36,751 nt of DNA. It comes from Octopus bimaculoides (Eukaryota). Of the stretch, positions 1-36,751 are shown one piece after another; the stretch's first letter is position 1; the number at the start of each line of letters is the position of its first letter. The stretch is from positions 97,395,030-97,431,780 of the forward strand of contig NC_068988.1 in the NCBI RefSeq assembly GCF_001194135.2, given 5' to 3'. A model generated the notes under the pieces. The model saw nothing but the letters and a program-made list of their open reading frames with translations, was not told where the DNA came from and did not search any database. Both the position numbers and the translations under genes were made by a program.

Positions 1-4
1 ATAT

Positions 5-45
<41 letters not shown>

Positions 46-51
46 TATATG

Positions 52-91
<40 letters not shown>

Positions 92-640
92 TTTGCATAT
101 ATAGGTAAGTGGTGTGTGTGTGTCTGTGAAATTATTTCTATTTCACAGCCGCCATCTTTTGCATCACTCAGCTATTTTCTTCATCTCCGATTCCTTTTCG
201 TCGACCTCTTTTATTTTATTCAGTTATTCTTGAATTCTAAGCTTCCTTTTCTTCTTCTTCTTCTTCTTCTTCTTCTTCTTCTTCTCCTTCTTCTTCTTCT
301 CCGCCTCCTCACCCTCACCTCCTTTTTTGTTCTTCTTCTTCTTCTTCTTCTTCTTCTTCTTCTTCTTCTTTTTCTTCTTATCCACTTTCTCCTTCTTCCT
401 CTTCTCCCTCCACCTCCTCCTCCCCTCCTCTTCCCCATTTCCACCTCTCTTTCTTATTCTTCCTCTTGTTCTTTTTGCTCTTTTGTTATTTTTGCTGTTT
501 TTGTGACTGCTTTTTGTTCCCCATCCTCCTCCTACCACCAAAATCACCAACACCGCCACTACTACTACTAGCTCCTTGTTTTTGTTCTTGTTCCTGTTCT
601 CGTTCTTCATCATCATCATCATCATCATCATCATAATCTT
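1..640. repeat. Compound microsatellite block: (TA)n, (CTT)n, (ACT)n, (CAT)n
   Basis: Directly visible: (TA)n 1-92, (CTT)n about 250-375, (CAT)n about 608-632. Source of the poly-Leu/Arg/Lys ORFs. Confidence 0.95.
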
Positions 641-899
641 CATGTTCTCCTCTTCCTTCTACTTCCTTCCTTCCTGTATCTCCAACGAATGCAAATGGCG
701 GTTCCCTCCATTACTCAGTCAAACCATACAAACGTATCTTTTCTTATCTAATCTCTGCAATCGCATTTCTTTCTGCTAATCTGAAGTTGGTATAAAAACC
801 GAACTAACTTGAAAGATAACATATTGCCAAAGTTAAAAGTTTGCATTACAATAACGGCACCAAGTAGCCATAGAATCACACCATTCTCATCCAGCCTTT

Positions 900-1254
900 C
901 TTTGTCTCAACACACACACGCACGCACACACTCTCTCTCTCTCTTCCCTCTCTCTCTCTCTCTCTCTCTTCCCTCTCTCTCTCTNNNNNNNNNNNNNNNN
1001 NNNNNNNNNNNNNNNNNNNNNNNNNNNNNNNNNNNNNNNNNNNNNNNNNNNNNNCTCTCTCTCTCTCTCTCTTCCCCCTCTCTCTCTCTCTCTCTCTCTC
1101 TCTCCCACTGTTTGTCTCCCTTTATCTTTGCCTTTCTTTGTTTCTCTCCTGTGTCTTTTTACCCTCTCTTTTCTATGTGCTTTCCTTTTCTTCAATATTC
1201 TTCCTCTTTCTTTGTCTTTTTTCTTTTTCTCTCTCTTCTGTCAGTCTGTCTGCT

Positions 1255-1289
<35 letters not shown>

Positions 1290-1530
1290 CTCTTCAACTT
1301 TCCTTCTCATGTTTTTTCAAGATTATTTCGTTGTTTCTCTGTCTTCCCCCCCCCCCTCTCTCTCTCTCTCTCTCTAACTTCTCTCATCTGTTTTGTCCTT
1401 TCACACCTTTCCTTGCTTTCTTTCGTTCTTTTCTACTTTCTCTCTCCTTCCCCTCTCTCTCTAGCTCTCTGTCTATTTGTCGATCTGTCTGTCTCTCTCT
1501 CTCATCTCTCTCCCCCTCTCTCCTCTCTTA
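900..1530. repeat. (CT)n-rich polypyrimidine low-complexity tract with N-gap at 985-1054
   Basis: Directly visible degenerate (CT)n/(CTTT)n; explains ORFs 809-1531 and 1128-1799. Confidence 0.9.
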
Positions 1531-2093
1531 ATCAATCAAATCATCTTCTGCTCTTCTCAACGGCAGAGATTGGAATTTGTCTCCAGAATCTTCCCCGGAA
1601 GCTAGAAATAGATTTGTTGTACTTCTCTGTAAACCAAATGACACACATAATCTTTTTATTTATTTATTTACCTTCTATTTCATTCATTTCTAATAAAGTT
1701 ACTTTAAAAACTATTTTCTCCTCTTTTCCTTCATTTTCTCTTTCTTTTTTCTTTCACCTTCATTTCTTCTTACCTCTTGTGCCTTTTCAGTATCAATAAC
1801 AACAGGACCAACACTATCACTATCAACATTATCGGTTATCAGTGCTATCGCTATCAACACTATTACAGCCAACACTATTGCTCCCAATATTATTGTTCCA
1901 AAGGCTAAGAGTAAAAACACTTTTACTCTCACTACTATCCCTCCCTCCACTCACCCTCGTTAACGGTTCTCAACCAACATTATCACTATCCATTCTAGAA
2001 ATACCAACATTTCCGCTCTCAACATCTCCATTCCCGACATTATCACACTCAATACTATTGTCATTGCTTAATCAATATTATTATTGTAACACT

Positions 2094-2300
2094 AAAGCGG
2101 TGAGCTGGCAGAGTGGTTAGCACGCCGGATAAAATGTTTTGCGGCATTTCGTCTGTCTTTACGTTCTGAGTTCAAATTCCGCCGCAGTCGAGTTTGCCTT
2201 TCATGAAATAAGTAACAGTCGCACACTAGGGGTCAATGTAATCGACTTTCCCCATTTCCAAAACTTTGGGCTTTCTGCCGATCGCACAAAGGATTATTAG
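2094..2300 (+). mobile_element. tRNA-derived SINE, family A
   Basis: A-box-like GAGCTGGCAGAGTGG, B-box-like GAGTTCAAATTCC, shared core GTCGA..TTTGCCTTTCAT...GGGGTCAATGTAATCGACT, tail ending GGATTATT. The same modules recur in many copies in the window. Confidence 0.8.
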
Positions 2301-2307
2301 TAACTCT

Positions 2308-2500
2308 AAGGCAGCGAACATTTGAAGCGTTGGACAAAAATGCTTTGCGGCATTTCTTCCGGTGCGTTCAAATACCACCGAATTCAGTTTTGTCTTTCAT
2401 TGTTTTGGGGTCGATAACATAAATACTACTCAAGTACCGAGGTCGATGTAAGCGAATAATCCCTTCCATTTCTTCACTTTGAACCAGAATTTGAAACCGT
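2308..2500 (+). mobile_element. Degenerate family A SINE, head-to-tail with the previous copy
   Basis: Same GTTCAAAT..TTTGTCTTTCAT..TTTTGGGGTCGATAA..GGTCGATGTAA modules, more diverged. Confidence 0.65.
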
Positions 2501-2658
2501 TAAAAGCAAGAAACAAACAGATTTCTTGTCAATAGAGAAAGAACCGGATCCTAACCTAGATCCAAGGCACCTTCATTGGAATTTCAACATCAACAATAGG
2601 GTATTTTTGTATGTGTGTATGTATGTTGTTAGGAAGTTATAAATCATAATGTGAAGTG

Positions 2659-4308
2659 TCTTTTATTTTGGCACTACGGCCACAACACAGTGGGGACAAA
2701 AGCATAAAACGAATGAAAATGTTATGTTATATAAAAATGAAAAAGGAAATGGCTGCATGGGCCCCACTCCCATACAGTATCATTTGAACGTTCATACAAA
2801 CTATTTACAATCGTTCTATTATCTTATTGTTTTATCTTATTCTCGTTTTTTCTTTTTCTTTTTAAAGATACAATTTTACTTTTGTCCTTCTTTCTTCAAT
2901 AAAACAATTTTACTTTTTTCCTTTTGATATTTCATGAAGGGTTCGAATTCTTTTAACTCCACTACAGGTGGAAATTCATCGAACTCCGCCATCACTCCTG
3001 GCAGGTCAATCCCTTTCCCACACATGTCGTTTAGTCTGTTGTAGGTGTCCTTGTCAACCACGATGGCCTTCACATTCTCGGAATACACATCCGTGGCCAA
3101 CTTAACTCTTATAAATATGTTTAAACTTTAATATTTTCTTTTCAGTTTCTTTGCTTTTTGCGTCACAAAATTCCATCGAAATCATTTTTTTTCTTATTAG
3201 TTTTCTCTTGTCCTGCTCCGCTCCTGGTACCTTCTTTTATTCCACCACTTTGGACAGTCTCTCCACTTGCGTTTCTAAATTTTCTCCCTCCACTGGAACA
3301 ACCGGTGCCTTCACCAATGTCTCTTCCTTATGCAACTCCTCTTTGAACGCTTCAAGTTCCTTTTCGCTTACTTTGTCCACCACCATTTTGTCTTCCTTCC
3401 TTCTGGTCTCCTCCTTTTCCATCTCTTCTTTCTTCTTTTTCTACTGCTCTGGCGGAGAACTCACTCTCCCACTTCTCTTTTTTTAACCACTCTGAACCCC
3501 TCCTTCGTTGTTTTCTCCTTGATCCCGACCTGTAACACATGGCCCGTGCTCTCCTACCTCTCCGTCTGCTCTATCTGTTGTTCCTTCTGGGGGCACCTCA
3601 CCTTCATGTGGCTTTTTTCCCCATATGTATAACATATAGGCGGCTGCCCTCTACCACCACTCTCAATCTTACGTCGTTGGGCAGCACTATCTCTTCGACA
3701 ATTCTGTTTAGGTCTTCCACTGTTGCTTGAACCGTTAACTCTATTCCATATCCCCAGTAGTTAACACTTTTGCGTTCTTGTGGCCTTCAGTATCTTGGCC
3801 TCCTCATTCATGTCATACATTATGGCTGTCATCGGCCATACATCTTTCAGCTCTGGGGGCACTTTGCCAACTCGCACCCTGGCCACACGTTTGCTACAGT
3901 ACGATGACAAAAGTACGCATTCTTCTGATCTTATTGCCTCCGTGGTGTGCTTAATTGCTTCCTCTTCTGATGCACCTCCACAGTAGCGTACTTTGTCCCT
4001 CTTGTTATAAATGCAGTTAGTCTTTTTATATTCTCCAAACACCCTTCAATAGCCTCTATTGTCGCTATTTCTATTTTCCTTGTTGCTATCTTCATTGTCT
4101 TCTGTATCACCGTCCTTTTCATTACGTTAGTCGTTAGTTCGACAGGCGGCGTTAATTTCAGTGTATTTCCATTTCTTTCCACCAACTTCTCGCATTCCTT
4201 CATTTTTCATGGTTCAACCTTTATTTCACGTACTTCCAGTGTTTCCACGTTTATCCCTTTTCCAGTTGCAGCCGCATAACTGTGGCCACCTGCTGGCGTT
4301 CTCTTCAT
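2659..4308 (-). pseudogene. Frameshifted Tx1/L1-like non-LTR retrotransposon ORF1 (RRM-like region plus CCHC knuckle, ZCCHC3-like) followed directly by a 3' UTR; no ORF2
   Basis: ATG at 4308 (MKRTPAGGHSYAAATG...). Stitched frames give RVARVRVGKVPPEL...VNYWGYGIELTVQATVEDLNRIVEEIVLPNDVRLRVVVEG then PPICYTYGEKSHMKVRCP (C-x2-[C>Y]-x4-H-x4-C, 3593-3634), a Glu/Lys-rich region and a stop at 2876. The UTR ends in AAATAAAAGA near 2659. At least four frameshifts. Confidence 0.7.
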
Positions 4309-4334
4309 TTTTCCCACAATGGGAATAAAGCAAC

Positions 4335-4481
4335 GGATCTTTTCCTTTTTGCCGGCACATAGAAAAAAAAAATTTTTTTTAATGATGTTTTAAATGACAC
4401 ATTCTATCAGTATAAGAAATTTGAAAGTGTTTAGTTATAAGAAATTTTTTTTACTATGTGCCGGCCAAAAGGAAAAGATCC
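4335..4481. mobile_element. 147-bp MITE with 28-bp TIRs and a probable 8-bp TSD
   Basis: GGATCTTTTCCTTTTTGCCGGCACATAG (4335-4362) is the reverse complement of 4454-4481 with 1 mismatch. Flanks are AAAGCAAC (4327-4334) and AAAACAAC (4482-4489). Confidence 0.8.
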
Positions 4482-4568
4482 AAAACAACAACAATTCAAA
4501 AACACTAGCAACAATTTGAACCGTAACAATTAACCAAACAAATATTTAACACTATGACTTACGTTCTT

Positions 4569-4749
4569 ATTTCTTTATTGTCCACAAGGGGCTAAACATA
4601 GAGGGGACAAACAAGGACAGACAAACGGATTAAGTCGATTATATCGACCCCAGTGCGTAACTGGTACTTATTTAATCGACCCTGAAAGGATGAAAGGCAA
4701 GGTCGACCTCGGCGGAATTTGAACTCAGAACATAACGGCAGACGAAATA
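4569..4749 (-). mobile_element. 5'-truncated family A SINE with 25-bp TSD (4544-4568 and 4750-4774)
   Basis: Minus strand has GAGTTCAAATTCCGCCGAGGTCGACCTTGCCTTTCATCCTTTCAGGGTCG and tail ...CCCCTTGTGGACAATAAAGAAAT. ATTTAACACTATGACTTACGTTCTT occurs identically on both sides. Confidence 0.85.
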
Positions 4750-4774
4750 ATTTAACACTATGACTTACGTTCTT

Positions 4775-4800
4775 ATTTCTTTATTGCCCACAAGGGGCTT
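4775..4800 (-). mobile_element. 26-nt SINE 3' tail fragment with its own 18-bp TSD (4757-4774 and 4801-4818)
   Basis: ATTTCTTTATTGCCCACAAGGGGCT matches the tail of the adjacent SINE (1 mismatch). ACTATGACT(T/G)ACGTTCTT is repeated on both sides. Confidence 0.7.
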
Positions 4801-5879
4801 ACTATGACTGACGTTCTTCCTGACAAGAAACAACTCGAACCGCCTGTGAAGTAAACAGGAAAACAGTTTTCATGCTGCACTGTAAGGGTGAAGTCCATTG
4901 TTAAAATGGGGAGGGGGCGCTAGAGTTATTAGCCAAAAAAAAATAAAACTGTGAAACTATGACAAATTGGTTAGACCCTGGCAAACTTTATAAACAGAGA
5001 TAATTTTACCTGCCAGTTTTTTCTTTTTGTTTTGTGAGTGTTTATTCTGCGAGATAAATTTGTTCAATTGGATTCTGGAAGTTCTGATTACCTGTTTAGT
5101 TTATGCACTTTGTGTTAGGCATTTACGGATTTATTTTATGCTCCAAGAATTTCTGTGTCACATCTGGGTGAGTACAAAAAAATCTCTTACGTTATTTTAT
5201 GTTATATTTATGTGAATTTTGAACCCTGCATTTGTGTAGTAATTTTGCTAGTTATTTTCTGTGAAGATAAATGTTAAAATATGTAGAAATAGCTAAAGGG
5301 GGTATGAATTTAAATTTTTCATGTAACCAATTTTTTGGTATTAAACAACTAACTGCAAATTTCGTCTAATGGTTAACTCAGCTGCTTGTATCAAGCAATT
5401 TTGTGTGAATTTAAAGCAAACTAACTTTTTGTTTGACTATTTAATTTTAACAATAATTATTGATGTAGTCTGGCAGCTGTTTTGTGTCATGAACTTTTAG
5501 TTTAAATGGTTGCTTTGACATTAGATTTAATTACGTTTAGGTCCAAGGTTCGAAATCCAAGGGTGAACACTGAATTTTTGAAGACAGATTGTATAAAGTT
5601 AAGGTTCAAAATCCGATTTTCGAAAACCGAATTTGTACTAAAATGGAAATCCGGATTTTATAAAATCCAAAATTTTTGGAATGCATATTTTTGAAAAACC
5701 AAATTTGTGTGAGGTTAATTTTGGTGAAACCAAAACCGGGATACGGAGTCCGAATTTCTGAACTGTGTATATATGTTACCCTTGTAACTTTTGACTGACT
5801 GCATGTCTGGCGTAGCATTTGCTGCTTGTTCGTGTATATATTTGCTTGTTGTAAGCTGTTTTTATGCTGACTATTAATA

Positions 5880-6395
5880 ATATTTTACAAAACATTCACG
5901 GTGTCTTGTTGTTTTGAATTCACCCTGTCCTCGTTGATTCTGTAAGTTCGGGTTATGGCCACCAAGTCGGAACAATGTATGTGCGTATGAATGTATGTAT
6001 GTATGTGCAAATTTCTATGTCTTATGTATGTATTTTCATGCATATTGCTGCATGTCTAGACATGCTCATATATATTTAAAGGATAATTTCTGGAAAGTTG
6101 TACAAACTTTTACAGTTCCAGTGATGGACTGGATGTGTAGTCTACGAATTAGATTTGTGCTTTCTAGTTTTGAGAATCCTAATTTCTGAAGATTGGTGTT
6201 TAGGCAGTGTATTACATATCCCAGGACCCCAGTAATTACAGGTATAAACCCGAACTTGTAATCTGGATAGAGCTGCTGCAGATTTCTCAATAGTTTAGCG
6301 TAGGTGTTCTCTTTTCCATTGATCTTCAGCTTTATGCCGACATCCGCTGCGCAGCCGATTTCCACAACTCTGCACAGTTTTTTTTTTCTAAAGAT
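5880..6395 (-). mobile_element. 3' fragment of an R4/Dong-like non-LTR retrotransposon (restriction-like endonuclease C-terminus and 3' UTR)
   Basis: KKKLCRVVEIGCAADVGIKLKINGKENTYAKLLRNLQQLYPDYKFGFIPVITGVLG...LQKLGF...ITGTVKVC fits the E-x-x-x-P..K..KY..L..P(I/V)IxGxLG pattern of RLE domains. Confidence 0.75.
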
Positions 6396-6545
6396 GGAAA
6401 GATAGAAATATAGAGTGGTTAAGGCAGATGAAGAGAGAGAGAGAGACAGCAACCCGGTGATTGGGAGTGAGAGAGGGAGAGCAACAGACAAAAGCGGGAT
6501 GAAAGAGAGGGACAGACAGAGCGAGCGAGATAGATAGATAGAGAG

Positions 6546-6577
<32 letters not shown>

Positions 6578-6849
6578 GTTGGATTGCAAGAAAGGAAGTG
6601 TCACATTGAAATATCTTTTTTAAATACAAAACTGTTCCACCCAAGAAACTCGTAACACACACAGACAACTCCACAAACACACACTCTATGACTTTCTCTA
6701 TCTCTCCCACAGTCTGTGTCTGCCTGCCGATCGATCGATCGTACGATCGATCTCTCTCTCTAACCCTCAACAAGTTTTTCCCAAACCACACACTGCCCTA
6801 ACATAAACACCCCTCCCCAACCATTTACTTACTGAATCCTTCTCTTTCT

Positions 6850-6880
<31 letters not shown>

Positions 6881-7699
6881 TTCATACACATAAAACAACA
6901 TAAAAATACGCACACACCGAAACAACTATTCTTCCACACTCTTCTCCATCTCTCTGTCTGCCTGTCTGCCTGTCTCTCTCTCTTTTTTCTCTCTCCATCC
7001 ATACATACATACATACATCTATAAATATAAATACACATATATCTATGTATACACACACATACTCATCTCACGCGCACACATGCAAGCACGCACACACAGA
7101 TGCATGCTATAGTGAGACAAACAGCAACGCCTATTCACCTTCTCTCACCCCCTCTCTTAATCCCCCCTCTCTATCTCTATCATTCCCTCTCCCCCTCCCT
7201 CTCCCACTTACTATTCTCCTTGTCAGAATGGTCGAATATTACATTTCAATCAGATTTCAATTAACTTCTCTGTGTCACACATGCGTGTGTGAATATAAAC
7301 GCATATCTATATCTTTATCCTTAACTATACGCGTGTGAGTGGTTATCTATATATGTGTGTAGGTAACGGAGGGGGGGGGGGCGGAGTTAGAGGGTGTTTA
7401 AATATATTTTAGGAAAGTTGAATTTTTTCTTCTATATATTAATTTCTTAAATTTGTTTATAATTTTTTTCAGAAGCTAACATTTTAATAAAATTTATTGT
7501 CGACGACGGCAGAGATATTTATAAAACTCACCAGGAGTTGTACAAGTGTGCGAGCGCGTGTAGTTTATGTATATATGTATAATATATATACATGTGTGTG
7601 TATGCGCGTTCGCTTATGCGCACGTGTGTGTGTGTATATGTATCTCTCTATATATGTATATATACATATATAGATACCTACTTCCGTAAGAGACGAAGA

Positions 7700-7906
7700 G
7701 GAGCCGGTAGCATCGCTAGCGTTCCGGACAAAGTGTTGGGAGACATTTCGACCGTTTTTAGGGTCTGAGTTCGAATTGTTCCGGGCTCGACTTTGCCTTT
7801 CGTCCTTTCGGAGTCCATGAAATAAGTACTGGTCAAGCACCGGGAGCGATGACTTAGACCCCTTCCCACGAATTTCAAGCCTTGGGCCCAAAGAAGAAAG
7901 GATTTA
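7700..7906 (+). mobile_element. Family A SINE
   Basis: GAGTTCGAATT B-box-like motif, GACTTTGCCTTTCGTCCTTTCGGAGTC core, AAATAAGTACTGG, tail GAAAGGATT. Confidence 0.75.
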
Positions 7907-7980
7907 CAATCTATATAGAGAAAAGGGGCGGGGGACAGAGAGAGAGAGAGAGAGAAATCAGACATATATGCATGCACTTT

Positions 7981-8013
<33 letters not shown>

Positions 8014-8015
8014 AT

Positions 8016-8296
8016 GTGAAGGCGCAATGGCCCAGTGGTTAGGGCAGCGGACTCGCGGTCGTAGGATCACGGTTTCGATTCCCTGACAATCTCCCCGAAA
8101 ACTACGTTAAGGGTACGTGCAGTGTCCGTGGAGTGCTCAGCCACTTGCACGTTTATAAATGAGCTGCGACGTCACTGGTGCCAAACTGTATCGGCCCCTT
8201 TGCCTTTCCCTTGAATAACATTGGTGGCATGGAGAGGGGAAGCTGGTATGCATGGGCGACTGCTGGTCTTCCATAAACAACCTTGCCCAGACTTAT
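8016..8296 (+). mobile_element. tRNA-derived SINE, family B
   Basis: A box TGGCCCAGTGG (8028-8038), B box GGTTTCGATTCCC (8071-8083). Body AAACTACGTTAAGGGT...GGAGTGCTCAGCCACTTGCA also occurs at about 34360-34430. Confidence 0.8.
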
Positions 8297-8458
8297 GCAT
8301 GCATGGGGTCATTCATTTCGGTTCTACCTTCTGTCTCCAAATCTCACTGAGGTCAACATTGCTTTAATCCTTTCGATAAAATAAAGTATTAATGAAAAAC
8401 TGCGGTTGATGTAATCGATTCGCGTTCCCCTTCCTTCAACATTGCTAGCCCACATTAG

Positions 8459-8878
8459 AAGGCGCAATAAAACTCGTTTTGAAAACAAGTGCTTTCGGGT
8501 TCAGTCTCGCTGCGCGGTACCTTGGGCATTTTATTCTCCACAGCCTTGGGCCGCTCAGTGGTTGTGGTGGAGATCGCGTAAATCAAGCTTGGACAGGAGA
8601 CAAACAAGAACACGTATGTATATGTGTGTGTGTGTGTCTGTATATACGTACATACACACACACAGATAGATGCGCACATACACTTTGTTTCCTCACCATT
8701 GCGTGCCTAACAGTGTTGGTTTCTTTATATCCCGTAACTTAGGGGTTTGGTAGAAGACCGATACAAAAAGTACAGATTTAAAAGTAAGTATTCGGGGCGA
8801 CTTGTTCGATTAAATTCTCCAAGGTAGTGCCGCAGCATGGACGCAGTCTAATGAGTGAAACAACTAAAAAGATAAACT
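8459..8878 (+). mobile_element. Degenerate family C SINE with internal (TG)/(TA)/(CA) microsatellite
   Basis: Head GGTTCAGTCTCGCTGCGCGGTACCTTGGGCA, microsatellite about 8615-8680, 3' part CCCGTAACTTAG...GCAGCATGGACGCAGTCTAATGAGTGAAAC. Homologous to 13331-13790. Confidence 0.7.
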
Positions 8879-9478
8879 TTTAAAAAAGGGTAATTGAAAG
8901 GTATTGGTATGAGTATTTTTGTAGTAGGAGGGGAGGAGGAGTAATCGTAGTGGTAGCTGGGGGTGGAGGAGCAGATACAATGAGGAGGCGGATAACGTAA
9001 CTATCATATTTAATATATGTTCTTTTTGCTATTTTCATTCCAGTTTCTAAATGTCTGTTGTTGCCTCTTGTTTGTGTCCCTGTTTAGAATTCCCTCTACC
9101 ACACGCACACACACACACACACCTATACACACAAATAGTTCTGTTTATTGCTTGATCATTTGTCCAGTAAGAAAGTTAATTAACAATCAATGTTCACATA
9201 TTGAAGCTAACAACAATTTTAATTTAATAAGTATTTATATTTAGAACATCGTTTACAACAACGGATCACCAACGAGGATTATCTTGTTCAATACGTGGCT
9301 AAATTTGTGTAGAAAACATGTTTTTTTCCAGCAATTTGACATGCGGATAAGCAGCTCGACACATGCTCACACACACGCACACACACACACACATTTCTAT
9401 CTGTATACATAAATATGTGATATCTGTATAAATGTGTGTATTTATGTATAAACTTATATGTACATGGAGACGCACATG

Positions 9479-9509
<31 letters not shown>

Positions 9510-9656
9510 GAATATATGCATATGCATGTGGGCTTCTGTGTATGTAGGTATGCATGGATGTATATATGCATATATATATGTTTGTGTATATGTATATGTA
9601 TGAATACACACAATGTAAGTGTGCCTGTGTGTGGGTGTATACATGTATGTAAATGT

Positions 9657-9790
9657 AAGGCGGCTAATTTGTAGGATTAGCAGAGAGCGGATTCATTGCC
9701 TTAGTTTTCCTTGCGACTCTTAGTGCGCTGTGTTCAATTTAATCCGAGGGCATTTTTGCCTTTCATCATTTTGGGGTCGATAAAGAAAGT
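9657..9790 (+). mobile_element. Old family A SINE remnant
   Basis: TTTGCCTTTCATCATTTTGGGGTCGATAAA core. Confidence 0.55.
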
Positions 9791-10429
9791 AGTGGTCTAG
9801 TATGGCATTCCTTTCTTCTCCCTTTCTGTCTGTCTTTTGGAGAGAAATTGTCTGTGACCAGACCAGGTGAGGGATAAGATAGACAAAGTCTACAAATGCT
9901 TACATATGCGCAGCTGGATCATTTACGTTGGCTTCCCCGTCAGAGAGGGCTACAGGACACCCTTCTAGTTTTGTTCCGTAATCTTAAAGCGTAATGAGAA
10001 GTTGTATGTCTATCATGAACCCACTCGACAACCATTCATTCAATGTCACGACTCTGCATAGAACAAGGAAACCAATGGTTTTATGTGAAGAGATTCTCCA
10101 TTATTCAAGCGTGCCACATGGAAGTGTTGGTACTTGTCTCCACTTTAGATGAGAATAAATACATATACGTATAACCTATGTAGTAGATATATAAACAGAG
10201 CTAATTTTGCTGTTTCTCCGCAGACTGGAAAAAGAGAAATTATGAAAAGCCTTAATCAACTTGCAAACCAGGTTGGATTCTCATCAGGGGTGTCTCCATC
10301 AATTTGACCAATCCCAAAGAAACGAGCAGCGAATCTGTTTAAATACTCAACAATTCCCGTCAATTCAGCCAACTAGTGCTACTAATTTGCATACCGTAAC
10401 TCAATTTATTTTATGATATACATACATGC

Positions 10430-10468
<39 letters not shown>

Positions 10469-10788
10469 TGCCTAATTACTTTTACATATAACCCTAGCCC
10501 AATGACCTTAGTATTTCACCCATTTCACTCACTCATTTTCCTTTCGTCCCCTTTTTCTTCTTACTGATTCCCCTCTCAAACTCGAAATTTTTTCCCTTTT
10601 CGTTTCATTCTTTCTTTCTTTCTTTCTTTGACTTCTCTCTCTTTGTTTCTCTCTCATTCTTTTCTATGCTTCTTCCATTGATAGTCTGTAGACTGACATA
10701 TTTATTATATATCAACGGACGGAGGTCTCAATGCGTAAAATTCCCCAATTATCTTATGAATACACACATACATGTATGTATGTATGTA

Positions 10789-10832
<44 letters not shown>

Positions 10833-11349
10833 CACACACTACATGTGAGACTCAAATGTTTGTTTTCATATATAAAGAAAACTTTGCCGATATATCACAA
10901 TATGCCGTTCAGCCATACGCACAAACACATATGTTTATATGTATACACTCACGCATACAATCACACACACGCGCGAACACACATTATTTTACTACTCGTG
11001 GGGTTAAACAAACATTGATGTATAATTCTTTCGCCAAACGCGTACGTTCACGCCTCATGTTTCTCAAGATAATTCTTAAAACATTTCAACAGTGATTATC
11101 TCTATTTAAGAAAAAGACCCCCAAGCCACTATCGCAGCCANNNNNNNNNNCCAAGCCACTATCGCAGCCAGCACCACCACAACCCATCGCTATATTATTC
11201 TCATCTCCAATATCACAACTAACATTGAAAACCAGCACAATACCTAACCTTCTCTACATTATTAATAACAAGCTAGACAAAAAGTAACCATTATTTAACA
11301 GCTAACTATTTTGGCAGAAGTCTAGCAAGTTGAAGAGATGAAGAAGCCA

Positions 11350-11470
11350 TGATATCGACTCCAGTCCTCAACGTCGTCTTCGGCGGCATTTGAATTAAGG
11401 ACATGTCCGGAAATATACAGCTAACGCATTTTATCCGGGCTGTTAATGATTCTGCCAGCCTGCCGCTTTA
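11350..11470 (-). mobile_element. Old family A SINE head fragment
   Basis: Minus strand AAAGCGGCAGGCTGGCAGAATCATTAAC...GGATAAAATGCGTTAGC...TTCAAATGCCGCCGAAG resembles the head at 2094. Confidence 0.55.
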
Positions 11471-12034
11471 TTGCCATCGTTAATCATATCGACATTAGCA
11501 GCGAATGCGCCCTTTTTAAGTGTCTCAATTGTCCCCTCAGACATTTCAAGTGATCTGTTGGTCTTTTTGCAACAATGCTTTCGTGCACCCAGTGCAAAAT
11601 TTTGTTCAACCGGGTTCGGCGTCGCGCATGATCACCTCATGTTCTGATATTGATTGGCTATAAAGAAACAAAAGTTCCTGGAGTCATTTCAATGTTGTTG
11701 ATGTTCTTCAACACCTAGTGCAATAAAGGTTTTCAATGGCAAATACAGCCTTTGTAAAAGTTAATTATATCTCAATCATATTTGAAATGATCTAAATATT
11801 TTTTTTTCATTTGCAATGCTATTTTTGCGTACCTACTACATATATAGGTACGCAAGGGGTGACAATTTCAAAACAAAAGCTGTCGTCAGCGAATAAAAAT
11901 AAAGAACTCAGAGATACGTTAGTGAGTGCATAAACATTTCATCCGCATACTTTGTTTCATCCATGGTTCTTCGAGAACAATATATTTTGTCGGACAAACA
12001 ATTACGGATTAAATAACCATATTCATAGAAATCT

Positions 12035-12177
12035 TCCTTTACTAGTTTCAGCTCCAGAGTTGCAGCCATGCTGGAACACCGCCGTTAAAAGTGGTCAGCA
12101 AGCCTCTACGGGGAATCGATACCTGCACCTCTCAATTTCCGGTTGAGCGCTCAAACCATTAAGCTAACAGTTTCCAC
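12035..12177 (-). mobile_element. Minimal SINE: tRNA-like head joined almost directly to the family C 3' tail
   Basis: TAGCTTAATGG A box, stem-loop CTCAA-CCGGAAA-TTGAG, GGTATCGATTCCC B box, then GGCGGTGTTCCAGCATGGCTGCA...CTGAAACTAGTAAAG. Confidence 0.65.
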
Positions 12178-12224
12178 ACACATACACACACACGCACACA
12201 CACATGTATATGTCTGCATATATA

Positions 12225-12930
12225 TATATCACCTAGATTGGTTGTCTCGTGCCGAGTCGGCTCCGCTAACCTCACCATTCGCTCCATTCCCCTCGTGCTC
12301 TCGCCATTCTCTTCCACGGTTGTTCCAAATATGTTACTCACATTTTCCCACCCGATTGGAGGTCTTCCGAGTGGTCTCCTCCGCTCGACAGCTGCACCAG
12401 TCCACCGGCTGTCTGTGAGCCTTGCGTCATGACCGGTCCATCGTAGCTTTGTGTGGTGCTATTCGGCGGCGACGACGCTCTTTACTCCAGTTCTATCCCT
12501 GATCTCCTCGTTCGCCGCGTGATCTCTTAACGAGATATCCGTCATCGATCTTTCTGCGCCGTAAACAGATGTTCTTCTCTCTTCGCCAAGGCCCATTCCT
12601 TACATGCGTGAATAGCATTGCAGGCAAGACTCTGCTGTTGAAGAGATTGGAGCGAGTTGTCTAAGTTGGCCTTAAGCACATCCTTCACCAAGTTGAATTC
12701 TCTCCTAATTGCTCCTACCCTTCACGGGATCTCATTCTTCATCTCTCGAGTCATAGTCACTTTTTGACGGAGACGCTCATAGCTGCTCACCTCTCCTATT
12801 TTATCGCCTCCGTCTCTTTGGCGACCGATCGCTACGCACTCAGACCGTATGTACTTGGTTTTCGTACAGTCGATCCTCAGGCCAACCACCGAACCCCTGA
12901 AATCCAGTTCGCCCAGCATGGTCTGCAGCT
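12225..12930 (-). mobile_element. 5'-truncated, degenerate RTE-clade LINE (RT C-terminus and 3' end)
   Basis: LQTMLGELDFRGSVVGLRIDCTKTKY...IGEVSSYERLRQKVTM..EMKNEI, then ACKEWALAKREEHLFTAQRKI, matching the RTE L..VGLxINxxKTK / EVxxYxYLG / xxLFxAQRxxE pattern. Several stops and frameshifts. Confidence 0.8.
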
Positions 12931-12931
12931 G

Positions 12932-13023
<92 letters not shown>

Positions 13024-13330
13024 AATGCTATATAGATATGTGGGTGTGCGGTGTAATTACTTCATGCTCTTATACAGTGTTGTTGATGTTGTATCTAGAG
13101 TTTTATCCTGCAGCACATCACAACATCGAAACGGAACAATATTGATGTGTCAGTAATTTATAAAATATGGAATAATTTCTGATTGAAGCAATACGTTTCA
13201 GATTTCTTTAGCAGCGAATAATCAGTTTCATCGATTAAATCGAATTCAATACGTTTGAGCGATCCCAGAGTAACGTAAAGCACACTTGACTTATATATAA
13301 TTTTCAGCATAAAGTATGGAATAAATAAAT

Positions 13331-13505
13331 GTACGCAAGGTATAGCCGTGTGACGAGAAGTTTACTTCCCAACCACATGGTTCCAGGTTCAGTCCCATTA
13401 TGCACCACCTTGGGCAAGTATCTTCTACTATTCTTCTATAACCACGGGCCGACCAAAGCCTTGTAAGTGGATCTGGCAGACGGAAACGGAAAGAAACCCG
13501 TCATG

Positions 13506-13560
<55 letters not shown>

Positions 13561-13790
13561 TCCCCACTACAGCTTTACAATCGGTGTTGGTGTACTTATG
13601 TCCCCGTAAACTAACGGTTTAGCAAAACAGCTAGTTTACGGGGACATAAGCACACCAACAGTGACCGGGCTTAAAAAGTAAGTACTGGGGTCGATTCGTT
13701 CGACTAGAACTCTTTAGGGTGGTACCCAGTATGGCTGCATTCTAATGATTGAAACAAGTTAAAAACTAGAATATAAAAGAACTAAACAAA
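13331..13790 (+). mobile_element. Family C SINE, near full length, with internal (TA)n(TG)n
   Basis: Head CCAACCACATGGTTCCAGGTTCAGTCCCA...GGGCCGACCAAAGCCTTGTAAGTGGAT...GAAAGAAACCCGTC, microsatellite about 13505-13560, tail GGGGTCGATTCGTTCGACT...CCCAGTATGGCTGCATTCTAATGATTGAAACAAG. Confidence 0.85.
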
Positions 13791-14289
13791 TATTGCAAAG
13801 TATCAAGCAGTCGAGCGATCTCCCGATTCTGCCAAAATCCTGCACCGTTTTGTCATTCGTGAAATAATGAATAAAAAAAATAAATCTGAAATTATGAATG
13901 TAAAATGTGTGTAGAGTTAAGATGTCATTGTTTATCCAGGTTGTGAGGAAATTAGGGGAGGTAAGCAGAGTTGTTTATGTATTTTCGTTCGCCTACTTTT
14001 TATCGCTTTCCTTTATTTTCATTGGAGATACGGAAGGGAAAGATTTAATATCATCTGATGGCACCAGCGGCAAAAATTAATCGAGCGACAACGATTTATT
14101 AGTTGTATATTTATATTTACATAGACAATATGTGTATGTGTGTCCGAGCGCGCGCGTGTTTTTGATTGTATGAATTTGTGTCTGAAGAAAATAAATGTAA
14201 ATAGATTTTCGTCGGCGTCGACAATGGTAATTCTTAACGTTCGATCACTTAAATCACGTACTGATCGAATTATGTTGTAAGTAGTTGAC

Positions 14290-14390
14290 ACAGCACTGGG
14301 GTCGATTTGTTCGATTAAAATTCTGGAAGGCGGCGCCCCAGCATGGCCGCAGTCTAATGTTTGAAACCAGTAAACAGCAAAAAGTAAAAG
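14290..14390 (+). mobile_element. 3' fragment of a family C SINE
   Basis: CTGGGGTCGATTTGTTCGATTAAA...GGCGGCGCCCCAGCATGGCCGCAGTCTAATGTTTGAAACCAGTAAA. Confidence 0.75.
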
Positions 14391-15000
14391 GTGATATCCA
14401 TACAGGCATATATACATATATATATACATACATACACACACATATATAGATATATATTTATATATAGACAAATATATGAATATGTTGTTGTCAAAGATAT
14501 CGGTATGGTTACCACTCATTACGGATGCTAGCGATAAGGAAACGATTGTGTGGTGTGTAACGGATGGCAAGGCAAGAAGATATACGAAGATCATCGCAGC
14601 AGCTAACGTGTGTATGTATCGCCAACTGAATTACTACGACAGTTATGTATTGTTTCTCCGGCAAACGTTGTCTGTTGCCCGAATGGACCAGATGAGCATT
14701 CTATGGTTATTTTACTCCAGTCAGTGTACCGAAATAATTCCTAAAAACATAGAAGGTGGTTTATTATCATAATAATCTAGAAATAGATTGACTTCAAAAT
14801 TGAAACATGCAAAATGATTGATGCTTTTAACCTCACTTAGCAATNNNNNNNNNNNNNNNNNNNNNNNNNNNNNNNNNNNNNNNNNNNNNNNNNNNNNNNN
14901 NNNNNNNNNNNNNNNNNNNNNNNNNNNNNNNNNNNNNNNNNNNNNNNNNNNNNNNNNNNNNNNNNNNNNNNNNNNNNNNNNNNNNNNNNNNNNNNNNNNN

Positions 15001-15088
15001 AGGGGTGTATGAAAAGTTTTGAGCCTTGAAGTCTTGTACCATGTTTTTTGTTTTGTTTTTGAGGCTCAAAACTTTTCATACACCCCTC

Positions 15089-15090
<2 letters not shown>
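15001..15090. mobile_element. About 90-bp mariner-type MITE (MADE-like); left tip lost in the gap
   Basis: AGGGGTGTATGAAAAGTTTTGAGCCT (15001-15026) is the perfect reverse complement of 15062-15087, with a 35-nt spacer. The right end reads ACGAGGGGTGTATGAAAAGT, like the mariner TIR consensus TACGAGGG...AAAAGT. Confidence 0.8.
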
Positions 15091-15122
<32 letters not shown>

Positions 15123-16639
15123 CATGCATACACACAACACACACACACACACACATATGAAAGTACACAGAGAGAGAGGAACGTATATATATCTAAAGTG
15201 GTCTTCACTGCAACTTGGATGTGCCGAAAGCTTTCTCTCTCCAACACCGCCATCGCCACAGAAGACCCTTTTCCGGCCATATTGTCTTAGTTGTGTATTT
15301 GTTATTTCCCTGCATAGATGCAATGTTGTCGTCGCCTGTCAGAAATCAAAGCAGCTGATATTTCTGCCTCTCTATCTTTTGAGGGCTCCTTGTAATTTGT
15401 TTCGTTTTGTTTGGGGTTACATTAAAGAAACCACGTGGCCCCCACCTCTCTCTCTCATGTATTTTCTTGCAAAAGACATACTTTGCTACTTTGAGCCATA
15501 AAGGGATCAATTAATTTGTTTTCTTTTGTTATTTTTTTAATATTTATTATTTTACAGAGAAGCCATACTTTGGGAGTCGTGAAATGAGTTTTAAAGCAAA
15601 AAAAAAAAAAAACCTTAAAGAACGGAAGAATTAAAGAGAGAAAGAAGTGAAAGTAAATTTCAGAGAGCAAGGAAGATGTGTGTTGCGGCTGAGATAATGA
15701 AGACAAGAAAAGCCATAAGTGAGACATGTAGAGAAAGAGAGAAACTGAGAGAGATAGAAAACAGTAGATGTGGTTCGAGTTAGACGAGAGTGTGTGCATG
15801 TGTGCGTACATACACTCACTCATACACACACGCACATGCACACGTAAACGCGTGCATATGTGTGCGCACACATATATAGTCTCCGATAGTATGCACCGCA
15901 ATATTTATTTCAAGTCTCTCTGAGTTAAAATCCTAAATCCATTTGTCATCTTTGCCATTCCTCACTTCATTCGAGTTGGTTAGATAAACTACCAATCACC
16001 AGTCCAATGCTGATGTAGTCGTTTCTCCCTCCACTGTCACATCCTGGGGTCAAGTGAGGCAGGAGCCATATTGCAATTCTTTCACTCTTCACCCAAAATG
16101 TGACTTTGGAAAGAGTAAGTGCAAACACTTACCTGAGCAAATTTATAATATTCAACAAAATTTGCCGTACAATACTGTATTTTTACTGACCATACATCAT
16201 TAGAATATAACACCTTATTATAGCGATAATAATAATATCAATGATGTTCCATGTTTGTGTCATCTAATGCCGTACTATTCTCTAAGATACACAAGGTTTC
16301 CTGTAAGAATTTTTCCATTAGGTAATACAAGACTCCTACATACACATTCGCCCTATCTAAGAAGCCGAATAACGTACGAATTGAGAACACTCGTTAAATA
16401 TTATAATCTTTAGCTCCTCAAACAAACAGACACAGAACAAACGTTCATACATACAAAATACATATAATACATGCATATGCATATTTTGCACATGTGATCA
16501 GAACAAACCTTGCGGGACATTCCCAATAAGTGTCATATGGAGGTTGCGACACTTTCTATATCCACCGCTTCTTTTCATGAATGTACACATACTAATTTAA
16601 CAGTTAATTATACAGCGTAGTTAGTTAGTTCAAAATTAC

Positions 16640-16890
16640 CGACACGTGTTCCAGCTGCATAGAGTGTGTGCAGTTACGTATGCAACCCACAATATTTTGC
16701 CATATACCGTCATTCAGGGTCCTTCCACTAGCGTGGTCCACTTCGAGCCACACGTCAACTGTCCAAGAGATCGCAAACAACATAAGTTGAGGTGCTTGAC
16801 TCAAGAATACCATGCACCACGCGGTCAAAGACTGAAATTGCCATCTAGTGATCTCGAGAGCAACACCCTAACCGCTGGGCCATACACCCT
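16640..16890 (-). mobile_element. Degenerate tRNA-headed SINE related to the copy at 28228
   Basis: Minus strand GTGAAGGGTGTATGGCCCAGCGGTTAGGGTGTTGC...TTCTTGAGTCAAGCACCT. Confidence 0.55.
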
Positions 16891-16903
16891 TCACACACAT
16901 ACA

Positions 16904-16955
<52 letters not shown>

Positions 16956-16956
<1 letters not shown>

Positions 16957-17470
16957 GATGACACTGGAAAAACCAAATGTTACGTAATGAATTTCATTAG
17001 CCTACAGCTGTTCCTGCTATAAGATGCGGTGGACTCTTAGTTGAGTACCATAGGATCCTATAGCTGCATGAGACCACTTTATTTGGGAAAATTACATTTT
17101 CAAAACCTACAGGCGTTGCGAGTGAGAAAATTTATGTTGATCGTTGTGGAAAGTTCGATGCCAAGTAAGAAAAAAGTATGCGAATATACGCATCTGCATA
17201 AACTTTCTCACTCATAATGCCAGTGTGTTCTGGAACTTTCTCAAATAAACTGCACTTCCTATTCAAGGCTCTGAGCAAGCTATGTTTATCTTCGTAGTTC
17301 ACAAAGAGTCCACCACATCTTACAGCAGAAACAGTTGTAAGCTAATGACGGTCATTGCATAACATTTGGTTTTTCCAGTGTCATCTCTTTGTTTTCTATT
17401 ACCATTCTATACTCATATAATATTGCATTCTGGGACCATACGCATAATGAATTCTACACCAGGTTATTAG
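16956..17470. mobile_element. Non-autonomous DNA element with long TIRs; left TIR truncated
   Basis: AGATGACACTGGAAAAACCAAATGTTA (16956-16982) is the perfect reverse complement of 17360-17386. The sequence beyond 17386 matches, inverted, the region upstream of a second copy at about 32885-32990. Confidence 0.7.
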
Positions 17471-18934
17471 TCTCACTATGCTTAAGTGACATATTAATTC
17501 CTTCAACTCAGTATACACGCACCACGCATACTCCCACATCCACACAAGCACATTATACCTAAACACAGACAATATATACATACAGACGCAACACTCATTA
17601 ACACATGCAACACACATAGACAAAGATAACTTTCACCCACACATATACACGATACACATATACACCTGTACACACACCACATGAAAAAGCAGACATCAGC
17701 TGCTACACACACCCACATACACTCACACACGTCAGTCACTCGCCCCAATTCACACTTACACACCTACACACCATTCTCACATGCACACCTCTTGTTGGGA
17801 TCACTAGCACTACTATTATCTCCCTTTCTTATAACCGCTTTTTTCCAATCCTTCGCCATGCTGGACCGCCGAACTCTACACGTTTTTTTCATTCTCTCTC
17901 TATTTTTTATTTCCTCTTCTTTTCTGTTGAAGAACATAAGCTCGAACCGCAGACGACTTTCATTTTTCCCCAGCGACAAACTAATACACTTGTCTGTTGT
18001 TCATACACCTCTATTCGTCTTTTGCTTTTCTATAAATTTCAACTATATATGTAGAGAGAGAGGAGGGGGGAGAGGAGAAAAGAAGTGGGGGAGACAGCGA
18101 CACATATATCATTAAGGCATGGATAGTTTTTGATAGATACATAAACAGACAGAATTTTCCCATTTCTCCCATTTTAGCACGTCAACAATAAAAATAAAAA
18201 GTGAAAGAGAGAAAAATGGAAGAAAGGCGGCGAAGAAGACAGGCCTAAGAAATCAACGAGTTGAACTTTAAAAGAAGACGACCAACTCCAAAGAGACAAC
18301 AAACGAACAGTTGCAGGCTGCTTGTATAGCTTCACACATTAAGATATACAGCAAACAGAACTTCATTCATTTCTCTCTTACCTTTTGTATCATGATGATG
18401 TTTGTTTTACGTTTCAAGTCTTGATCCTCCTCCAGCAATCCTATAAACTCTTCACAAAAATCTGCATGTTTTATTGTAATCCGCAAAATTGTCTTTCAGT
18501 TTTCGCGAATTTTATTTTATACATCTATGAATTTATTTTAGCTATTGTTTAAGTTTACTTGTTTTGTGCTTGGTTCTAGTTTGGGGGGGAGGGGGGAAAG
18601 CTCGACGTCTGAGTGTGTTTTGTTTATTGTCTTAAAGTTGATAATTTTTGAAATTTTTCTTTTTTCTTTGGATTCGTGGCATTTTATTGTTTTATTTAAG
18701 CGCGTATTTATATGTGTATATGTTTATGTATAGAAAGAGCACAAAAGTATGTAACAATTTTTAGTCTAAATTTATGCACTAAAGGGAAACTTCGCATTTT
18801 GTTTATACGCATATGTGCGCGCACATACACACACACACAAACACATGTTTCTCAACATACTGTGTGTACAAATACATACATATTTATATATATGCCTCCA
18901 TATATAATCATACACATATATGTATGTAATTATA

Positions 18935-18970
<36 letters not shown>

Positions 18971-18973
<3 letters not shown>

Positions 18974-19202
18974 TGCAGGAGTGGCTCTGGTAAGTAGCTT
19001 GCTTACCAACCACATGGTTCCGGGTTCCATCCTACTGCGTGGCACCTTGGGCAAGTGCCTTCTACTATATCCTCGGGTCGACCAAAGCGTTGTGAGTGGA
19101 TTTGGTAGACAGAAACTGAAAGAAGCCAGTCGTATATATATATATATATATTTATGTGTGTATATATATATTTGTGTGCGTGTGTGTGTGCGTGTGCGTG
19201 TG
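18971..19202 (+). mobile_element. Family C SINE, 5' half, running into the gap at its internal microsatellite
   Basis: GGTGCAGGAGTGGCTCTGGTAAGTAGCTTGCTTACCAACCACATGGTTCCGGGTTCCATCC...GAAACTGAAAGAAGCCAGTCG then (TA)n(TG)n and the N-gap at 19203. Confidence 0.9.
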
Positions 19203-20726
19203 NNNNNNNNNNNNNNNNNNNNNNNNNNNNNNNNNNNNNNNNNNNNNNNNNNNNNNNNNNNNNNNNNNNNNNNNNNNNNNNNNNNNNNNNNNNNNNNNNN
19301 NNNNNNNNNNNNNNNNNNNNNNNNNNNNNNNNNNNNNNNNNNNNNNNNNNNNNNNNNNNNNNNNNNNNNNNNNNNNNNNNNNNNNNNNNNNNNNNNNNNN
19401 NNNNNNNNNNNNNNNNNNNNNNNNNNNNNNNNNNNNNNNNNNNNNNNNNNNNNNNNNNNNNNNNNNNNNNNNNNNNNNNNNNNNNNNNNNNNNNNNNNNN
19501 NNNNNNNNNNNNNNNNNNNNNNNNNNNNNNNNNNNNNNNNNNNNNNNNNNNNNNNNNNNNNNNNNNNNNNNNNNNNNNNNNNNNNNNNNNNNNNNNNNNN
19601 NNNNNNNNNNNNNNNNNNNNNNNNNNNNNNNNNNNNNNNNNNNNNNNNNNNNNNNNNNNNNNNNNNNNNNNNNNNNNNNNNNNNNNNNNNNNNNNNNNNN
19701 NNNNNNNNNNNNNNNNNNNNNNNNNNNNNNNNNNNNNNNNNNNNNNNNNNNNNNNNNNNNNNNNNNNNNNNNNNNNNNNNNNNNNNNNNNNNNNNNNNNN
19801 NNNNNNNNNNNNNNNNNNNNNNNNNNNNNNNNNNNNNNNNNNNNNNNNNNNNNNNNNNNNNNNNNNNNNNNNNNNNNNNNNNNNNNNNNNNNNNNNNNNN
19901 NNNNNNNNNNNNNNNNNNGAAAACATGCAATGTATTTTCATATATTTTTTATTGCATAATTTTTAAATATACTTCCTGTTTTATCCTTAGTCTCAAATTC
20001 CTCACACGTCGTGGGTTGTCAATTTCAATTTCTAAATTCTCCTCTTCGCGATGACAATATGGTTGGAAAAATTGGTGTAGTAAGTCTGGAATGACAAACA
20101 AATAATCAATATGTTTACAGATAATTGTATCTTTTTGTGTGACTTCCACTGGTTTTGCCCGTTTTACGTTTTTGTTGCTTCGCTAAATTCCCTTCGAGAA
20201 TTATTCGGTCTTAGTAGACACATGACATGTGATCTTCTTCTAGCACATTAGCAGTCCACCTAGTGGCCTCCTTTATATATATTCTTATATAAACATATAC
20301 ATATATATACTTAGGTCCTGGTATGACATAAAGTTAGTGTATTTCTAAGGAAGCACTAAACCTGAGTTCTGGGCTATCTTCGTTGTCGAATTCCAGACTA
20401 ATACCTAAATTTTAAAAGTAGAAAATCCTAGTTTCCCAACGACAAAACCGTTGTGTGAGTGTAACGAAGAGTAAACTGTAGTCCAAATAACTTTTCGATT
20501 CTTCCCGATATAGGCAAAAAAAGAAAGAAAAAAGAAAGAAACAAAAAGCAATATCTGGAAGACGCACAATGTGAGAGCGCACTTTTGATGCATGTTTGAT
20601 GAAGTGGCACTCCAATGTCTTAAACTTCAAACAATACGTAAACTTTCACTTCGAATATTGCGTACAGAAACAATTGTAACGGATCATTAAAAGTGTGTTA
20701 AAAGATTTCTTTCTCCTATTATTTGG

Positions 20727-20772
<46 letters not shown>

Positions 20773-20925
20773 CATAAGTATGTGTGACAGCAACATAGCG
20801 TTAAATCATAAGATTGCAGATAGCAATAACAGGTACAGACACAACATATGTGCAACAGTAATACAATTCTTTTCAGAGTTTTCGCTAGGTTACTGCAATG
20901 GTGTGTGTGTGTGTGTGTGTGTGTG

Positions 20926-21740
20926 TGTAAGCAGTGCAGAGCAACTCGTTGCACTCTGAACTATATTTTGACCGGAAGTCCTCGGGCACCGGGAGAAGGC
21001 CGATACAAGTGGACACATGACAAGATTCTTGCAGAAATTGGCGAGTGGACTGATCTGCAAAGGGTGAAAGATAAGCCCCAGCCGCCGCCACCAGAGGATA
21101 TCAAAGTCGTAGAGCAACGTGGAAAAGTTCTCGAGGCGAAGATGGAAAGAGACACATTGCTTGATTTGTGTTTAGTCTGAGACTGAATGATGCAAGTGGA
21201 CCTTAGAGCAGAATTGTCTTTCCAGGAGAGAGAGAGGCAACATTTCTCCGACCAGACATATTCCTGTTGCTCAAGAATACAAAAACAGTTATCGCGGTCG
21301 AGCTCACGATGCCTTGGCTCGATAAAGAAATCGAAATATCAGGACTTAGTCGACGAGGCCCTTATCAAGGGTTGGCACAGGGCCTCATTCCTCATTGAAG
21401 TCGGCCGCCGCGGTTTTCTGCCTCGGTCAGTGTGCTATTTACTGCAGAAGATAGGAACCCAAACAACTGAAGAAAACCATCGAGTCACGGTAGCTGAAAC
21501 TGGATCAAAATGGCTATGGTTGATAAAAGTCCACAAGTGGTACTCTTCAGTTGGCGAAGACTAGTTCAGTCCTTGCTGCATAACTCAGAGGAAGCTCACA
21601 GGATAAGGGGAGAAAAGCTTGTAAGCCTGAGATGTCTGCTGATAAAACAGGGTTTCCAGCTTTGCAATAAGATTAGAAGGGCTTGAAAAACCCCTGAGTA
21701 GATCCTGGTGTTTCTGCGAGCGACAAAGCATCATTAATAT
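20926..21740 (+). mobile_element. 5'-truncated HERO-like (R2-group) non-LTR retrotransposon end: degenerate CCHC finger, restriction-like endonuclease and 3' UTR
   Basis: CKQC...TLNYILTGS..APGEGRYKWTHDKILAEI, then MQVDLRAELSF..., KKSKYQDLVDEALIKGW..SFLIEVGRRGFLPRSV..LLQKIG..AETGSKWLW. This matches the GRYxWRHDxVL / KxxKYxxL / PIEVGxRGF / xWLW pattern of HERO-clade ORFs. Frameshifted. Confidence 0.75.
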
Positions 21741-21906
21741 TTATTTTACCTTTTCATACAGACATTTATATAAATATACATATATACATATACACAAACA
21801 GACATACATACGTGTGTGGGGAGGGGGTGCGAATTTATCAATAATCAATATACGGTCAGTGACTGATTTTAATTTGATGATGTTGTAAATGAATGATCTG
21901 TGAATT

Positions 21907-21944
<38 letters not shown>

Positions 21945-22259
21945 TATATTATGTATGTATGTATGAATTCTACTTCTAGGTGGAATATTGTTACAATAAT
22001 GTTCGTTATATTCAAAGAAAGGAAGAATTTCCATTTGATAAATGTGATGAGAACAGCAGAGGGTGAGTATATGTATGTATGTGAGAATGTATGTAGAAAG
22101 GTCAAGATTTCATGCCATCAGACTAGATAATTGCGTCAGAAGAATAGAATACAGTGAATAGACTGTTCAAGACAAAATCAATATGAAAACTCATCTACAA
22201 CAATAAAAGAAGAAAATATAAAAGACGGCAGAATGATGAGGTAAGCAGATCGACAACCA

Positions 22260-23230
22260 GGCTGACTGTCTGACAGATTCAAATGGATAGATAGATAGAT
22301 AGATAGTTAGATAGACAGTCAGGCAGACTCTAACGCATGCTCACAAATGGATACTGAGACAGACATACTGACAAACTGGCAAACAAGCTCATGGAGAGAG
22401 AGCGGGGAGAGAAGAATGAAGTAAAGCAATCAGATAGTAATGAGATATGTAAAATGAATGAGACGGAGAGTAAGTTAGTTATAATTCGAGATAAGGGAGA
22501 GATAGAGGGTCAGTTCTAAAAGATGGAATTAGAGTAAGGAAGATTAAAAGGCGGCTTCTATAGAGATGATGGGAAATGTAAACGATAAATATGTTGACTC
22601 TAGAAAGAAACAAGTGAAGTTAATAGACAGGTATGGAGAAAAGGGAAGAAAATGTGAGATTAAGTTGAGTATGATGAAGATAGAAATATTGGTAATATTC
22701 GAGAAAGAATAAAATGTAGATGAAACAAATAACATAAACTGAGAGATGTAATCAATTGATGATAATTAGAAAAACAGTGATCCACAATTGAGTAACAGAG
22801 AAGTAAAAACGTAGAAATTTCAGGAGGAAGACAAAAGGACCAACCAGTAAATGACAGTGAAGTAAGAGAGCAAGAAAAAGGGAGTGAGTCAAATGTTTAC
22901 AAGAAAGCAGAAAAATAGGTAGATCAATCGATAGATTAGGTGAGGGATTTCAAGACGAAGCAGACAGATAAGTAGCTAGGTAGGTACATAGGCAGACAGA
23001 TTGGCCGATAGACAGACGGAAAAACTGACAGATACATAGATAGATAGATAGATAGACAGCATCGCAGCCAGATTGGCAGTCATATAGGTAGGTAGATGGA
23101 AAGATAGATAGACGACAGACAAGCAAGCAGATAGCTAGGTAGATAGATAGATATAGACCAAAAAGAAAGGCAATGAGAGAGGCTGACAGATATGTGAGTG
23201 AATGTGTAGGTCGGTAGGTTGACAGAGAAA
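22260..23230. repeat. Degenerate (GATA)n/(GACA)n purine-rich low-complexity region
   Basis: Directly visible tetranucleotide runs interspersed with GA-rich sequence. Confidence 0.8.
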
Positions 23231-24151
23231 AAGAGTCATGCATATATTTAGATATTTCTTTGATTTAATGTTAATGTGTGATTACGAGTTTGTGTATCTG
23301 CGCCCGCATATATGCACGTATATGTGTTTATTAATGTGTATAAATATGCGACTGTATGTATGTGTGTGTGTGTGTGTGTCTGTGCGTGTGCATGCGAGCA
23401 CACCTCCACGCCTGGCCACTTGTGTTCTCTTGTGAGTATATGGGAATAAGTATGCGTGTACCTACATGCGCGTTTGTGTAATTGTGTTCATGTTTATGTA
23501 TGTGTGCGGAATGTTTGTGAGGGGATATATATGTGTGTATACGTCCATGTGTATTTGTATGTGTGTGTATAAGTGCGTGCGCTATTTAGTACTGATTTTA
23601 CGAGTGCTATTATTTATTACGATCGCCTGTTTTTCATTGTTATGATAATTTGGTGCGATAAGACCACAAGGACAGCGACGGCGGAGAAGAAGAAGAAGAA
23701 GAAGAAGAAGAAGAAGAAGAAAGGGAAGAATTATATTGAGGTTGAGATGCTAAGGTGGTCGGCTTTTGTGCGTTTTATATGTTGTAAACTTTGGCCACAA
23801 GTGTGCCCGAGATAAAGACCAAGACAGGCATCAGTTTTATCCAACAAACATTAAACAACACAGCATCATTTGATGTTAGCGTTGTTCAATAAGATGGAAC
23901 ATGGCGAAACAAAAAGACCAGATGATGATAATACTAATGGGAATATACATACATACTACACACACACTCACACACACACACACACACACACGTTTATCGA
24001 TCTCATTGTTACAAGCAATAGCCATCGGATTTATTGTTGTTGTTATTATTAGTATTATTTTAATCATCATTATAATTTCATGATGAAAGTTAATGATGTC
24101 GAAGATGGCAGCGACGATAATGAGAAACCCCTCGTCGACGATGGTTTGAGA

Positions 24152-24210
24152 GAGGAGGGGGTGAAGGAGGAGGAGGTGAAGGAGGAGGGGGTGAAGGAGG
24201 AGGGGTAGAA
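24152..24210. repeat. 15-bp G-rich tandem repeat (GAGGAGGGGGTGAAG), about 3.7 copies
   Basis: Units start at 24152, 24167, 24182 and 24197. Confidence 0.85.
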
Positions 24211-24905
24211 ATAACTCGATGATGACGAGACGACGACAGCGATGATGCTGCTGCTGATGATGAGGGTTAGGAAAACTGGCTAAATATTTCGATATTGTTC
24301 ACAAGGGTTAATACTGTTAATGACAATAGAAATAATTGTTTTAATTGTTGCTGTTGTTTTACAACACGTCGGGCTCCGATTGGACAGAAGATTTGTGACC
24401 AAACGCATTACAACCAGCATATTCTACCCATCTCTCGGTAGTAACTTAATGAAGACTATAAACATTATGCAATGTAACCTTTTATTTCTTTGAGATGGCA
24501 AAGTGTGTTTTAAGGCTGTGGCTGTTGTTTCTAGGAGCGTATGTTCTCTTGTTTAAGTCACGCTCGTAATCGCTCCTCCTTTTAACATCTAGCTCAGTAT
24601 TCAGCCATCTTCAAGTTCCCCGAAGCTGCGCATATATACCTGGCTTTGGTCTCCAATTCTCGAGGGCGTGCTAGAAGACCCATGACAGACTATGCAGGGG
24701 CTTAGACTGTCGTGTGTTTATAGACCTCGTGGATTATATCCCTCTCCAGTTCTGGTCAGAGCAGAAGTTTTTTCCAGATAGAAAGAGAAAAATGGACCTT
24801 ACTACATGACTGGTACCTATGCTGGTCACTTGGTATGATCGTTACTTTAAATAACGGTCTTACCTTATTTATAAAACATTTATATATATATGCATAATTG
24901 CCCAT

Positions 24906-25140
24906 GGTTATATGGCGTAGTGGTTAAGAGCGCGGGCTACTAACCTCAAGATTCCAAGTTCTATTCCAAGCAGTGACCTGAATAATAATAATAATATCGA
25001 AAAATACTTTAGGAATGAGAACCCAGGTTCGAAATTACCCCAAGACACCTGATGAAGGCTGGAGGGTATATCAGCCGAAACGTTGTGTTAACAAGAAATA
25101 AGATGAGGACAAATATCCGTCAAATGTAAATAATATAAAC
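24906..25140 (+). mobile_element. tRNA-headed SINE-like unit whose 3' part contains a hammerhead ribozyme motif
   Basis: GGTTAT...GTGACC acceptor-like stem (24906-24978), A box TGGCGTAGTGG (24913-24923), degenerate B box (24956-24967), (AAT)5, then the HHR at 25044-25089. Possible TSD AATTGCCCAT (24896-24905) / AATTCCCCAT (25141-25150). Confidence 0.7.
25044..25089 (+). ncRNA. Minimal type I hammerhead ribozyme with palindromic stem III; predicted cleavage after GUU (25084)
   Basis: GACAC-CTGATGA-A-GGCTG-[GAGGGTATAT]-CAGCC-GAA-ACGT-T-GTGTT. Stem I GACAC/GTGTT, core CUGAUGA with an extra A before G10.1, stem II GGCTG/CAGCC, GAAA, palindrome AACGTT. Confidence 0.75.
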
Positions 25141-25177
25141 AATTCCCCATCTCTTAAATATAGGCCTGAAAAATTTT

Positions 25178-25236
25178 TTAGTCTTTTATTCTTTTACACA
25201 TTTCAGTCATTTGACTAAGGCCTTGCTGGAGCACCA
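25178..25236 (-). mobile_element. Family C SINE 3' tail fragment
   Basis: Minus strand GGTGCTCCAGCAAGGCCTTAGTCAAATGACTGAAATGTGTAAAAGAATAAAAGA. Confidence 0.7.
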
Positions 25237-25404
25237 TATATATATTTGCATATTTTAGTAATCACCAGGGATCTTTCCTCGGCGTAAAGACAGAAAGAAT
25301 TGGTGCGATCCGAAGATGAATTGATTGCAATTTCTGTCTAATTGTGTGGATTCTAAATGATCTCCACTCAGTCACAGCATCATTGCGTTTCCATGTGAAC
25401 ACGT

Positions 25405-25720
25405 GACAATGCAGATGCTCTCTCATGGATTTGTGTCCGCATGAAGGTACTTAACTTTACTGGAATGACTTCTCCACATGCGTCTTCAGGACAAAGGTGA
25501 ATGAACTCAGCAAGACAAAGCACCAATTATAGGGGTCTATCAATTATATACCAGTCATATATTGGGTAATTTCAAACAGAGTATTCTCCTAGCCTTACTC
25601 AGCACCTAGTTTTCGACTGAGAGTAGAAGAAACAGGAGAATTCTTGTTTGACACGATTATACGATAGTATTGTTGCTGTTGGAAGAAATCGATATTTCTA
25701 GTTTCTCTTCCTGATTATTT
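25405..25720 (+). mobile_element. Possible highly decayed CR1/L2-type RT relic
   Basis: HGFVSA*RYLTLLE*...DKGE resembles QHGF..RSCLTNLLE...DKG of CR1 RTs; downstream motifs are barely recognisable. Confidence 0.35.
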
Positions 25721-25797
25721 CGTTCGTTTCTAGGGTTTCATGTTCGATCAATTTGTTTTCTTAATACCCATTCCCACACACAATCACATACAGACAA

Positions 25798-25838
<41 letters not shown>

Positions 25839-26034
25839 GCGTGAATGTATTTTGTGCTTATTTTAATTTATATTTTGTGATTCCGCATTTATTTTGTATT
25901 TCCTTTCTGATTCTGTTAGAAAGAAAAGGATGTCGCCAAAATATTTCAAGAAAAATATAGAAAAACAAATATAAAAGTAAAAAAGTTAATGAATTCAAAA
26001 TACTTCTCGTCGCCAACACCTACACACATACATT

Positions 26035-26115
<81 letters not shown>

Positions 26116-26150
26116 ACGGTTAAGAGTAGATATTAGACTTTGATCTTAGC

Positions 26151-26734
26151 CGTGATGTGATCAATAAGTATCCGGACTATTACCATAGTAACGGAGCTAA
26201 AGCACGCAGTGTAAAGCCGCTTGGCACAGATTGAGTTTGAAATCTGTTGTTCACAGACACTAAGTTTTAACGTTCTCGCTCATTTCCGCTGTTTACAGCA
26301 GTGCTTGGAAGGAACGTGTGTAGCGTGTGATCGTCGCATTGACCATGACAGAGAAAGTTGTCATTGCGAAACCTGCTCAGAGGCAGAAAGTGTATAGAGA
26401 GGAGTGTATGAGACGCACACGAGAGTACGAGTGGTTCAGACGTTTCCAAGATGGCCGACAAATGTCAATATTGACGAACGTTCTGGGAGACCCGCAACCA
26501 GCAGTGCTGAGAAAAATCGCAGATGCGCATGCAGCTGTGAAGAGAAATCATCGAATCACCATCCGTGAGTTATCAGAGGATGTGCAGATTAGTTACGGTT
26601 CAGTTCAGTCCATTATCACTGAAAAATTGGGTACGAGACGCGTGTCTGCCAAGTTTGTGCCAAAACCGCTACACACGTTCCTTCCAAGCACTTCTGTAAA
26701 CAGCGGAAGTGAGCTAAAACGCTAAAACTTAGTG
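26151..26734 (+). mobile_element. Rearranged mariner: left TIR-like end, N-terminal DNA-binding region, then an inverted copy of its own 5' UTR
   Basis: TIR-like CGTGATGTGATCAATAAGTATCCGGACT at 26151. ORF 26327-26725 has YEWFRRFQDGR...NHRITIRELSEDVQISYGSVQSIITEKLGTRRVSAKFVPK (mariner HTH2 and WVPHEL-equivalent linker). 26667-26734 is the reverse complement of 26258-26325. Confidence 0.9.
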
Positions 26735-26736
26735 CA

Positions 26737-26945
26737 CATGCACAGCAGAGTTTAAGGTCAATCTGTGGTACTTGGTTGATATTTCCTGTTCCTGGATTGC
26801 AAACGTATACCCTTCAAATTGGGAGGTAGTAATCCGGATATTGGTCCATGAGAAACTGCTTTGATGATCGACGTTACTCTCATCTCGGACCCTTCTGCTA
26901 ACATATCCATGCATAGTCTTCTGCTCAAATAGGCTCCTCCTTTCA
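26737..26945 (-). mobile_element. Internal fragment of an R4/Dong-like LINE (post-RT region)
   Basis: EQKTMHGYVSRRVRDESNVDHQSSFSW...FEGYTFAIQEQEISTKY resembles the R4/Dong K.LHG...VD...SW...EG..FAIQDQ.I.T motif. Confidence 0.6.
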
Positions 26946-27004
26946 TCTGATGAGGTAGAGTCGTATATATGTATGCATGCATGCATGCAAGTGTGTATAT
27001 ATGC

Positions 27005-27099
<95 letters not shown>

Positions 27100-27199
27100 T
27101 ATATATAATTTTTTTACAAATAAGGTAAGACCGTTATTTAAAAGAACGATCATATCAAGTGACCAGCATAGGAAGAAGAACCTTAGTCAATAATTATAA

Positions 27200-27560
27200 G
27201 TAAAAATAAAATCTCTATAAACATACTTTCCCTGCGTATTCGTTGATCAGTATAACGGGAGTGCGTGCGAAACGAAGTGATGAGAAAAATTGTCATGAGC
27301 AGTTTGCTGGATGTGGTGACTAAGCGGTGGGTACGGTTTATAAGCCATGTGCTTCGATTACCGTGGGAGAGATGTGCTACCATCGTAACAGAGTGGATGC
27401 CGGAAGCAGGAAAAAGAGCGAATGAAAGACCAATGAAGAGGTGGAGCAGTAAGTTCCGGGCGACAAGATAACGATGGCAGTTGGCCCGAGTGGAACTAAG
27501 AGGAAAGCGAGCAATCCAGATGTCTGGAGGAAGCTCGCTGCTCGTTGCGCCGATAGATTT
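27200..27560 (+). mobile_element. RTE-clade LINE 3' fragment
   Basis: VRNEVMRK...KRWVRFISHVLRLPWERCATIVTEWMPEAGKRANERPMKRW matches the RTE terminal RxxWxGHVLR...EWxP..GKRxxGRPxxRW motif. Confidence 0.75.
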
Positions 27561-28227
27561 GAAAAATCTAAGAGCTAGGAGATACGGAGCCCTTTGCTTG
27601 CGATCAAACCTTCAGCGAAAAGTTTCTATTTTTCTATTATTCTCCTATTCATGGGAAGGCTTTTTATCTCGAATCCTCTTCTGATATATAAAAATGAATT
27701 ACTTCAGCTAATTGATCCTGAATATATTTGCATGTGAGTTACGTAAGCTGACTTGCACTTATCTTTTCATAGAATTTACTATAGTCAGCTGACTATATAT
27801 TTTGATATGGATTAGGTAACAGATATCATGATATACATACCTATTCAAGTTTTATATATTAATAGATAACATTATGTAGTTGTTGTCCATGGTATATATT
27901 TTATAGTTTTGTATGAGATACAATAACAATATTATGTGACTACGTCCATCTCAGACAATATAAACAAGTTTATCAACAACGAGTTTGGTACATTTTCGAA
28001 GTCGCTCCCCACCCCTTTCTAATATCCTCATAAATAACAAAGTCGAGTTGTTACGTAACCAAAGATGATAAGAAAAATTCAAAGCATTGAATTAACATTC
28101 TAATCGATCCTTTCAGATCTTATCCATTATATGTGNNNNNNNNNNNNNNNNNNNNNNNNNNNNNNNNNNNNGGGGGGGGGGGTATGTGAGTGCGTGTATG
28201 ATGTGTTTATGTACGTGTATGTAAACT

Positions 28228-28500
28228 CTGTGAAGGCGCGTGGCGTAGTGTTTAGGGTGTTGCACGCATGATCGTAAGATCACCGTTTCGATACCCGGAC
28301 TGCGCCGTGCGTTGTATTTTTCAACAAAACACTTTATTTCACGTTGCTCCAGTCCACTCAGCTGCAAAGGCGTACACCCCTGCAACAGACTGGCGTCCCG
28401 TTCAGAGGTGGCGTTGTGATCTCGATCACTCGTACACCATGGAAACCGGGTAACTGGCCCTGCACGTCCTGGGACTCGAGACAGGAAATGGCTTATACAA
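28228..28500 (+). mobile_element. tRNA-derived SINE with a central segment resembling V/Meta-type SINE cores
   Basis: TGGCGTAGTG A box, CGTTTCGATACCC B box, core CACTTTATTTCACGTTGCTCCAGTCCACTCAGCTG...CCCTGCAACAGACTGGCGTCCCGTTCAG. Domain assignment by eye only. Confidence 0.65.
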
Positions 28501-28601
28501 GCACCTCTTCCATATGTATATATTATATATGTCTATACCTAAACACACACACCCAAATAAATTTATATGCATGTATTTATGCATATATATATATATATAT
28601 A

Positions 28602-28763
28602 CTTTATTAAAAAGCAGTAAAATATCACAAAAACTATTAGTCAGGTTCACGTTCCCGTTCGTCGGACAGTTTTGTTTAGAATCTAAACAAAACTGTCCGA
28701 CGAACGGGAACGTGGAACTCCGAGGAACAGTTTTTGTGATATTTTTGCTGCTTTTTAATAAAG
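28602..28763. mobile_element. 162-bp near-perfect palindrome (foldback-type MITE candidate)
   Basis: Inner arms 28648-28680 and 28682-28714 are perfect 33-bp reverse complements with a 1-nt spacer. Outer arms 28602-28635 and 28729-28763 match with 1 substitution and 1 indel. TA at left flank, AA at right. Confidence 0.85.
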
Positions 28764-28832
28764 AATATTACTCTACCTCCGCTATTCAAGTACTATTTTT
28801 TCCACCTTGTTTCGCATTTATGTGATTACCTT

Positions 28833-28906
<74 letters not shown>

Positions 28907-28935
28907 TAGATAAGTATATGCATATAGATGCACAT

Positions 28936-29100
28936 ATGCACACCGGTATATAATGGAATGGTTAAGAAGGTCGCTTGGCAAACGCGCGGTCATGAGTTCT
29001 ATCACAGTACATGGTATGTTTGGTTAGTGGCATTTACCTTAGCCTTGCTACAACGAACCCGGTTTGGCAGAAACTCCACTGAAGCCCGTCGGATATGTCA
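28936..29100 (+). mobile_element. Degenerate family C SINE head
   Basis: GGTTAAGAAGGTCGCTTGGCAAAC...GAAACTCCACTGAAGCCCGTCG. Confidence 0.55.
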
Positions 29101-29254
29101 TATCAGCAAGGCAAGGTACACTTTTGTCACACACTCCCACTTACTGATTCAGTTTTAGGATTTCATGAAGTATATTAGTAGCTACAGTATACTCAGCCAC
29201 TTACAGACTAAGTCGATAAGCAACTAATATATATATATATAACTAGTGTCTGTT

Positions 29255-29435
29255 TGTGTGTGTACAAAATGAACTTCTTTCAGTTAACGTCTACCAAATC
29301 CACTCAAAACTTTTGGTCGGCCCAGGGCTTAGCAGCAGAAGACACTTGCTCAAGGTGCCGCGCAGTTGGACTGAACCCAAAACCACAAGTTTTAGTAAGC
29401 GAATTTCTTAACCACACACCCACGCCTGCGCTTAC
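29255..29435 (-). mobile_element. Family C SINE 5' half
   Basis: Minus strand GCGCAGGCGTGGGTGTGTGGTTAAGAA...GGGTTCAGTCCAACTGCGCGGCACCTTGAGCAAGTGTCTTCTGCTGCTAAGCCCTGGGCCGACCAAAAG. Confidence 0.75.
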
Positions 29436-30309
29436 ACAGCCACATCTGCGTGTGGTGTGTGTATCTGTGTGTATCTGTGTGTATCTGTGTGTATGTCTGT
29501 GTGTATGTCTGTATACGCTAACAATGTATGTCACCCTGCAGTTTTTAATTATCAGCAACATAAAATCAACATCCTGTCTGAACACAGAGCTTATGTAAAC
29601 CCCGTTCGAATGGCACATTTCATCACATAAATCAATAGCGTTGATATATGACTCCTTCAACAAATATAGCTTTAATAGAATAATATCCTTATATATATAT
29701 ATTTATATTTTCTGTACCTTTTGTGTATTGCTTAGCTGGGGGTTCAGTTTGTTTGGATAATTCTCTGAGTTTTGTCATTTCTTCAAATTTTTTAATGGTT
29801 TCAAGTACGATTTCATTGTTTCTGCTGGTCATTATCTTTTAATGTATCGATATCTTCGTACTTTGCGACGTGTGTGATTTCAACCTCAACCACACACACA
29901 CACGCAAATATAAATATATACATACATACGTGTATATGTGTTGATGTGTACGTATACTTTAATGTATGCAAGTGTGTGTGTGTATATTTGCTTATACCGC
30001 TGCTTGATATACAATATTTTTGGACACTTATGAATGCACTCATAGACACTACAGACAAGTTTCTACAAGATCAACAAATAATTTTTGTTGCTACCTTGCG
30101 GAAGAGGGGGAGACTGGTAGAATCACTGAGATATTGGACTTGTTGCCTTGGTATCTTTGGTTTGTTTTCTGAAGTTCCGAGTTCAAATTCTATTGAGGAC
30201 AGTTTTATTTCTTTTCTTCTTGGAATCAGTTAAATGAAAAATCACTCAAGCGCTGTTGAAGGTTTCTTCGCTGAAAATGCTTGTCCTTGTGTGTCATTTA
30301 GCAATTATT

Positions 30310-30905
30310 ATGATAATAATTTAGTTTGACTCGGGTTCAGTCTTATTCCTGGTAGGATTTATGAGGGTAGCAGGTTACTACCTGTAACCTTAGGTATCCC
30401 CAAGTTTTCAGTAGTCTTTCAAGTCCTTAGAACCCTTCTTATAATCCTTGCTGTCCCTGAGAGACATTTTCTGAAGGAGCTCTACTGGCCATTCTATTTC
30501 AAACTCCTACAATCATTTGTCTATATCTTTAGTTACTGTTTCCAACGCACCAATAATTATAGGCCCAACCTTTGCAGTTTTCATACTCCAAATTTTTCCT
30601 ATTTCAAATTCTAAGGGATTGTGATTTTTTTCTTTTTGGCTTTTCGTCCTCTTTCTTTACGATCCCGGAATCGAACGGACATGATGGGTCGATTAGTAAG
30701 CAACTTCACTTTCCTATATCTACAATGCTTATGTTCGGTCTATCATTTTCTAACTTCTTGTCCGTTTTAATAGAAAATTCCTACAAAATTTTACATTTCT
30801 CCGATTCTAGTATTTCTTCGCTTTGATGATTGTACCAAATGATTCCAGCCTCAAAACCCCGTTTCTGACAAAGTTTCAAGAGTAAAACTTTTACAACTTC
30901 GTCGT
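30310..30905 (-). mobile_element. 5'-truncated R4/Dong-like LINE end (RLE domain and 3' UTR) next to AAT repeats
   Basis: DEVVKVLLLKLCQKRGFE..WYNHQSEEILESEKCKIL*EFSIKTDKKLENDRPNISIVD....CLLIDPSCPFD matches the Dong/R4 RHD..W.LC..WY.H.P....E....ILWDF.IQTD......RPDI...IDxxCPxD motif. Confidence 0.85.
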
Positions 30906-30910
30906 TCCTC

Positions 30911-30952
<42 letters not shown>

Positions 30953-30953
<1 letters not shown>

Positions 30954-31100
30954 CGCCGAGGTCGACTTGCATCCTTTCGACGTCGATAAATTAGGTACCA
31001 ATGAAACACTGGGGTCGATATTATCGACTAGTCCCCTCCCCACAAATTTGAGGCCTTGTGCCTCCAGTAGAAGAGATTATTATTATTATTATTATTATTA
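30953..31100 (+). mobile_element. 5'-truncated family A SINE bracketed by (ATT)n
   Basis: CCGCCGAGGTCGAC...GTCGATAAATTAGGTACCA..GAAACACTGGGGTCGAT...GGCCTTGTGCC..AGTAGAAGAGATTATT. (ATT)n at about 30914-30952 and 31076-31099. Confidence 0.85.
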
Positions 31101-32100
31101 AAGCGGCACCAGCGCACGTTCAGGTTGACATACTTGCAGAAATATCTAAATCACCGCAAAGGTGTCAGGGACGGTGATGAAAACGAGGGTGTATTGGTGT
31201 CGGTGTCTTTCGTACGACCCGTGTTTCTGCAACTCGTTTCCGCGACCAAGCTGTAGTCAGGGGTCAAACAAAGAATAGGATTTTGGCCTTTATCCACTCG
31301 AATGTTGCCAGGCGCTCACAGCATTCTACCAACCGAACAAAGCCGTTAGCAGGAAAATAACTCAAGATTTCTATACGGTGGGATTAGTTGAGGGTATAAT
31401 GACAGTATGAGTGGTTTCTTTTGAGGATTTCAGCTCGAATACTATGGATAATTTCCAAAAATCTTTGGCATGGCTGGGGGCTACAGGAGGGAATTACCTA
31501 TCCGAGACAAGCTCTTTAAGTAATGGAAGCGCCAACAACCTGCCCCAGGTGCATGCAAGATGACTAAACGGTCGCACCCGCAGTCGTTCAGTGTCCGCAC
31601 ATTAGCGATTTGTGAGATTGTGTTGAGCAGCTGCTGTCTCGTTTAAGACGAGTCGAGCTGTCCACCAAGCATACAGTGAAGATCGAAGGCACCATCTTCT
31701 TTTAGCAGAGAAGGGAGGCAGATTTTTCTCTGCTTAGTGGCTGTGACAAAAGAGGTTGTGTTGTGGGTCCGTCTCAAAGATTTGAACACAGGATCTTTCC
31801 TATCTGGCCAAGCTCTCAATTTCTTCAAATATCTTTTGAACAGGAAAGCGAGGATAGGAGAGCGTTTGTCAAAAGGTGGACGGGAATGGCAAGACTGGTG
31901 AGGCTGAATGGACATACTCTGTGTAAGATGTTTTAAGGAGGAAGAAAGATAAAGCAAGGTGGCACTTGCCATGTTTTGGAGATGGCAGAGGAGCAATCCG
32001 AGACCTTTTGTCTGAAGTTTTTTCCTGAATTACCCAAAACGGACGGCCCCACTCCGAGGGATTCTATTTATTATTCTCAATTCTATTTTTTTATATCTTT
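31100..32100 (+). mobile_element. Degenerate Tx1/L1-like ORF2 C-terminus (zf-RVT region and CCHC) with 3' UTR
   Basis: MDNFQKSLAW (31444)...YRRELPIRDKL...TCPRCMQDD*TVAPAVVQCP (31541)...FLCLVAVTKEVV.W...FFKYLL, stop near 31934. This is the W...LP..DKL / CPxC...E...H....CP pattern of L1/Tx1 ORF2 ends. Confidence 0.75.
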
Positions 32101-32884
32101 TGTTATATCTTTAATGTGTACATGTATGCATGCACGTTTATATGTTTGTGTGTGCAAATATATAAGAAATATATATAGAGAGAGAGATGGGGAAAGAACG
32201 AATTAAAACTGATTGATAGTAAAAAAATACGGCGGATATGTTAAATCTGTGTGCGTGTGTACGGTTGAGTACGTAAGTAGAGAGAAAGAAAGATATACAT
32301 AACGATGTGTGTGTGAGTATTGAAATATAGATAGATAGATAGATAGATAGATAGACTGAACAGATTCATTAAAAATCGTTAATCACTTGAATAAAATCTC
32401 GTCCATTCCAAACAGCTCCCAGGTGTCACCAAATCCTCAATGACTTCTTTTTTAATTTTAAACCATCGATTTGTTTATTTGTATCTTTTCTATAACTAAA
32501 ATAACGTTAATTAATTGAAATTCTTATAAAGATTTAAATGGAATGGAAACACAAATTCAAACTATAGAATTAGAAGAAAGCAAACATTTTCAGAATACGT
32601 AAATGAAGATAAACAGTGAAAAGAAACACAAGAATAACATGAAGTAAACAAGAAATGAGCCGAAAGCAAAAGTGGAGAACAAGTATTTAGTTAGAGATTT
32701 TTGTTGCCTTATTTTTTACTCTAGAAACTTACTCAGGCCACAATGTGATACTTTATAAATCAATGAGTTGCTTCACACACACACGTGCATATAAATATAT
32801 ATGTATATATTACAATATGCGTACATTGATTTGTATGTCTGTATATAAACAAATAACAAGAGATTGATAGTGGTTCACTCACTA

Positions 32885-33130
32885 CGGCTGATGTAGAACT
32901 CAATACACGTATGGTCCAGAACACAATGTTAGATGAGTAAAGAGTGGTAATAAGAACAAAGAGACGACACCGAAAAAAAAACAAATCTTCTGCAATGAAC
33001 TTCCTTAGCTTACAGCTGTTTCTGCTATGTGCTGGACTCTTAGTTGAGTACCTGGATAACATCCTATAACTTCATCAGAACCTTGACTATGAAGTGCACT
33101 TTATTTGGGAAAGTTACATTTTCATAACAT
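32885..33130 (+). mobile_element. Second, more diverged partial copy of the long-TIR element at 16956
   Basis: 32962-33130 aligns with 16956-17105 (TACAGCTGTT.CTGCTAT..GGACTCTTAGTTGAGTACC...CACTTTATTTGGGAAA.TTACATTTTCA). 32885-32961 aligns with the reverse complement of about 17387-17465. Confidence 0.7.
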
Positions 33131-33385
33131 AGCTCACCATCTCGTTTGTGTGAGAGTGTTTGTTTGTACTTTTCATATACACCCTTGTACATACGCATGT
33201 ACATATATTTACATGCATATGTGCATACATATATATATATATATTACAAACAAAAATAAGAGGAATGACCAGCAAAAGTGGACTCCTATATGCTAGAAAT
33301 AGATGCTGAATCATCTAACCACGAAAAAAATATATGGTTGGACGTCCTGTGTCTAGTTCTGGAAATTACATCGCATATCGACAGT

Positions 33386-33450
33386 CTACGCTGACGATCC
33401 TGCAGATATTTATTTATGTAAATTTTAACAGGTGAAACCATGGTACGTAG
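33386..33450 (+). ncRNA. Type I hammerhead ribozyme, copy 1; predicted cleavage after GUA (33445)
   Basis: CTACG-CTGACGA-T-CCTG-[26 nt]-CAGG-T-GAA-ACCATGGT-A-CGTAG. Stem I CTACG/CGTAG, core CUGACGA and GAAA, stem II CCTG/CAGG, palindromic stem III ACCATGGT. Non-canonical U10.1-U11.1. Confidence 0.8.
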
Positions 33451-33906
33451 GTTAATCGATTTTATTTAGTATTTTTTCATTTGTCTTGCCCTTTTACAGT
33501 CTGTTGTGTCGCTGAATTTTTACTGAGAACATATATTTTTTTCGTTGTTAGATGATTCGGCATCTATTTCTAGCATATAGGAGTCCACTTTTGCTGGTCA
33601 TCCCTCTTATTTTTGTCTGTAATATAATTTTAATGTTCGGATTTTTTTTAATATGCTAGACCCCTGGTTCAAATTGATTAATATCAGTTTCTACCCTCAT
33701 AAATAAATTTTTATACAATAATGTTTCTCAAACCGGAAAATTAGCTACAAAAATTTATTAACTGCTGAATTATTTCCGGACTTAGCGCGCCAGATTGAAG
33801 ACATTTAAAAGGATACACTGAATGTAATTTGTAGAACTCTACACGTGCTCCCTTTCGGTTGGAAGTCCTGTGTCTAGTTCTGGAAATTACATCGCATATC
33901 GACAGT

Positions 33907-33971
33907 CTACGCTGACGATCCTGCAGATATTTACTTATGTAAATTTTAACAGGTGAAACCATGGTACGTAG
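33907..33971 (+). ncRNA. Type I hammerhead ribozyme, copy 2; predicted cleavage after GUA (33966)
   Basis: Identical to copy 1 except one T>C change in the stem II loop; offset exactly 521 bp. Confidence 0.8.
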
Positions 33972-34334
33972 GTTAATCGTTTTTATTTAGTATTTTTTCA
34001 TTTGTCTTTCCTTTTTACAGTCTGTTGTGTCGCTGAATTTTTACTGAGAACATATATTTTTTTCGTGGTTAGATGATTCGGCATCTATTTCTAGCATATA
34101 NNNNNNNNNNNNNNNNNNNNNNNNNNNNNNNNNNNNNNNNNNNNNNNNNNNNNNNNNNNNNNNNNNNNNNNNNNNNNNNNNNNNNNNNNNNNNNNNNNNN
34201 NNNNNNNNNNNNNNNNNNNNNNNNNNNNNNNNNNNNNNNNNNNNNNNNNNNNNNNNNNNNNNNNNNNNNNNNNNNNNNNNNNNNNNNNNNNNNNNNNNNN
34301 NNNNNNNNNNNNNNNNNNNNNNCCTGTAATCCAA

Positions 34335-34430
34335 GAGGGGCGAGCTTTGTAACATTCTGTGCCACGCTGAATCTCCGCTGAAACTACGTTAAGGGTCCGT
34401 TAGTTTGTGGAGTGCTCAACCACTTGCAGT
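34335..34430 (+). mobile_element. Family B SINE body fragment
   Basis: AATCTCCGCTGAAACTACGTTAAGGGT...GGAGTGCTCAACCACTTGCA matches 8089-8152. Confidence 0.7.
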
Positions 34431-34899
34431 TCGTTTCCCTAAAACAAACTCCTAACGCTCACACACACACAGACGGTGTCTTACAATGATTTTTCGCTCC
34501 AATAAAATCTGATGGTTTAAGTGAAACCATAAAAGCATCAATTGATTCTTCTTCTCCTTCTTTCTGCCCTCCTTCTCCCCCCCCTCTTTTTTTCTCGCTG
34601 TTCTCCTCCTCTTCCTCCTCCTCCTTTCCCCACTGAATATCTTCTCACTCACGTCCTCCGTCTTTGCTGACTTATAAGAGGAAGCCGACAATTTGGTTCC
34701 TATTAAGTAAATTGCTCTACAGTTTGCTAAATTGACAGCCTTGAAGTGGCAGAGAGAGGGAGAGTGGGGGGAGAGCGAGAGACGAAGATGGAGAGGAATC
34801 CAAGATGTTTGAAGGATTAAGCAAACGCGATTATCGACTTCTACCTTTGGCCATAAACGAACGTTGATCAATTTACTCGACATACACCAAAGTTAATAA

Positions 34900-35050
34900 T
34901 AATGGTTTCAAACATTGGCACTATTACAGGATTTCTTATGGAAACGGTAAAGTTGAATTAATCGATCCCTCTCTACGTGACTTGTTCTTAATTTACCGAC
35001 CCCCGGACGGATATAACGCAAATTATAACTCGGCAGGAATTAAACCAAAA
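34900..35050 (-). mobile_element. Degenerate family A SINE 3' half
   Basis: Plus strand AATAATGGTTTCAAACATTGGCAC...AATTAATCGATCCC...AATTTACCGACCCCCGGACGGAT is the reverse complement of the family A core and tail. Confidence 0.55.
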
Positions 35051-35229
35051 ATAGAGGTGGGGGGGCGACTCTTTTATAGGAATGAATTTTGAGGGTCCAT
35101 TTTATAAGCCTGTATTAGTCCGGGGTCGACGGCTAACTCAAGGGATACATCTGGCGGCACATACTTCAACTACGTCACTGAAATGCCGGGAGCCCTTATC
35201 TGGGACTCGATTGTTGACGCTAACCCTTC

Positions 35230-35387
35230 GTCGTTTTACTAATCGTCGAAAAACTCGACCCCAATACGTTTTAAGTCTGGGTCTTATTCTGTTGGCCTCT
35301 ATTGATGAGCTGACAAGTTATGGAGACGTAAACAAATCAACACTGATTGTCAGACCCCCAAAATACACACATATAGTTACATGCATA

Positions 35388-35456
<69 letters not shown>
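35230..35456 (-). mobile_element. Family C SINE 3' half running into its internal microsatellite and the N-gap at 35457-35813
   Basis: Plus strand TCGAAAAACTCGACCCCAATAC...CTTATTCTGTTGGCCTCT...AAGTTATGGAGACGTAAACAAATCAACAC then (TG)n(TA)n. Confidence 0.6.
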
Positions 35457-35813
35457 NNNNNNNNNNNNNNNNNNNNNNNNNNNNNNNNNNNNNNNNNNNN
35501 NNNNNNNNNNNNNNNNNNNNNNNNNNNNNNNNNNNNNNNNNNNNNNNNNNNNNNNNNNNNNNNNNNNNNNNNNNNNNNNNNNNNNNNNNNNNNNNNNNNN
35601 NNNNNNNNNNNNNNNNNNNNNNNNNNNNNNNNNNNNNNNNNNNNNNNNNNNNNNNNNNNNNNNNNNNNNNNNNNNNNNNNNNNNNNNNNNNNNNNNNNNN
35701 NNNNNNNNNNNNNNNNNNNNNNNNNNNNNNNNNNNNNNNNNNNNNNNNNNNNNNNNNNNNNNNNNNNNNNNNNNNNNNNNNNNNNNNNNNNNNNNNNNNN
35801 NNNNNNNNNNNNN

Positions 35814-35855
<42 letters not shown>

Positions 35856-36129
35856 CACACACATATACATGCATCCATCCCACGCATCTATGTTTGCGTG
35901 TACAGTTGTGTAAAATAATTATGATTATTCAAAGCGTAATCCTAAACTGTTTTCCCAGAGAGAGAAAGAGAGAGTGAGAGATAGAGACAGACAGACATAC
36001 AGAGGTGATGGATTTTCTGTCGTTCTCGACGATGAGGATTCTGTTCTTGTTGGACCGTGTAATCTCTTACCTTTGAAATTAACGTGAAAGTAGCTGAGAA
36101 TTCCAAAGGCTCTTGTATTCTTGACTCTG

Positions 36130-36342
36130 GTCTCAAGCCAAATCAGTGTTGTAAGACTAGAGTTTTCAATTACACGTACAATGCAGAGAAAAGAATCGAT
36201 TCCAGGACCAGGGTGGGTATTTTGTCGAATTGGAAATGAATGAAAGCAAAACTGATCAGTAGAAGATTTGAACTATGAGCGCAGAAACGAATATTGAAGT
36301 TCTTTCTTATCCGGTCTGCTAAAATTATGCTACTTCACCAAT
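36130..36342 (-). mobile_element. Old family A SINE remnant
   Basis: Plus strand GAATGAAAGCAAAACTGA...GATTTGAACT..GAGCGCAGAAACGAAT...TTTCTTATCCGG is the reverse complement of family A modules. Confidence 0.5.
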
Positions 36343-36606
36343 TAAGGAAGGCTTGAACGTGTGGAATAATACCATAGAGTTCTTGCATTAACCAAATTTG
36401 AAAGAAATCGTTCTCGTCAGATGACCGCATAGACTTCAAGTATAAGGCGATAACCATTTTTAAAACCTGTTTACATCAATAATGGAAGTCAAAATATTTA
36501 CATTGTTTCTTTTGTCTTATTTGTGGTAGAATGAATATAGAAAATAATGCATACCACGTCAAGCCTACTAAAGTTTAGAGGGTAGTAGAGGAAATAGTGT
36601 GGGGCT

Positions 36607-36609
36607 GGG

Positions 36610-36653
<44 letters not shown>

Positions 36654-36751
36654 AATGTAAATATATATATATCTATATATATATAATGTAAATATATATA
36701 TATCTATATATATATAATGTAAATATATATATATATATATATATATATAAT
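36607..36751. repeat. (TATC)n followed by a 31-bp-period AT-rich minisatellite, about 3 copies
   Basis: The AATGTA anchor recurs at 36654, 36685 and 36716. Confidence 0.85.

What the first reader, a model, noticed from the sequence alone, without database searches (positions are those of the whole stretch)
33337..34100. Tandem hammerhead ribozymes 521 nt apart in a non-coding direct repeat: candidate octopus retrozyme / circular RNA generator
Seen: two copies of CTACG-CTGACGA-T-CCTG-loop-CAGG-T-GAA-ACCATGGT-A-CGTAG at an exact 521-bp period. The 6 differences between repeats all avoid the core and stems, and the unit encodes no recognisable protein. Established: minimal type I HHRs with palindromic stem III occur in the pseudo-LTRs of Penelope-like elements and in metazoan non-LTR retrozymes. 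There, tandem HHRs excise a monomer that can circularise. Inference: a plus-strand transcript would release a 521-nt monomer (33446-33966), a non-autonomous unit mobilised by a Penelope RT/GIY-YIG in trans. I know of no described octopus family like this but cannot check. Caveat: U10.1-U11.1 replaces the usual G-C pair.
Basis: partly seen in the sequence, partly recalled or inferred. Interest (0 to 1): 0.88.

Follow-up and report, generated by a model that had tools for sequence, protein, structure and literature searches.

The report
Penelope-style hammerhead ribozyme repeat pair
Two near-identical copies of a small self-cutting RNA motif (a hammerhead ribozyme) sit 521 bases apart in a non-coding mobile-element insertion in an animal genome. 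This kind of element is already known from many invertebrates, so it is a plausible new example rather than a new kind of thing.

Summary
A 244-nt direct repeat (33336-33579 and 33857-34100, 6 mismatches, spacing exactly 521) carries two complete type I hammerhead motifs. All core nucleotides are present. Stem I is 5-8 bp, stem II is 4 bp, and helix III is the palindrome ACCAUGGU. Predicted cleavage is at 33445|33446 and 33966|33967.

My descriptor expects about 0.002 chance hits per window. A second, independent, textbook Penelope-type minimal hammerhead lies at 25049-25084.

A 97-nt inverted partial copy (33240-33336) abuts copy 1. The complex starts at a (TA)n tract. Copy 2 runs into an N gap. 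This matches the published insertion signature of Penelope-like elements: an inverted 5'-truncated copy plus a partial tandem, often breaking assemblies.

A 664-nt dimeric transcript folds without constraints into the double-hammerhead extended helix III, 15.8 kcal/mol better than two monomeric hammerheads.

Weak points: U10.1·U11.1 replaces G-C (precedent: axolotl HHR_Amex2), there is no Rfam match (Rfam also misses the textbook motif), and the fold z-score is unexceptional here. No other copy could be retrieved, so family size, covariation, an autonomous partner and circular RNA are all untested.

Verdict: a probable new member of the known group of hammerhead-bearing Penelope-derived elements, also called non-LTR retrozymes. 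Interest is modest.

The parts
33186..33252 (.). (TGTACATACATA)n/(TA)n microsatellite bordering the left end of the complex. It is the likely integration target and probably the tail of the SINE-like repeat at 32890-33160.
   Evidence: TRF row 33186-33252; sequence; alignment of the repeat with its two other copies in the window.
33240..33336 (-). Inverted partial copy (module A') of 33530-33626. Read as a 5'-truncated inverted copy whose 3' end faces the (TA)n tract.
   Evidence: Inverted repeat I1: 97 nt, 96% complementary. The three-way alignment shows private changes in each copy.
33336..33626 (+). Direct copy 1: module C (33336-33529, holds hammerhead 1) plus module A (33530-33626). It lacks module B, so it is read as 5'-truncated.
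   Evidence: Direct repeat D1; BLAST of the unit against the window.
33383..33453 (+). Hammerhead 1, type I. Stem I 33383/6-33390 with 33446-33450/3. Core CUGACGA 33391-97. U10.1 33398. Stem II 33399-402 with 33429-32 and a 26-nt loop 2. U11.1 33433. GAA 33434-36. Helix III ACCAUGGU 33437-44. A17 33445. Predicted cleavage 33445|33446.
   Evidence: Sequence; descriptor hit with stem I 8 bp and stem II 4 bp; centroid fold shows stems I and II.
33627..33856 (+). Module B: 230 nt of unique, AT-rich, non-coding sequence between the two direct copies. It is either the 5' part of a 521-nt element or further upstream sequence of a longer element.
   Evidence: No other match in the window; stops in all frames and no Pfam hit.
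33857..34100 (+). Direct copy 2 (module C plus the first 50 nt of module A), cut off by the assembly gap.
   Evidence: D1 copy 2, 98% identical.
33904..33974 (+). Hammerhead 2. Identical to hammerhead 1 except 33934 C (33413 T in copy 1), which turns a predicted U·G pair into C-G in the loop-2 hairpin. Predicted cleavage 33966|33967.
   Evidence: Descriptor hit; difference list; pairing from the constrained fold.
33446..33966 (+). Predicted 521-nt RNA released by cleavage at both hammerheads. GC 33.6%; 61% of bases paired in both the linear and the circular MFE.
34101..34322 (.). Run of 222 N that hides the right end of the complex: the rest of module A, any further units, and the right flank or target-site duplication.

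Best explanation
This is a composite insertion of a short, non-coding, hammerhead-bearing retroelement of the Penelope-like-element (PLE) lineage. It lies at a (TA)n tract.

**Layout, left to right.**
- an inverted 5'-truncated copy (97 nt)
- a direct 5'-truncated copy (291 nt: modules C+A)
- a longer direct copy (modules B+C+A, 521 nt if complete) that runs into an assembly gap

This layout places two identical type I hammerheads 521 nt apart on the plus strand.

**Inferred mechanism.**
1. A plus-strand read-through transcript pairs the two palindromic helix III segments (ACCAUGGU) into an 8-bp helix.
2. This forms a double hammerhead that cuts after A33445 and A33966.
3. A 521-nt RNA is released with a 5'-OH and a 2',3'-cyclic phosphate end.
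4. A cellular RtcB-type ligase could circularise it.
5. A PLE RT/GIY-YIG enzyme supplied in trans could copy it back into TA-rich DNA.

**Shown versus inferred.** The sequence anatomy, the improbability of a chance motif and the thermodynamic preference for the dimer fold are shown. Transcription, cleavage, circularisation and mobilisation are inferred. So is the question of whether 521 nt is a true replicating unit (a retrozyme in the strict sense) or only the spacing left by one partial-tandem insertion.
For: - **Complete hammerhead core and type I topology in both copies**. The cleavage triplet is GUA.
- **Chance expectation about 0.002 per window**. An independent textbook PLE minimal hammerhead lies at 25049-25084 in the same window. 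Real hammerheads are therefore far denser in this genome than chance hits.
- **Architecture**. The direct repeat starts exactly where the inverted arm ends (33336), with a 1-nt overlap. The outer end of the inverted arm lies in (TA)n. Each of the three A modules has private substitutions. Copy 2 runs into a gap. Craig et al. (PMC8557442) describe PLE insertions as 5'-truncated partial tandems, often with an inverted 5'-truncated copy immediately upstream. They also report a microsatellite, (TA)n, insertion bias and frequent assembly problems.
- **Dimer fold.** Two 71-nt hammerheads cofold into the classic double hammerhead: -36.2 against 2 x -12.9 kcal/mol.
- **Fold of the dimeric transcript.** The unconstrained MFE of the 664-nt dimeric transcript contains the 33437-44 x 33958-65 helix, both stem IIs and one swapped stem I. 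Its energy is -160.5, against -144.7 kcal/mol when two monomeric hammerheads are forced.
- **Precedent for U·U at the base of helix II.** Axolotl HHR_Amex2 has it, self-cleaves weakly as a monomer and cleaves much better in dimeric constructs (PMC7229834).
- **Non-coding and 33.6% GC**. The unit length is within the 51-972 bp reported for retrozyme consensus sequences.
- **One compatible substitution.** The only substitution inside the motif changes U·G to C-G in the loop-2 hairpin.
Against: - **G10.1-C11.1 is replaced by U·U.** That pair is described as highly conserved in PLE and canonical hammerheads (PMC4209133). Activity may be low or absent.
- **No Rfham... Rfam hammerhead model matches**. 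Rfam also misses the textbook motif at 25049, so this negative carries little weight.
- **Only two near-identical copies exist**, so there is no covariation evidence.
- **No further copy was found.** Nothing in the window and nothing in the metagenome, viral, prokaryote-genome or protein collections. Those collections do not hold cephalopod genomes.
- **The monomeric hammerhead fold is not the MFE** (-8.3 against -12.9 kcal/mol), and the 77-nt motif is no more stable than shuffles (z = -0.28).
- **The 521-nt fold z-score is not exceptional.** z = -5.8, but 4 of 20 control segments of this window score as low.
- **No RT/GIY-YIG ORF was detected.** None lies in the unit or among the ten long window ORFs I scanned with Pfam.
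- **The right end is hidden by the gap**, so a target-site duplication and the full layout cannot be checked.
Confidence: 0.6

Rival explanations
1. Strict retrozyme reading. A 521-nt unit is the replicating entity of an established multi-copy family. It is transcribed from arrays, excised by the hammerheads and circularised. A Penelope-like-element (PLE) reverse transcriptase copies the circle by rolling-circle synthesis, and this directly generated the 1.47-unit array. The A|B junction (33626|33627) is then just an internal point of the circle.
For: - There is a type I hammerhead in each resolved unit.
- The unit is non-coding, has low GC and is of permitted size.
- The double-hammerhead fold is favoured.
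- The plus strand folds 24 kcal/mol better than the minus strand.
- Retrozymes coexist with PLEs in a mollusc (PMC7229834) and are argued to derive from PLE pseudo-LTRs.
Against: - Only 1.47 units are resolved, and there is no second locus.
- The outer end of the inverted arm maps to the same point (33626) as the junction between copy 1 and module B. That is what end-to-end joining of discrete 5'-truncated copies predicts. On a circle it needs a shared TA-rich priming site.
- The unit is longer than the about 170-400 nt typical of invertebrate retrozyme circular RNAs.
- The fold z-score is not exceptional for this window.
Confidence: 0.2
2. A foldback or MITE-like DNA transposon (33240-33626, with 97-nt terminal inverted repeats) plus a partial second copy. 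The hammerhead-like motif would be a coincidence with no RNA function.
For: - The arms are long and near-perfect (97 nt, 96%).
- A TA|...|TA duplication can be drawn at 33240 and 33626.
- There is no Rfam match.
- U·U sits at a position that is normally G-C.
- The motif alone is not thermodynamically distinctive.
Against: - The chance rate of the motif is about 0.002 per window. The real hit is much stronger than the threshold: an 8-bp stem I and a 6-nt palindrome inside helix III.
- Copy 2 lacks the left arm. It begins exactly at the inner edge of that arm, which would be a coincidence for a truncated MITE but is automatic for an inverted copy plus partial tandem.
- The apparent TA duplication is uninformative because the left flank is (TA)n.
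- A genuine PLE-type hammerhead lies 8 kb away.
Confidence: 0.08
3. The hammerhead element is real, but the tandem and inverted arrangement is an assembly artefact. Separate family copies or haplotypes would have been stitched together next to a scaffold gap in a short-read draft.
For: - Copy 2 ends exactly at a 222-N gap.
- The window has seven N runs.
- PLE insertions are known to break whole-genome shotgun assemblies (PMC8557442).
Against: - Both copies, the unique 230-nt spacer and the inverted arm lie in one ungapped contig, 33240-34100.
- The copies differ at 6 of 244 positions and each A module has private changes. This is not a collapsed or duplicated identical read pile.
Confidence: 0.1

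Closest known systems
Metazoan non-LTR retrozymes (Cervera & de la Peña 2020, PMC7229834). Examples: Mytilus galloprovincialis repeats of 350-390 bp and axolotl Rtz_353 carrying HHR_Amex2.
   Same: - Type I hammerhead in each unit of a head-to-tail, non-coding, low-GC repeat.
- A weak, palindromic helix III implying action as a dimer.
- A U·U mismatch at the base of helix II, as in HHR_Amex2.
- Coexistence with Penelope-like-element (PLE) hammerheads in the same genome.
   Different: - Only 1.47 units are seen, at a single locus.
- The unit is 521 nt, against about 170-400 nt for the invertebrate circular RNAs.
- Loop 2 is 26 nt, and no loop 1/loop 2 tertiary contacts are recognisable.
- An inverted partial copy is attached.
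- There are no expression or cleavage data.
[quoted passage not shown] 2017, as cited in PMC6765202).
   Same: - Type I topology with a short stem I.
- Helix III reduced to a palindrome, so cleavage is expected only as a dimer in tandem copies.
- The motif lies near the 3' end of the repeat.
- The insertion layout is an inverted 5'-truncated copy plus a partial tandem at a microsatellite (PMC8557442).
   Different: - No RT/GIY-YIG ORF lies between or near the repeats.
- Helix II is 4 bp with a long loop, rather than the 6-8 bp typical of PLE minimal hammerheads.
- U·U replaces the conserved G10.1-C11.1.
- Helix III is longer: a 6-nt palindrome inside A15.1-U16.1.
- The neighbour at 25049-25084 is the typical form.
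Newt satellite 2 and schistosome Sm-alpha/Sj-alpha SINE-like hammerhead repeats (Forster et al. 1988 and Ferbeyre et al. 1998, as cited in PMC6765202 and PMC7229834).
   Same: Short, non-coding, genomically repeated units carrying type I hammerheads. In newts the weak helix III makes them active as double hammerheads.
   Different: Those are very high-copy satellite or SINE families with canonical G10.1-C11.1 and loop-loop contacts. The copy number here is unknown.
Plant LTR retrozymes (Cervera et al. 2016, PMC4918200).
   Same: A non-autonomous retroelement in which two hammerheads in direct repeats excise a non-coding RNA that circularises.
   Different: The plant elements have type III hammerheads inside true LTRs, with a primer-binding site, a polypurine tract and 4-bp target duplications. 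They have high GC and are mobilised by Gypsy elements. None of these features is present here.

Membership tests
Hammerhead ribozyme, type I | Invariant core C3 U4 G5 A6 N7 G8 A9, G12 A13 A14, an A15.1-U16.1 pair, and H17 (not G) at the cleavage site | tested here: met
   CUGACGA 33391-97, GAA 33434-36, A33437-U33444, A33445. The same holds at +521.
Hammerhead ribozyme, type I | Three helices around the core, with stem I open (the 5' and 3' ends) | tested here: met
   Stem I is 5 Watson-Crick pairs, or 8 with G·U. Stem II is 4 bp plus an inner hairpin. Helix III is 2-3 bp as a monomer and 8 bp as a dimer.
Hammerhead ribozyme, type I | G10.1-C11.1 pair closing helix II (highly conserved; PMC4209133) | tested here: not met
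   U33398·U33433 in both copies. A natural precedent with the same mismatch exists: axolotl HHR_Amex2, which is active mainly in dimeric constructs.
Hammerhead ribozyme, type I | Match to a curated hammerhead covariance model (Rfam) | tested here: not met
   No hammerhead family hit at the gathering threshold or at E<=10. As a control, the textbook Penelope-like-element minimal hammerhead at 25049 is also missed, so the test lacks power for this class.
Hammerhead ribozyme, type I | Conservation and covariation of stems across independent copies | tested here: inconclusive
   Only two copies, 98% identical. There are no changes in the core or stems (expected about 30% of the time by chance) and one U·G to C-G change in the loop-2 hairpin. 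No other copies were retrievable.
Hammerhead ribozyme, type I | Site-specific self-cleavage | not testable with these tools
   Needs in vitro transcription.
Metazoan non-LTR retrozyme | Type I hammerhead in every unit of a head-to-tail repeat (operational definition in bioRxiv 10.64898/2026.07.22.740005) | tested here: met
   Two hammerheads, same strand, 521 nt apart. Only 1.47 units are resolved before the gap.
Metazoan non-LTR retrozyme | Non-coding, low-GC unit of a few hundred nt | tested here: met
   521 nt and 33.6% GC. No Pfam domain in any of the six frames. The reported consensus range is 51-972 bp, and typical invertebrate circular RNAs are 170-400 nt.
Metazoan non-LTR retrozyme | Highly self-paired RNA | tested here: inconclusive
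   Plus strand: MFE -131.2, z = -5.8. Minus strand: -107.2, z = -2.8. However, 4 of 20 control 521-nt segments of the window reach z <= -5.5.
Metazoan non-LTR retrozyme | Dispersed multi-copy family with arrays; abundant linear and circular RNA | not testable with these tools
   No animal genome or transcriptome collection is available. There is no second locus in the window.
Penelope-like element (autonomous) | ORF encoding a reverse transcriptase plus a GIY-YIG endonuclease between the repeats | tested here: not met
   Stops in all frames and no Pfam hit in 33240-34100. The ten long window ORFs I scanned have no Pfam hit. So this is at most a non-autonomous or truncated derivative.
Penelope-like element (insertion architecture) | 5'-truncated partial tandem (pseudo-LTR), often with an inverted 5'-truncated copy immediately upstream; microsatellite, (TA)n, target; prone to assembly breaks (PMC8557442) | tested here: met
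   Inverted 97-nt copy, then a 291-nt copy, then a copy of at least 474 nt. The left border lies in (TA)n and the right end lies in an N gap.
MITE / TIR DNA transposon | Every copy bounded by both terminal inverted repeats and a target-site duplication | tested here: not met
   Copy 2 has the internal part and the right arm but not the left arm. The homology stops exactly at the inner edge of the left arm. A TA duplication cannot be assessed because the left flank is (TA)n.

The most novel reading that the evidence does not exclude
This is the first cephalopod non-LTR retrozyme. It would be an active family whose 521-nt RNA is excised by a double hammerhead carrying a non-canonical U10.1·U11.1. 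The RNA would accumulate as a circular RNA in the animal's tissues and be mobilised by a resident Penelope-like element. The same genome would also hold SINE-like elements carrying the minimal hammerhead form (25049-25084).
Probability: 0.2. Interest if true: 0.5.

Novelty: new member of a known kind. Interest (0 to 1): 0.33.

Why it matters
If the element is active, it would extend ribozyme-made circular RNAs (retrozymes) to cephalopods. It would also add a natural hammerhead that tolerates U·U at the 10.1/11.1 position, and it would give a compact locus for testing the double-hammerhead mechanism.

It also illustrates a link proposed in 2020 and argued phylogenetically in a 2026 preprint: a Penelope-style partial-tandem insertion automatically creates a retrozyme-like hammerhead pair.

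None of this changes current understanding. Hammerheads in Penelope-like elements and retrozymes are already known to be widespread in invertebrates, including molluscs.

Tried and rejected
- **Rfam at three scales** (whole window; 901 nt; 85 nt): no hammerhead family hit. I then showed that Rfam also misses the textbook minimal hammerhead at 25049, so I did not count this against the motif.
- **Looking for other copies.** All of these came back empty:
  - BLAST of all modules against the window
  - two metagenome scans
  - two viral-contig scans
  - one prokaryote-genome scan
  - a protein search with the 73-aa minus-strand ORF that spans hammerhead 2
  - exact-product look-ups of three window ORFs
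  - a protein search with a retroelement-like ORF to identify the taxon
- **Literature.** A full-text search for the motif's own sequence found only an unrelated paper. Supplement searches found nothing. Lünse et al. 2017 is not held.
- **A third hammerhead-like match, 33011-33078 on the minus strand.** Rejected as chance. It lies in a SINE-like repeat, and its CUGAUGA box is not conserved in the two other copies of that repeat.
- **The excised RNA as unusually structured.** z = -5.8 looked striking, but the control segments show it is not unusual in this repeat-rich window. I downgraded it to inconclusive.
- **Differences between the copies as evidence of selection.** Rejected as non-significant (plus my arithmetic).
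- **tRNA-like head of the 25049 element.** Not confirmed by ARAGORN or Rfam.
Full report
**1. The observation**

The stretch 33336-33579 is repeated at 33857-34100. Each copy is 244 nt, they are 98% identical, and the start-to-start spacing is exactly 521. The six differences are at 33343, 33413, 33459, 33488, 33491 and 33546.

Copy 2 is cut off by a run of 222 N (34101-34322), so only about 1.47 units are resolved.

- stem I: CTACG (33386-90) with CGTAG (33446-50)
- core: CTGACGA (33391-97)
- T33398
- stem II: CCTG (33399-402) with CAGG (33429-32), closing a 26-nt loop
- T33433
- GAA (33434-36)
- helix III: ACCATGGT (33437-44)
- A33445

Stem I extends to 8 bp if two G·U pairs are allowed. Read as RNA, this is a type I hammerhead with every invariant core nucleotide, a GUA cleavage triplet and predicted scission at 33445|33446. 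The second site is 33966|33967. The 521-nt monomer 33446-33966 is numbered correctly.

**2. Is it more than chance?**

I wrote a descriptor requiring:
- CUGANGA
- 8-70 nt closing at least 4 bp, with one unpaired base allowed at either end
- GAAA
- a palindromic or hairpin helix III of up to 14 nt
- U, then H
- a stem I of at least 5 bp

I ran it on first-order Markov sequence with the window's composition. It gave 3 hits in about 100 Mb of strand, or about 0.002 per window.

In the real window it finds the two repeat copies, which count as one independent event. It also finds a second, unrelated hit at 25049-25084.

That second hit is a textbook Penelope-type minimal hammerhead. It has CUGAUGA, a bulged A, G10.1...C11.1, GAAA and helix III reduced to the palindrome ACGU. 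These are the features listed by Cervera & de la Peña (PMC4209133).

Two independent hits against an expectation of 0.002 mean that real hammerheads are common in this genome. This fits the reports of active Penelope-like elements in Octopus vulgaris (PMC13282606) and of 235 Hammerhead_1 loci in the giant squid (PMC6962438).

A third, weak match lies on the minus strand at 33011-33078, inside a SINE-like repeat. Its core is not conserved in that repeat's two other copies, so I treat it as chance.

Zero hits in about 40-45 constrained positions out of 244 is expected about 30% of the time.

**3. Negative and calibrating results**

- No Rfam hammerhead model matches at the gathering threshold, nor at E<=10 on 901-nt and 85-nt slices. 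Rfam equally fails on the textbook minimal hammerhead at 25049. The negative therefore says little for this class.
- The isolated 77-nt motif is no more stable than shuffles (z = -0.28). Its centroid fold does show stems I and II.
- The monomeric hammerhead fold (-8.3 kcal/mol) is not the MFE (-12.9).
- The main departure from the consensus is U10.1·U11.1 in place of the highly conserved G-C pair.
- There is a documented natural precedent. Axolotl HHR_Amex2 has a U·U mismatch at the base of helix II. It cleaves 22% in one hour as a monomer and much better in dimeric constructs (PMC7229834).

**4.

- Immediately left of copy 1 lies a 97-nt inverted copy, 33240-33336, of 33530-33626. The two are 96% complementary.
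- Its outer end runs into a (TGTACATACATA)n/(TA)n microsatellite at 33186-33252. That microsatellite looks like the tail of a SINE-like repeat.
- The direct repeat begins at the very base where the inverted arm ends (33336).
- Calling 33336-33529 module C, 33530-33626 module A and 33627-33856 module B, the locus reads (TA)n | A-inverted | C A | B C A... | gap.
- Each of the three A modules has its own private substitutions. This fits copies that have diverged since a common origin.

This is the published signature of insertions of Penelope-like elements (PLEs). Craig et al. [quoted passage not shown] They also report a bias for microsatellite targets, (TA)n, and frequent breaks in shotgun assemblies.

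The alternative reading is a MITE with 97-nt terminal inverted repeats. It requires copy 2 to be truncated exactly at the inner edge of the left arm. It gains nothing from the apparent TA duplication, because the left flank is (TA)n.

**5. Coding capacity and context**

All six frames of 33240-34100 are full of stops and have no Pfam match. The unit is 33.6% GC.

The ten long window ORFs I scanned have no Pfam domain, and I saw no RT/GIY-YIG remnant. The element is therefore non-autonomous or a truncated 3' portion.

**6. How it would work**

Two 71-nt copies of the motif cofold into the classic double hammerhead. That fold has an intermolecular 8-bp ACCAUGGU helix III, swapped stem I strands and both stem IIs intact. 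Its energy is -36.2 kcal/mol, against 2 x -12.9 for two monomers.

In the natural context, the unconstrained MFE of the 664-nt transcript 33337-34000 (-160.5 kcal/mol) contains the following:
- the 33437-44 x 33958-65 helix
- both stem IIs
- the swapped stem I, 33446-51 x 33906-11

That is a complete active-site fold for cleavage at 33445|33446. Forcing two monomeric hammerheads costs 15.8 kcal/mol.

This matches the dimer mechanism proposed for newt, axolotl and PLE hammerheads (PMC4209133; PMC6765202). Cleavage at both sites would release a 521-nt RNA. By analogy with characterised retrozymes, an RtcB-type ligase would circularise it, and a PLE reverse transcriptase would copy it (PMC7229834; bioRxiv 10.64898/2026.07.22.740005). 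These steps are inferred, not shown.

**7. Is the 521-nt RNA specially structured?**

The plus strand folds to -131.2 kcal/mol (z = -5.8). The minus strand folds to -107.2 (z = -2.8). About 61% of bases are paired, in both the linear and the circular fold.

However, 4 of 20 control 521-nt segments of this microsatellite- and repeat-rich window score z <= -5.5. I therefore rate this evidence as inconclusive.

**8. Related sequences**

I could not retrieve any. The searches that came back empty were:
- BLAST of all modules against the window
- two metagenome scans, two viral scans and one prokaryote-genome scan
- two protein searches
- three exact-product look-ups

None of these collections holds cephalopod genomes, so absence there says nothing about copy number. 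For the same reason I could not confirm that the window is from an octopus.

Literature searches found no described cephalopod retrozyme and no paper printing this motif.

**9. Comparison with what is known**

The locus works like a dimeric non-LTR retrozyme and meets that group's operational definition: a type I hammerhead in every tandem unit, non-coding, low GC, and a size within the reported 51-972 bp.

Its layout is that of a PLE-type insertion. It fails the definition of an autonomous PLE because it has no ORF. It departs from canonical hammerheads at positions 10.1/11.1.

Whether 521 nt is a genuine replicating unit or merely the spacing left by one partial-tandem insertion cannot be decided from one locus. 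The outer end of the inverted arm and the junction between copy 1 and module B map to the same element position (33626). That mildly favours end-to-end joining of discrete copies.

**10. Verdict**

The most likely reading (about 0.6) is a composite PLE-style insertion of a non-coding, hammerhead-bearing element. A by-product of that insertion is a retrozyme-like pair of dimer-competent hammerheads.

The rivals are:
- the strict active-retrozyme reading, about 0.2
- a chance motif in a foldback DNA transposon, about 0.08
- an assembly artefact producing the tandem, about 0.1

This is a new member of a known kind. Interest is about 0.33.

Noticed in passing
window 25044-25089 (+); surrounding element about 24900-25150: An independent, textbook Penelope-type minimal hammerhead: GACAC-CUGAUGA-A(bulge)-GGCUGG...UCAGCC-GAAA-CG-U-U|GUGUU. 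It has the canonical G10.1-C11.1 and the palindromic ACGU helix III. It lies in a non-coding element of about 250 nt that begins right after a short (TA)n tract. The element's 5' part looks tRNA/SINE-like to my eye, but ARAGORN and Rfam do not call it.
   Followed up: partly
window 33011-33078 (-): A weak hammerhead-like match (stem I 4 bp, helix III CAGCUG) inside a SINE-like repeat. The CUGAUGA box is not conserved in the repeat's two other copies, so it is a chance match.
   Followed up: yes
window 32890-33160 (+), 17200-17460 (-), 16956-17109 (+): Three copies (72-77% identical) of an unclassified SINE-like repeat. The two at 16956-17450 form an adjacent inverted pair. The copy at 32890 carries the microsatellite tail into which the hammerhead element is inserted.
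   Followed up: partly
whole window: A gap-rich draft animal scaffold: seven N runs of 10-716 nt and 57 tandem-repeat rows, mostly (TA)n, (CA)n and (CT)n. No Pfam domain in the ten long ORFs scanned. Several ORFs look to me like decayed transposon proteins (for example 26327-26725, 20848-21564 and 27256-27468), but nothing confirmed this.
   Followed up: partly
window 34370-34428 and 8088-8149: A short stretch just after the gap is 84% identical to 8088-8149. This is another dispersed repeat, unrelated to the hammerhead element.
   Followed up: no
control segments, e.g. window 6501-7021, 26001-26521, 17001-17521, 12501-13021: Ordinary 521-nt segments of this window reach MFE z-scores of -5.6 to -10 because of microsatellites and inverted repeats. 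Fold z-scores are therefore a poor indicator of functional RNA in this genome.
   Followed up: yes
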